In this document: piece by piece, positions 1 through 64,000 of the stretch
How the letters are laid out: the number at the start of each line of letters is the position of its first letter
Numbering within the stretch: the stretch's first letter is position 1
Assembly: GCA_000091205.1 (NCBI GenBank)
Contig: AP006501.2
Direction: 5' to 3' (one strand)
Source of the DNA: Cyanidioschyzon merolae
Lineage: Eukaryota
DNA length: 64,000 nucleotides
Notes under the pieces: model-generated
Databases searched by the model: none
The model's input: the letters and a program-made list of their open reading frames with translations, nothing else
Told to the model about the DNA's origin: nothing
Program-made: the position numbers and the translations under genes

Positions 1-528
1 CAGCAAGATCTGAATTCGCTCATGACATGTACATTTTTTACGCAAAACACCACGAAGAAATCGAATCACGAGGCACAGCAATCGAAAATGAAGCAGGCAA
101 TGACGTTAACCTGATTCAAGTGCATCCGCTGCGCTACATATGTACCAACATCCATACACTGGGCGTACCAACTCGGTGACCAGGCATACGCGACTACGCA
201 GCACTCTGTGCGTCTTATTCCTTCGTTCAGCTACGCGCGCTCATCTGATCGAAAATGATAGGCAGTGTTTGAGGCATTTCGCATGATGCACAGCGTCGGC
301 TTGATGCAGCCGTGGACAGCGCCACCTTTTGAACTTGGCTGTCCGATCCTCGTCGATACTTACTCAGTATCGTCTGCAAAAGACCGCATATGAACGACGT
401 GATCGCAGCGGCTCAAGTAAGACACAAGGGAAACCAGGCCCAGCGCATGGCCCGCGATATGCAGCGATGCTCGTATACGACCGGGTCGAGCACATGCGCC
501 CTGCTCCAAAGTCACATCCCAGCGATTG

Positions 529-1683
529 TCAGGAGGATTTAGGAGGTGGGTCTCGCTTCCCCACTTCCGCTTTCCTCATCTGATCGCGGCTGGCGCGCCG
601 CTGGCCCCCAGCCAAAAGTCGTTGGTACTCCACAGAGTGCGCCCAGCGATCGAGCTCGCGAGCGCGCACCACCGGCAACGGATGCGTCGCGCTGCGCTGC
701 ATCCGTTGTCGAACTTGGCGACCGAGACGAGTTCGACTCACCGAATCCAAGCGAGTAGCCTGTTGCAGAAATGCATCCGGATTCATTTCCGAAGCCCACG
801 TCGCCGAACCACCTGACAGCTTCATGAGCACACTGATAACGAGGCGAGGGTCCTGCATTACAAGCAGCGCGGCACGGTCACAGCTGAGCTCGGCAGCCTG
901 CAGCCAGCTGAAAATACGACGACCCAACATGGTTGCAAGTGATCGACCGAGTTCCCCCAGTTGTCCCAGAGCGAGTAGAAGCAGGTTCGCCGTCGTGATC
1001 CAGATTCCGTGCTCACACTTGAGATGGCCCAGCTCGTGCGCGATGACGGTCTGCAGTTCGGATGCCGTCAGTCCCATATCCAGCAACGCCGAGTGCAGCA
1101 CGATGAACGGACGCTGTCCATTAATAGCGAGGGTGTACGCGTTCGGTATCGGGTTTTGACGAATGTACAGGTCAGGAACGTCGATATGCAGAATCTCACA
1201 AGCCTCGGTGAGCAGAGCATACAACGAGGGTAGCTGCTCGGGGCCAACTAAAACACCTGACGAGATATTTTCTATTTCAAGCACCTGCTCCGCCACGGGG
1301 CCAATAACCCTCCGAATGAGTGCACCTAAACCGGTGATTCGTGTCAAAAAGTCCATTTGGCGCGTTGCAAGCGCATCCAGTGGGTGGCGAAAGTCGGCGG
1401 CCTCGAGACCGACCAACACAGCACGTTGCGAAGCCGCTTCCTGTCGCACTACCGCACAGCATCGTGTTCCGAGACGACTTGCACAGCCCGAATGCGTCAC
1501 GGAGTAGCGTCGGCAGGCTAGTTTCGAAAGCCGCCAAGCTGGTCGACTGCTCGGGATCGGCTGGTACTGAGGTCGAGTGCCCGCGGCAACTGTTCGCAAG
1601 GAGCTGTGGCTGCGGACACCCAGCGACGCGAACGCCAAGTACAGCCTCTGTTCACTACAACCGCACAGTCTGGAGTGAACCAT
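529..1683 (-). CDS. M48-family zinc metallopeptidase (Ste24/HtpX-like), probably organelle-targeted
   Basis: ATG-initiated 384-aa ORF. It has an HExxH site in 'VIAHELGHLKCEH' with the flanking M48 core. The S/R/A-rich N-terminal ~90 aa resembles a transit or presequence. Confidence 0.8.
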   Translation of the reverse strand: MVHSRLCGCSEQRLYLAFASLGVRSHSSLRTVAAGTRPQYQPIPSSRPAWRLSKLACRRYSVTHSGCASRLGTRCCAVVRQEAASQRAVLVGLEAADFRHPLDALATRQMDFLTRITGLGALIRRVIGPVAEQVLEIENISSGVLVGPEQLPSLYALLTEACEILHIDVPDLYIRQNPIPNAYTLAINGQRPFIVLHSALLDMGLTASELQTVIAHELGHLKCEHGIWITTANLLLLALGQLGELGRSLATMLGRRIFSWLQAAELSCDRAALLVMQDPRLVISVLMKLSGGSATWASEMNPDAFLQQATRLDSVSRTRLGRQVRQRMQRSATHPLPVVRARELDRWAHSVEYQRLLAGGQRRASRDQMRKAEVGKRDPPPKSS

Positions 1684-2551
1684 TATCCACGTGTAGCTTT
1701 ACGTGCTATTTCGATACGCTTGACACGAGTTTCAGATAAGATATACGCACAACAGAGCGCGTGTGTTGGAGAATCCACGCGCAGTGGCGAGCGCACGTTT
1801 CACGTTCCCGGGAGCGTTCATGAATCGCTACGCACACAGGCGCCTCCCAGTGTTTTCGAACCTGTCGCTTGTTCGCGCTTTCTGTTCATCCAGGCACAGT
1901 TTGAGCCTGAGAGACTGCCCCACAAAGTTGGATTGCATCAGCTTATTAGGTCCCGTGTCTTCAACATCACATATCGTCTGATATTGATACAGTCTCGGTT
2001 GGTGAACTCCTCGCGTTTGCAGCCTCTGGTTGAACCTAACTTTGCAGGGACTCCTCGAAGTTGTGGCCTCGATGCCGTCCAAGTCTCGTTTGCATCCCGT
2101 TGGGCAAACGCTTTTCATCGTCTGTCTCCCCTCTTCTCCGTCTTGTTCTTCCTATTCGTTAATCGCTCTTCTTTATTCGATGGTCGGTGAGAGAGGATTT
2201 TTTCGGTTTTTTTCCAGCAGCCGGCGATGGCATCCCTGCGGGATCTCCGACTACCACGTCCATGCTTCTCCCCTGGATTCTTTTTCTTCAAATGAGCGCA
2301 CTTCAAATGCATCAGCTACAAACCGCGAACATGCATTCGATGACAAGCACCTGGGTGTGAAACACAACTGAGATGAAAGACCACAAGGAGTATGCTCCTC
2401 ATTTGGCAATAGAGAGCTTGCCTTGGAACGCGAGTTGTCCCCGCAACGCCGTTCGTATTACCTGCCGTGTTGGGCTTACTGTTGAACGAGGCTTTTGTGC
2501 ATTCGTTGCGCAACTCGCGAGTGAGCAAACGCTGTCTAGCTGCCCGCTGCT

Positions 2552-4243
2552 ATGACGCTGGTTTGGAGCTCGCTCACTCGTGCGATCAAGCAAGACCTAT
2601 CTCGGGGGAGAGTCTTGTGCACCAGGTGCGTCTCTGTAGCGGCGGACGAACGCAGCTGTGGAGAGAGCCTCGCGTGCTCTCCGAGGCGGGGTACACTCTG
2701 GACTATGGACAGGTGCCTCCGACGTTGCCGGGAGCGCAATCTTTTGGCCTCTTTTCGTGGGACGAGTGCCGCTGCATTGAAACATTCGCTCTCTCAGCTG
2801 TGGAAAGCGTGCGCACACCAGCGTTACAGCGGTACGCGTGTCGTCAAACGGAGCTGCAGCTGCGGTGTGGACTACCCGGACGAGCGGCCTACCACTGACG
2901 TGCAGCACGCGAGCACCACAGAAACTTTGCAGTTGGCGGAGACAACAAGGCATGGGACTGGCGCATGTGCGGCTCTGGTGCACCAGCGAATACCGCCATA
3001 CGAAGCTAGTTATTCGGCATTGGCGGCCAGGTATGCCGAGCGGGCTCCTACTCTAGGCAGCGACTTGACGCCGGCAACTCGAGTGCTCCAGTTTCGATCA
3101 GCGCGTAAGCATGACCGGCGGTTAGAAACGCGACGTTACCTGGAGCACTTTACCAGGGGCTTTGCAGATGCACGCGTTTCTCCTTCGGTTCTCGTTTTAG
3201 CAGAGCATGCCCGCGGGAATGTCGCGCCTGCAACCTGGGCTGCATTACGAGCAGCCCAGCAGGTATGCGGGGGCACGTTGTCGAGCAACGGCAACGACGC
3301 CAAACAAACTGGACATATTGAGGTTCTCGTCTTCGATCGCGTGGATTCAGATATGGGGGCGGTTCTAAAACAGCTCGCTCAGGTTGACGGTGTATCGCGA
3401 CTCGTTCTCGTTTGTGATGGGCACTGCAGGTATCCCGTTGCCGAGATGCTGGCCCCTGTCATTGCCCGCTGGAGTGCAGAGCAAGGCTATTCGCACGTGT
3501 TCACTGGCGGGAGTACTTTTGGCAAAAATATTCTACCACGCGCAGCAGGTATCCTGGGCATCCAGCCGCTCTCAGATATCATGCAGGTGTGTTCGCCATG
3601 GGAATTCGTGCGTCCGTTGTATGCGGGGAGCATTCTGGCCCGCGTACGCTTGGTACCTCCCTCTGAACCGTCATCTAAGACTGGATGGCGTTGCTGGGCG
3701 ACTATTCGGGGTACCGCTTTCGAGGCCGCGCAACTTCGCCACGATGACGCCTGTCCAACTGAACTCGACATCACAGACAAGGCAAGGCAGTATCTCCAAG
3801 ACGCCGCACCGCCAGCCGTGGAGTGGTTGCAGCAGACGGGCGCTAACGCCGAAAGGCCGCGCTTGGAAAGCGCCCACATCGTTGTTACCGGTGGCCGTGG
3901 CCTCCGCGACGCCGAGCACTTTCAAGCCTTTGTGATGGAGCTTGCAGACCGTCTGGGGGCAGCCGTTGGCGCCACGCGGGCGGCTGTTGATGCCGGCATG
4001 TGTGCCAATGAACTTCAGGTCGGGCAGACAGGCAAGGTTGTTGCACCAGAGCTCTACATCGCCGTGGGCGTGAGTGGTGCCGTCCAGCACCTTGCGGGCA
4101 TGAAAGACAGCAAGGTCATCATCGCCATCAATAATGACCCAGAGGCCCCGATTTTCCAAGCAGCCGACTACGGCCTCGTCGGTGACCTGTTTGAGATCAT
4201 GCCCGCTCTTTTAGAGAAATTATCTAACTCGCATAAAAAATAG
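2552..4243 (+). CDS. ETFA: Electron transfer flavoprotein alpha subunit with a long N-terminal extension
   Basis: The C-terminal FAD domain matches ETF-alpha closely ('VVTGGRGL', '[63 protein letters not shown]'). The N-terminal ETF domain begins near '[12 protein letters not shown]' at about aa 213. The only in-frame ATGs upstream of the domain are at 2552 and 2705. Confidence 0.85.
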
Positions 4244-5109
4244 GCAGAGCGCCTCTTGTAAATGTCGTGTTTACCTGCTGCGGTGCCGCGCTGCACACCG
4301 AGCATCCAGGGCGTTTGTTCCGCGAGGCTGCTGCATGGCCCGCGTGTTCCAGGGGCCTGCGTGGGCCGTTTCGACGCCCCGGAGGCACCAGTCCATGCGG
4401 ACTGCTCGCCAAGGCCGTCATGAACGACCTACCAGCGACAAAGGTTTCGTGCGCTCGGCACCGATGTCAAAAACGGTGCCGCAAAAACTCGCTCCTCAGA
4501 TACTAGTTTAACGTCTCGCTTCTCGCCTATTTCAGAGAAGCGAGCCTCGGCGCTGTTGCACGCTGCACAACGAACGAGTATGAAAAGTGCAGCAGATCGT
4601 ACCTGTGATCTATCGAATATCATATTCAGCGCAAAACGACGCTGCTCAATCACGCCAAACTTTTGCGTTAGCGGTGCTGCACGACATATGCACGTTTGCA
4701 GCACGACGTGACGCGGAGTCGAAATACGCAACGAATTTACGGCTGCTGTCCCTGATTCATAGCAATAAATGCATACTGACAGTACAGTTCGTGTCGCAGT
4801 CACCAAGCGAAAGTCGCATTCGTCAGCGTTCGATCAGATCACGCAGGGAGCGCCTCTCTACCAAGCGCAAGTGACCCAACCTGCCCGCTCACTTGCAAAG
4901 AACAAAGGCTATGAACCTTGAACTCTGTCTCCAAGTTGTCTCTTATCAGGCTTTTTGTGCTTGTAAGGAACGCAACGCTACGCCCAGCCTTGCCTGTGCA
5001 GTCTTTGGTGCAGGCGCACCTGCGGAAACCTCCCCAGTAGCGTAAACTGGTCGTAGCGTTCAATACACGTCGACGTATCGGGATGCCCGACAAAGAGACA
5101 CACGCTACT

Positions 5110-5420
5110 GCGCAAACGTTTTGTGAAACTTGTTTTCAAGCGTACACAAACGTTTCTTTCTAGAGCACGTGTTCAGGTGAACAGATTCGCTTTGGTATTA
5201 AAACCGTTCTTTATAGAGCACGTGTTCAGGTGCTCACACAGGTGTCGGCAGGAACAATTCTCAAAGTGCGCAAGCAGGTTTCTCTGTGAAGCACGTGTCC
5301 AGGTGCACAGACGAGTTTCGGTACAAAGTGCGCACTTGCGTTTCTCTTCATATAAGACGTCTTCAGGTGAATAGACACGTTCTGGTATACACACACGTTT
5401 CGGTGTGCGCAAGTTTGTGT
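5110..5420. repeat. Degenerate 53-73 bp tandem array carrying G-box/E-box cores, directly upstream of the 5474 CDS
   Basis: Four spaced copies of 'AGAGCACGTGTTCAGGTG' or variants lie at 5162-5179, 5215-5232, 5288-5305 and 5354-5369. Each sits in a unit that starts with 'GTTTCT(C/T)T'. Confidence 0.6.
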
Positions 5421-5473
5421 TGGAACTTTGTGCATCAAGTGGACGCTCTATTGCCGCAAAAAACATCAAACTT

Positions 5474-6241
5474 ATGACGCAGCCACCTTCTGCCAGTGCG
5501 GGTGAGGCTGATGCCTTTCAGTCGCTTGTTCAGGAAGAGCTCGGAGAGAATGCGTTCTCCACAAGCACGCCGGTGAACGATGGCACCGGGGGCGGCGACG
5601 TTTTTCTGCCAAACGAAGGCGTCGAAAGTGACGCAATCACCACGCTTCCGGTTTCTACGGCAGGCACGGTGCGTACACCTTTTGATCAAGACGAAAAAGA
5701 GTTCCCTGTTGGAAGATCATCTGTCGATGGGAAGCTATGGAAGGGCGCTGGAGGTTCGACGTTTGCGATCGAGGGCGACTCAACCAGTGGACGCGACGCT
5801 GTACAGGAGGCATCTCGGGCGCGGGCACAGCGCATCCGCGAACGCGATGAAACTGAACGAGAAGTCCGTCAAAAGTCTCGCGAAGCAGCCGTGCAAGTGT
5901 GGGAAAAGATGCACCAGGCCTGGGAGAAAACATGCCAGGAGAAACGTGTCGAGACGAAGAAACGGCAAGACAAGCTTAGTGAAGAGCGTGATGCGCTTTA
6001 TCAGGCCATGCTTGAGAATGGTGACAACAATAAGCCAGCATGGCACCTCGTTCGGGCACTGATAGAGTCTAACAGTTCGGGATTGGGAGCGGGCCGATCA
6101 CTCGGGACACCTGGCGGCATGTCTGGACCCGGTGCTGCCAGTGCTGTTTCCGAGGAAGATGGCAGTTACCGTAGCCTCCGTACTCGCATGAAGGATGTAA
6201 TCTATAGCTCCGCCAGCGAAGCGAGCCCGAAGAGTCGTTGA
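5474..6241 (+). CDS. Clathrin light chain-like protein
   Basis: The ORF-track start at 5405 is GTG and the first ATG is at 5474. The N-terminal 'GEADAFQSLVQEELGE' resembles the CLC consensus 'EEDPAAAFLAQQESE'. A central charged heptad region ('RIRERDETEREVRQKSREAAVQVWEKMHQAWEK') follows. The C-terminal 'KPAWHLVRALIES...LRTRMKDVIYS' resembles CLC 'TEWERVARLCDF...VSRMRSVLISL'. Confidence 0.5.
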   Translation: MTQPPSASAGEADAFQSLVQEELGENAFSTSTPVNDGTGGGDVFLPNEGVESDAITTLPVSTAGTVRTPFDQDEKEFPVGRSSVDGKLWKGAGGSTFAIEGDSTSGRDAVQEASRARAQRIRERDETEREVRQKSREAAVQVWEKMHQAWEKTCQEKRVETKKRQDKLSEERDALYQAMLENGDNNKPAWHLVRALIESNSSGLGAGRSLGTPGGMSGPGAASAVSEEDGSYRSLRTRMKDVIYSSASEASPKSR

Positions 6242-6981
6242 TCTTACCATCGTATGTACGGTTACCGGCTGCCGCGGAAAGGTTCTCGCATAATACATGA
6301 TGGAGAGCGAGGAGAAACTCTGCGTCTGGTGTCGGTGTCGGTGTCGGTGTCGTCTGCGGCTGGAAGAGCACAACGTGCGTGGTCTTGTGTCGGGAGCAAA
6401 CGTCGGCGGACTAGCGTGTTCAAGGAACCTTTGGAATAAGGAGGCACGAGAGACGAAGCAGGTGCATTCCAAGGAATACTTCATTCTTTAGCACAGGCAA
6501 CGTATACGAGCTTGTTCTCAGATGGCACCTAGGCGGTGTCGTAAGCGTCAAACACGATCCTCCTGACAGCGACGATGCCAGTACTGTCTCTTGCAGAGCA
6601 CCTCTGACTTTGCAAGCACGTGGATTCTCTCGATAGCTCGTCCACGATCGCGACGCCTGTATATCTCTTCTCTGGGAACAGCCAGGTCAGGTCTGCTTGA
6701 GGCCGCTCTAGGACACCCCATTCTCGCAATGGCGGAGATTTCGTCACGAGTCCTGTACAACATTGCGCCATCGCTATACCGTCGACTAGTGCTATCGTAT
6801 GGGCCTCGTATCGTTAGCGAGCACTCCATCCGAACAGCCGCATGACAAGTGAAGCGACCGATCGAAAGCAGCCTTGCATGGAGCTACGAATCAGAGAAAC
6901 CCCGAGGAACACGTATACTTCCCGAAGATAACAGCACACGCCAGTTTGCCTGGTATCCTCCTTGCATGCGAAACACACGAC

Positions 6982-8463
6982 TCAGCACACACGAGATGAT
7001 GGTGCACTGCTTTTGGAAGGGCAAAGAACACAAGCAATGCGCTCGAATGCAACTTGTAGCGTTTGCGTATCCTCAACTGCCGAGAAGCAACATCTATACC
7101 ACCCGGGTTCAGGAGCATGGCAAACACGACCCGGATAGATCAACACTCGCGCTTCTCGAAAGAGTCGCTCAGCAAGTTCCAACTCCGCTTCCCAGGTCGC
7201 CTCGCGAAGAAATCTCTGCAAGCCAATCCATACGAAGAATCCAGCCTGGCTGGGATAGATGCGCACCTGCTCTGCCCCAAGACTGGTTTGAATCGCTTGA
7301 ACAGCCACCTGATACGCTTCCTCTAGTCGTCGTTGGTTTGCGACGAAAAACTTGTGCAACCATTGCTCGTCACTCAGCATTCGGCAAAGCACTGCCTGCG
7401 TATCCCGACTGGGCGACGAAAACAAACACGGTGCTCGAATCGCCTGCAACAGAGCCTGGTTCTCCGTAAAGAGAACCCCACATCGCATGCCACTCATACA
7501 GAGGTCCTTACTAAACGTCCATACGACATGCACATCGTTGCCGAGACCCTGGACGGCCAAAACGTCCGCTACGGAACGAAAACGCCCCGCATGGCTCTGG
7601 AAGACCGAGAGCGCGTACGCCTCGTCGCTCACCAGGTGCATGCCATGGGATCGACACCATTGAATGGAAAGCTCTAGTTCTTCTGTCGATAGAATATTGC
7701 CCGTTGGATTCCCGGGACTGTGCAGGAGCAACACTCGCGGTCGTTGCCCGCTCGCTCTACAGGTCCGGTCCGCAGTTTCAAGCGCATCCCTTGTCAGACG
7801 GTGGTGGTTATGGAGCGCTGTTTGTACAGGTACGGGTATGCACTTTGCACGGCAGCTCAGGTCAAAGTCAAATCCCGGATAATACGGTGCCGGAATCAAC
7901 ACGGCATCACCATCGTCACACAGGGCACTGAATACCAGGTCAAGTACAGCGCTTGCACCAACGGCACACAGGTAGTTATCGGGGTTGGCTGCACTTGCTG
8001 GGCCGCCTTTCGAAGCTGCAAATATATGCTCTCGAAAGAGTTGGCTAAGTGCCTTGCGAAAGCGTAACTCGCCGAACATGTAGTCGTACTGAAGGCACTC
8101 GTTGCGCGGCAATACGTCGCTGCGTTCCCGCTGAAACTGGGCTAAGACGGGTCCCGCACTGAGCGCGTTCTCGGCCACCAGCAGTGAGATATAACCATTA
8201 GGTTTTAATTGTGGATCGTATGCGTCCTGTTTCGCTGTAAAGGACCACTCAATCTGGCGTGGCGGTGCACGACTCGCAAGCGCCCTCCCCCGGTCTGAAA
8301 GCGTCTCTGCTGCGCTTTTCAGCACGCTACTCGTCTCTGGTTGTTGCATGCAGACACGTATACTTCGCTGTTGCTGCTGGGACGTAGCTGAACAGAGCAG
8401 CCGATCCCGACACTGAGCGCGAACGAACAAAGCTTCTCGGTAAACACCAGACTGGAGGAACAT
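6982..8463 (-). CDS. Class I/II PLP-dependent aminotransferase, ACC-synthase-like
   Basis: ATG-initiated 493-aa ORF. The PLP-lysine motif 'TFSKDLCMSGMRCGVL' matches ACC-synthase-type 'SLSKDxGxPGFRxG'. Other family blocks are 'NGYISLLVAENALS' and 'LLHSPGNPTGN'. Confidence 0.8.
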   Translation of the reverse strand: MFLQSGVYREALFVRAQCRDRLLCSATSQQQQRSIRVCMQQPETSSVLKSAAETLSDRGRALASRAPPRQIEWSFTAKQDAYDPQLKPNGYISLLVAENALSAGPVLAQFQRERSDVLPRNECLQYDYMFGELRFRKALSQLFREHIFAASKGGPASAANPDNYLCAVGASAVLDLVFSALCDDGDAVLIPAPYYPGFDFDLSCRAKCIPVPVQTALHNHHRLTRDALETADRTCRASGQRPRVLLLHSPGNPTGNILSTEELELSIQWCRSHGMHLVSDEAYALSVFQSHAGRFRSVADVLAVQGLGNDVHVVWTFSKDLCMSGMRCGVLFTENQALLQAIRAPCLFSSPSRDTQAVLCRMLSDEQWLHKFFVANQRRLEEAYQVAVQAIQTSLGAEQVRIYPSQAGFFVWIGLQRFLREATWEAELELAERLFREARVLIYPGRVCHAPEPGWYRCCFSAVEDTQTLQVAFERIACVLCPSKSSAPSSRVC

Positions 8464-8562
8464 CCAGACTCGGCATCTCGAAGCGGTGGATCACTGCGGC
8501 CGACACTACGGCATTCTCCCGAGACGCTTCCATTGCGGTATCGAGTACGCTGATGAAGCGGG

Positions 8563-9256
8563 GAACTTGGCGACTGAGACAAAGTCTTCAACGTAGAAGC
8601 CTCATGGTGCAAGGATCGGGTGTATAAAGGTACGAGATACTGCGAACTTGGCGACTGAGGCACAGTCTTCAACGTAGAAGCCTCATGGTGCAAGGATCGG
8701 GTGTATAGAGGTACGAGATACTGCGAACTTGGCGACTGAGGCACAGTCTTCAACGTAGAAGCCTCATGGTGCAAGGGTCGGGTGTATAGAGGTACGAGAT
8801 ACTGCGAACTTGGCGACTGAGGCACAGTCTTCAACGAAGAAGCCTCATGGTGCAAGGATCGGGTGTATAAAGGTACGAGATACTGCGAACTTGGCGACTG
8901 AGGCACAGTCTTCAACGAAGAAGCCTCATGGTGCAAGGATCGGGTGTATAAAGGTACGAGATACTGCGAACTTGGTGACTGAGACACAGTCTTCAACGAA
9001 GAAGCCTCATGGTGCAAGGATCGGGTGTATAAAGGTACGAGATACTGCGAACTTGGCGACTGAGACAAAGTCTTCAACGTAGAAGCCTCATGGTGCAAGG
9101 ATCGGGTGTATAGAGGTACGAGATACTGCGAACTTGGCGACTGAGGCACAGTCTTCAACGAAGAAGCCTCATGGTGCAAGGATCGGGTGTATAAAGGTAC
9201 GAGATACTGCGAACTTGGCGACTGAGACAAAGTCTTCAACGTAGAAGCCTCATGGT
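8563..9256. repeat. 81-bp minisatellite, 8 full units plus a 40-bp partial unit
   Basis: Units start at 8569, 8650, 8731, 8812, 8893, 8974, 9055, 9136 and 9217. The consensus is 'GGCGACTGAG(G/A)CA(C/A)AGTCTTCAACG(T/A)AGAAGCCTCATGGTGCAAGG(A/G)TCGGGTGTATA(A/G)AGGTACGAGATACTGCGAACTT'. The array lies between the 5' end of the aminotransferase gene and the 3' end of the permease gene. Confidence 0.95.
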
Positions 9257-9602
9257 ATATGCATGATATCTAAATCCAACGATACATAAACTAGACCCGC
9301 GCACGCAAACTGCTTGTACGTGACTGTTGCCCCCGGAGAGCAACTGCATACCCTGCCGAGTCCTCGTTGACTTGAAGCAGCGAAAGCGACTGCTTTCGCT
9401 ACTTCCATACCACATCGCTACAGCGCTATCCGCTCGTGAACGCTTTCCGTATGCACCACCGCTCTTGCTCGGGTTGTTCCCGGTACTGCTTCACCTAGAG
9501 CAGGTCCAGTGCACGCACGTGTTTGTTGCCGCAAACTTGTTTACGTTCTTGTTGGTTCTCATGTTCCACATCATGGGTTTTCTTCTGGGCTACCACTTTC
9601 GT

Positions 9603-10430
9603 TCAACTAGCACCAGATGTGTACGTTTCGCGCACAAGCCTCCAGGAGTTATGATCGAAAAACTTGCCGTACGTCAACAAAGCCAGTAAGGATGCAGAAA
9701 GCGTACTACCTGCTGTGATCATATAATACACAACGATTTGATAACGCGCTGCTGTGTCCGTGGAACCGTTACCGACAATCTGCCCCGTCATCATGCCTGG
9801 TAAAGAGACAAGGCCTACCGTCAGCATCGAGTTCACGACCGGAATCAGTGCCGAGCGCAAGGAGGCTCGAAGTGCCGGTGCGATCGCTTGTTTTGGACTG
9901 GCACCTATGCTGAGGAGTTCCTCGATCTCTTTCTCGTGCGAGGATACCTCGGACTGGAGTCGTTCGCCCAACAACGCTACTGTGTTCATGGCGTTCCCGA
10001 GAATCATACCGGAGAGCGGGATAAAGTAACGCGGCATCCAGAAAGGTTTCACTCCGATGACGGTCCAAGTTGTTTGCACGATCACGAAACCTGCACCACT
10101 GAGAAGCGAGACTAGCACGGCGACGAACATACCCGGTATTGGTCGGTGCATGCGCTGTGAAGCTGTCCAGGCAGCAACCAAAGTCATGATGCTTACTGCC
10201 AAGAACACAAGCAATGGTAGGTTTGCAGCGAAAATCCAGCGCAAGACGAGCCCTACGAGCAACAACTGGACTGCGGCACGAAGGGACGCCCAAACCATAT
10301 CCAGTTCGATGCCAATCTCAAACAGCCATATCGCCATAACTGACAGTAGCATGAAACCGTAAGCGACAGCAAGTTGACCAAGACTGACAGGCAGGGCGCC
10401 GGCCGTGTCGGCACTGCTCGTGGACTCCAT
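9603..10430 (-). CDS. fetB: FetB/YbbM (UPF0014; plant ALS3/STAR2-like) ABC-type permease
   Basis: The track start at 10454 is GTG and the first ATG is at 10430. The protein is polytopic, with the family block 'YFIPLSGMILGNAMNTVAL' and overall YbbM-like topology. Confidence 0.75.
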   Translation of the reverse strand: MESTSSADTAGALPVSLGQLAVAYGFMLLSVMAIWLFEIGIELDMVWASLRAAVQLLLVGLVLRWIFAANLPLLVFLAVSIMTLVAAWTASQRMHRPIPGMFVAVLVSLLSGAGFVIVQTTWTVIGVKPFWMPRYFIPLSGMILGNAMNTVALLGERLQSEVSSHEKEIEELLSIGASPKQAIAPALRASLRSALIPVVNSMLTVGLVSLPGMMTGQIVGNGSTDTAARYQIVVYYMITAGSTLSASLLALLTYGKFFDHNSWRLVRETYTSGAS

Positions 10431-10706
10431 GAATGGGCGACGGATGCAAAACACGAACGCTTCCGACCCCAGGTCTGAACAACGAAGTGAATGTCCAGGT
10501 CAGAGCGCGTTGACTGCCGCACGCCGTCGAACAAGGCAAGAATCCTCGACCAGGTACAAGTGCAGTCGTGCAGGCTCTCGTACGGCTTCTCAAGGCCCAG
10601 CAGCAGGAGCGCGCTGAGCTCTGGTGCTGTGCTCGTTCGTGCCGTGCGGCCTGCCTTCTCACCAAGACACCTTCGACTGTGAATGCTCGCTTCCCGATCT
10701 GCGGCT

Positions 10707-11996
10707 CTATTTTGTTGCTCCCAATGACTCCCCAGTCAAAAGCCGATGAATGCTGGCCGCTGTATCGGCGGTACCGAGCAGCGCACGCGCGTCACCGCGT
10801 AAGAACAGCTCCCCGTCCCGCACAAGAATGAGCTGGCCGTCGGTAACCTCCGAGAGTCTGTGCGTCACTATGAGTATTGTGGCCCGGATGCGTTCTTTCC
10901 AGTCCGATAAACGTTGCAATACTTGAGCCGCTGTTGCTGCGTCCAGACTTGAAGTGACCTCGTCCAGCAGTAGGATTCGTGGTTGCTGCAAAAGCACTCG
11001 CGTGAGGCCGAGGCGAGCTCGCTCACCCCCTGACAAGGCGGCTAGCGGTCGATCCAGAATCGTTCGCGATAAGCCAGCTATATGCAGTGCTTCCGGTAGT
11101 CGCTGTTCAAGCTCTGTCCGCGATACAACTCCCAAACGAACGAGCGTCTCGAGCGCCGACTTTGCTGGTTCCTCCGTGTTCGCGCTCGAGCGTTGTCGGC
11201 GTTTGCCGAGGACCAGCTCCCAAAGCGTTTCTCGCGTTACAAGTCGGCGGAGTGCCTCCAGCAAACCAGGCCTCCTATGTGCCAAACACGGCAATGCAGG
11301 TTGCTGGCTCAGAAAACCTACTAGTTTGCCCCGTAACTCGCCTGGAGGGTACGCTGGCACTGGTGTGCCCCACAGCCGGACTTGACCACCTGAAGGCTCC
11401 TCTAAGCGGTTCACCAGTCGAAGAAGTCGAGACTTGCCAGCTCCTGACGGGCCGATGATAAACACCGTCTCTCCGTCGCGTACTTCGAAACAGATATTCC
11501 GAAGTATGGGTCGAGTCGTCCCCGCCGCCTGGGTGCTCGCAGACAACGTCACTCCTTCGAAAGCGATTGCCACCTCCCGTGTTCCACTTGGATAGTTCTC
11601 GACGAATGCGCCAGAGTCTCGCGTCACTGGGCGAATAGGATCGATGTTCTCGTGGTGCCTCTCTGTCGCGGAGCCGTACTCGAGGTCCGTTGCCAGCGAA
11701 GCGGCTGCCGTCGAAAGCACAGCGTCCGCGTCTTCCCTGGTTGACTCCTGATTGCTCACCGAAAGAGTATCTGTGCCAGCTTTTGGACTTAAGCGGTTGC
11801 TGAATGACATGAAAGGGGGAAAATATCCCCCGGGAACAGATATACCTGAAACGGCTGCTGCAACTCCAGCGCAGAAGTCAAGCGCTGCAGAGACGGCCCT
11901 GGTGGCAGGCCTCGACGCCTGAAGCGTTTGCTCAGGTTTCGCTCTGAGCGTATTCGGAACGGAACCTGAGACGTTTCCCTGGGTGCTGATCACCAT
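10707..11996 (-). CDS. fetA: ABC transporter ATP-binding protein (FetA/YbbL, STAR1-like) with a ~170-aa N-terminal extension
   Basis: The track start at 12050 is GTG and the first ATG is at 11996. It has Walker A 'GPSGAGKS', signature 'LSGGERARLGL', Walker B 'ILLLDEVTSSLD' and an H-loop 'VTHRL'. Confidence 0.85.
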   Translation of the reverse strand: MVISTQGNVSGSVPNTLRAKPEQTLQASRPATRAVSAALDFCAGVAAAVSGISVPGGYFPPFMSFSNRLSPKAGTDTLSVSNQESTREDADAVLSTAAASLATDLEYGSATERHHENIDPIRPVTRDSGAFVENYPSGTREVAIAFEGVTLSASTQAAGTTRPILRNICFEVRDGETVFIIGPSGAGKSRLLRLVNRLEEPSGGQVRLWGTPVPAYPPGELRGKLVGFLSQQPALPCLAHRRPGLLEALRRLVTRETLWELVLGKRRQRSSANTEEPAKSALETLVRLGVVSRTELEQRLPEALHIAGLSRTILDRPLAALSGGERARLGLTRVLLQQPRILLLDEVTSSLDAATAAQVLQRLSDWKERIRATILIVTHRLSEVTDGQLILVRDGELFLRGDARALLGTADTAASIHRLLTGESLGATK

Positions 11997-12503
11997 CACA
12001 CTTCTTGAAGCATCTGGTTGGAATCGTTGATTGCATAGGATCAGAAACACACTGGAAGGCGCCTGGCTCGCGTTCGACGACCCCTAGCGCAGGGTAGAAG
12101 CTGCGATTTCACGCCGCTTCGTGCTTGCTCGTTCAAGGGCGTTTCTCGTATACCGTGTTCAAGTCCATAACTAAACCATCTGGTGACTTTGGACAACGGA
12201 GAACGCTGAGAGCGCTGGGCACTACCCAAAACGCCTCAGAGTCTGGAGCTGGCGCTCTCCGAACCAACCGCAGCAGCGACCTGGTGGTAGCCTGGAACGT
12301 GTCGGTTCACTGGAGGCTCTCCTGACGAGGCGTCCAGCACTGCCCGTTCTCTGTCGTTCTGTTTCTTTCTGTAGGCCTGTAGGAGTACGCAGGAACATCT
12401 GCGTTGTCTCACTTTGGATTTCCGGTTTCCTCGAGAGGAGACGTTGGCAGCCGCTGGACGAAACTTGTAAGCCGACCCGCAGCAGTGGGTTACGCTTCCG
12501 AGC

Positions 12504-15500
12504 ATGCCCTCCAGGGGTGCGCGTTCGAAGAAGCCCGCAAAGAAGACCGCCTCAGCTGAGGAGGCAGCACAACGACTGCCAGAGCATCTCGCGGCAGGCA
12601 AGTTCACCTCACTGGCCGACATCACAAGTATCGTGCTGGGTGCTCGCTCGTGGCAGTCCGAGGCAGAGGCCGAGACGAGGCCCCTCACGACTACCGCGTC
12701 TACTGCAGAGCTTCAAAATTGGGATGAACACGCTGCGCTGGTTGCCCAACGACTCTTAAAACGCGATGAAAGTACAAAACTACGAGCGTTGCAGGAGCTC
12801 AGCACCCTCTTGCAGGCACTGGAACAAGCTTCCTCGGAAAGAATCGCAGACCAAGCAGCCTACGGGGCCCAGTACGGCGCTTTTCTCGGAAACTTTGCCA
12901 CTGCATTCGTGAAACTGACACTGGATCCGAGTGTACGCGTTCGAGCAGAAGCCGTCGCGCTGGCGGGGCTTGTCGTTCGTCTTTACGGAAAACGGTCAAT
13001 AGCGCTCCTGCCGGGGATGCTTCCGGCATGGGTTGGGTTGCTGGGCGATCCCTCGGCACAGGTCGCTGAAGCTGCAGCTCGTAGTTTCCAGGACGCGTTT
13101 CCCACTGAGGTGAAACGTCGACGAGCGCTGTTGTTGGTACCGCATGCACTGATCCACCACGCAACCGCGCAGGTTCAGAGCAGTCTAGCGGGAAACGTGC
13201 CAGAGACGTTGCGTCAATCCGCAGACAAGGCCGAAATGCCCCTTCTCCACGCGCTGGTGTGCGTGGCGTCCACCGCGGAGGCTTTGGCAACGACACTAGC
13301 GACAAAGACAACCTTGTCGCCAGCAGACGACTCGGAACTGGTTGCATTTCTGGTCCACTGGCTCCAGCACTGGGTATCGGAGGAAGGCGTGCAGACGCTT
13401 GCGGTACCGCTTTTCCGCCGCTACCGGCAATCGCTCCGCGTCCATGAGGCCTTCTGGCGACTAGCCATTATTTCAGTGGACCTTTTCGGAGAGCTTCGGC
13501 AGACCAGAGACGAGCACCAGGGGCATAGCTTGATCGCTGCATTGGCAAACGCTTGTCCAGACTGGGAAAGCAAGGCGTCGGACGGTTTTTCCTATCTCGT
13601 TTCACGACTCGCTTGGGATGAGCTGCACGCTTCCTGCCAAGAACAGGTCTGGATCCTCCTCCATCGCTATGTTGTGCGGATTGAGCCTTCCAGCAGCAGC
13701 CTTGCACGATCGATCTCTGCAAAGACGCTCACAAGCTGGCTTCTCGGCGAGTCGATAGCAGGGGGCCGGCGTCAGGCCTCTGCAGCCGAACGTATCCAGT
13801 CTGGTCGGGTTTTCCGGGGGCTGCTACCCTTCTTGCAAGCGCTACGAATCAAGTGGCTGACCAGCGACGCTGTGCGTTCCGATCCAGTCGAGAGCGCTTC
13901 CCGTCATCATTGGCTCGAGTCGTTCGAGGGTATGCTGCTCGATGAGCTCACCACTGCCTTGCTCTGGCGAGCGCCTAAAACAAAGTTTCCTCCAGCGCTT
14001 GTGGGGAGCGCTTACCTGGACTGGTGGCAAGCAGCGCTGGTCGCTTTCCTGGAGAGTGCGCTCTGGGTCCAGCAGCTATCCTCGAGACGAGAGCGCAGCG
14101 ATGATAGGACTGCTCTGCGCGCTCGATGCCGCGCTGCACTACAGCGGTACCTTCTTGCAGCGGAGGCGTTTCAGCGTGCACCTGAAGCGTCGCAATCCGT
14201 GGTGCAATTCGGTGGTAGACCAGCCGATGCATCATTGCTTCATGAACGCTTTTTCGATGTGCTTTTCTATGCGAGCGTGGACGCTTGTCGAAGCGACTTG
14301 GATGCAACGCGCTCCAACTGGCAAATCGTTGGTGAGGAGCTCGCCGCGGGGCTCGTCGTCATCGTCGTCATCGAACGAGCACCTGCCTGGTATGCGAAGG
14401 CGGTGGTCGCTGCTTGCGAACGTGCCGTGCAGGGAACCTCGTTCGCGACGCTCGAGTCAGACCAGCAGCCCCGGTGGTCACTTCTAGGCCTCGATCCTGG
14501 CGTCATTCGTACCTGGAGTGTAGAAATTATGGGAGGTGCGTTCTGCTGGGCACTGAATCGTTTCCGTCGACGAAAGATTGGCAACGGAAACGCACAACAT
14601 GACGATAATCACCAGCAGGTACATGGTACTCCAGCGGAAGCAGAGGTTGCAACCACGCTGCTCCTGTTGGCATGGAGTCAGCGCGCCCCGGCTTCGATGC
14701 TGGAACGTGCTTTGCAGTATCCAGATCCGATTCAGGGCCGCCATCGACTCAACGACTTTTTCCACGACGCTGTGTCGCTGCTGGAGCATCCATCAGCGGA
14801 AAACGAGCATGACGATGACGATGACGACAACGAGGAGGAGGCGGTGGCGGTGGCAGCGCTCCCTGCTGCTTACAGTCACCAGCTCGTAGCGGTGCTGGGT
14901 GCACTGGCTGCATGCAGTCACTCCTCTGAGGCGCTGAGCGGTCCATCGAGCGTCTTGAACGCGCGTTTAGAGGAGTGTCCTGGCGCGGGTCGCTGGCTCA
15001 TCGAACTTGCTCAAGCAGCACGTATCCGAGCAGCTTCAATAGAGCAAGGTGTTCCAGCTGGTCTCTGGACAGCGACGGTGTTTCCCCGTCACCTGGCTGA
15101 CCAAGTGGAGCACCTGCAGTGCTACTGCGACCAACTGGACCCCGCCCGCTACTCCTATTACCGCCGTTCGGAGACAGACGCTTGGCCTTCCGTTGGGCTC
15201 CTGCTGGAATACGCCGCCTGGCCCGAGGCCTGGCTCTGGTCAACGTCCACTGACTGGTCTACACTGAGGAGCAGCATGGATGCCAGCGTGTGTCGGGCGC
15301 TGCGTCTCGGACTCTGGGACTGGCCCCAACTGGCCTCCTTTCAGCAGGGTGTTCATTCAGCAGCTGCTCCATGGACCGCAGAAACACGAGCTTGGCTGTA
15401 CGTGAGAGCGCTCCTGGCATTAGAGCAGCACCAGAGCCAAGAAGCAAGCGACGGGCATGTGTTTGCGGACGTCCGACCGTCGGCAGCGCTGGAGCGTGAA

Positions 15501-18500
15501 ACCCTGGAAAGAGTCGTGCTCGACGCACTCGCGTGGCTCCTTGAGGATATGGAACGCGTTCTGCTCGCAGAGTCGTGTGAAACGCAAGCTCCGGACATGC
15601 TCGAGGCTGTTCAACGCTTCCAGCGCGTGCTGCTAGAGCTCGCCGCCACCTCGAAACGCCCCTGGCAAGCTCTCCTGTACGACATATTGTACAAGTGCTG
15701 GGTATCGGATGCAGAGGACTCGAAGGCAATAGCAGCACAGCCTGGAGAGCGCGTGATAGAACCAGCATGGCGACCATTGCAAAGACTAGAGGAGCAACAA
15801 CGACAACAACGCTGGCGTTGTTCGCTGCTCGAGTCGCTGACACCCTCGCTGGACGATGCAGCAAGTCCGCTTGATGCTACGTTGTGGCACCTCTACCTGC
15901 AGTTTCCATGGACGCGTTCCTGGGCAACAGCACGATTTATCGGCTGGCTGCAGCGAACGGATGCTGCGACTGCTGCGTCCGCACTCGACGTGGCGGCAGC
16001 GGTACTTGCGCGCCTCCTGGACCCCGAAGCGAGCACTGCAGCCTGCTGCGACACGATCGTAACCGAGTTGGCAAAAGCCCCGCTGTACGCACCAGCGACA
16101 CCGACAGCGTTTCAGGTGCCGCTCGAGCAAAGCGCTGAGCGTCAACCGACGATGCTCATGAGACTGCTGATATGGTCGTCACTGGTACGAGAGCGTTTCT
16201 GGATACGTCTCCAGACGGATGCTGCGTATTTTGGACGAAGCGTCACCGCGGCCTCTTTCACACGATGCACGATGGCTGCTCTGGAAACCGGTCCGGTTAC
16301 CGGCCTGCAGGCATCTGGAGCCGTGGGAGAGTTTGCGTTGGAGCTCCTTCGGTATGCGGCAGCGAGTCTGGCGCAAACGCTGCCCGTATGGGTCCAGAGC
16401 GTTCTGAATGACACCTCAGCTGAGCGAATGCGCAGCGCTACCGGGCTGCAGCACGAGCCGTCTGTCCAAGTGGCCCCACAGGATGTACCGAAAACACTGT
16501 GTGCTTCTATGGAAATTCTCGGGCATGCGGCTGCGATTCCCGCCTCCTACGAACATCGTGCGGATTTGTTGACGTACCTGCGTTCCGCACTGGAACTGCT
16601 CATTGAGGTGCCGTTCACGAACCTGATCACAAGCCTCGAGCGAGCGCCACAGCAAACGAGTGAGGAGTTTCATCGAGGCTCCTCATTCGTTGGCAAACAT
16701 GCAACGCCGGACGCCAACACGACAAGGCCAGCAGCATCGGCAACGAGCGTGCGTCGCGTTTCGGACGCTCCATCGACACCGTCGTCATCGTCGAGCGCAG
16801 CGGAGGACTCGAATCGCCAGGTACTCGCGGTCCTGTTTGAACGGCTCGTGCGTCCGAGTCTGGACGTTTTCGCTACCGACCTGGGCGAAGAACACTGGAC
16901 CTGGATCGGCGAGACTGCTACGCAGGCGCTGGTGACCTCGCTGGGCTGGCCAGTGTACGCGGCAGCGCTTCGGTGTCTGTACGCATGGCATGTGCGGCTC
17001 GTAGAGCGTGCCTCTTCGACCCTGTTATCGGAACAGATGGTCAGCAGTATTGGACAGGCCCTCTGGATGACTTGTTATCGATTGGCAGAGGCGTATCGTG
17101 ACTCGCTCGTCACCGAGGCGCCATGTTCACCGGTTGCGGAGCTGAACCTACCCGTTCAAGATGCGCTGGGCTATTTGATTTGCGTTTTCAGACCTGAACT
17201 TGAGCGACTGGCGCTTCGCAGCGAGGATTCCGCACCCCAGATGATGACCGCGTTACCGTGCTGGCGCGAAGCTCGTGACCGCTGGGTAACGACGCGTTTT
17301 GGTGTCAAGTGTGAGTCGTTGCTTTCATCGATGCTGGGCCGCTTCTGGTGTCTCACCTGGCTTCCGTATCTCGTTGCAAGCAAAAGCACCGCTGTCCGCA
17401 GTGCCGTCATGCAGTTGCTGGGCACCCTGTGGGATGCGCTGGAAGCCTGGCTCGCGACGTCGACACTGGAGGGTGCACAGGCGTCCCTGGGTACCGGGCA
17501 CGCAGGTACAGGTGCCTCTCCTGCGGATACACGTCCAGGCTCGATTCGTTTCGAGTCCGATCAGCGTGGAGCGGCCACAGCCCTGGGCAGACGACCTGCA
17601 GAGCCCGAGCCGATGCCCTGTAGCAGCACCAGCGCTACATACGCTACCGAGACAACGCCACTGGAATACTCTGCGGATCGACGGGGCACCCAGCTGGACG
17701 GCAGCGTCGAGCATCACGACCCGTTACGCACGGAGGCATCGGAGCTCTCCGTCGCCGTCAGCGACTTGGGCATTGCAGAGAATACCGTGCATTTGGAGGC
17801 ACTCAAGGGATTGGCAACGCTCCACGATGCCCTGATTCAGAGCTGCAGTGAGGCGCTGTTTGCCCTGACGGCGAGGTTTCCGTCGCTGGACCCGACACCA
17901 GAGGCCGCGTCATGGGAACCTCTGCAGACCTATTTTTGCGCTTGGCTGGTGCTGCTTCGGCTCCAGGTCACGGGCTCCTATCCAGAAGCGTCGCTGGTAA
18001 CACCGTTGGGGTCGCGGTTGCCGAACACGTTGCGAGAAGGTGCGCTTTGGACGCTTCTAGACGGACTCGGGCGTTGCTGGATCCGAGCGGCAGCTACGAT
18101 AACGACGCGAACACCCGAAAGCAGTCACTCCACGAGCGATGCAGAGGCTCAATGCTTCCGAGAGCAACTGGAAATGCTTCTGGCTGGTCTCACCGAGCAA
18201 CTGGTGCTCGCTACCTCGGATCCGCAGTGGCTGGCGAGGGAGATCTTCTGGGAGCCAACAGACTGGCGACCAGCGGCTCTCGGAGCCCGCCTCCTCTTCC
18301 TGACGCTACTCGTGCAACCGCTTCTTGCACAACGCTGGTTTACCGATCATGTTGCGGATCGCTCGCTTCTTCAGCCGCTGGAGCTGTTGAGCCGCACGCT
18401 GCTCACTGGACCGTTGATTGCCCGCGAACTCGAGGCTATTCGGCAGTATGCCGCGCATGTGCACCAGACCCAGCACCGGGAGAACGGCGAAACCGTTCCC

Positions 18501-19133
18501 AATGCATCCCCTTCCCATACGGGTGTGTTATCCGTTCAGGGTAGTCTTGCAGCACGAGAGATTCTGGTTCGGTACCACTTTGAAGAGGTCCAATTACCCG
18601 TGTGTCTCCGACTGGCCGATACGCATCCGTGGCGAGCGCCGGAGCTTGTGCTTGCGCCCGCTGAACGCTCCGTAGTCTCGTTGGCGGGCATCGAACGTGA
18701 AACACGCGCTCGATCAGAGCTCGAAGCTCGCTACCGAAGACTCTTTCTCCATATGACCAGAATTTTACAACACGGAGTGGATCGGCACTCTGCCGACGCC
18801 GGTACCCTACTGCTACAACTGGGCGCATCGGCAACGTCCTCGTCGACATCGACGACATCGACGCTTGGGACGGCGTCCTGTGTGCCTCGTCAGTACTTTG
18901 CACCGAGTGCCCTCGCCAGTGCGGTGGTGTACTGGCATCAGCGTTTGGTTTCCCTATTGCGTGACGCACCCGAGTGTCCGATCTGTTATCAGGTGCTGCA
19001 TTCACGAACAGGTCAGGTTTCGCGTGTGCGCTGTCCGACCTGTCGGTATCGATTCCATGCAGCTTGTCTGTATCGGTGGTTCAGTAGTGCTGCGCACGGT
19101 GCCACGTGTCCGTTGTGTCGGTCACCGTTCTAA
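12504..19133 (+). CDS. LTN1: Listerin (LTN1/Rkr1) ribosome-quality-control E3 ubiquitin ligase
   Basis: 2209-aa uninterrupted ATG ORF with HEAT-like repeats throughout. The extreme C-terminal RING at 18972-19130 reads 'ECPICYQVLHSRTGQVSRVRCPTCRYRFHAACLYRWFSSAAHGATCPLCRSPF', which is typical of listerin. Confidence 0.85.
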   Translation: MPSRGARSKKPAKKTASAEEAAQRLPEHLAAGKFTSLADITSIVLGARSWQSEAEAETRPLTTTASTAELQNWDEHAALVAQRLLKRDESTKLRALQELSTLLQALEQASSERIADQAAYGAQYGAFLGNFATAFVKLTLDPSVRVRAEAVALAGLVVRLYGKRSIALLPGMLPAWVGLLGDPSAQVAEAAARSFQDAFPTEVKRRRALLLVPHALIHHATAQVQSSLAGNVPETLRQSADKAEMPLLHALVCVASTAEALATTLATKTTLSPADDSELVAFLVHWLQHWVSEEGVQTLAVPLFRRYRQSLRVHEAFWRLAIISVDLFGELRQTRDEHQGHSLIAALANACPDWESKASDGFSYLVSRLAWDELHASCQEQVWILLHRYVVRIEPSSSSLARSISAKTLTSWLLGESIAGGRRQASAAERIQSGRVFRGLLPFLQALRIKWLTSDAVRSDPVESASRHHWLESFEGMLLDELTTALLWRAPKTKFPPALVGSAYLDWWQAALVAFLESALWVQQLSSRRERSDDRTALRARCRAALQRYLLAAEAFQRAPEASQSVVQFGGRPADASLLHERFFDVLFYASVDACRSDLDATRSNWQIVGEELAAGLVVIVVIERAPAWYAKAVVAACERAVQGTSFATLESDQQPRWSLLGLDPGVIRTWSVEIMGGAFCWALNRFRRRKIGNGNAQHDDNHQQVHGTPAEAEVATTLLLLAWSQRAPASMLERALQYPDPIQGRHRLNDFFHDAVSLLEHPSAENEHDDDDDDNEEEAVAVAALPAAYSHQLVAVLGALAACSHSSEALSGPSSVLNARLEECPGAGRWLIELAQAARIRAASIEQGVPAGLWTATVFPRHLADQVEHLQCYCDQLDPARYSYYRRSETDAWPSVGLLLEYAAWPEAWLWSTSTDWSTLRSSMDASVCRALRLGLWDWPQLASFQQGVHSAAAPWTAETRAWLYVRALLALEQHQSQEASDGHVFADVRPSAALERETLERVVLDALAWLLEDMERVLLAESCETQAPDMLEAVQRFQRVLLELAATSKRPWQALLYDILYKCWVSDAEDSKAIAAQPGERVIEPAWRPLQRLEEQQRQQRWRCSLLESLTPSLDDAASPLDATLWHLYLQFPWTRSWATARFIGWLQRTDAATAASALDVAAAVLARLLDPEASTAACCDTIVTELAKAPLYAPATPTAFQVPLEQSAERQPTMLMRLLIWSSLVRERFWIRLQTDAAYFGRSVTAASFTRCTMAALETGPVTGLQASGAVGEFALELLRYAAASLAQTLPVWVQSVLNDTSAERMRSATGLQHEPSVQVAPQDVPKTLCASMEILGHAAAIPASYEHRADLLTYLRSALELLIEVPFTNLITSLERAPQQTSEEFHRGSSFVGKHATPDANTTRPAASATSVRRVSDAPSTPSSSSSAAEDSNRQVLAVLFERLVRPSLDVFATDLGEEHWTWIGETATQALVTSLGWPVYAAALRCLYAWHVRLVERASSTLLSEQMVSSIGQALWMTCYRLAEAYRDSLVTEAPCSPVAELNLPVQDALGYLICVFRPELERLALRSEDSAPQMMTALPCWREARDRWVTTRFGVKCESLLSSMLGRFWCLTWLPYLVASKSTAVRSAVMQLLGTLWDALEAWLATSTLEGAQASLGTGHAGTGASPADTRPGSIRFESDQRGAATALGRRPAEPEPMPCSSTSATYATETTPLEYSADRRGTQLDGSVEHHDPLRTEASELSVAVSDLGIAENTVHLEALKGLATLHDALIQSCSEALFALTARFPSLDPTPEAASWEPLQTYFCAWLVLLRLQVTGSYPEASLVTPLGSRLPNTLREGALWTLLDGLGRCWIRAAATITTRTPESSHSTSDAEAQCFREQLEMLLAGLTEQLVLATSDPQWLAREIFWEPTDWRPAALGARLLFLTLLVQPLLAQRWFTDHVADRSLLQPLELLSRTLLTGPLIARELEAIRQYAAHVHQTQHRENGETVPNASPSHTGVLSVQGSLAAREILVRYHFEEVQLPVCLRLADTHPWRAPELVLAPAERSVVSLAGIERETRARSELEARYRRLFLHMTRILQHGVDRHSADAGTLLLQLGASATSSSTSTTSTLGTASCVPRQYFAPSALASAVVYWHQRLVSLLRDAPECPICYQVLHSRTGQVSRVRCPTCRYRFHAACLYRWFSSAAHGATCPLCRSPF

Positions 19134-19238
19134 CCCAGAGCGCATCAACGCAACCTTGAAACACACGATCGATGCAGACGTGCTGCCTCTGAATCAACGC
19201 GTCCAGCATTGCATATTCTGGTCTGCGGAAGCGATGCC

Positions 19239-21491
19239 TCATCGCATTCGCGAGGCACTGGTGGAGAAAAGTTGACGCGCCAGGTCCGCCGAGAACGATG
19301 ACGACGATGGTGGTGGTGGTGGTGGTAGCGGCGATGGCGATGGCGACGATGATGATGATGATGATGATCGACGCAGTTCGTGTGCATCCAGCAACTCGGT
19401 GTCGGTGAGCAGCACCGAGGAGGCCGCATCCGCTACCGCCTCCATTGTGGCATGATCACTTGGACTGGTGCTCTCCGCGATGCCGGCAACGCGACCCGAT
19501 AATGATGGCGATAAAGACGACCGGATGTGATGATGGTTATTGGTGCTGTTGTTGCTATTGGTGCTGCTCATCTCGGATGCCATGTGCCGTCGATGGGTTG
19601 TCATAGCGTGTTCCGATGGTGCACGCCTTGCATCCCCGCTCACAGCGTCGGCAAGCTGGTCGTTGAACTGCATCGCTAGCGTCGACGCCTGCGAGCGATG
19701 ATTCATGGTTGACTGTTGTTGCAGTTGCTGTTGTTGCTGTAGTTGGTGCTGTCGTCGTCGCTTGCGCGCACAGAGACGGCAGTGATTGCCCCAATCACAG
19801 GTGCCTTGTCGTTGCATCATACGGCTGTGACGTTTGCGACAGTTGCCGCATACCTGTGTCGCGCAGCAAGCTTGACAGGTCCGATGTAGTTCTAAAGCAT
19901 CCGCGCTAGCGCGACTTCGCAGCGACTGGGAAGCTGAGCGTCGATCGAGTGCCCCCGACGAGGGCGAGTCAACGACAACCGCCTCGGGATCAGCCTCGCT
20001 CGTGGATCGATCCGCGTGCGGTTGGCTCCGACGCGTTCTCCTCGCAGTCGTTAGAAGCAAACCGTGATCGCTGAGGCCTTGCTCTGTGAGTACTCCGGCG
20101 GCCGCCTGGAATGCGGCATTTCTGGCACCGGCATCCAGGTTGGCTTGTCGACTAGCAGCGTCGCCTCCGAGCGCTGGTGTCTCCCACGGCGACGGCAGCG
20201 AGCTCCGCTGGCGAGCGCGTTGGCGCTGTCGACGAGTGCAGAGGCGACAGGCGTCGCCCCATTGGCATCGTCCATCAGGGGCATGTTTCATCATGCGATG
20301 ATGCCGTTGTCGACACGCCGGGCACACCGGTTTGTTCAGTCCGGGATCACTGCACTTGGGGCAGCGGATATGTCGCTCCAGGGGTGTCGTGCCTGTCGAC
20401 GGACCCAGCTGCCCTGCGCCGTCGTGCGCCACATACGGCGGAATATCATCCTGATCCCAGTTCAAGGCTTGGCTCTGTAGCGCCAGGGTGCTATGCTCGC
20501 CATCCTGGCCGGTTGGTCGTGCGCCCGACAAATAGCCTCGAAAGCTGGTACGGTCGCGTTCGCTGAGCAGGAGCATACCGCCACCAGTGGCGCCAGTACC
20601 CGTTCCAGTACCAGTTTCAGTACCCGTTCCAGTACCAGTTCCGATTCCGGTGCCGCGCTCGGACTCTGGATCCCTGAGCGGAGCAAAGAGCTTTGCTTGA
20701 GCGAGTTCATCATCTGTTTGCAGATGCACATTCTCGGGGATGTCTTCGGTGCCGGATTCTATCGGATTCGGCAGCCGCTCAGCCGGTATCAATACATCTC
20801 GGGCGGGGCGAAGCGCCGGTAGCACTCCTATTTTCACCGCCAAGTCCTGGGCGAAAGCCCGCGACGCGGATATCGGCGGCAGCGTCGGTGGCTCCATGGG
20901 CGACACCGAGGCCGCAGATACAACGCCGCACTCGGCACTGCCAGTGCCTTCGAGCCAGCCCTCAAAAATCTGCCGCTCTGGACTCTGCTTGTTTGGTAAA
21001 TCGGAGAGCATCGCATTCGCTGCCGTCACTGGGTTTCCATCGGCGCGAGTTGCGGACCCTGCACTGAAAGTGCGCCCAGCATCACGACGTACACCCAATG
21101 CAGTGCTTGCCGCTGTTGCAGTCGTTGAGGTCGGCGTATCCGGATCGTAGCGGGCGAAGTCGACGACGGCAAACAGGTAGTGGCTGGTGTCGGTGCTACG
21201 ACCCAGTGGACTAGGCGGTGGGCGCGGCTCGCTCTCCGCGAGTCGCTGGCGCGTCCGGCGGCCGATTCCTTCGCCCAGAGAGGAGTCTCCGGGTGACCCA
21301 TCCCTTGTTCCAAACGTCTCTGCAACGTGATCTGGAAAGTTATCGCTATTTACTGCGGAGTCGTCCCCGCCAAGACCCCAGTAGGCGTCCGACACCGCCA
21401 GATTACCTTCGTCGTCCACGTGCTCCGTCTGTGCACGCGAAGAAGCCGCAGCACTTCTCTTCGTCTGCCGCTCTCCTCGTCGCGGTGCCAT
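19239..21491 (-). CDS. Low-complexity protein with two copies of a Cys-rich (7 Cys + 1 His) module
   Basis: The track start at 21572 is GTG and the first ATG is at 21491. The modules lie at 20238-20363 and 19770-19877. A Gly-Thr repeat lies at 20586-20654. The C-terminal part has poly-Q, poly-S and poly-P tracts. No family was recognised. Confidence 0.55.
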   Translation of the reverse strand: MAPRRGERQTKRSAAASSRAQTEHVDDEGNLAVSDAYWGLGGDDSAVNSDNFPDHVAETFGTRDGSPGDSSLGEGIGRRTRQRLAESEPRPPPSPLGRSTDTSHYLFAVVDFARYDPDTPTSTTATAASTALGVRRDAGRTFSAGSATRADGNPVTAANAMLSDLPNKQSPERQIFEGWLEGTGSAECGVVSAASVSPMEPPTLPPISASRAFAQDLAVKIGVLPALRPARDVLIPAERLPNPIESGTEDIPENVHLQTDDELAQAKLFAPLRDPESERGTGIGTGTGTGTETGTGTGTGATGGGMLLLSERDRTSFRGYLSGARPTGQDGEHSTLALQSQALNWDQDDIPPYVAHDGAGQLGPSTGTTPLERHIRCPKCSDPGLNKPVCPACRQRHHRMMKHAPDGRCQWGDACRLCTRRQRQRARQRSSLPSPWETPALGGDAASRQANLDAGARNAAFQAAAGVLTEQGLSDHGLLLTTARRTRRSQPHADRSTSEADPEAVVVDSPSSGALDRRSASQSLRSRASADALELHRTCQACCATQVCGNCRKRHSRMMQRQGTCDWGNHCRLCARKRRRQHQLQQQQQLQQQSTMNHRSQASTLAMQFNDQLADAVSGDARRAPSEHAMTTHRRHMASEMSSTNSNNSTNNHHHIRSSLSPSLSGRVAGIAESTSPSDHATMEAVADAASSVLLTDTELLDAHELRRSSSSSSSSPSPSPLPPPPPPSSSSFSADLARQLFSTSASRMR

Positions 21492-21801
21492 GCCACCCAA
21501 ACCAGTCCAGAAACGCTTACTTTCCGTTCCGACTGTGCTGACTGAGGCGTGCGCTGACGGGCTCGTGAGCACGAGCCCTCGCCCTGCGCGAGCGTGCTTC
21601 TACGGTGGCAGCAACGCGCCTCTTTCCGGGTGTTTCGTGACCTTCCAGTGAGCTAGTCTGCAGGTGCTGACTATTGACCACACTGGACGCCTTGTCCAGC
21701 TGCTCTGGCACCGGTGTTTCTCGTAAGCGGCCAGAAGATATCACCGGCAGCGGGAGCGGGCCTCCGCTGCTGGGCGCCTCCTCTGGCGACGTTGGCTGGC
21801 G

Positions 21802-21816
21802 CCCCCCCCCCCCCCC
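21802..21816. repeat. Homopolymer C15 (G15 on the minus strand)
   Basis: Read directly from 'ggcg ccccccccccccccc ggtg'. It lies inside the 21517..21963 minus-strand ORF, where it encodes GGGGG. Confidence 0.95.
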
Positions 21817-22744
21817 GGTGACGACTGGAGCGATCATTCGCTGCCGTCGCTGCTGCAGCTGATTTTTTACCTCTGACGAGGGGTTTCTATTGTATTTGGA
21901 ATCGCGTATTGCGGGATGGATATTACGATTTATGTAAGTGTTCATCAGGATGCTGAACTTCAAGTTCCATGACAGATACTTCCTTGCGGATGTACTGGTC
22001 GTTTCGGACGTTCTATCATGAGTCTAGTGCCTGCAGTACGCATACGCGTTAGCGCCGAGACCGCTGGAGCGGATATTTCATAGAGCCCGAACGGCTTTGC
22101 CATACGACTGGGGCGGGGGGTGTTGGCCCAAGGCATGATTCACTGGACATCGGGGTCGGAGCGTAGAATCATTCTGGGAGCGTGCAAGCTGTGCAGACGC
22201 ACTGCCTGTGGCAGCAGCGCGAAGCGATATACAAGGAGTACACTGCGACCAGGGCGATGCCCAGACGCTGGCTAACTGCTCGAAATCCCAGAATAAGCGG
22301 CGTTTCTGACGAGTTGCCCAGGTCTCAATAAAGCTCCTGCAACTGGGGGCCTGAAGCACAAGCCTGGCAGGCTCGTGCGACTCGCGGGACCTTACGTCCA
22401 GAAGGTAAACTCTCGACGATACGGAAACCTTTGCCCCCTTTTATCGTTTGTCGTAGAGGGGCAAAGAAAATGTTATCTCGCTACTAGTTTGTAACTAGTC
22501 TCTGTCCTTTTGGGTATATCATGCGCTCGATACGCGCACCTCCATATCTGGCAGTCACAAGACCTGACGTGTATCGCGCCGATGAAGGGAAACGCGATCC
22601 TGATCATGAGCGTGTAGCTCCAACGTACAGGACGCATTTGCGTTGAGGTCATGCGAAAGTATAGTATTTCATCCCAGATGAGTTTCGACCCTCAATGGAG
22701 TGTATTCAAGTGATTTTTCGCGGTTTATAGTAGTAGCGTTCAAA

Positions 22745-23138
22745 GAGCATTCTTTTCCAAAAACAAAAAATCCAAGGGACAGGTATCGACCTGGATGTTG
22801 GGAATCCTTAAGGGCCATCATCGTCGAATTCGACGAAGAATAACCGAAGAAGAAATCCTCTTTTCGTCGACTATCGAGCGAACATGAGCGAACGATGCGG
22901 ACGAAGAAGACCGAGAATGGATGTAGGCGAGAAAGTGTGTGCCCGACGAGACGATGACGAGACTGTAGTGGCACAGAGGGCGCGGGTTCTGGGAATCCTT
23001 GGAAAATTGCGTTCAGCCAGAGGCAATAAACGTATGGTGCTCGTGAACCGAGACTTTAACGCCGTCATCAATATCAGACGATGGGCGGTGCTGAAGACGA
23101 GACACGAGGAGCTTACGCGATCTAGCTTTGTGGAGTAG
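22745..23138 (+). pseudogene. TnpB/Fanzor-like nuclease relic R1 (C-terminal fragment)
   Basis: In one frame it reads 'LFVDYRANMSERCG' (22860-22901) and then 'LVNRDFNAVINIRRW' (NRD... at 23046-23081). This matches the TnpB pattern of TSKxC plus Zn ribbon followed by RuvC-III 'RDxNAAxNIRR'. An in-frame stop lies upstream at 22809-22811. It is collinear with R6 at a constant offset of 19,692. Confidence 0.5.
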
Positions 23139-24125
23139 CCTCTCATGGGCGATGTGTACAGGGAGAAGCTGAAACCGATAGCAGGTCGCCTGTGTAGATA
23201 GGCTGGGAGGCGTCTGCACGTGGGTGTCAGTTTACGATCTCGAGGCGACGCCTCCAGTGGTGCGGAAAGGCCGTTCTGTCTGCGCTAATGCGAGACGCGT
23301 GGTGGTTACCTGGGCCCTGCTTTTCCCTTATAGGCTATTACGTGAGCCCTTGGGCACCTTCAGCACAGAAACGTTTCCAGTCTGCAACGTGGCGGGATAA
23401 GCGAGTCGAGCTCGGAGCGCTCCGTGTACAATCACGCTGTCTCCTTTCGCAAGTTACGATGCGTACCTGTTTCGCGGCTGGATTTTTGGCACCAAAAGCG
23501 CTGTAGGTACCGGGTTCAGGTACAGTTCCATCTCGCCAGATGCTGTTGGTGTCGAAGGATCGGCTTCAGGAGGAGGTAAGCGTCCGGCATTGCGTACCAA
23601 GAGGTCTGCGACGAGGCGTTCATCGCGCAGTTCGTCGCATCAGCAGGCGGGCACTGCTTGTAATCGACTGCCTGAGCGCTTCATTGAGACGATTCATAAA
23701 AGCCATCGTCGCCTTCAGATATCACTCTGAGAACTGTTTGGACGCTGCAGAACGATTCTCGGGATGCGCGAAACATGCCCAGAGTCGGCACCTGGCATGG
23801 GGTAGGGTCCTGGTCTGTTGTGGTGTAGGATCCTTAAATCTAACCAGGTTTCTGGCGATGCGCATCCGCTTCTGATGACCACGAAAGAGGCCTCGTTCGC
23901 TTCACTAGCGCATGTGTGTGTTCGGCAAGTCCCAGTCAAAATGCCCAACAGGTATAGAGGCTTGCTCATTCCAAAGGAACAGCGGTTATCGAGTCTACAG
24001 TGGGCGCTCGCGCCACCGCGGGCTCATTCTCACACGCTCACCGCAGAGGTTCGTTTCCTAACGAGCAACTCGCGCGTCTGCAGGCGCATTCTCCAACGAG
24101 ATGCCGACCCTGAAAACGTATATTT

Positions 24126-24282
24126 CGCTGTATTCCAAGTCTGGAATCATCCGAGGCACTAGATGCGAAGGCAGCCGGTTTCGGGAAGTGCTCGTCCCAG
24201 TCTGATACCGGAAATCCCGCTGTATTCCAGGTCTGGAATCATCCGAGGCACTAGATGCGAAGGCATCCGGTTTCGGGAAGTG
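24126..24282. repeat. Two direct copies of a 65-bp unit, 92 bp apart
   Basis: 'CGCTGTATTCCA(A/G)GTCTGGAATCATCCGAGGCACTAGATGCGAAGGCA(G/T)CCGGTTTCGGGAAGTG' occurs at 24126-24190 and 24218-24282, upstream of the YggS-like gene. Confidence 0.85.
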
Positions 24283-24562
24283 GTAGTGCCTCCATCCGAT
24301 CGTATATCTCGTTGTACCCCAGGTCTGTAATCATCCAGATCACGACATACATAGGCATTATGTGTCGGGTACTCGACATTCCGCCTTGCTCGTGCTTCGC
24401 GCTGGCATACGATACAAATGAAGCACAGCCGCAGTTGCGCAGTCGCGGTTGCCAGGCCCGCGTTGCGTACGGCTGCGATGCCCGCCGGAGGACACAGCCT
24501 TGTGCTACGCTGGGCTCGTGCGGCGTTGCGCCCGTATACTGTTGGGCTCCGTTGGAGACGGT

Positions 24563-25372
24563 ATGTCGGTTAGGTGGAAGCGGCTTCAAGCACAGCTCGG
24601 TTTCCTGTCTAGTGGACTGCGCATGCAGCATACAATTTCGGAAAGCAAAGCACAAGGTGAACGAGCGCAAACTATAGCAGAACGACTGTGCAAGGTACGG
24701 GAGCGAATTCAAGTCGCTGCGCTTGCCGCAAAACGCGACCCTGCACGGGTTCGCCTAGTTGCTGTGAGCAAAACGCACGCTGCCGGTACCGTGCGGGAGG
24801 CGTATGACGCAGGTCAACGCCACTTTGGGGAGAACTACGTCCAGGAGCTGGTTGAGAAAGCGGAACAGCTACCGACAGACATAAACTGGCACTTTATCGG
24901 ACACCTGCAGAGCAATAAAGTGAGGACGCTGTTGAGTGTCCCGAACCTCTGGTGCGTTGAGACTGTCGATCGACCCAAGCTTGCGAATACACTGAACCGC
25001 CTCATGGACGAGTTGCGTCCCGACGGAGGTCCGATACCTGTGATGGTGCAGGTGAATGTCAGCGGGGAAGCGAGCAAGGCCGGGATAGAACCCGCTGCCG
25101 CTCCCGAACTCGTCGAGCACATCCTGCAGGCTTGCCCGCGGCTGAAGCTCCTCGGTTTAATGACGATAGGCTCGCCGGACCCGAGTCCAGAGCCTGTGGC
25201 GTTCCAAAGGCTCTCGCACTTACGAGACCAAATACAGGACCGGTTTAGGTTTCAAGAGCCGCTCGAGCTCAGCATGGGTATGAGTGATGACTTTGAGGCG
25301 GCGGTACGCATGGGTAGCACCAATGTACGCATCGGATCCACTATATTCGGGCCGCGTGTCTATCCGCAATGA
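24563..25372 (+). CDS. PLPBP: YggS/PROSC-family pyridoxal-phosphate homeostasis protein
   Basis: The track start at 24449 is TTG. In-frame ATGs lie at 24563 and 24623. The family blocks are 'LVAVSKTHAAGTVREAYDAGQRHFGENYVQEL' (PLP lysine) and 'WHFIGHLQSNKV', followed by 'LSMGMSDDFEAAVRMGSTNVRIGSTIFG'. Confidence 0.85.
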   Translation: MSVRWKRLQAQLGFLSSGLRMQHTISESKAQGERAQTIAERLCKVRERIQVAALAAKRDPARVRLVAVSKTHAAGTVREAYDAGQRHFGENYVQELVEKAEQLPTDINWHFIGHLQSNKVRTLLSVPNLWCVETVDRPKLANTLNRLMDELRPDGGPIPVMVQVNVSGEASKAGIEPAAAPELVEHILQACPRLKLLGLMTIGSPDPSPEPVAFQRLSHLRDQIQDRFRFQEPLELSMGMSDDFEAAVRMGSTNVRIGSTIFGPRVYPQ

Positions 25373-25993
25373 ACAGATCAATGCTGCAGACGTTTTCAGG
25401 CGTTCTCTCCGGAGCTGGTTTGCGGCACGAATACGCAGCGACACCAGGTGCTCAGCAGTCCGCTCATACTCGATACCGGAACGCACCTGCACCTGAACGA
25501 TACCGATCAGCTTGCCCGTAACCCTCTCGTCAAGAAAGCGTGCGACTGGCGTAGCCCGTGAGCGTTGCGCCTGTGCGTAGCTATGAAGAAACGCACCGGC
25601 GGGGGCTTTAGCTGGGCGGCGAACCATATAGAATACACTGTTTAGGGTCTCTCATATCAGCTATCGGACGAGACGGCCTCGTATTCCAACCCCTGCTGGT
25701 GCGCAACTCGTTTCCAACTTCGTTCATTTGCGTTGTTCATGGAAGAGAAACCAGCTTGCGCTCTAAACAACTCGCTGCCGAAATGTTCAGGTTCACAGTG
25801 TTATACAGGAAACCGGGACAGCATGGCAAGCGTCTACGCTGTTGTCGTGTCATCACCACGAGCCCGAACCGACGTTGCGTGACGCCCTGGCCGTTGCTGA
25901 AGCCGTCCGACTCGCCAGAACGCTCTCCTCACCACTATGGCAGCCGCTGCTCTCGTATCGGGGAAATCCAAAATTGCACCCTCTGGTTTCAAA

Positions 25994-26464
25994 TCAACGC
26001 CGCAGTGCCAGTGCGACCCAGCCCAGAATAAACGCAGTTCCGCCGAGCGGCGCTACTGCACCGAGCCTCCGTTTACCCGTCAGCGTCAGCGCATAGAGAG
26101 AGCCCGAGAATAAAGCGATCCCAGTGGCGAAACACAAGCTTGCAACTTTGGCGGGTCGGTTTTCAAACGCACCACCTCGTGCAGCCAGCGCTAGTGCCAA
26201 CGAGTGCACCAGGTGGTAGGTTGCGCCGGTCTCCCAGATGCGTAGCAGCTTCGGGTCACTCACCCGGCGTGGCAATGCGTGGGAGCCAAACGCTCCCAAC
26301 GCAACCGCGAGTGCTCCCGAAAAGCCGGCGACACGCTGAACCGCGCTGGAACTCTCCCAAAACCCGGGCGTCTTCATCATGGTATCCACCAGGCCTGACG
26401 AGCGCGCATGCGAGAAGTCATCGCGAAGAATCGCGGCGCGCACGCCGCCCGAAAGCGAAATCAT
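25994..26464 (-). CDS. DUF423 (YgdD/TMEM256-like) small membrane protein
   Basis: ATG ORF of 156 aa. Family blocks are 'ALAVALGAFGSHAL', 'WETGATYHLVHSLAL' and 'LFSGSLYALTL'. Confidence 0.75.
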   Translation of the reverse strand: MISLSGGVRAAILRDDFSHARSSGLVDTMMKTPGFWESSSAVQRVAGFSGALAVALGAFGSHALPRRVSDPKLLRIWETGATYHLVHSLALALAARGGAFENRPAKVASLCFATGIALFSGSLYALTLTGKRRLGAVAPLGGTAFILGWVALALRR

Positions 26465-26600
26465 TCATGTGGGAATTTTAGCGGGAAAACGCTGGCTTTG
26501 GCGCTGAAACATATGATCGCGCTCGCTGCACCCGTGCTGGAATCGGAGGCGCGCGGCTCACAGCGGAAGCGATCTGGTGGTGCCGTCCATCCAGTGCGTG

Positions 26601-26664
26601 CTTATGCGCGTTTATGCGTGTTTATGCGTGTTTATGCGTGTATGCGTGTATGCGTGTATGCGTG
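26601..26664. repeat. Compound microsatellite of four 10-mers followed by three 8-mers
   Basis: Four copies of '(C/T)TTATGCG(C/T)G' at 26601-26640 are followed by three copies of 'TATGCGTG' at 26641-26664. Confidence 0.95.
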
Positions 26665-26739
26665 AACCTCATAGACTCAGTTGCAGCTCTGTAGGCATTG
26701 GTGCTCAAACGACGGGTTTCGGGTCTATCAGCCATCGAA

Positions 26740-27783
26740 ATGAATGCCGAGGCGGCGCAGGAGAGTCAGGATCTTTACGCGAAAGATTTGCGGCATGTTG
26801 CGCAAGACTATTTCGTGGTGAGGACTCTCTGCAAAAGACTCGTTGTGGTGGAGTTAGAACTCTACCGAGCTCGGCGCCTGTGTAGAGCTTGGGCTCAGGC
26901 GCTAACTGCACAACGCCAACACACACCGCCGTGCATGCACGAGCAGCAGACGAGCAGCGAACTTATATCTGCTGCGGCTCATGGCACTTGTCCTTATCGC
27001 GAAGCAATGCTCTATCTATTCCGTCAGGTAGCGGAAACAGGTTCCGTGTCGGAGTATTTACGTGACGTTGAGCACAGGGGCGCTCGTGCGTCCTCTTTGA
27101 AGGCTCTGCTGGAAAGCCGATCGCCACCCACGCAGTGGACTCGTCACGAAAGCGCCTCGGCGGACTCTTCTGCAGCCTCTGGTCTGGCACATGGGAACCG
27201 AGTCCAGAGTCAGAGGGCACAAGCGCGGAGCGCAAACGTCAGCGACGGCGCCGAGCGGGCGTCCGCGCAACGGGTGCCGGCTCCGTCATCCTCGGAACCG
27301 GCGATCATGCAGGGCCAGCAGCTACCAGCTAACGTCGGTACCGATTTGAGCCAAGCCGGGCATTCGAAGCGACCATTGCAGTTCCAAACGCGTGGTACCA
27401 CGGGCCCCGAAATGGGCCCGTCTCGAACGACGACGCTCGCTGGATTCCGAGCAGCGCAAATGCCAACGAATGCTAGTGCATCTCAACAGAACCGGTGGCC
27501 GCCCTGGAACGAGCAGTTCATGGAAGCGCTCATGGAGAGCGAACGCGACACCGTTGCTGGGCTTATCGAACAAGAACGACTACAGACGCAGCTCAACCTT
27601 CTGCGCGGTGTCATGATGGATCTTGAGGTTCTGCTCGAACGATGTCCTTGCGAGGACGCAGACGGAGCGATTGATTGCATCGACAGTGCAGATGACGACG
27701 AGAATTCGTTACCACCTCTGGCTGAGAATGGCCATATCCGCAGCAACAAGGCCGAGATGTCGACCAATACCTTCGCATGCTAG
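26740..27783 (+). CDS. Hypothetical protein (347 aa), predicted coiled-coil ends with a Q/S/A-rich centre
   Basis: The track start at 26698 is TTG and the first ATG is at 26740. It is the longest ORF at the locus and has no competing gene. No family was recognised. Confidence 0.5.
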   Translation: MNAEAAQESQDLYAKDLRHVAQDYFVVRTLCKRLVVVELELYRARRLCRAWAQALTAQRQHTPPCMHEQQTSSELISAAAHGTCPYREAMLYLFRQVAETGSVSEYLRDVEHRGARASSLKALLESRSPPTQWTRHESASADSSAASGLAHGNRVQSQRAQARSANVSDGAERASAQRVPAPSSSEPAIMQGQQLPANVGTDLSQAGHSKRPLQFQTRGTTGPEMGPSRTTTLAGFRAAQMPTNASASQQNRWPPWNEQFMEALMESERDTVAGLIEQERLQTQLNLLRGVMMDLEVLLERCPCEDADGAIDCIDSADDDENSLPPLAENGHIRSNKAEMSTNTFAC

Positions 27784-28924
27784 CAGGGCCAAACCCGATG
27801 GACACTGCGGTATCGTGATCAAGATGGTCACATCAGACTGCGTATTGTCATTCATTGAACAAGTGCTCCCAGTGCAGCCGTCCCAGGCCAGTCTTTTTTT
27901 CGTTTGGTCGCTGTATTGGGACGCGTTCAAACGAATTTGCCGAACAAATTTTATGGCCAGCTTTCAGACGCTTTGCAGACCGCGCTACAGCGTTCTAGGC
28001 CTTTCTGAGCTACGATGCATCTCCCGTGCGCATGAGCTGAGGCGCGTTTGAATCGATATTCAACGCAGAGGCGCTGGACGTTTGTGCATACGCGATCTGC
28101 AATGCCAGTCATTACCGGTCTAGAGTCCTGCTGCGTCGTCGTCGTTGCCATCGACATCGCCGTAGACTGGAAACTGCGTCCTCGGGTATGAGATCCATGA
28201 ATTCGCCCGCGACGCGTCGACAGACGACCTGTACGTCCGGACAGCCCCTGGCAATCATTGTTCGGGTCAGACAAGTATCGCAATGCACTGCATGGATAGA
28301 GCAGCTGCTGTGTGTGCGTTGTCGCAGCCAATCCAGCTGAGCGTCATGGCGTGCACTATAGAGCAGAACGGTATATGCGGGCGCCGGTCTGGCGAAACAT
28401 CGTAGCAGGCCATTCCACAGATGCTCACGCCCATGGACAGCGGGGCGGCGTACGCCACATGACCATGGAAGCGAAGAAAATGCGCCCCCAGAAAACTTTG
28501 CTCCAAAAAGAATCAAACGGATACATGATACCAAACAGAGCCGCATCGGTCGCAGTGGCTATCCTGCTGGCGAGCGCTGGCTGCGCGTCAAGCTGCAAGT
28601 TGAGGCGCTCACTGCTGACATCGTTCCGCCCCGTTCTTCGGCACAAATTCGAACGCTCCACAAAGATGACCACATGGTGCTGGAGGAGCGCGCGCATGCG
28701 CCCGTCCTCATACACTTGGCCGGTTACCGCGAGTTTTCAAACCATCTGGTTCAATGTTTGGAGTGGCTGTCTATGCGGGATGCCACCTCACGCATGCTGC
28801 GTTCTCAGACGGTGGCATCGCTCGCTGGCATGCAACCAACGCGCGCGTCGTTTCAAGCTCGCCAGCAGCAGCAGCAGCACCAGCAGCGATCGCAAAATGC
28901 CGCACACGACGACTGCTCATGCAT

Positions 28925-30487
28925 CTATCGCCCGCGCCCGAGTTCCTGCGGTGACACGCGAAGCGTGATCCAGGCGGGAAGCCCCCACTGCGGATCCGAG
29001 ACTGCCATCGCTTCCACAATTCGCTCATTTGCCTGAAGTGGATGACTCTCGGGCCAGGTCTGGAGCGTCGTCACGCTCGCGTAGCCCTCTCGGATGGCGA
29101 CCAGGTCGGAGTTCACGAAGCCGTACAGCGGCTCTGGGCGCCCTTCTGCGCCAATGATGACCATTTCGGCAGAGTCTGGTTTCTGTCCAGCACCACTTCG
29201 AAAGACATCACGATAAAAAATCGCTCCTAAATGCGTTGTACGCCATCGTCCCCAATGCCAACGGGCAGGGAAGTTCACATTCAGTACCAAGTCGCCATAA
29301 CAGAACGCACTCCACACCAGATCCAAAGCATCCTCTGATGCAGCATCTTCGTCTGCTGCGACGGATCTGTTTACCTCTGTGGCAGGAGCCAGTGCTTTGC
29401 CACAGACATCACAGTGCCGCCGAGGCGTGCACCGCACACTGCTTGCGGTACCGGATGCCGTAGAGGTCTGCAGGCCAGGTCTCGGTCCATGTTCCGAGCG
29501 CCCGTGCAGGTGCAAACTCCTACACGGATCGAGACGTCCAGCGTTGGGTGGCGTTAACGGTAATCGTTCCACGAGCAGGGATACCAGAAACGCAGCGCCT
29601 TGAACGCACGCCTCCTGCGAGTCGCGTTGCAACGGTTCGCCTGCGAGACTGAAGGCTACCGCTGGGAGACCATAGAATCCGGCTTGTCGTGCACCGGAGA
29701 ATGTGCCGCTATGCAAGATATCTTGAGCGAGATTCGCGCCCAAGTTCGGCCCAGAGACGACTACGCGTGCGCATTTACCGAGGCGGGCGAGCAGTCCGTT
29801 CGGCTCGATAGCCGTGATCACACAGTCAGCCGGCGAGCCTGCCAGCGAGTACACACCTGTCTTGAGATCCGCTCGGTGCACCAGCTCCATAGGCGTCGCA
29901 AGTGTCAGTCGGTGGCTGCACGCTGATTGGTTTGTTTTGGGTGCGATCACTACCACGTCGAGTGCGTACTGTTCCTCCAGCGCCGCGGCCAAGCGCAGCA
30001 GCAGCACGGACTCAACACCGTCATCGTTCGTTAAGAGAACACAGGGTTTCAATTCAGTTGTTGTCGTGGGGTGCTGCATTTTCCAAAGCGCACCCCGCTT
30101 TGTACACGGGCCGCCAGGCAGACACTTGAGAAGCACTCGGCTGGTACCTTGGTCGCGTTGCGTGCACCAGTGCCTAAGACGCTGGGCTCGAGTGCGGAAA
30201 CGCCAGGGAGTGGACCTATTTTTCCAAGTTGCTTGCAGCGCAACGTACATCAAGTCATCCAGCACTACAAGTCGTTTGAATACCACCTGGATAACCTGTT
30301 CTATGCACTCGAATAGACAGCAGCATACAGTCGCGACACCTCGACGAATTTGCGTGCTGGGGCGCTCTCTGTGGAGCTGGCGATAATGTTCCTTGAAATG
30401 AATGCCTCCGCATGGCGGTGCTTCAACGAGCGTTTTCCCGGAAAGGCGGCGGCGGCGGCACGGTTGCGGACTTCTGGGAATACTCAT
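28925..30487 (-). CDS. surE: SurE-family 5'/3'-nucleotidase with N- and C-terminal extensions
   Basis: SurE core 'VLLTNDDGVESVLLLRLAAAL...VVVIAPKTNQSACSHRLT'. There is an ATG at 30487. An alternative ATG at 30079 ('MQHPTTTTELKPCVLLTNDDG') would give a conventional N-terminus. Confidence 0.8.
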   Translation of the reverse strand: MSIPRSPQPCRRRRLSGKTLVEAPPCGGIHFKEHYRQLHRERPSTQIRRGVATVCCCLFECIEQVIQVVFKRLVVLDDLMYVALQATWKNRSTPWRFRTRAQRLRHWCTQRDQGTSRVLLKCLPGGPCTKRGALWKMQHPTTTTELKPCVLLTNDDGVESVLLLRLAAALEEQYALDVVVIAPKTNQSACSHRLTLATPMELVHRADLKTGVYSLAGSPADCVITAIEPNGLLARLGKCARVVVSGPNLGANLAQDILHSGTFSGARQAGFYGLPAVAFSLAGEPLQRDSQEACVQGAAFLVSLLVERLPLTPPNAGRLDPCRSLHLHGRSEHGPRPGLQTSTASGTASSVRCTPRRHCDVCGKALAPATEVNRSVAADEDAASEDALDLVWSAFCYGDLVLNVNFPARWHWGRWRTTHLGAIFYRDVFRSGAGQKPDSAEMVIIGAEGRPEPLYGFVNSDLVAIREGYASVTTLQTWPESHPLQANERIVEAMAVSDPQWGLPAWITLRVSPQELGRGR

Positions 30488-30514
30488 GTGCGGTTGACAT
30501 GGACTATCGAACGT

Positions 30515-31845
30515 CTCGCTCTGTTCCTGCTTTTCGGGGGCTTCCGAAGTTGTTTTAGATGCACATCATCGATTGAGGACCTGCAGCAAAGAGTGCTGAC
30601 AGGTTCATACGTAGTTCAAAGACGCTCAGCGGGTCTTTTCGGAGTGGCTGTTTCGATGCGGTGCAGCTGGGCGGATTCGCTCCGTCTCGGGGATCGAGAT
30701 GATTCGCGACGCTCGCGAACCAGGAATCGTGAAATCACGGATAGCATGATCCAGTTCGTACGGCCAAGGCTCTACGTTTCACTTTTCCTCAGGTCTAGCA
30801 CGCTTCGAGATTAAGATCTTGATGTTTCATGGCAAAGATTTGGCGCAGGTTTTCGCGCTGCTGGATGCATAAGGAGAAATGCTCGACATCTTCCATGGAT
30901 GACTTGTTCGCGAGTGCGTACCAAAAGTTGGCTGTATTTGTCGCATTCAATCATGGATTATTTTCGAAATATGAACCCTCAGTTTGTGGCCGTTGGCGAA
31001 ACGGATTCCACGGTAGCACGATATCTCTCACAGGATCTGCCACCAGACGCTCCCATCTATCGTGCTTTTCATAGCTAGGTATCTTGGACTGGGGTTTGAG
31101 GTATCGCATCGACCTCATTCAATGGAGAATGCGTCGTCGCTTTGCACGAAGGAGGCCTGAACGGATCGAAACTTTTCGACTTGTTCTCCAGGCGGGATTT
31201 TCATTCCGATGCTTGTTTCATGACGGACGACATCGCTTGCCGCAGATTCTCCTATCGAATGGAAGAGCGTGCGCCTGCTTGTGCATCTGCCAGAGCAGTC
31301 GTCAATGGGATCGCCCAGGTAATGCCAGTGCTCGTCTGGTGCGGTACTGGGCGCGGAAACGAATTAGGGTATCGGCAGGAGCGCTCTGTAACCGTCCAGG
31401 GCATCTGGTGAGCTATGGAGTGCGCCTCGACGCAATACGGGGCGGTCCACAGGGTAGCAGGTGTGATGTACGGATCGAAACGCCTGACAACCGCCATGCA
31501 TGACCGTTGGGAAAGGAGCACTCGGGCCATAAACAGAGAGAATGACAATGACGAGCGAGGCGTAGACTGCAACCACCGCCTGTGCATGACGTGCGTAGAC
31601 GACAACCCGAAGCAGTGCCATCGAGACCCAAACGCTGACATTCACATTACAAGGGTGCTGACAACGGAGCTGCCGGGAAACGAGACACCGGGCATAAATG
31701 GAACCGCAAGTCAGAGAGAGGAATACGAAGCAATCGCTTAAAGAAGCCCGTGAACACTGACGATAATCACCCTGAGAACAGACACAAACTTTACTGCCAA
31801 CGACCGCGTTGGACGACTTGCTTCCTTCTTGACTGATATTCATGC
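30515..31845 (+). pseudogene. TnpB/Fanzor-like nuclease relic R2 (near full length, multiple stops and frameshifts)
   Basis: The ordered motifs are 'ALLDA*GEMLD' (Asp codon 30864-30866), 'AMECASTQYG' (from 31415) and 'CNHRLCMTCVDDNPKQCHRDPNADIHITRVL' (HRD... at 31619-31654). It is collinear with R8 at offsets of 17,836-17,889. Confidence 0.5.
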
Positions 31846-31860
31846 ACCATCCAAATGATC

Positions 31861-32952
31861 CTACACCCGAAGGAGGAAATCGTGTTGGCAATATCTGAAA
31901 TCCCTGTTTTGCTGGAACGATTCGAAACCTGTAGGAAATCGGGCCGCGAACACTGCCTGTCCGCACTTGTTTTTCTTTTTTCGTATGACGCAGCGTCGCG
32001 CATCTTGTCGCGGGTCACCGAATACGCGATCGCGATCAGCATCAAAACGAGCATCTATGATACTGCACCGGATTTTCAAATAACACGGCTCACATTGCAG
32101 TCTTCGCTTGGGCATAATGGTTCCCTGGAACGACCATCCGCGTGCCGAGCGTACCATGGGTGCCCAGAGCGGCGCTTAGAATGCTGGTTCGTATGCTGCA
32201 CCAAGACGAAACGACTTTGGCGTACTCTTGAGGTCCTCGGCTCGAGGGCGAACCCCCGGGTACCTCGTCGTCAGGCAACGGAGCCATGACCACTCGATTT
32301 GCGACGCGGTCGTAGCTGCTCTGACACGCTGACGCATCGAACGGAGCGTATGGTAGCGATCCCAGTGCCAATGGAACCGAAGCTGCTCGAGTGCCGCGCG
32401 ACTACGCGAGCTTTCATGGTGGACCACGGGCTGCTGGTGCGCGCTGTTGTTTTCGGGCCCGAAGAGAATTCATTGATTGGTGCATTGCGTTCCTTTTTAA
32501 CAACGAGTCCGTTCCTCTATATTTCCAGCGAGAATTGGCGCTGCGAGATGGTTTCTTTTGAACAGCTCTCTTGAATCAGGCCGAGCTCGGTTGGCCCAAT
32601 CGCTCCCCGGAAAATGAAGGACGCTTCGATGCGGCCCCCGGTTCTGGTGCTGCGGTGAAATCGTCTGCGGCTGCAGAACCGGCCGTAGACACCATTGTGA
32701 AGCCCAGTAACCAGCGCTGGCGTCGTTCAAAACTCAATGGACATAAAGATACAGGGTCGTGTCACCGGTCTGATGGTAGTGCTTTCCAAAATGCGTCGCG
32801 AGGTCGAGACTCACCTGTAGCAACTCCTTGGCATCACGAGAAGCATGGATCTCGCGGAGCGTCTGGCCTCGGGTGACGGCTGTAACGGACGCACATCCAT
32901 CGCAACTGGTGCAGATGGATCCAGCGGACGCGTATCCTTGGCCTGAGGCCAT
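31861..32952 (-). pseudogene. TnpB/Fanzor-like nuclease relic R3, tail-to-tail with R2
   Basis: The minus-sense fragments appear in this order. 'SICTSCDGCASVTAV' (Asp codon at 32899-32901) comes first. 'VSLDLATHFG' follows about 32 aa later. Then come 'TIMPKRRLQCEPC' and 'KCGQAVF...FQQNRDFRYCQHDF' (31876-31908). The fragments lie in three different frames. Confidence 0.35.
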
Positions 32953-33062
32953 CGGCGCGCGCCTCGCACTGTTGCCGAGTCATCCTCGGCATCGGTATGC
33001 ATGTCCACTGACGTCCGGGTCTTGAGGGCGAACCTGTGCGGCAGTACGCGCAGCACAACCGC

Positions 33063-33584
33063 TCAAGTAGCCGGCTGAAGCCGGATACAGTGATCCAGAC
33101 TCCCGTCGCAACCGCTGTAGTAGTAGCGTATCGCTTGTCTGCCCGTTGCATACGCACACGATACGCGTCCGTCAAAACAGAAGAAATACTCGCTTCCCGA
33201 GCGCAGCACCGACACCGTCAAGTTGTACTGCCGCGTATCGGGTAAATCAATAGCTTCTTCCAGCCCCAGTACGAGCAAGTTGCATCCCCCGGAGGCTGTG
33301 TATGAACAGTTCCGAAACTCCGCCGAGCTAGAGCTTTCCGCTGCACACGCGAGCTCCGTCTTCGTGCAGTGCAGGTCCCAGGTGTCAAAGTTCAGGTGCG
33401 AGTCGGGTAAGGCAAACGTCGTGACGTTCGCGTCCGACAGACGCAAAAGCGTCAAGTCCTGTTCCGTCAGGGAATCAAAAAAAGGCAACACTGGGCGCGC
33501 TCCTTCAATATGAGTACATAAAAAGCTCAGAAAAAACACCAAGTAAACCGTAATTATCGCAAAGCGTCCAATATGCCTATGCAT
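33063..33584 (-). CDS. Hypothetical Cys-rich protein with a predicted N-terminal signal or anchor
   Basis: ATG ORF of 173 aa. It has a hydrophobic N-terminus ('FAIITVYLVFFLSFLC') and eight Cys residues. No family was recognised, and it could instead belong to decayed sequence upstream of R3. Confidence 0.3.
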   Translation of the reverse strand: MHRHIGRFAIITVYLVFFLSFLCTHIEGARPVLPFFDSLTEQDLTLLRLSDANVTTFALPDSHLNFDTWDLHCTKTELACAAESSSSAEFRNCSYTASGGCNLLVLGLEEAIDLPDTRQYNLTVSVLRSGSEYFFCFDGRVSCAYATGRQAIRYYYSGCDGSLDHCIRLQPAT

Positions 33585-34419
33585 GATACGCTATACGTGC
33601 ACAAGTCAAATGAATTCGATCGTCAAGACCAATATCGTGTACGCAATGGATCCGAAACAATGCACCACGAAAGGCGCTCTCGATACATGGCACGCTCAGG
33701 CGCCCAATTTGGTACCACGCGATCCGAGCACGCGCGGAGGCGTCCCCCACGGATCGGCGTCCTGCATTTGTCGAGACGCCACGAAACGAATGGGCGCACT
33801 CGTTGCAGGACAATTTTGTGATCGTGGACACGGGCGAGGCGTGCGTCGCGGATCGCCTGGGACCCTCAGTCGAATGCGTGCGTGTGGTGTGTGGGTTCAG
33901 GTTGTGATCGTCGACACGGGCGATTTTTGGAGCGAGAATTTATACGCACCAGGGATCCCTGATTGCGCGATAGAACGTCAGCGATCGGGAACGCGTCCGT
34001 CGATCCGCCAGCCCCCGAGTTCCAGTGTCCCTAGTAGACCGCGCGGGGTTTCTGATCATTTCGTTGATTCCTCTGTGCGCCGAGTCTGCGATGAGTGCCC
34101 GTGATGGCAGGTGTAGCGTCGGTGCGGACGCTGCACGGAGATGCAGTCGTTTTTTGCCATGCCCGTTAGGGCATCGTCTTGAGGTGTCGTGCACTCGAAA
34201 AGGGAGTCGGGTCTCTCTCCTTCGAACTGTTATCGAAGCGTGTGCGTGTGCAGACCTGATTTCGCGGGACAAGACGTGGGAGACAACTCGTTCGTTCACG
34301 TAAATGCATGGCGGAAACGAGTTACGCCTCTGCAGTCGTGTGTGGAATGAGTTGACGGCACGTGATGCGGGCCCATACGGCGCATTCGACCTGTGTGAAG
34401 CTACACGGTTCGCTGGACT

Positions 34420-35830
34420 TGCGTTCTGATGCGTTTCGCTGGACTCCGCACCTAAAAGGCAGAATATGAGTTTGGTGGCCACCAGCGAGCGTTGCGACTC
34501 GGTTGGAGACCCGCGAGCGGCCAGGGCTACACCAGGCGTGAGCGGTCACCCGTCATCCTCGAAAGGAACATCCAGAAGCTGCAGTCCCTCGAAGAAGCAG
34601 CTGCCTTCCCTATGTTAACACAGGCACTGTAAGCGTGCCAGCGTTTCAGTGTTCCTGTCCCTACAGTAGGACCAGTGTGATTTCCCGTGTGCATGCAGCG
34701 TTCCGATACGGCATGAAGGCGGTGCTAGCCAGAACGCACCGACGCGCATGCTGGCGAGCCAGTGGCTAGCTCGAGCATGCTCCGGGGATTCCAGCACCTC
34801 CCACAAGCACTTGCGGGTCCATGCTAGGCCCTAGTCCCGGTACAGAGTCCAACTAGCGCTGAAGACTCGAATTTTTTTCTTCTTTGGTGTTCCCACTGTT
34901 TTTCTTGGACCATACATTGGAGTCGTCGTGAGCCTTCCCTGTTCATGAGAGAACGATTGGAGGCTATCCTCGGCGAGGAGCCGCTTCGTTCAAACCTGCA
35001 TCGATCTTGCCCAGGTACTCTTGTAATGCTTTGGAGCAGATATAGTGATTCGGTCGAAGCAGATGCGCGTGCTGGGGTGGTATAGTCCAAATGCACACTC
35101 GGCACTTGGTCGCCATCGCATCTATCTAAGGTCCATTTAGTTCACGTCCAAGCGCTAGGGAACCGGGCGTTGGGCTCTGTACCGAGCATCCTGCCATGAT
35201 TCGTATCGTCCTGCTGGCAGCGGTCTGTATACACGAAGCGATTGCGGGGTTCAGGGCGGACCACGAGGCGCCCCAGGTCGCTGCCTGTACGTTACACGTC
35301 CCGAATGCCGTGGTACAGCTGCATGCGGACACCGCGAGGTCCGGCAGGATGTACGATACACGTCCTGAATACCCTGGTACAGCTGAATACGGACATCGCG
35401 GGGTCAGACAGCAGCATGCGCGCGAGCGCTATGCACCTCTTCATCTTGATGATCATCTCGCCCAGATGCTCGATAGCAACCGGCGTCGATACTAGGCAAA
35501 CTCTCCGGTTACAGGCGGCTTTCGGAATTTCCTTCCCATAGGCAAGCGCCACGAGCGGTCGCGGAAACGCTGTGAATGGCCGTGAGTGACCATGACCCGG
35601 AACTTGGATGCATCGATATCCATCTCTCGACGATCTGCCTAGGCACTGACTTGTTGCATTCTTTCAGCGAATGCTTCCGGGCACGGCGCCAGCAATACGA
35701 CAGCATCAATGAGTACGAGCCTCGCGATGCAGTCTTCATAACGATGCCCCTCTTGATCCCTGTATTATGGATCTCCGAGGTCCATCCACTGAAGCTCCGT
35801 TCCGCATTGCCAGCACCGATCTCGATGACT
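34420..35830 (-). pseudogene. TnpB/Fanzor-like nuclease relic R4
   Basis: The minus-sense motifs are 'VIEIGAGNAE' (35800-35829), 'VAIEHL' (35463-35480, RuvC-II-like) and 'SHWSYCRDRNTETLARL' (CRD... at 34630-34665). It is collinear with R5 at offsets of about 5,064-5,073 from at least 34420 to 34960. Confidence 0.5.
35287..35405. repeat. Tandem duplication of a 64-bp unit (two copies)
   Basis: 'GTACG(T/A)TACACGTCC(C/T)GAAT(G/A)CC(G/C)TGGTACAGCTG(C/A)AT(G/A)CGGACA(C/T)CGCG(A/G)GGTC' occurs at 35287-35341 and 35351-35405, inside R4. Confidence 0.85.
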
Positions 35831-36023
35831 GGCCTTGAAGGTATTTTGAAAAAGCGCGGGGGTGCCGGACCGCCCTCAAACATTCCTCGACAAGCGCGCG
35901 CTCCCGATGCGCACGATCGCTCCAAAGCCGAAACGACGATGTGCGTACTCGCGTTTCTCCTTCGAAACCGGCTGGGACTTGCATGTGCGCTCCCAATCGC
36001 TTGAGCGGCATCATCCCCAGCAT

Positions 36024-37181
36024 ATGATAAGCGACAAACCCGCAGCAGTGGTAGACTTTGGTACAGGCTATGTGAAAGCTGGCTTCGCAGGCGACACGAA
36101 GCCTCGGGTTGTCCTCCCGAACTGTGTCGGACGTCCGTTCGCAAAGGCCGCAGCCGAGCCTTTTGTTGCCCGGAGCGGCGGCAGTGCGCTCGTCGTTGGA
36201 GACCAGGCGCTCAATAAGCGAGCGACAGGCCTCGCCCTCACATACCCGCTGCAGAATGGAATCGTCCAGGACTGGGAAGCCGCAGAAGCCGTATGGTCGC
36301 ATCTCTTCAGCGTGGAACTTGGGATAGACCCGCAACAGCACCCGGTGCTCTGTACCGAGGCTCCACTCAACCCGCGACGCAATCGAGAACAACTCGCAAC
36401 ACTTGTCTTTGAAGCGTTTGGTGTACCTGCTTTCTTCATGGTCGTTCAGGCGGTGCTCGCGCTTTACGCAACCGGTCGAACCACGGGTGCTGTGTTGGAC
36501 CTCGGCGACGGGGTCACCCATGTCGTTCCGGTTTACGACGGATACTGTCTACCACACGCGGTGCGGCGTTTGAACCTCGCCGGACGCGACCTAACAGACT
36601 TGGCAGCAAAGCTTCTCAATAGCGAGTGCGGTTTATCGACGCATAGTCGACCTTCTGTGGTGCGAGAGATCGCACGACAAGTCAAAGAGCAGCATTGTTA
36701 TGTTGCTCCCGATTGGGAAGCCGAGAACCACCGCTTTCAGCAGGATCCAGACGCATTTCTCCGTCGCTATCTCCTTCCTGATGGGCAAGAGTTAGCGTTC
36801 AAAGAGTTGAGGTTTACGGTTCCGGAGTGTTTGTTTCAGCCGGCGCTCATGGGTATGGATGCGCCTGGCATTCACGAGCTGCTCTTGGACGCCATCCAGA
36901 AATGCGACGTCGATCTGCGACGCAGCCTCTACGGCGGTATTGTGCTGAGTGGTGGTTCCAGCCTGTTTCCCGGCTTACCGGAGCGCCTCCACGCTGAGCT
37001 TGCAAAGCAGATTCCCGGCGCTGGGGTCCAAACCAAGATCGTAGCAGGGCCTGATCGCCGGTTTGCGGTGTTTCAGGGTGGTGCAGTGCTTGCCGGACTC
37101 GATACTTTCGAGCAGATGTGGATTACACGTGCCGAATACGATGAATTCGGGCCGCAGATTGTTCATCGAAAATGCCTGTAG
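36024..37181 (+). CDS. Actin-family protein (divergent actin or Arp1-like)
   Basis: The track start at 35862 is GTG. ATG 36024 gives 385 aa aligned end to end with actin. Matching blocks include 'VVDFGTGYVKAGFAGD', 'EAPLNPRRNRE', 'GRTTGAVLDLGDGVTHVVPVYDGY..PHA..RL.LAGRDLT' and 'LSGGSSLFPGL'. The C-terminus is 'EYDEFGPQIVHRKCL'. Confidence 0.85.
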   Translation: MISDKPAAVVDFGTGYVKAGFAGDTKPRVVLPNCVGRPFAKAAAEPFVARSGGSALVVGDQALNKRATGLALTYPLQNGIVQDWEAAEAVWSHLFSVELGIDPQQHPVLCTEAPLNPRRNREQLATLVFEAFGVPAFFMVVQAVLALYATGRTTGAVLDLGDGVTHVVPVYDGYCLPHAVRRLNLAGRDLTDLAAKLLNSECGLSTHSRPSVVREIARQVKEQHCYVAPDWEAENHRFQQDPDAFLRRYLLPDGQELAFKELRFTVPECLFQPALMGMDAPGIHELLLDAIQKCDVDLRRSLYGGIVLSGGSSLFPGLPERLHAELAKQIPGAGVQTKIVAGPDRRFAVFQGGAVLAGLDTFEQMWITRAEYDEFGPQIVHRKCL

Positions 37182-37799
37182 AAGAGCCTGTCTTGAAGTT
37201 TCCGCTATTGCTTCATACCGGGAGCGGGCATCTTTGAACAAGCGTTTCGATACCAGTCAACATGCGGAGACCTCGATGAAGCGCACCGCACGCTGAACGG
37301 TGCTTCTGACGACGAATCCTCGCTTCGACGTGGAGCGCTGCTGCAGGCTGCTGCATGTCGACAAGTGGTGCAATCTATCGGACGTTGTGTGCAGAGGCGC
37401 GTCACGAGCCCAGTGCGCAACTGCACGCGCCTAGCAAGATGCGCATTCGCGTGCTCGAAAGCTTTCCTCCCAGAAGCGTTTCATCCAGGATCTTGTCAGG
37501 CAACTGGAACATCAGAAGCGCAGCGTCGGATTCGTCATCGAGAGTTCGGCACAGAAATCAGGCTCCAGCAGCCGGGTACTTTGGGTGATTCGCCTACGTG
37601 AGTGCCTGTCAGCGTTCGTGCCTACCAGCTCATCTGCGTGTCTATCTAGCCTACGTGTCTAGCCTACGTGTCTGTCTTCATGCGTGCACGCATGCACGCT
37701 TATTATGGAATGCAACATCCATACCTGTGGTCCAAATTCTAGTCAGACTTGCGCAAACAATTGCCATGGACATGAATGTCAGATTCAAGCAGGTTCTCT

Positions 37800-39104
37800 C
37801 TAGATGAAGATATACAGCAAAAACTCAAGGTAGAATACGTTCCATATTCCCTTGTAGTACGTTCGCAACGCTTCGAGGTTCTCTGGTCCCAGGCGCATCA
37901 AGCGCCCATGAACCTGCGTTAAAAAGTACCAGCTCAATGCTAAATGTCCGAAACCGAAAACCCAGACGCGAAAGTGAAACCGAGCCTCCGGCATTAAGGA
38001 TATAGCTGCAACGCCTACGAGCATGGAAGAGAGCGTTGCTGACGCCATACGCGCCACCTTGGCGACGCCCAGCCTACTCGCAAACGTCGGCACCTGATGC
38101 AGTCGGTCACCGTGCACGTCCGGTAGGTCTTTGGTGACCGCGATGACCCCCGCAAACACCGACATGATCATAATGAACAGACGCAGCGCTGGTGTCCAGG
38201 AAAGATTCAGACGGAGCGCCTCTTTGGTGGCGACGTAGACTCCGATGTTCAACAAAAGACCACGGACACAGGCAATGGTGAGCGCAGCCAACAACGGCAC
38301 GTTACGCCATCGAAAGGGAGGTACGCTGTACAGCGCGCCTATCGTCGTACCGACTAGATAAAGACCTAGAATCGTGCGAGAGAAATGGCGGTAAACGATC
38401 CACACGCCCAGCGCGATGGATGCGATACAGAGCATCCATGCTTGCTTGGTCGTCATCATCCCAGCCGCCAGCGGTAAAAAAGGTTTATTGACGCGGTCCA
38501 CGTCACGGTCATAGATTTGATTGATGCCAACAATAAACGCGTTGCCGAGCACGAGAGCAAAGATTCCCCAGAGAGCCTTGGGCACCAGCGTCCAGTCCAG
38601 ACTCACTAGGATACCCGTAAGCGTTCCGAGAAACTCGGACCCCAGCCTCCCTGCCGGAACGAGACTTCCAGCTGATGATTTCGACCGTGCCAACAGCTGT
38701 TCCCTAGAGTCTATAATAGCGCGAATGCAGCCGGTTAACGCAGCGAGAAAGGTCCCTCGCACGGTGTGCGGTCGAGTGAACGCGTACAACGCTGCGAACC
38801 GTCGTTCAAACGAAAGCCACAGCTGCGCAGATCCGTTTTTATCCCCTACTTGGTCAATGTGTCCCTCTCGTGCTACACTAAGACCGGCACTGGCACCGGT
38901 TCCGGCACTCGCGTTGCCAGACTCGGACGCGGGCGCACTTGCGTAGAGCCGACGCAGTACGTCTCCGCTCCGTTTTGGTGTAGTGCGACACGCGAACCTC
39001 ACTTGGTCGCCACAGAAACCTGCCCGTCGATGCAACTTAAGACCAACATGCTTCAGACCCGCTCGCTCGACCTGGAGGCAACGTCCGCTCACGGCAAGGA
39101 ACAT
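37800..39104 (-). CDS. UbiA-family homogentisate prenyltransferase (tocopherol/plastoquinone type)
   Basis: ATG ORF of 434 aa. It has 'NQIYDRDVDRVNKPFLPLAAG' and a second Asp-rich motif 'KDLPDVHGDR', both diagnostic of homogentisate phytyl/solanesyl transferases. It has about nine TM segments and an N-terminal transit-like region. Confidence 0.85.
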   Translation of the reverse strand: MFLAVSGRCLQVERAGLKHVGLKLHRRAGFCGDQVRFACRTTPKRSGDVLRRLYASAPASESGNASAGTGASAGLSVAREGHIDQVGDKNGSAQLWLSFERRFAALYAFTRPHTVRGTFLAALTGCIRAIIDSREQLLARSKSSAGSLVPAGRLGSEFLGTLTGILVSLDWTLVPKALWGIFALVLGNAFIVGINQIYDRDVDRVNKPFLPLAAGMMTTKQAWMLCIASIALGVWIVYRHFSRTILGLYLVGTTIGALYSVPPFRWRNVPLLAALTIACVRGLLLNIGVYVATKEALRLNLSWTPALRLFIMIMSVFAGVIAVTKDLPDVHGDRLHQVPTFASRLGVAKVARMASATLSSMLVGVAAISLMPEARFHFRVWVFGFGHLALSWYFLTQVHGRLMRLGPENLEALRTYYKGIWNVFYLEFLLYIFI

Positions 39105-39479
39105 GAGCTTGACAAGCTCGTGTTCCCAGCGTCCCAGGGTATGCTGGCTGCGGGATCACGGTGAGCGCAGCGCGCCGCGCAGCGTCGGTGCGGGCGCTGC
39201 ATGTAGACAGAACGGCTTTTCTAGACTGCAGAGGGCGTTGGCTCGAGGGGTGCTTCACCCGACGTAGAGTCGGAATTCATCATCATGATACGATCAGAAA
39301 GTCTGCGGATGCAGGCTTGTCTTCGCTGCACGGCACGCTGGAGAAACTTGGTTGTTAGGATGAATTCTGGGAGCCGCCTCTCTCCTTCGTGCTCCTGCAA
39401 GGAATGCGTTGTTGTTGGTTGGCAATGCGGGTTTGTGGTTGACACCCACCCACAGTGGGTAGGCGCAGAAAGCGCACTG

Positions 39480-40494
39480 TGCCCGTGTACGCATCCGCTT
39501 CGCTGGACCTGCTGCCTAGAAGGTAGCATGTGAGTTTGTTCGCCACTCATGAGCGCTGAGACTCGGTTAGCGGACCATCAGTTGCCAGTGCTACACTCAA
39601 AGTGATTGTCCGGCCTTCGCCTATCACGGTGATGCCCAGCTGCTGGTGTCCTTCAAGCAGCTCGCTGCGCTCCTGCTTCCAGCGCGGGCACTGTAAGCCT
39701 AACTATGTCAGCGTGTCGGGGATCTCGTTTCCACAGCAGGGACAGTGTGATTCCCAGAGTGATTCCAGTGTTCCTATGCGGCTTAGAGCCGGTGCTGCTA
39801 GTCAGAAGCCACCAACGCGGATTTTCGCGAGCCACTGAGTACCTCGAGCAAGTCCCGGGAATTCCAGCGCCTCCCACCAGTACTTGCATGTGTATGCGAG
39901 GTTGTAGTTCCGGTATAGAGTCAAGCCAGCGTCTCGACGCTTGCGCTTATCCGCGTCTGCTGTAGACCACGGATGCGATTTCTGGACACAAAATTATGGC
40001 TTGGAGGCAAGTGCTCTAGCTTTGGACATGGCTATGTACGCACAGACGCCGCCCCTTGTCATGAATTGCAGGATTCTTTGTGTTCCGGGTAAGCGCGATC
40101 CTCACCATAACGTACCGGTCACTCCACTCCCGGGTTCAGCGGTATCTGCAATGACGCGGATACCGGGACAGCACGCTGCACAACAATGCGACGCATCGCT
40201 GTTGGTATCTGTCGACAGCCAGTGCTGCGCATGCACTACTTGTATGAGCGCTCGCAAAATGAAAGCCACCCCCTGCGTCAGCCGGATACGGCCACGGGAT
40301 GTACTGTTTAGGAAAAGAGGTCGTTCGTATCCGGTTATGGTTCTCCATCCGATCTGGGTCGCGATCGCAGCTTCCAGAATTCCGCGCCCTACAAAGCTAT
40401 GATGTCCTGGAATCGCTGGAATGAATTTCGTCAATTGGCTCCACAGCACAAAACCAATCGTTTTTTTCAGCATCCCGCAGCACGATCGAACCAT
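39480..40494 (-). pseudogene. TnpB/Fanzor-like nuclease relic R5
   Basis: The minus sense reads 'SHCPCCGN', then a 1-nt frameshift, then 'WKRDPRHADIVRL' (39695-39733). This compares with the TnpB pattern 'CPxCG...RDxNAAxNIxR'. An upstream 'STDTNSDASHCCAACCPG' lies at about 40185. It is collinear with R4. Confidence 0.5.
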
Positions 40495-40552
40495 TCGAAG
40501 ATACCGTACAGATACACCTGTCTGGTGCCGAACGTGTCCGAGACGTTACGCC

Positions 40553-41284
40553 TCAGACCAGTGCGTAGAGTACTGTGAGGTTTTCGAGTGCGGCCCTCAT
40601 GCCTGGCGGGATCGACTCATGATGCGAGACGTCAGAATACGTCCATACCGAACTCAGCACTGACAGCGTGATCAGCAGCGCGACCCAGAAGCGCCAATCA
40701 CGAGAAACCTCTCTCCAGGTAGGTGTTCTCGCTCTAAACTGCGACCATAGTTGGCGCACTCGGGCAGAGCTGCGTGTCCAGACGGTTGGCGCCGGCCGTT
40801 CCCGGGGCAGCTGGCTCCAGTCGATTTTTCCCTCACTCACGAACGCCTTCCATTCTTCGTTCCAGTCGATCAAGCTTTTTGGTACTTGATGTTGTGGATT
40901 GCGCTGTGGTATGCTTCCGCCGGTATTGCCGGTTTTATCGGCAGGCGCACCGCCTGCGTTCGAGTTGTCCTCGGACTCGTGCCGCGCTCTATCCGGCTGT
41001 CCAGCCAGGCACGTGAGCAGTCGTCTTCGTTCTTGCACACCGTGACAGGCGACTCTGCGGGGCAACGCAAAGCGTGCTCCAGACGTTGAGCGAGTAGCGC
41101 TGCGGTTGCGGGCCCGCTGCGCCAGCGCAGGCGCTGGTGGTGAAGGGCGCGCGACCAGGAACCGCACGCTCGAGCTCGCTCCCGTCGTAAACGCAACCGA
41201 GCGCTCCGGGTTCCGCGAACACTCCTGCCCAAACGTTACCTCTTGACCCTGAGTACTCATCCGCCGAAACGTGTGCAACTTCAT
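40553..41284 (-). CDS. Hypothetical protein with a single C-terminal TM segment
   Basis: ATG ORF of 243 aa. It has a basic N-terminus, the segment 'DWNEEWKAFVSEGKIDWSQLPRE' and then the TM segment 'FWVALLITLSVLSSVW'. No family was recognised. Confidence 0.45.
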   Translation of the reverse strand: MKLHTFRRMSTQGQEVTFGQECSRNPERSVAFTTGASSSVRFLVARPSPPAPALAQRARNRSATRSTSGARFALPRRVACHGVQERRRLLTCLAGQPDRARHESEDNSNAGGAPADKTGNTGGSIPQRNPQHQVPKSLIDWNEEWKAFVSEGKIDWSQLPRERPAPTVWTRSSARVRQLWSQFRARTPTWREVSRDWRFWVALLITLSVLSSVWTYSDVSHHESIPPGMRAALENLTVLYALV

Positions 41285-41739
41285 CGATAAGCAGTTGCTG
41301 CGTGCGATCGCTGCAACGCTACACCAACGTACAGAGGTGAACGTCTATCATAGAATCTGACGCTACACACCAGTGCAGAGACTGATGCGTCCCAGGCGTT
41401 CGCGCGTTCGATCTCGAAAACGATGACTGTTATGTGCTGTTATATCCGTAGATGTCCAGCCAAAATTTTTTCAACTCGAGACTGCTCCACCCATTCTGTG
41501 GTGGATGGCAGGCGATCGACTCCACAATGCAATGTATCGTACAGATCATAGACGAAATCTCTCTAGGATGTATTCTGTGCGAAACTGTGCAAGGAGGACT
41601 GTATTTCTTGTTCAGGTGAGTCATATCATAGTGCTTAGATGGTTGAGGATTACTGAAAGGCACATGTAGATGCGCTTTGCGCAAAAAATATTATGAAAGA
41701 CTGCTCATCGTCAATGATAGAAAACGAACCGTTGATCAG

Positions 41740-42840
41740 CATATGGAAAGTAAAACCAACGATCGTAGACACAGCAAGTGTCTCTGTTTCTCAACAGCTT
41801 GTTCACGTGGTACTCAAAACACTGGGGTACAGTCACAACAAAGTCCGCGTTCACGCACGACTCTCTTCCACAGAAATCGCAGCGACAGCGTTCCTGAAAC
41901 GTCGCGATCGCTATGATACAGAGAAACGTCGGTTATTTTTTTCAGTGTATGAGACTTGCTTCAGAGGATACGGTCGGAACGTCCATGGGTATTTGCAGAG
42001 AGGGAGCCCGTTGTGTCTATGACCGAACTCGAAGAGATACAGGTTATCATCTTCTATTCTAGCAGCAGTGGATCCATTTGGTGGCCTCAGTTTCGCTTGT
42101 AAAGAAGTCTCGTAGAACAGCAGCAATGCTGTCGACTCGTTAAAGACTTTTCCCCGGACCTCTGGCGACGTTCTTCTACTGTACAACGTAGAATTTCAGC
42201 ATTCACTTTGCGTTTGGGCTTTTCCGGATTCTATCGGGGTGCAGCTGCTTTTCACTCTTCCGTCCTCTCCGAGATTCAACGCTATAAAGAGGAGTGGTTT
42301 CTATGGTGAAACGCGTTGATCGGTCCATTGTACGAATCGCCGAGGCGTTCAGGACACGGTGACGCCAGGGCACATTTTGTCTGTCTGCCGCGAGTGCCTC
42401 TCCCGCTGCGAAATTCCTCACCCGAGTGCTTAAAGAGGTGCATTCATTTTCAAAAATAAAAATCCAAGAGAAGGCTATACACATGCAAACTGGGTATTCA
42501 GGAGTGCCATCATCACTGGATTTGACGAAGAAAACAGTAAACAAGGCCAATCCCAGAGGAACAGGAGAAGACCAAGAAGCACAAGCCGGAGGCCTGACGT
42601 CAATGGCCGCAAGAAGGACCACAGTACAACGAGATCGTAGTGAAAACCTGTCTTTTCGGGTATTTCGAGGATCCGTGCAAACAAAAGTTGCGAAATGGCC
42701 ATCAGAAACCGTGTCGAGTCGTGCGCCATGAGTTTTATGGACGCCTCTTCAGGCCGAATGCATTTGGTTAAGGTCATGCAACGCGACGTGACGGGCATCA
42801 AAATGGGCGAGGTTCCAGTGGAGTCTCTCGACCAGATCTT
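41740..42840 (+). pseudogene. TnpB/Fanzor-like nuclease relic R6 (heavily decayed)
   Basis: It has an N-terminal 'IVDTASVSVS' (41762-41791). Its C-terminal part is collinear with R1, with anchors 42440/22747, 42506/22814 and 42524/22832. The RuvC-III position has decayed to 'NRVESCAMSFMDASSG' (42707-42754). Confidence 0.35.
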
Positions 42841-43344
42841 CATTCGCCACTTGATGTTTCGCACAGGGCAAACGTCGAGGAGAAATGAACGAGTGCATGC
42901 CATTCACGAAAATGACGCCGAATATCGCTTCGACGGTGCTCGACACAAGCTTGACTCGTGTATTTAAGAATACGGGGCGATCAAGTACCTCATGAACCCG
43001 AAGAACCATTTGACTATGACCCTTGAACGCATCATCATACGCTTCATGTTTGCACTCTACCCGGGCCACTCTCGCATCGGGACATGGGCCATCATCATCG
43101 GCATTACGAACGATCGCCAGCATGAACGGGAGATCGAATTCATCGACAAGAAGACACCGCGCAGGAGAAAGAATGAGGACTCTGTGATCTGTGCCGCTAT
43201 TCAAGAGCACCGTGCGGTCTTGGGGCTGGTCAATCCAGCAGAATAGGTATCCGATATGAAAAAGAAAGATGTTATCCTCTCATCCTGCGTTATTTCGTGT
43301 TTCTGAGTCGAGAACTCGAATGCAAAGCCGAAATATAGCAGAGT

Positions 43345-44250
43345 GTGGGAAAAATAGTGACGGGGAAACGGAAGGCTGCGCTTCTGGGGAAACGCTTCAA
43401 CGTGGTTCCAATGTGCAACATCAAGTCACATATCGTGACTATCTACTCCAGAGTCCTGCACGGCATCATGAGGCAGCTCTACCCGGAGTTCAATCGACGG
43501 AAGATAGAGCTCACCGGTGAAAACCGGGAGACTCATTGGAAGAGTATCTTCGATTGCAAACGTCTGAAAACGAGCAAGAAAAAGGTATTCGCGGGCAGGA
43601 TCGAGACCGATGGGGTCTCCATACGTGTACACTACCAGCGGTTGAAGGCGGGTCGTCCTATTGTGTCCACGGCTTCGCCGTGGCGAACCATGAAGATGAG
43701 AAGGAGGTGGATCCTGCGACGCAGTGACCTATCCCTGGATAGGTCACTGCGTCACTATCAACCCGAAGCACAAACCGAACACGAATATCCATGCACACAG
43801 ACGTCGCCAACGTTGCATTCTAACAGCAAGCATCCGAAGCGCAACCTCTTCATCATCATCGTAACACCCCGCGGTGTCTCGATTCGACACAGACCAGGCG
43901 TCGTTTTCATACTGGCGGTTGAGCGCAGCGACAGAGGCTTTTATGTTGCGTGCGAGACGCACCGAGGCCCGCAGCACCCATCCCCAGGGCGTGTACTGCA
44001 AAGCGAACTGTAAACCGCGCTGCGAGGCATCCGATGCGAAGCACCCGAACACAGGCCCCCGGCACCTGAGCACCCTGGAATCCGCTCAAATATGTCCAGT
44101 TCGAATCGGTACCTCTGGGTGCGCTCGCACCGACACCATGTACCCGTTGGGCAGCAGGATCCCCGCAGACACTCGTTTACGACCAGTATCTACGATAAAC
44201 GCGCCATCGACGAAAAAAAGCAGTTTCAGAGATACAGTGTGTTCCGCTGT
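43345..44250 (+). pseudogene. TnpB/Fanzor-like nuclease relic R7 (N-terminal half best preserved)
   Basis: '[29 protein letters not shown]' (TDGVS at 43606-43620) is followed after a frameshift by '[12 protein letters not shown]' (Asp codon 43710-43712). A possible 'INAPSTKKSSF' lies at 44195-44227. Beyond 43760 the assignment is weak. Confidence 0.4.
43718..43753. repeat. Perfect 36-bp palindrome (17-bp arms, 2-nt centre)
   Basis: 'GACGCAGTGACCTATCC CT GGATAGGTCACTGCGTC', read directly from the sequence. It starts 6 nt after the RuvC-I-like Asp codon of R7. Confidence 0.95.
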
Positions 44251-44728
44251 TGAACGTTGCAGCGACAAGCAGGATGCACAGTGCGGAGATAGCGCGGATG
44301 CCTCGTCGTCATCGTCGTCGTCGCCGTCGCCGTTACCTGCCCTATGCAGACAACAACAAGCACCGTACAACATCGAGACTCGCACACACCAGCGAGCGGT
44401 GTGTCTTCTGGTTTCACACACCCATACGCGCGCTGTGCTGCACGGTCATCGCCTTCGCGCCGTTCGCCAGGGACCCCAGACAAGCCGCGGTTGCTGCGGG
44501 AGCGCTCCCGTGTCCGCTGCAGTGGGTCAGCGTCCGCCAATCGTCCCGCAAGCATCCGCTTTTGGCGGTTTTTTCGATGCTCCCCTGCTGTCCGTTTAAG
44601 CAGGGGCCTCCAATGCATCATCCATTCCACCCAGTTACACTCTTTTCGTGAAAACGAGGTGTTCTTCATTATACCTGCATCCAGGGCACGTGCAACGGCC
44701 GCTCGACACCTTGTAGCTACGCAGATAC

Positions 44729-46876
44729 CTATGACACAAACTGACGGCGATCTTGTTCGTCACGCTTCCCATGCGGGTTGCTCGCCCGAAATCGTTGCCC
44801 TGAAGCAAGCCGTTTCCGAATGAGGTCTTTCAGGCGATCGCGATTCTTCCACTCATCTCCAAATCCGCCACCGCCTCCGCGTCGTCGAATTTTCTTCGCT
44901 CTCTCGAGGACGTCGAGACAGATGCGCGGCGGTGCACTGAAGCCGAAGCTTTTCGCCACCGCCGCAATGTCGAGCTCGTGCACATTGAATACATCTTTCA
45001 TGGAGTGACTCGCATACGCTTGGAGGTAGGAACGGAATCCGTCCCGCGCAGATTTCTGAAGATAGTAATTGCCTTCAACTAATTTTTCCAGCTGGGTCTG
45101 AATATCAGCAAGTTTCTCTTTGGGAAACTCGTACTCGTTCAGAGGCACTTTGGCATCGCGCAGATGCTGCAGAAACCCGACTTCCGATGGCAACAGAAAG
45201 AGAATCGCCCGTCCGCGACCATGAACGCCTCGAGCGGTGCGCCCCACCCGGTGGATGTACTCTTTCGGCTCGTCCGGTGGGTCGTACTGCACAATCCAGT
45301 CGACGGCGGGAATATCGAGACCACGCGCAGCTACGTCCGTGCATAAGAGTGTGGCGTGCTCACGCCGAGCGAACTCGAAGAACGTCGATGTTCGCTTGCT
45401 CTGTTTCTGTTTCCCGTGCAGATCCAGAACAGGGACGTCTATATAGTTCAAAAGCTCGGCATAGAATTTCACTCCGTTGCAGGAAGACATGAAGACGATG
45501 ATCTTCTTGCGCTGATTGCGCTTCAAGAACGTGAACAGCAAGCGGAAACGCTGCTCGCTGGGCACAATCGTGAAGCCCTGCTGCAGGCCCTCAACGGTGG
45601 CAACAGGCTGTTCTGCGTCGATACCCAGATGAAGCGGTTTCTGCTGAAAACTTACTTTGGCCAGATCCTCCACTTTGGTTGTTTGAGTTGCGGAAAAGAG
45701 CATTGTCTGCCGGGTCTTTGGCAGTATTCGCAGAATTTCATGCATCTCCTCTTCAAATCCGATTTCCAAGCAGCGATCCGCTTCATCAATCACGAGAAAG
45801 CGAAGGTGCTCAAAAACAAAGCCCCGTGTGGACTGTAGATGGTCCAGCAAACGCCCAGGCGTCGCAACGAGAATATTTGTACCGTTGATGAGCTTTTCAG
45901 CTTCGGTTCGGCGGTTTGCACCACCCATGACGATCGCTCGGGTCTGGTGATGATGTGAAGCAAGATCGTGAAGCACCCCAAAGATCTGCATCGCCAGCTC
46001 GCGGGTAGGCGCGATGATGATCGCACCAGTGCCATTACGCGGCATCCACTTGGCCTTGTACAGCAATTCAACAATGGGGATCAGAAATGCGAGCGTCTTA
46101 CCGGAACCTGTTCGCGCAGAAGCGAGAATATCTCGACCAGACAGCGCTAGCGGGATCGCTCGCGCCTGAATCTCTGTCATCCTTGCGAAACCCATTTCCT
46201 CAATGCCTCGTAGCGTCGGCTCGGATAGCGGCAGTGAATCGAAACGATGAGGTGTCAGAAGGCCTGAACTCGGTTTCGGTTGCTCCTGTTCCGAGGCGTG
46301 CTCCGACGATAAGCTCTGTAACGCAGGAGACGACTTCTGTGTCACCTCTGGGCAGGGTCTGGCCAGAGGCTCCATCTCGTGCACTGTTGCTCGCGAGGAT
46401 GCAACCTCTTCATCTGCGGGCGTTCTTGCTGCAGCGTTCTGAAGCTCGGTTTCCATCACCGGAGCTGGCGTCCGCAACTCTGCACGTTGTAACTCACATA
46501 TCGAAACCCCCGCGTCTTCATTCGGGTTCCCAGCAGCTGCGTTGGTTGACGCGGAGGCCGACTTCACCGACTCGGAGCAGCGTTCGCGCTTGGCGTGCAA
46601 CTGATCGGTGAAAGTCGCAGCCTGCGTGCGCGTTCTGGATGAACCGTAAGCGCCAGCGTTCCTCGCGACGACTTGTGCCGCACCAGAAGCAGGCCTGCTC
46701 GCGGTGCTCGTCAAGCGCTCCGTCGCGCTAACAGAAGATACGTCAGCGTCGCGAGCGAGCAAGTCGCTGTGACAAGCACGAGGGCGCTCTCGCGCCGATC
46801 GCTTCCGGCTCGCGACTACGTCCGCCTGCTGCTTCCGTTTGCTGTTCTCGCTTGCGTGCCGGATCCGACTTTTCAT
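44729..46876 (-). CDS. HAS1: DEAD-box ATP-dependent RNA helicase, HAS1/DDX18 subfamily
   Basis: The track start at 46960 is GTG and the first ATG is at 46876. It aligns near-continuously with DDX18. Matching blocks include '[10 protein letters not shown]', '[14 protein letters not shown]', 'PTRELAMQ', 'VIDEADR', 'SAT', '[39 protein letters not shown]' and '[17 protein letters not shown]'. Confidence 0.9.
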
Positions 46877-47240
46877 ACCTATAGAGGAGCGATCCTCCGG
46901 TTCGCTGCTGAGTTCTGTCGATAGATCCACAAAAGAGGTTGACTCCGAAGGCGCACACACTCCACACTACACCGCAAGCTCGCTACGAAACGTGCAGTAC
47001 CGTTGCCTTGGACAACAATGCTCGTATGCAACGAACAAAAGAACACCTGGATACCCACGACGCTGCTCGATCTCGTGAAATGAAACACGCCTTGTTGGCA
47101 CTTCGTGAACGTGTACCCCAGGAACTAGGCCTATCGCTCGACTTGTTGTACCAGGTGTGTAGACGCACTGCGCCAGCAGCAGCGGCAGCAGCAGTCGGCG
47201 CTCCTGGCAGATGATGCAGCGCGTCCGATCGTGGCATAAC

Positions 47241-47272
<32 letters not shown>
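47241..47272. repeat. (GCA)10 microsatellite
   Basis: Read directly from the sequence. A shorter interrupted (GCA/GCG) tract lies at about 47173-47195. It sits in the divergent spacer between the HAS1 and uL22 genes. Confidence 0.95.
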
Positions 47273-47273
<1 letters not shown>

Positions 47274-47395
47274 GTACAGGTCGTACTCGTGTTTGTACTA
47301 GTCGTGTGTTACCAGGGTAGGCCACACCCAAGACGCTGTGGGGTAGGTACACTTGCACTGCAGTTCGAGGTATGGTAAACAGGAGCTAGGTCACA

Positions 47396-48142
47396 ATGCT
47401 GGCGTGCTTTCGCTGTCTGGTATGGTTTCGAGTTTGTTCTGCGTCTGGCGTACTGCGGCGAACGCTGCGTCAGCGCTTTTGCGCAACAACGTCCGGTACG
47501 ATCGGCAGTAGTAGTAGTGCTGGTCAAGTGACAACGGAGCCAGCTGCGTCCACCAATGTCCAACGCTCTGGGTCTAGTCAAATCGAGGGAACGCAGCAGA
47601 CAGCTCCGCGAACTGCATCTGCAGTTGCGCGTCAAGTGAAGATATCCCATCGCAAACTGAACGTCGTCTGCAGCTTGGTCCGTCGACTCTCGGTATCCGA
47701 GGCGGAGCGACAGTTGGCGGTTTGTAGGAAGAAGGGTGCGCGAATCCTCCTCAAGCTGCTGCACCAGGCAATGGCGAACGCGCGGAACAACCACCAGATG
47801 GACCTGGCTCGCACGTTTGTCCGTGAGAGCTTCGTCGGCAAAGGGCAGTGTTTTAAGATTCTGCGGCCGTGGCACGGGAAAGGCCGATTTGCGTTTCACG
47901 AGAAAAAATACAGCCACGCGACCATCATTCTGGAGGAAGCTAATGCAGCGCAGGACTCTAGTCGATCAAGAGATACCCGGGATACAGGACGGGGATTCAG
48001 TTGGAGCGCTCACCGGAAGGCCGTCAAAGGAGAGCGTCCTCTGCCGCCGCTGCCTGCCGTATGGAATCTGACTGTAGATCCGTCAGGAATCTACCGAAAC
48101 ACGCATCGCGAGCCCGATGATACGAATCAATCCCGTGGATAG
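47396..48142 (+). CDS. Organellar (mitochondrial-type) ribosomal protein uL22
   Basis: ATG ORF of 248 aa. The uL22 core reads 'KISHRKLNVVCSLVRRLSVSEAERQL...KGARILLKLLHQAMANA...FVGKGQCFKILRPWHGKGRFAFHEKKYSHATIIL'. A presequence-like N-terminus is present. Confidence 0.8.
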   Translation: MLACFRCLVWFRVCSASGVLRRTLRQRFCATTSGTIGSSSSAGQVTTEPAASTNVQRSGSSQIEGTQQTAPRTASAVARQVKISHRKLNVVCSLVRRLSVSEAERQLAVCRKKGARILLKLLHQAMANARNNHQMDLARTFVRESFVGKGQCFKILRPWHGKGRFAFHEKKYSHATIILEEANAAQDSSRSRDTRDTGRGFSWSAHRKAVKGERPLPPLPAVWNLTVDPSGIYRNTHREPDDTNQSRG

Positions 48143-48403
48143 CGTCCGAGCTAGGCACAACTTGACGCGCACGGTACGGAACAGTGATTGCGTTCCAGGC
48201 TGCAATCAGATGAGGCTGCTCGTTTAGCCACACCTGGCGAAGAATTGGGTTGAGGTTGCTCTGCGGGATCTTTTAACGCTACTTTCAATCCGTGGGCTTC
48301 CTGTATCACGAAACATTACCGACCATCCGCGAAGCGCTGGTCGGCATCGTGTGTGCGAACGATGCGCGACACGCGTATGAGACGAAAATGGAACACTGAA
48401 TAG

Positions 48404-49675
48404 CTCGCTCTGTTCCTGCCTTTCAATTTTTTGGCTTTCTTAGATGTGCAGCAATAGGTGCTTATGGATGCATATCTAGTTTAAGGATGCTCGCTGCTCT
48501 ATTCGTAGTGGCGCCGTCCACTCGGTGGCGCTGGAATTCGTTACGTCACCGGAATCAAGATGATTCGCAACGCCTTTGAATGAGGGTTCGTAAAAGTACC
48601 GATATCTTTATACAATGCATACATATGAGACTCCGATACTCAACTTAACTCTCGAGTAGTGTGCTCAGATCGCGCATTCTGCGAGTTTTCGATCTATCTG
48701 TTTCAAGCAACTCGCGGGCGGGGGATTTCGTGCTGCTAGACGGAAGGGGAAATGTGCTCGAGGTTGTCCCTAGACAACATGTTGAAAAACTCCTTCTTAA
48801 GGTTCACTGAACTTGTCACATCAGAAAATCGATTTCATTCGAAAGAGAAAATGTCCTCCGGTCATAGGCCATGAGCGAGACGGCGTTCCATAGCAGCACT
48901 ACGTATATAACAGAATACGCTCGGAGAAGCCCACGGGTCTTCTGTTCTGTACGATAGGGGATGGTGGACTCGGACTTTAGCCACCACAACGATCGCTTGG
49001 AATGGAATGTGCGAAACTGCTATGCACGAGGGCGGCCTAGACGCATCCAAATTAGTCGTCTTGTTCTCTAGCCTGGATATTCCACCGGGTGCTTGTTTCA
49101 TCGAGAACAGCATCACTTGCTACAAATCCCTTATCAAATGGAACAGATTGCGCTTCATCATAGGGTACTAGACTGAATGCGGAAACCAAGCAGAGCATTC
49201 GCGGGTGCCTGCGGTGGTCTTCAAAGGCATCTGGCGAGCAATGAGGGACACGTTTCCGCGGCACGTTCGAGTTCTCGGAGGAGGACGAGGAGGAGGAGGA
49301 CGATGAGGAGGGCATGCGACGAAAACGCGGGAATATATGACAACACCCAGGTGTCATAGCTCTGAAGCGCGTCCCCGAGTTGTCCACAAAGGAGTTTGTA
49401 GATCGCAGCTTCCGCCTATGCATGACATGCGTTGACAACAGCCGGAAGCGACTTTATCGAGAATTTCACACTGTCATCAGCATCTTGCGACGGATGACTA
49501 CAGAGCTGGGGGTAAACGAGCGAGGGTCGTACTGAAAACCGGAAATGAGCGTGAGGAGATGAAGCCAGTGCGGGGAAAAAATCGCAAATGCTGATGCTGG
49601 TATCAGTGAGAAGAGACCCAGACTTTTACATACGCGCCCGTTTCAACAAAGCGGACCTTTTCATCTCTATACTGA
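48404..49675 (+). pseudogene. TnpB/Fanzor-like nuclease relic R8 (near full length)
   Basis: The motifs are 'VLLDGRGNVLEVV' (48730-48768, RuvC-I-like), 'RVPELSTKEF' (49368-49397) and 'RLCMTCVDNSRKRLYREFHTVISILRR' (LYRE... at 49452-49493). A frameshift separates the RuvC-I and C-terminal parts. An (GAG/GAC)n insertion lies at about 49270-49310. Confidence 0.5.
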
Positions 49676-50252
49676 CACAGGTTTAGATCCGCGCATATGA
49701 GGCCGCGGAGCAGGTTGCTGACTTTGTTGCTGACTCGTCCACGCTACGGCTTGTGGAGGCAGCATAAACGATCCGCTCTGCGAAACGATCCGCGACGCCA
49801 CCTGTGCGTCTCAGGCACCAAGTAGCAGGTTCACAACACGGTGCCGAGCCCGTGGGGCATCTGCGGCTTGCCACTCGGCCAATGTATGACGCCAACTGTA
49901 CGTTCAACGAGTGATGCCAAACGTATCCGACATCGGATGTCTGCGCACCGGTAGTTCTCTTTGATAGGGCAGCGCAACACGGGTCGCACCAGCGAGCGGA
50001 CGTTCATCCGGTGTACATATGCAAGTGCGCGAATGTGGAGGTTGCAGTTAGAGGCACGTTCATTTCACAAGCCACGGAGCTATGCGCACAGATGGTGTAA
50101 TTCTCCTGGTACAAAAGATACGGACCGGAACTGTCCGTAACATATCCTTCAGATGCATGCAATTACACGACAAACGAAGCGCCGTCATCCGTCGTGATTC
50201 ATCTTCATTCATGCACAAGGTCTTCGCGCTCTTTTCGCGCTTTCGTAGGCGC

Positions 50253-51362
50253 TCACGCGGTAGGTTCACCATTTGGCCCCGGGCCCTGAGTTCCCCCGTC
50301 TGACCAAGGACGAATTGCTTCCTGAGTGTTGTCTTCGTTGGTTCCTGGCTCATTCGCTTCTTCCTCTTGCCACAAGTATACGGATCCTTCCAGCGCAGGC
50401 ACCGTTTGCAGAGCCATCTGTGCACGAAGGTACGCCATGAACCATTCAACACCGCTGCGGAGACGCTCCAGATGAAGAGCCGGCTGGCGCCCGCGTAGAG
50501 GCTGGAGCGTCCCTAGTCCCAGGATCGACTCGACGAGCGGGCGCAAGCGCAGGCGCGTGTGTTGGATGTTATCCAACGCGTGCTGCTCAACCCACCCGTC
50601 CAAGTTTAAATAGTACATCGAATATCCCTCAAGCTGGCGGATTCTCGTTTCCTCCTCCCAGGAGGTGCTCTCCTGCCACCCGGGGGCGTCCTGCTCGGGT
50701 CGGAGCCGGAAAGCGCCCAAACCCAGAAGAGGGACCCAGCGCCGTAAACGCCCACGCATGATCCATCGAATGTAAACGGTTCCCTCGCGCTCGTCATGGA
50801 AGAGTGATGTAATTTCAATGGAGCGCTCCGAAAATAGAAGCTTCCCGTGTAAACGAAGCACCCAGAAAACGGCTTTGTATGCACCGAGTCCTTGCAGGAC
50901 GTTTCCTGAAGTGCGGTCCACCAGCGTGATTGTCGGCGAGTATACTTCAAAGTTTGGATCTCGTTCAAAAAGGTGGGGATAGTCCGAACGTAAGGTCTCT
51001 ATTACAGTGCCAGCGTTCGCTGCGTAGTCTGGGGAGCGCTTGTTCCGCTGGTCCCTCTGGGTGTCACGATCCTCTGACAGCCCCGGAAACGGGAACCACT
51101 TGCTGCACACAAGACTCCGTGTCCCCTTCGGTTGCCGCTTTCCATTTACCGAAAAACGGGGTCTGTTTGTCGGTCGCTGACGGCTGCCTTGGTCGTTCAC
51201 CGAGTGTCCCAGCCAGTCGGAGACGCCCGCGCAGGTGACGTCGCGACGCACCCATCGAACGCTCGGCGACAGAGAAGTTTTTCCTGTGGCTGCTCCTCGT
51301 TCCAGGCCCCACCACGCAGGATATGCGCAAAAATTCAGACCTCTGTAGTCCAAAGGATTCAT
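50253..51362 (-). CDS. DUF2358-like (NTF2/SnoaL-fold) protein, plastid/cyanobacterial type
   Basis: The track start at 51383 is GTG and the first ATG is at 51362. The core 'IETLRSDYPHLFERDPNFEVYSPTITLVD..G..LQGLGAYKAVFWVLRLHGKLLF....IEITSLFH.....VYIRWIMRG' matches my memory of DUF2358. Confidence 0.6.
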   Translation of the reverse strand: MNPLDYRGLNFCAYPAWWGLERGAATGKTSLSPSVRWVRRDVTCAGVSDWLGHSVNDQGSRQRPTNRPRFSVNGKRQPKGTRSLVCSKWFPFPGLSEDRDTQRDQRNKRSPDYAANAGTVIETLRSDYPHLFERDPNFEVYSPTITLVDRTSGNVLQGLGAYKAVFWVLRLHGKLLFSERSIEITSLFHDEREGTVYIRWIMRGRLRRWVPLLGLGAFRLRPEQDAPGWQESTSWEEETRIRQLEGYSMYYLNLDGWVEQHALDNIQHTRLRLRPLVESILGLGTLQPLRGRQPALHLERLRSGVEWFMAYLRAQMALQTVPALEGSVYLWQEEEANEPGTNEDNTQEAIRPWSDGGTQGPGPNGEPTA

Positions 51363-51642
51363 ATTGGTGTTCGAAACGAGCACACAGCGCAGTCACTCTT
51401 TTCCGGGTGGCACTCGTGCGCAATCCCAACAGTAGTCTAATTGCGCGAGTGCTCTCCTGCTGCGAAACACGTAGAGGTTCACAAAGAGCGTGCAGGAATC
51501 AGGTGAATCTGGCAGCAAAGTGTCAAATTATTCCATGGTTATACATTAAAGTCCAGAACGTTTTGCGGCATGGTGTAGAGGCGGCGCAGTGGCATCTATC
51601 TGCGTAACGGCACCTAATTGAATATCTAGGGCTCAAACTATA

Positions 51643-52584
51643 TTAAATGGACAGTATGGGTACACATGTGGCGAGACGCTCGTAGACGGCATCCGAGCAA
51701 TGGAACGAGCTCAGGACGCTGACTCCTCGCTAGACACGAAAAATTTAGGTCGCTTTCCCCTGTGATCAATACCAGCCTATGCTGGTCTTTTCTGCGGCTG
51801 CATCCTTTGCTACGCTCTTACATCCGGTTTTCAATACCCTGGGTGGTACGTTCCCTTCAGACAGTTGTGAGCAGATGAAGGATGATCACGGCAGTGTCGT
51901 AGTCCCGAAATCGCTGCTCTTCGCTGTTGTCGTCGAATGTCATGTACACGTGCAAGTTGCGATCTGCACTGTGCTTGCCATATTCGTCTCCTTTGGACAC
52001 AGCCTCGGTGCGCTGTTCGATGCGGTGACACGCGATTTTGGCCAAATGGTCTAATACGTTCGCAACGCAAACGTCCTCCTTTGAATGCCACTCTGTTTCA
52101 CGTGCACGCTTGCTGCATCGCTTGGTACATGCCTCTGGTGGATACAGGAGGCCGCTCTCGAAACCGTTCTCGGTTTCCACGCCCGGCGCCGCACGCTACC
52201 GTCACGAGCTTCTTCTGCGCAATCCAATCGAAGGGTACGCTGGCTGCCGCACACCCAAGCGCACGCTGTCCCGTTCGATAACGCACGATCCGCTTGCCTC
52301 AACGGCCCTGATGACGCTCTAGATAGCGCTAAACCATTGAGAACAGACTGGATTTTGTAGGATTATCTGTATTCTTTTGTCTGCGGTTTTCCTAATAGAT
52401 GAAAATCAATGGAACGTCCACTGTCCGTGATGAAACATGCACCAGTGCGATCATCCAGGATGGAGAGCAAGTCGACACACTTCGATTCGTCTACGCTCCA
52501 TTCTTGGAAAGCAGTGACGTACTCTCCACTGGAAGCGATTGATGCGAAGGCTGATATCCGAGTCCAAGACGCTTTCCGCTGCAA
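51643..52584 (-). pseudogene. TnpB/Fanzor-like nuclease relic R9
   Basis: The minus-sense motifs run in order. 'ACFITDSGRSIDFHLL' (TDSGRS at 52411-52428) is first. 'VTVACGAGRGNRERF' (about 52170-52195) is second. 'TFDDNSEEQRF' (about 51908-51937) is third. 'FHCSDAVYERLATCVPILSI*' (51643-51687) is last and parallels R8 'LYREFHTVISILRR'. Confidence 0.4.
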
Positions 52585-54914
52585 ACAGGCAGCACGAGCG
52601 CCTTAGAGACCGAATCCCACGAAAGGCGGCATCCTGTTTTGGATTGCTATTTTGGCGATGGACACAGCGAAAGGTTTTTTTATGTTTCAGTCGGAATCGA
52701 TGATTTGACGTGACCGATTCAGTGAACTTTCCGCGTGCGCTGTTGCACAAGTCTTCGAGAGACAAAGCAGCGTTTCTTGTTTTGTCGTCAGTCCAGCGAT
52801 GCGAAATGCTGCGCCCGCGAATTTCCATGAAACAGAAAGATCGATAACTTGAAGAATGCGTGCAGTGAGCATGCTACTCGTAAAAAGAGGAGAAGCGTGG
52901 AGGCTTCTACGAACACATTTGATAATGCTATCGATTATTTTATGAATAGTCTCTCGGGGCCGCGCAGTTCCGCTGGAGGTGAGAGAAGACAACTCATATT
53001 TCTCTACCTGTTCTACAGTGCAAATCTCCAAACGATGCCAATTTCATCACAGACAATATAGCGTTCCACAACTCCTATATGGAAAGGGATTGCGTGTGCA
53101 TGCGCGGGCACCGGACGGAAGAACTGCCGCAGGAATCGCCTAGAAGAAGCCTGTGAACGTCGGGTCCGGCCCCGGGTGCGGCAATGGTGCAGGGCATCAA
53201 GAGTAGGATCCTATATCTGTCTAGGGCATATGTAGACGAACGAAGAGAGTGTACACATGCAACAGGCCAGTCTAAGTCGGAGGATAAGGTGTCATGGAAG
53301 CATGGGAATACCCGATTAGAGCCAATTGTCACCGCTATGAAGGGCGCACCCAGGCTGTATACAAAGAAGATGAAAATGGTAAGCAAAGCGTAGCTCGTAA
53401 CTTTTCTATCTTCATGAAATGCTTGCTAAGCAGCCGGACGCAGCGATCCCGGACTTGAACACAAGGCAATCAACGTGCTTCAACTGCTGGCATGGGCACT
53501 GGAGGGACTGAAGAAATCACCACGTTTGAAGCAGGATACAACGGCCAGGGAAAAGCAGTCGCATAGGCAGGCGTTGATGCCAGTGTGAGGGGATACAAGC
53601 TTTGGCGTACGGGCATCAGCCTGGAGACCCGCCCCATTCTATGCCACCACTGGTGCCGACAGCACATGCGTCACTGCGAAGCGCCCGATCATTTCCCTGT
53701 GAAGCAAATCGAAAGCATCTAACCAAGTAGACATGTTCCCGAAAGCATCAGAAGATCATATGTTGGATTCGCGAGTTCCATCGTCTGTGCATAGACGAAT
53801 GCAGCGACAGCGACATCGCCCAAAAGCCTCCTATCCAACGCTACCGGATATGAGGACTCGTACCATGCGCGGCAACAGCAGCACTGTCCTACAAACGGTT
53901 TCCCATGGTATGAACCAAATCCAACGAGACCCCTCCTGCACGTGTCCGTGAGAACAAGCTTGTCTCGCCAGGGAACCGTGGTCCGTACGAGGCATTCCTT
54001 GACAGAGGTCTGGGACGATTGCGTGCGTGCTGGTCCAAGTGCTGCCGACACCGCCGCTTTTCTGTGTCCATATTTGACATGGTTCGGGCGAGTGGGTCAC
54101 GGGTTGGAGTCGGCTGCGCTCCTCACAAAACGGCCTCAGACCACGTACTGGTTACACCGTGTGCAGACGTTCAGCTCCCGATGAACGCTGCAGGCAGGCC
54201 ACCAGCAGCGCTTTCTGGGGTGTGTAGCCCTGCTCGAGCGAAAACACGTCACCTCCCGGGAAGGCCGCTAATCTTTCGCGCAAGCACTCCGTACCTCAGC
54301 GCACTACCAGGGGTCTTTTTTTGACGTCAAGTATACCGCCCAGTCCAGCGCCTTCAACCCGACGGCGAGCGTACCCTGGCGATATTGCGAAAGCCTCGTC
54401 CTACCGTTGCACTCGAGACCTGGAGCGGTTGAGTTGCGTCCCAGCCAAAGTTCTCTCCGTACGACGTCTCAGCACGATGCTGCCACTGAAAGCAGCAGTC
54501 AATCAAACAGCAAGTCCAGGTCCGATGCGACACCTGTGCTATCCGCAACAGCAACGTACTCGGCACATCCCAACAATGTCGACACGTACTCTGAGCACTA
54601 GCACGCTCAACTTTACCATATACAATAGATCTCGCTCGTACACAAGTCCTAGTGATGCGTCCCAGAGTGAAACGCCCTTCACACGAGCGTCAGCAGCAAC
54701 GCGGACTCGCCTTCTGCGGTGCCTGCGCTCGGCGGCGAAGGGGTACCCTCAACTCAACGCCTGGTGGCATCTTCCGTTTCCATACGCATTCAAAGCGAGT
54801 GTTCTTGTCTACAAGCGTACTCGCTTGGACGTTGTTCTTTTGCTTTGGAAGCTGCGTCTCTACAAAGCACTTTGTGAGCACCAGGGGCGCAAGATCTGCA
54901 CTCGGTACCGACTC

Positions 54915-57851
54915 ATGGACGACCAAGACAACGTCCCGCGGAAGGCACGGCGAACTGCGGCAGCGAGTGCTGACGACCGAGCCCAACCCAGCGGGAGCGT
55001 TGCAATCACAGATACGGACAACACCGGAAACACTACACCCAGCGCTCAAAGCGTAGATCTCTCAGAGAATCTCATGGACTCGATTCCTCGGCGAGAGAAA
55101 CAGCATATGGAAAAGCAGTCTGCTCCGGGTACCGCGGGTGCAGAAACGCTCGACTACGAGGTGCCGTTGGATAGCCCGTCGCTGCGCTGGCCAGAGAAGA
55201 CGCTCTCCAGCACACGAGCTCAAGAGCTAGAACGAACACTGGCGGCGGAGCCCTGGAACGCAGACGCCTGGATAGCGCTGGTAGAGGAGGCCCAGCGTCA
55301 CCCGCTGACGGAGGCCAAGGCGGTCTACGAACGCGCACTTCACCGGTTCCCGACAGGTGCACGCCTCTGGAAACTCTACCTTGAGCACCTCATTCGGGAA
55401 CAAGCCTTTCCTGAAGCCGAGAAGCGATTCGCTTACGCGCTTCCTCGCTGTTACAGTGTTGAGTTGTGCCAGCTCTATCTGCACTATCTGCGCACCGTAA
55501 AAAAGGCGCCTATCAGCGTTCTCATCGACGCGTTCGAGTATGTGACTGCGCTTTTGCCATACGAACCAGCAAGCGCAAGTCTCTGGAACGACTACATCGC
55601 GCTGCTAATGGCGGTGCCCATACGCAACGCTCATGATGGTGCACAGAGAAACCGCTTGTTGCGAAGCGTGTTGCAGCGAGCTGTGACCCTTCCGTTGCAC
55701 AACCTGGATGCGTTCTGGCGACAATTCGAGCAGTTTGAATCAAGTCAGGGAAAAAGCGGCTCCAGTCATGCATCCGTGGCGACACAACCTTTCCATGGGG
55801 CCTTTCTTCGGGCCCGAGCTGAGGCCCGTGGCCGACGAGCTCGCCGCGAGCACCTCCAGCTCCAGGCGCTGGCGGTTCCTCCGCGACGCGGAGCCGGCAT
55901 CATGGAACAAGCAAAGCGCTGGGCAAAGTACATCCGGGGCGAAGAGGCGAATCCGCACGAGCTCTCCGCTGCTGAACTAGAAGCGCGACTTCGATTCGCC
56001 CATGAGCAGCGGCTTGTCTACATGTATCGCATGCCGGACGCCTGGTTGGAGTATGCGCTCTATCTCGCACATCGCGATGACGGCAACCTGGTGCGCAGCT
56101 ACCCAGAGGCTATTGCGGTGCTGGAGCGAGCAGAACGTGCGCTTCCCGATTGCCTCCTAGTCTATTTCACCCTTGCCCGCCTTTACGAGGAGCTGGATGT
56201 TGAAATTGCTCGTATCGCCGGACAGCAGAAACGCAAGCGCGAGTATTTGCAGGAGGAAATAGAGAGACTCGGGGGATCTCGTCTCTCGAATGATGACGAA
56301 GCTGTGGGCGCTCCCGACGAGCGACCCAGTGACGCTGACCCCGACCAGAGCAACGGTGACGACACCGGCAGCGGCAGCCGCGAGTCGCACATAGCTTCCG
56401 CTCGGCAGTCTGGGTCGCCAAAGCATGGAAGCGGCGCCTCATTGGCGCCCAGCACCGATACAAAAACAGCAGCGACAGAGGCTCAGTCGGAAAGAGACGC
56501 ACCAGCAGCGTCCAAGTCTAGCGGTGCACCAGCGAGCACTGAAGCTGCCGCTACCGGCACCAAGGCGGATACGCACAGTGAAGGCATCGGCAGTCGAGCA
56601 ACCGCCGTCTACGAACGATTGCTTGCACGTGAAAATCTGGATGCAGTCCAACGCACTCATGCCTACATAGAGTACATGTGGTTTAGTCGACGTGTTCTCG
56701 GGGTGTCGGCTGCTCGGTCTATCTTCCGACGGGCGCGCCACGACCCTCGCTGTGCAGATATCGACGCGCTGCCCAACCTCTACCTCGCAGCAGCGACTCT
56801 AGAGACGTATTGCAATCACGAGTCGGGTGTTGCCAAACGTATTTTTGAGCTTGGACTGCGTCACTTGCCGGATTCGACGGAGATGGCGCTGTGCTATTTC
56901 GATTACCTGTGGCAGCGAAACGATGGCAATGAACTGCGCATGTTGATTGGGCGGCTCCTGCAGACAACGCTCCCAGACGATGCCAAGCTGCTGCTCTGTG
57001 ATCGCTGGTTGTCCTTTGAGGCACGCTACGGGAGCGGTGGACTGCAAGGTCTGCGCCTCGCTGAAGCCGAGCGAAAACGCCTGTTCAGCGAGCGGCAACC
57101 GTCGCGCCTCAATGACCTCCTGTTCTATACCTCGTTCCTGCAAAATGTTCCATTGAATGACGACGAACGGGCCCTCATCGAGCAAAACACCAGTGATTCC
57201 AAGTCGGGTTCGCTGGCGGAAGCGCCTCAACGGGACGCAGGTTTCGTCCCCGGCGGCATCATTCCATCCAGTGCGCTGCTCTACGCGCTCGGTTCGAATA
57301 GGCCACAGGCATCGTCCGCGCGTCGACCAGATGACGCAGTTATCGAAGCAGGGCAACCTGTACGCAAGGGAGCCGCTCGTGCCGAGCGAAAAGCACCATC
57401 GCCGGCTGTGGAGAACATCCCGGAGAAGCTGACGCTCGAGGAGGGTCTCGCACGCCTCGTGGGAGCACTGCCACCAGCGCTATTGCAGAGCGCCCCACCG
57501 AACCCCGACTTTGTAATCAGACATTTATTGCGGTTACCAGCGAGCTTTCAAGATCTTGCAGTCTTCAACGGCGGTCGCGAGCTCGACTCGAATGCCGCTG
57601 GACGTCGTCCAGGGCGGGACAAGGAGCGTCCAAGTCGCTCCAGTGGCGACACCTATCCGAGTCGCACTGCTGATGCGAGTCCTGTGCCATTCGCTGAAAG
57701 TCGCCTGTTTCAGCGGTTGCAGCGTGCTCGACAACAAACAAGTCGTGCTCCTCGACCGGACGCTTACGGCTCCGGGACAGACGCAGCGCCTGCTTCGATG
57801 CAAGCACCACCACCGACCCGCGATATCTATCGCAGTCGTCACCGGGGCTGA
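54915..57851 (+). CDS. RNA14: Cleavage stimulation factor subunit 3 (CstF-77/Rna14), HAT-repeat protein
   Basis: 'AEPWNADAWIALVEEAQRHPLTEAKAVYERALHRFPTGARLWKLYLEHLIRE' parallels CSTF3 '[51 protein letters not shown]', and further HAT repeats follow. The track start at 54321 is TTG. In-frame ATGs lie at 54477, 54915 and 55074, so the start is uncertain. Acidic and Ser-rich inserts occur in the middle and at the C-terminus. Confidence 0.8.
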   Translation: MDDQDNVPRKARRTAAASADDRAQPSGSVAITDTDNTGNTTPSAQSVDLSENLMDSIPRREKQHMEKQSAPGTAGAETLDYEVPLDSPSLRWPEKTLSSTRAQELERTLAAEPWNADAWIALVEEAQRHPLTEAKAVYERALHRFPTGARLWKLYLEHLIREQAFPEAEKRFAYALPRCYSVELCQLYLHYLRTVKKAPISVLIDAFEYVTALLPYEPASASLWNDYIALLMAVPIRNAHDGAQRNRLLRSVLQRAVTLPLHNLDAFWRQFEQFESSQGKSGSSHASVATQPFHGAFLRARAEARGRRARREHLQLQALAVPPRRGAGIMEQAKRWAKYIRGEEANPHELSAAELEARLRFAHEQRLVYMYRMPDAWLEYALYLAHRDDGNLVRSYPEAIAVLERAERALPDCLLVYFTLARLYEELDVEIARIAGQQKRKREYLQEEIERLGGSRLSNDDEAVGAPDERPSDADPDQSNGDDTGSGSRESHIASARQSGSPKHGSGASLAPSTDTKTAATEAQSERDAPAASKSSGAPASTEAAATGTKADTHSEGIGSRATAVYERLLARENLDAVQRTHAYIEYMWFSRRVLGVSAARSIFRRARHDPRCADIDALPNLYLAAATLETYCNHESGVAKRIFELGLRHLPDSTEMALCYFDYLWQRNDGNELRMLIGRLLQTTLPDDAKLLLCDRWLSFEARYGSGGLQGLRLAEAERKRLFSERQPSRLNDLLFYTSFLQNVPLNDDERALIEQNTSDSKSGSLAEAPQRDAGFVPGGIIPSSALLYALGSNRPQASSARRPDDAVIEAGQPVRKGAARAERKAPSPAVENIPEKLTLEEGLARLVGALPPALLQSAPPNPDFVIRHLLRLPASFQDLAVFNGGRELDSNAAGRRPGRDKERPSRSSGDTYPSRTADASPVPFAESRLFQRLQRARQQTSRAPRPDAYGSGTDAAPASMQAPPPTRDIYRSRHRG

Positions 57852-59007
57852 TGTCGTGCTTCGACCAGGGACCCGCTATGCTTGCTATCTTGTTGCTGGG
57901 GACATTTTACTGGGGCGCACACACACGCCCACACACAAACATATAGGTTCACCAAAGGACCCTGGGTGCCGGAAGCTGTGCGCCAACAAGCTGGTCACAG
58001 CACCAACAACATCAATATCAAAAATAGCTGCTGCTTTTGCTCGTTCCATTGACACGTTCGACAAAAGCGCGAGCAAGGTCCGCAGCATGTCGCCCGTAGC
58101 AACGAGAACACCCGAGAAAAGCCGTACGACGCACGGTGTTGCAGAGCGGCACGAAAACTGGTAAACGAGCCAACCGAAAGGCAGCGCTCTCTGACTCGAG
58201 CGTTGAACACGTAGACCTCTGCTCGGTTTCAGATGGCAGTAGTCGAACTCGTCAGAGACTCTGATCTCTTCTGAGTTTCCAGCTGCGACCTCAGTCGACG
58301 CGCCAGCCTCACATAGGGCTCGGTGGGGCTCGCACGCTGCTCCAAGCACTGCGCTTGGCACTGGAGCGCACCGGTCACTTCTGGTGTGCAGACGGCGTTA
58401 CCAGCCGGTGTCCGCCAAAGTTACAGACTGACCCTCTGAACCAGTCTCGTTTGATGGATGAGCACTCTAGATGTCAACAAACCTACGAGTTGCATACGAT
58501 CGTGCAGCACGGGAACGCCAACACTCACTGAACGCACCTCCGTCACTTGTTGCGAGCAGCAGTGCCGAGTGTACTCCAGATTCTTAACCTCATCAAAGTG
58601 CACAAGACCTTTCACCCAATCTAAACCAGTGTCTCTGTTATGGGACTCAAACACCGTTCAGGTCGCTAGCAGCGTGTCCTTGGACAGCGTCCCGCAGCAC
58701 CTCCTTCTTCCAACCCTGGACGGGCGTTATGGCTTGCTGCCCAACGCTAGCCGATACACGACTGACCAGAAGCAGCGCACCTGTTGTTGCACCGCTGGCT
58801 TTGGCTAGTGAGCGCAGATCCCAGGTCAGGAGGTTTGTGCGAGCTTCATCTAGATAGCTGGTGACGTGTACGTGACCTGTCCTAGTCGCAAGTTCCCGCC
58901 GTTTTGGAGCAGAGGTTCCAGTCGCTGTGTGCAGGCGTCCAGGACGTCGACCTGCAGTGCAGGCGCCAGGAGCAGCGAGCGCTCCAAAAGAACTACGGGA
59001 AGCGTTG

Positions 59008-59880
59008 ATGGAGCTTGCATCACCAACGTACTTGCCGGAAGAAGACACCAGGAATGAGGATGATGACCTTGATGGTGACGAAGGAACAACCCTTGAACGG
59101 GGCGTCGATTTACCGGCACCGCCACTTCCTCGTGCGACGTACTGGCTTCGTGGCTCTTGGCGATCGGTGCTGGGAGATGCGCCCTTCGGGGACGCGTGGC
59201 TTGCTGAGTGGAGTGCCTGGGCCGCAGCTCCCACAGCAGCGACACCGGCTCCACCGGGAACTTCAGCAGCACTGCCAGCGCAACCGCCCTCGACAGAGGA
59301 AAAGCCGCCTGCCGCTGGAGCATCGGCGTCGGCATTGGCAGCAGCAGCAGCAGCAGCAGTGGACGCTACCAGCCCGGAACGACTGGTCCAAGAGGCACGT
59401 TCGCTGTTGCGAGCGTGGTTTCAAGAGTATCGACACGGCCTTGAGCTTTTAGAAGAGACGCGTACTCCATCACCGGACGCTCGCCAGGCGCTGCACCAGA
59501 CATGGACTTTATGCGACGGCATGCTTCGGGCTCTCGTGCAGCGCTTGAACGCGCTTCGTGCCTGGCAGGCAGCGCTCCAGCTCGTATACCTGTCCATGGA
59601 TCAAGTCGAGGCTATGCGTCACCAAGTGGAAAAGATTCGATACGAGCGTGCGCAAAGAGCTGCATCCACATGCGCCGGGGACCAGCAAGTCTCCATAGCA
59701 GCCGCCGCTGACGAAGCACAGACAACGTGCGCAAACGTCTGCCAGCAGCAAGCCGTGCTCCATGAGCAAGCACCAGTGGCGAAAAACGCGGCAACAGAGG
59801 CGTTGCTCGCAACCGCCGAGTTGCGAATGATCGAGAAGCTGCAAGAGATTGCTCGTCAGTTTCCAGATGTAACCGAATGA
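59008..59880 (+). CDS. Hypothetical protein (290 aa), Ala/Pro-rich N-terminal half and helical C-terminal half
   Basis: The track start at 58927 is GTG and the first ATG is at 59008. It is the longest ORF at the locus. Its 3' end overlaps the condensin CDS by 25 bp on the opposite strand. No family was recognised. Confidence 0.45.
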   Translation: MELASPTYLPEEDTRNEDDDLDGDEGTTLERGVDLPAPPLPRATYWLRGSWRSVLGDAPFGDAWLAEWSAWAAAPTAATPAPPGTSAALPAQPPSTEEKPPAAGASASALAAAAAAAVDATSPERLVQEARSLLRAWFQEYRHGLELLEETRTPSPDARQALHQTWTLCDGMLRALVQRLNALRAWQAALQLVYLSMDQVEAMRHQVEKIRYERAQRAASTCAGDQQVSIAAAADEAQTTCANVCQQQAVLHEQAPVAKNAATEALLATAELRMIEKLQEIARQFPDVTE

Positions 59881-62849
59881 CCAGAATAGGGCGAGCAAGA
59901 GCCAGCACGCGGTATGGATGCAGTTTCGTTTGAGGCGACATTCCCCGCACAGACACTAGATGCGGAACAGTCGTGAGGGGTATCGTCCAGCGATTCACTG
60001 CATCCAGCGGTTGCCAAGAGCTCCCGAATTCGGTTCTCAAAGCGGTCCAAGAGTCGCCTGAGCAGAGCGCTCACCGGCTCTGTCATGGCACTCTGCACGA
60101 GACGTTCCACGGTCGCCACGGTCTGTAACGAATCAGTGTCGGATAGGACCTGTGGTAGCACCAGATGCTGCAGCAGCCGAGCACAAGCGATGGCAAACTC
60201 GGAACGAGGCTCCACGAGGATCTCGTTCAGCATTGCGATTGCTAGTCGGAGGTGGACGTTTCCGTCACCAGCAACGGTGGCTGTTTGACCCTGCGCTCCA
60301 GCGTGGATGCGTTGTTCGGATTCAGTGCTCAGCGCCCGATACGGATCGAGCAGAAACAGCAGGTACTGGCCAGCCTGCACTGGCGAAACAGTGGCCAGCG
60401 GATTGTCTTTGGGACTTTTCACGAGCACGCGCAAAGTCGGTAGGAACGCGTGCTCGAAGGCGTAGCGATGCTCTGGGTCACCTGTGAGGCAGATAGCTGG
60501 GAAGAAGACTGCTAGACACTGTCTTAGAGCGACGTTATCCGCTGTGGATGGTGTGAAGAACAAAAGGAGGAGCCGCTTGATGAGCTCCGCATCGGGCGCG
60601 AGACGCCGCAAAAAGATAAGCTTTGCAAAGCCCTCGACCACCGTTCCCTGGAGGGCGTCTGTATCCGCTGCAGTGAGCAGGCTGCACAGCCTATCCAGGA
60701 GCACTTGGCGGGGACTCGTCGTCGTCGTCGTCTCGAGGACGGCAGTGCTGGATTCTCCTGAGATTTCGGAGCAGTCTGGTGCTGTGCCCTCTTCGGAAGC
60801 GTGGGTGCACAGCCAATCGAAGAGCGCTCGCAAGGCAGCCAGACGCACCGCCTCGACGTCATGTTCAGCGACGTGGAGCAGGAGCAGCGAATGCTGCATC
60901 GACAGCTGACCGCTTCGGTCTATGAGCCCCGCCAGACCGAGGACGCGCATAGCGGTTAAGCGTTGGGAACTGTCCTCACTCGTGACATGGTGCAAGGTGC
61001 AAACCGACAGAAGCGTTACCAGCAGGGGCATGAACGTCTGCACAATGGCATTCAAGTCCCTGGACAAGACGCTGCGGGCGTTTGCGGCCTGGGAATGGCG
61101 AAGCAGGTGTCGTTGCTCGAGGCCGCTCTGATACCGGAGCAGTGCCTGTAGAAGCGCTTCAGAGAGCGCCAAGCAGGAGTGTTTTCCGGTGACATCGGGG
61201 TCCTCGTCGGCCTCGGCGGTGCTATGCAGCCCCGCTACAAGTTCTGTCACCAGACGAGTCGTTTCCTGAACGTTTGCTTGCGCACGAAACAGAACTTCGA
61301 GCGCCAACTGGAGCTCCTCTGGACCGAGTCTTGGCGAGCGAATCAGGGCTTCCATCGTTCGTAAGAGCAAGCGGCGCCCTGCTTCATCGCTCATGTCCAG
61401 GGTCCGAAGCACCTTCAACAGCATTCGCACGACGAAGGCGTACGACCGAGGCTCCGCAGCATCGCGCGCTGTTTCAGAAGCACGGCAGACACTCGTTGAG
61501 CAGGGCGAATGCGCAGCGTGCATCCCCAAAGGACTAGTGTCGACAACCTCCGTACGGGCATGTTGGTGGTAGTAGTCCAGTGCTGCGCAGAGATCGGTGA
61601 TGCACGGCAACAAGCTGGCTGCCAACTGGGGCCAGAGGGAGCGCTCCAGGTTGCGTGCTTTCCAGGCAGTGATCTGTGCACAGACGTAGGCGACTGCTGC
61701 TCGTTCTGCGTTCAACTCATTCAGATCTATCTGCGACACGGATTGCTCGATCTGTTCTTCAGTACTTTGGCAACTAGACTGCACTTCGGCTGCGAAACGA
61801 CGAACCAGTCGGAAACAGTCGGCATCCGGACAACTGACAAGCATCTGAACAAGCGCTGGTAAAACCGGCGTCTCGTGTACCTCGACATCGAGGAGCTGCA
61901 GCAGGTCGGTTAAGCGGCCTTTGCAGACGCATTCCAGCCATGATTTCCGCAGCATCTCTTCGAGACACGCTTTCTTCACTTCCATGCTGCGATCGGAGAG
62001 GCCACAGCGGAGCAGTTCCACCCGCTGCGCAATGCTCAACATCTTTGGGTTGACACGCTGCGCGAAAATCTTCTGGTATACCAAGAGCCGGATACTAGCG
62101 TCTACATCCCTGGCCCGCGATACGACTGCGTCTACCAGCGATGGATGCAATGCGGTCGCGAGCTGGAGAAGCGCTGCTTTGCGTACCGAAGCGCTCGGGT
62201 CACGACTGACGAGCCGTTCGAACACACCAAGCAACTCTTCATCCAATGTTTGTACCTGACGGAGGTGCAGGGTGTGCAACGCAATCAAAGCCTGGGCTCG
62301 CACGACGGGGACACGGTCACGTGTACGCTCGAGCAGCGCCCGCGAGACCTTGGTCATGCTGGCGCGGTCGTGGGAAAGCCACTCGCCCACGTGCTGTACG
62401 ATAGAGATAATGGCTTGGCAGCTTCTATATCGCACTGCCTTATCTTGAGCTGCAAGTAAACGAGTGAAGAACGTGAGCATTTCTTTAACAAAGTCCACGC
62501 CGCCCGGGATATTCTCCTTGTCTCGGGGTTCATCCGTTGGACGTTCCTTCGACGTTTGAAGAGCTAGCGTTCCGATCAAGTCGAAAATCCGCTCAACCCT
62601 GGTATCCTTGTTGTAGACGACCAGGCACCGCTTCAAGAGCTCAAACAATACACATAAACTGCCTGTTGCGTCCACGTCCCAGACCGCCTTCAAAGCCTGG
62701 GAGCTGTCTCGTGTACTGCTATCACTGAGGGTCACCGTCTCCAGAACCTGGATGATGCGCTCCCTCAAGGCCTCATTAGCAGCACGCTCCGTAGGCGCCG
62801 ATGTCGAGCGCGCAGCGGTTGCCGCAACCCGCGAGCTTAGGCGAGCCAT
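59856..62849 (-). CDS. YCG1: Condensin complex subunit 3 (CAP-G/Cnd3/Ycg1)
   Basis: ATG ORF of 997 aa with HEAT repeats. Family blocks are 'LLAAQDKAVRYRSCQAIISIVQHV', 'RTRDRVPVVRAQALIALHTL' and 'DPSASVRKAALLQL', followed by a Cnd3-type C-terminal domain. Confidence 0.85.
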   Translation of the reverse strand: MARLSSRVAATAARSTSAPTERAANEALRERIIQVLETVTLSDSSTRDSSQALKAVWDVDATGSLCVLFELLKRCLVVYNKDTRVERIFDLIGTLALQTSKERPTDEPRDKENIPGGVDFVKEMLTFFTRLLAAQDKAVRYRSCQAIISIVQHVGEWLSHDRASMTKVSRALLERTRDRVPVVRAQALIALHTLHLRQVQTLDEELLGVFERLVSRDPSASVRKAALLQLATALHPSLVDAVVSRARDVDASIRLLVYQKIFAQRVNPKMLSIAQRVELLRCGLSDRSMEVKKACLEEMLRKSWLECVCKGRLTDLLQLLDVEVHETPVLPALVQMLVSCPDADCFRLVRRFAAEVQSSCQSTEEQIEQSVSQIDLNELNAERAAVAYVCAQITAWKARNLERSLWPQLAASLLPCITDLCAALDYYHQHARTEVVDTSPLGMHAAHSPCSTSVCRASETARDAAEPRSYAFVVRMLLKVLRTLDMSDEAGRRLLLRTMEALIRSPRLGPEELQLALEVLFRAQANVQETTRLVTELVAGLHSTAEADEDPDVTGKHSCLALSEALLQALLRYQSGLEQRHLLRHSQAANARSVLSRDLNAIVQTFMPLLVTLLSVCTLHHVTSEDSSQRLTAMRVLGLAGLIDRSGQLSMQHSLLLLHVAEHDVEAVRLAALRALFDWLCTHASEEGTAPDCSEISGESSTAVLETTTTTSPRQVLLDRLCSLLTAADTDALQGTVVEGFAKLIFLRRLAPDAELIKRLLLLFFTPSTADNVALRQCLAVFFPAICLTGDPEHRYAFEHAFLPTLRVLVKSPKDNPLATVSPVQAGQYLLFLLDPYRALSTESEQRIHAGAQGQTATVAGDGNVHLRLAIAMLNEILVEPRSEFAIACARLLQHLVLPQVLSDTDSLQTVATVERLVQSAMTEPVSALLRRLLDRFENRIRELLATAGCSESLDDTPHDCSASSVCAGNVASNETASIPRAGSCSPYSGHSVTSGN

Positions 62850-63824
62850 CGGTACGCAATGTGTCGCTCACTGGCACTTCTGGGTGTCCGGAACTAGTGT
62901 GCAACTTTGACAGCAAGCCGCGCCCCGAGACTCTCGGTACCCTGCTCTCGAACAGTGACAAGTCCGAGAAGCGCTGTAGCTGTTCTAGGTCACGCGATGC
63001 GAAGTGTACGGTGGCTCGGTGCTGCTGCACCCTAACGCGCGTCAGCGTCATCCGGCGGCAGGCACCGCGTAGCGCTTCCGTCGATCTCGAGCGGGAATTC
63101 AAATCGACGTGGTCGACATGGGAGCATCCGATCACTTGTAGAAATATATGGAAATCTTTGAACTAATCGTAACGCTCGATGCGCCCGTCGATCTTCCTGT
63201 CGTGCGTGCGTCTGGGGCGCATCGCTGGGGCGAGCGCCGCGCGTGCTGTCTGAAAAACCGTGGAATGCGCCACGTAACACTTTGGACGATTTTAGGTTTC
63301 GGCTGTACGGCCAGTCTGGAACGCTCCTCCTAAGAAGGAGAGGCTCGCTGTATTCAGCGACTTGTGTATTCGTGCGTCGAACGTGCCGCAGGCGCCTCAA
63401 GGGGGCAAGGAGTTGCGTATAATACACCCAGCGGGTGTCTATGTGAGGTGTGATGCAGCGCTAATGAGCCTTGGTAGCGCGTCGGCATGACGTACGGGCC
63501 TTGGTGCCTTCGGAAGTTGCCCGCTTGGTCGCTCCGTGCGCCGTTTCGGTACCGTGTGTCGGGCATGCCGCGCTCGCTTCCAAACCGACACAGGCGCGTC
63601 GCTATCGGGATTCACGCACCGTGTGGTCGATTGGGCATCGGGTCGATCTATGATGATGCTAGGTGCGTTTCCAGGGAGCCTAGCGATTTGATCGCGACCT
63701 AATCTAGCCAGACGTTCGATTGTCCGCTGATTCTACGCAAGCTTGTATACGCAGCATGGATTGGCACATCATCGTAGGTGCGGTCGCAGCCGCGTTGCTG
63801 TCCCTGTGCAGGGTCCGTGTCCTC

Positions 63825-64000
63825 TCAGGTTGTGTATTCGGCATTGATTCGCACGTAATCGTAGCTGAGGTCGCATCCCCATGCTAGCCCCATGCCGGGT
63901 CCTTGTCCGACCCGGATTTCGAACGTCACCGTATCAGCAGCGGTGTTGTAGGTTTCGGCGTTCTTGCCAGCGGCCGCGGCATCAGCAAGGTATCTACGCG
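63825..64000 (-). CDS. argJ: Glutamate N-acetyltransferase / ornithine acetyltransferase ArgJ, C-terminal end (5'-partial at the window edge)
   Basis: My own reverse-strand translation gives '...[35 protein letters not shown]' with the stop at 63825-63827. It matches the invariant ArgJ terminus '[18 protein letters not shown]'. The ORF track omits it because the start lies outside the window. Confidence 0.85.

Follow-up and report, generated by a model that had tools for sequence, protein, structure and literature searches.

A perfect 36-bp palindrome at the 3′ truncation breakpoint of a decayed CMe-1A (Fanzor1) copy in Cyanidioschyzon merolae

We analysed a 64-kb stretch of DNA (hereafter the window; all positions refer to it) from a 1.28-Mb chromosome of Cyanidioschyzon merolae 10D, in which a perfect 36-bp palindrome lies where the homology of a decayed transposon copy to its paralogs ends. 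With a probability of roughly two in three, the palindrome is a functionless mutational scar: a dead copy of the CMe-1A family would have been truncated, and inverted templated synthesis at the deletion junction would have produced the two arms.

Results

The palindrome and its statistics

The first-pass annotation of the window had described a perfect palindrome of 36 bp with 17-bp arms at 43718–43753, and we find exactly this. The segment GACGCAGTGACCTATCC-CT-GGATAGGTCACTGCGTC is a perfect inverted repeat, in which two 17-nt arms with 17/17 complementary positions flank a 2-nt spacer. The features of the locus are as follows.

41496–43724, plus strand: decayed, 3′-truncated CMe-1A (Fanzor1) copy, as judged by blastn, tblastn and protein homologs
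43675–43724, plus strand: second half of a 75-nt (25-aa) linker unit, the last retained piece of the element (profile HMM, alignment A4)
43718–43734, plus strand: left arm GACGCAGTGACCTATCC, with the outer 7 nt element sequence and the inner 10 nt non-family
43735–43736, no strand: spacer CT, 2 nt, non-palindromic (read from the sequence)
43737–43753, plus strand: right arm GGATAGGTCACTGCGTC, with CTGCGTC as the outer 7 nt
43754–44728, no strand: right flank, single-copy non-coding DNA (nhmmer, tblastn, blastn, Rfam)

When all perfect hairpins of the window were ranked, the palindrome came first with its 17-nt arms, followed by a runner-up with arms of 10 nt. The longest arms in 20 first-order Markov simulations of the window were 8–10 nt, and the palindrome is therefore not due to chance but lies far beyond chance expectation. 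Folded as single-stranded DNA, it reaches −18.8 kcal/mol, with z = −7.3 relative to shuffles. A search of the genome for further copies, proposed in the first-pass annotation, was carried out within the window, where no other copy of either arm was found with up to 3 mismatches allowed, and over the other family copies examined, all of which lack the palindrome. An Rfam scan of 41000–45000 gave no match.

The first 7 nt of the left arm (43718–43724) are the ATQ codons, ordinary coding sequence of the element. The inner 10 nt (43725–43734) have no match in the family consensus, which runs on as GAGGTGGAGG, and the TGA at 43725–43727, within the left arm, closes the open reading frame. The element's final 7 nt recur in exact reverse complement as CTGCGTC, the outer 7 nt of the right arm; over this length at least, one arm must have been copied from the other. 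The right arm also overlaps a direct repeat, GTCACT-GC-GTCACT, which is shared with the flank (read from the sequence). We sought an alternative template for the inner 10-mer in the window and in the non-orthologous fetched loci and found none; the sole template found for either arm is the opposite arm.

The host element is a decayed CMe-1A copy

Six of the seven long ATG-started ORFs of the window are exact matches to annotated 10D proteins (BAM82963 to BAM82982), and the seventh matches a longer ORF whose cluster holds the shorter annotated 10D protein BAM82973. Long, bacterial-looking ORFs occur on both strands because the genome is intron-poor.

To the left of the palindrome lies the element that the first-pass annotation had labelled R7. 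Comparison of 41300–44800 by blastn with four independent paralogous loci (L003, L006, L007 and L013, with their duplicates) gave 68–75% identity across 41496–43724, and tblastn with pieces of L003 matched 42532–43724. A phmmer search with the peptide encoded upstream of the palindrome gave 35 homologs (E = 3e-70 to 1e-28), and the protein homologs of the copy carry DUF8286. Together with its CMe-1A N-terminal domain, IETDGV motif and acidic linker, these matches identify R7 as a decayed copy of CMe-1A, the old Fanzor1 transposon family of C. merolae. Of the element, there remain the non-coding/small-ORF part on the 5′ side and roughly the first 400 codons of the Fanzor1 ORF, up to the end of the first acidic linker repeat; several frameshifts and stop codons interrupt the copy. 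C. merolae carries ~150 CMe-1A copies, each of them ~80% identical to a consensus of roughly 3 kb; terminal inverted repeats are absent from the family, and it could be assigned to no transposase class (Bao & Jurka 2013, PMC3627910). The window copy resembles this family in being ~72–75% identical to other copies, and differs from it in lacking the RuvC motifs and the 3′ end; the palindrome is not a family feature (PMC3627910 for the family).

The assignment of the family to the TnpB/Fanzor fold rests on Bao & Jurka 2013 (PMC3627910) and on the motif pattern described below. Pfam returned nothing for the family proteins and the six largest ORFs of 41300–44800, and NCBIfam nothing relevant for the family proteins. 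Against the PDB, single-sequence and profile searches reached at best SpuFz1 (8GKH) at E = 0.7, which is not significant; an angiogenin match was rejected as spurious. An AlphaFold2 model of the family member P0191, built from a 14-sequence alignment, was unusable (pLDDT 32).

The Asp next to the palindrome belongs to a linker repeat

The longer homologs carry 1–6 copies of a 25-aa acidic repeat with a consensus of approximately TKDEDEKEADPATQEVEDNDLVVG, followed by a conserved GADPGNTNIITIAAPKR and then by VVAYGAGRW, PVDEFRTSYTHHELGC and FVNRDFNAAIN. These downstream motifs fit the D...[TS][TS]...RD pattern of Fanzor1. As its RuvC-I-type motif, the family has GADPGNTNIITIA on the downstream side of the repeats. 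All 14 sequences of alignment A2 keep the Asp of this motif, and the conserved RuvC-I Asp is thus the Asp of GADPGNTN. The first-pass annotation had assigned a RuvC-I-like role to the Asp of EVDPATQ, immediately left of the palindrome. This label does not hold, as the EVDPATQ Asp is not conserved and sits in the variable-number linker repeat, where other repeats and copies have Gly, Glu, Leu or Ser. The G-A-D-P-G-N-T-N motif of RuvC-I, D-E-F-R-T-S and R-D are all absent from the window copy, with no match to the right of 43724, and the window copy is a truncated remnant, not a functional member of the family.

In alignment A2, the acidic repeat (…KDEDEKEADPATQEVEDNDLVVG…) occupies columns ~240–400, between the N-terminal domain and the RuvC-I motif, and the number of tandem copies differs between CMe-1A elements from 1 to 6. 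Several 127-aa homologs stop near DPAxQ, and we rejected a shared structure behind these ends, which have separate simple causes. The ortholog, P0001, is terminated by the TGA of the palindrome. In P0006, as read at L007, a CAG has mutated to TAG and the sequence continues normally beyond it, and P0002 and P0003 both end in ...EEDPAM (protein level only).

Element homology ends inside the left arm

The retained linker sequence ends with GAT CCT GCG ACG CAG (DPATQ), which forms the left side of the breakpoint. The paralog alignments that reach the 3′ end of the copy stop at 43724, 7 nt inside the left arm, or at 43719, 2 nt into it, for the L007–L012 locus, which is mutated there. A profile HMM of seven linker units has one match in the window, at 43675–43724 (profile positions 26–75, E = 1.3e-11), and this match ends exactly at 43724 with the last position of the profile. 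Alignment A4 shows identity through ...GATCCTGCGACGCAG, after which the paralogs read GAGGTGGAGGATAAC and the window reads TGACCTATCC.

The right flank ends where a HAS1-like DEAD-box helicase gene (44729–46960, minus strand) has its stop codon. No match to the flank was obtained with an nhmmer profile of the 3′ half of the element or with the linker-unit HMM, and the best tblastn score in the flank, 21.9 bits, compares with a shuffle mean of 18.5 ± 1.6 and a shuffle maximum of 23.5. Local, seed-chained and semi-global DNA alignments of the flank with the element were no better than shuffles or controls. By blastn, the flank finds only its orthologs and is single-copy in everything examined. 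Nor did nhmmer find an element 3′ terminus downstream of the palindrome, as an internal deletion would have left. Degenerate linker/DPGNTNIITIA pieces suspected by eye in the right flank (CGAAGCA, GAACACGAATATC, TCATCATCATCGTAACACC and TACTGGCGG) were rejected, with local-alignment p values of 0.015–0.18 per match and with results of chaining, unit HMM and semi-global alignment no better than for shuffles or other window segments.

As paralog homology stops at 43724 and nothing detectably derived from the element follows up to 44729, the palindrome sits on the 3′ truncation breakpoint itself. The loss begins with the second linker repeat, takes in the complete RuvC nuclease region and the 3′ terminus, and amounts to at least 0.9–1.2 kb when measured on L006 and on L003/L007/L013. 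The suggestion made from the sequence in the first pass, that the palindrome marks a breakpoint or an inverted-duplication junction, is therefore upheld by the homology that stops within the left arm and the unrelated single-copy DNA to its right. The reading frames had been noted as harder to follow rightward, which agrees with the end of family homology at 43724. Compared with the other family copies, the palindrome stands where their sequence continues, and nothing element-derived is detectable to its right. The palindrome might also have been ordinary coding sequence of intact members; it is absent from the other family copies examined, and its outer 7 nt are coding.

The palindrome is present in independent assemblies

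An identical 36-mer occurs at the same locus in six JGI metagenome contigs (L001, L002 and L016–L019) from at least five separate assemblies. Five of them (L001, L002 and L016–L018) are 98.6–99.1% identical to the window. The sixth, L019 (JGI24721J26819_10026188), has 93.6% identity to the right flank of the window over 1033 aligned columns and differs from 43754–44728 by ~58 nt of indel; the right flank is therefore length-polymorphic between strains. The first-pass annotation had cautioned that palindromes can be assembly artefacts, and chimeric reads or fold-back library artefacts can indeed produce them. However, because six independently assembled contigs carry the palindrome unchanged while differing from the window by ~1% elsewhere, it is not an assembly artefact, and we regard the chance that it arose in the assembly or cloning of the reference genome as negligible.

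A scan of metagenomes with the helicase C-terminus, made in search of a pre-event allele, returned only ~99% identical orthologs and distant helicases; the orthologs all carry the palindrome, with no intermediate relative among them. Conservation of the stem among contigs of ~99% identity is uninformative because only ~0.4 changes would be expected in the 34 arm positions. At ~43676–43680, 10D has a specific 1-bp deletion (GCTTCGCC-GTGG in the window versus GCTTCGCCCGTGG in L001 and L002), which shifts the reading frame shortly before EVDPATQ. The wild contigs keep the frame open from VGKIV... through DPATQ (protein P0001), and their stop codon is the TGA of the left arm.

A second palindrome in a CMe-1A paralog

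The metagenome contig Ga0080006_1147743 (L013) holds a perfect palindrome at 5003–5037, TACCTTTCTTGGGCGC-TGG-GCGCCCAAGAAAGGTA, with 16-nt arms and a 3-nt spacer. It lies within VVAYGAGRW, in the RuvC-II-proximal coding part of another CMe-1A copy, and both of its flanks are still homologous to paralogs. Compared with paralogs, about 10 nt of its left arm have given way to a reverse-complement copy of the right arm, for a net change of +1 nt. This pattern is the signature of a short template switch and shows that such a process operates in this lineage.

In ~200 kb of Cyanidioschyzon DNA examined, we found two such palindromes, both inside CMe-1A copies. In the non-CMe DNA of this sample, a GCA/TGC triplet repeat was the sole further perfect hairpin whose arms reach 11 nt. 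The 30 kb sampled in addition to the other fetched loci (L024 and L025) held no palindrome of this kind, a triplet-repeat match being the only one there.

Discussion

A scar of inverted templated synthesis

The most probable course of events begins with a dead CMe-1A copy that lost its 3′ part, possibly together with some adjacent host DNA. DNA synthesis at the junction would then have copied ~10–17 nt in inverted orientation from the sequence directly beside it. Either a 3′ end would have folded back on itself (snap-back priming), or synthesis would have moved briefly to the complementary strand, with the 17-nt perfect arms around the 2-nt spacer as the outcome. Two sub-models can be written for this course, and both fall into one known class, templated inverted synthesis at a junction. 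In sub-model (a), the right arm would be original flank: the broken end ...GACGCAG would pair with CTGCGTC through a 7-nt inverted microhomology, and the paired element end would be extended by 10 nt and then joined. In sub-model (b), the left arm would be the original end, which would fold back, copy itself over 17 nt and be joined to the flank via a GTC/GTCAC microhomology. Each has its cost. If the right arm is original, the 7-nt inverted microhomology had to pre-exist in the flank, and with the left arm as the original, the model does not account for the 10 nt TGACCTATCC. Because a hairpin loop requires at least 3 nt, a simple snap-back primer could not have formed with the 2-nt spacer seen here, and an extra step would have been needed, such as untemplated addition, ligation or later mutation. 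The enzymes responsible may have been those of alternative end joining, microhomology-mediated or polymerase-theta-like, or the junction may stem from a template switch in replication. The single origin of truncation and palindrome, the identity of the original arm and the enzymology are inferences.

The genetic background of C. merolae bears on this choice. The alga lacks Ku70, Ku80 and Lig4 (PMC6635534, text and Table S1), and its end joining would therefore be expected to depend on microhomology or on a template. For polymerase theta, the same Table S1 gives a combined 'POLA/POLQ group' as present, not Pol theta separately. Inverted templated inserts at deletion junctions also occur in Pol theta/alternative end-joining snap-back events, as these are described in the studies cited in PMC6635534 (van Schendel et al. 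2016, Kent et al. 2016), and the present junction is alike in this respect. It is alike, too, in its candidate microhomologies, GACGCAG/CTGCGTC (7 nt) or GTC/GTCAC at the right edge, and in the missing Ku/Lig4. Typical templated inserts, however, measure 3–30 nt and have loops of more than 2 nt, whereas the spacer here has 2 nt.

Short template switches offer a second likeness. In the four-point model (Loytynoja & Goldman 2017, PMC5453318; PMC8794818), the novel bases are the exact reverse complement of adjacent sequence, as they are here, and such switching creates perfect hairpins de novo (PMC5453318, PMC8794818). In short template-switch or quasi-palindrome mutagenesis, a perfect stem is likewise made in one step. 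The palindrome of L013, a substitution cluster with almost no length change, fits the template-switch model exactly. Classical template switches, however, return to the original template within tens of bases, whereas the sequence on the right is unrelated here; either the return point was at least 1 kb away, which amounts to a deletion, or the switch was a separate event.

The latter alternative, in which an ordinary deletion or abortive insertion truncated the copy and a later template switch overwrote the junction and made or lengthened the palindrome, is possible, though we judge it unlikely. It gains from the L013 analogue, which shows a template-switch palindrome in the CMe-1A family without any deletion, from the perfection of the arms within an otherwise decayed copy, and from the direct repeat GTCACT-GC-GTCACT, which is compatible with a palindrome of 12-nt arms that was later extended to 17 nt. 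Yet it requires that a rare palindrome, of which the 64-kb window has no other, coincide with the breakpoint to within 7 nt. The single event that we prefer faces evidence of its own on the other side: all six orthologous contigs already carry the palindrome, no palindrome-free or intact-element allele was found, and only one analogue occurs in the ~140 kb of fetched loci (many of them redundant).

As to its age, the arms are perfect in a host copy that is ~72–75% identical to its paralogs and carries frameshifts and stops, which suggests that the palindrome is younger than most of the decay of the copy. The distribution among contigs suggests in turn that the event is older than the ~1% split between 10D and the metagenome strains.

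Hairpin-capped ends and mobile-element termini

Palindromes at breakpoints can also arise when a hairpin-capped break, produced by a hAT, Transib or RAG-type transposase or by cruciform processing, is opened off-centre and filled in, in the manner of P nucleotides. The footprints of V(D)J recombination and of hAT excision contain palindromes from such off-centre hairpin opening. The product would be a palindrome centred on the breakpoint, and the 'hairpin-mediated' deletion proposed in the first-pass annotation is of this type. Nevertheless, we hold this origin to be improbable: it would give a palindrome without a spacer, whereas the centre here is a non-complementary CT, 17 nt would be very long for P-addition, neither a second transposon nor a transposase of the hairpin-forming type was detected in the vicinity, and the homology to the element fails to resume on the right, unlike in an excision footprint.

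The first-pass annotation had further considered an inserted hairpin element, pointing to the IS200/605 group. IS200/605 elements use DNA hairpins at their ends, and the bacterial relatives of this nuclease family belong to them. More broadly, the palindrome could be an IS200/605-like or Helitron-like end, a small palindromic insert, or a structure recognised by a protein or RNA. It does resemble the subterminal hairpins of IS200/IS605 and the 3′ hairpins of Helitrons in being a short, GC-rich DNA hairpin that adjoins a TnpB/Fanzor-type gene, and its strong, perfect stem is kept in 6/6 orthologous contigs. It differs from them in that it neither lies at an element terminus nor is repeated among copies, and the recognition hairpins of TnpA are imperfect or bulged, whereas this one is perfect. 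The six largest ORFs of 41300–44800 contain no Y1 (TnpA) or RepHel domain, and no CTRR-type Helitron terminus follows 10–12 nt after the hairpin on either strand, where the flanks read ACTATCAACC and GCAGGATCCACC. The hairpin is single-copy in the window, and none of the other family copies examined has it, whether internally or at the true 3′ end. Its outer 7 nt belong to the ordinary coding sequence of the element, and Rfam has no match. Since its conservation at ~99% identity is uninformative and CMe-1A has neither terminal inverted repeats nor an assignable transposase class (PMC3627910), we consider a functional or mobile hairpin very improbable, and the idea of an IS200/605-type end finds no backing in the other copies.

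Significance of the scar

By itself, the palindrome is of little consequence, an ordinary mutational scar in a dead transposon copy and a new example of an already known kind of mutation. The analysis nonetheless corrects the annotation of the locus, which is a 3′-truncated CMe-1A/Fanzor1 pseudogene with no nuclease domain, the Asp at the side of the palindrome not being the catalytic RuvC Asp. It also adds one clean case, and a second in a paralog, of a perfect hairpin probably formed de novo by templated inverted synthesis in an organism without Ku and Lig4. If such scars were common at transposon deletion junctions across the genome, they would offer a direct sequence read-out of the break repair that shapes an extremely compact eukaryotic genome. 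A wider proposal would be that in Cyanidioschyzon, a free-living eukaryote lacking classical NHEJ, dead transposon copies are regularly truncated and overwritten through fold-back or template-switch synthesis, or that the palindromes are by-products of Fanzor-linked breaks. We regard this proposal as improbable; if true, palindromes with 16–17-nt arms would be a recurrent and datable signature of genome streamlining.

Other CMe-1A pieces and repeats

Two intergenic fragments of the 3′ part of CMe-1A (profile positions about 650–920) lie elsewhere in the window, at 22952–23222 (plus strand) and 1835–2076 (minus strand), and similar solo 3′-part pieces occur at L003:3033–3512 and L007:1707–2148. 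Copies that are 5′-truncated or consist of the 3′ part only thus seem to be common.

The true 3′ ends of the family (L013:~5520–5560, L007:~5510–5550 and L003:~7440–7480; alignment A1) share a conserved stem-loop with apparently compensatory differences, GCGTCGTTCGA-CTT-TCGAACGGCGT versus GCGTTTTTC-TTT-TGAAAGGCG. This stem-loop is unrelated in sequence to the palindrome and is a candidate omegaRNA or terminal hairpin.

Two tandem repeats were also observed in the window. An 81-bp repeat of about 10 units (8 overlapping 300-nt register copies) spans 8482–9348 in an ORF region; at 24110–24385, a 92-bp unit is repeated 3 times.
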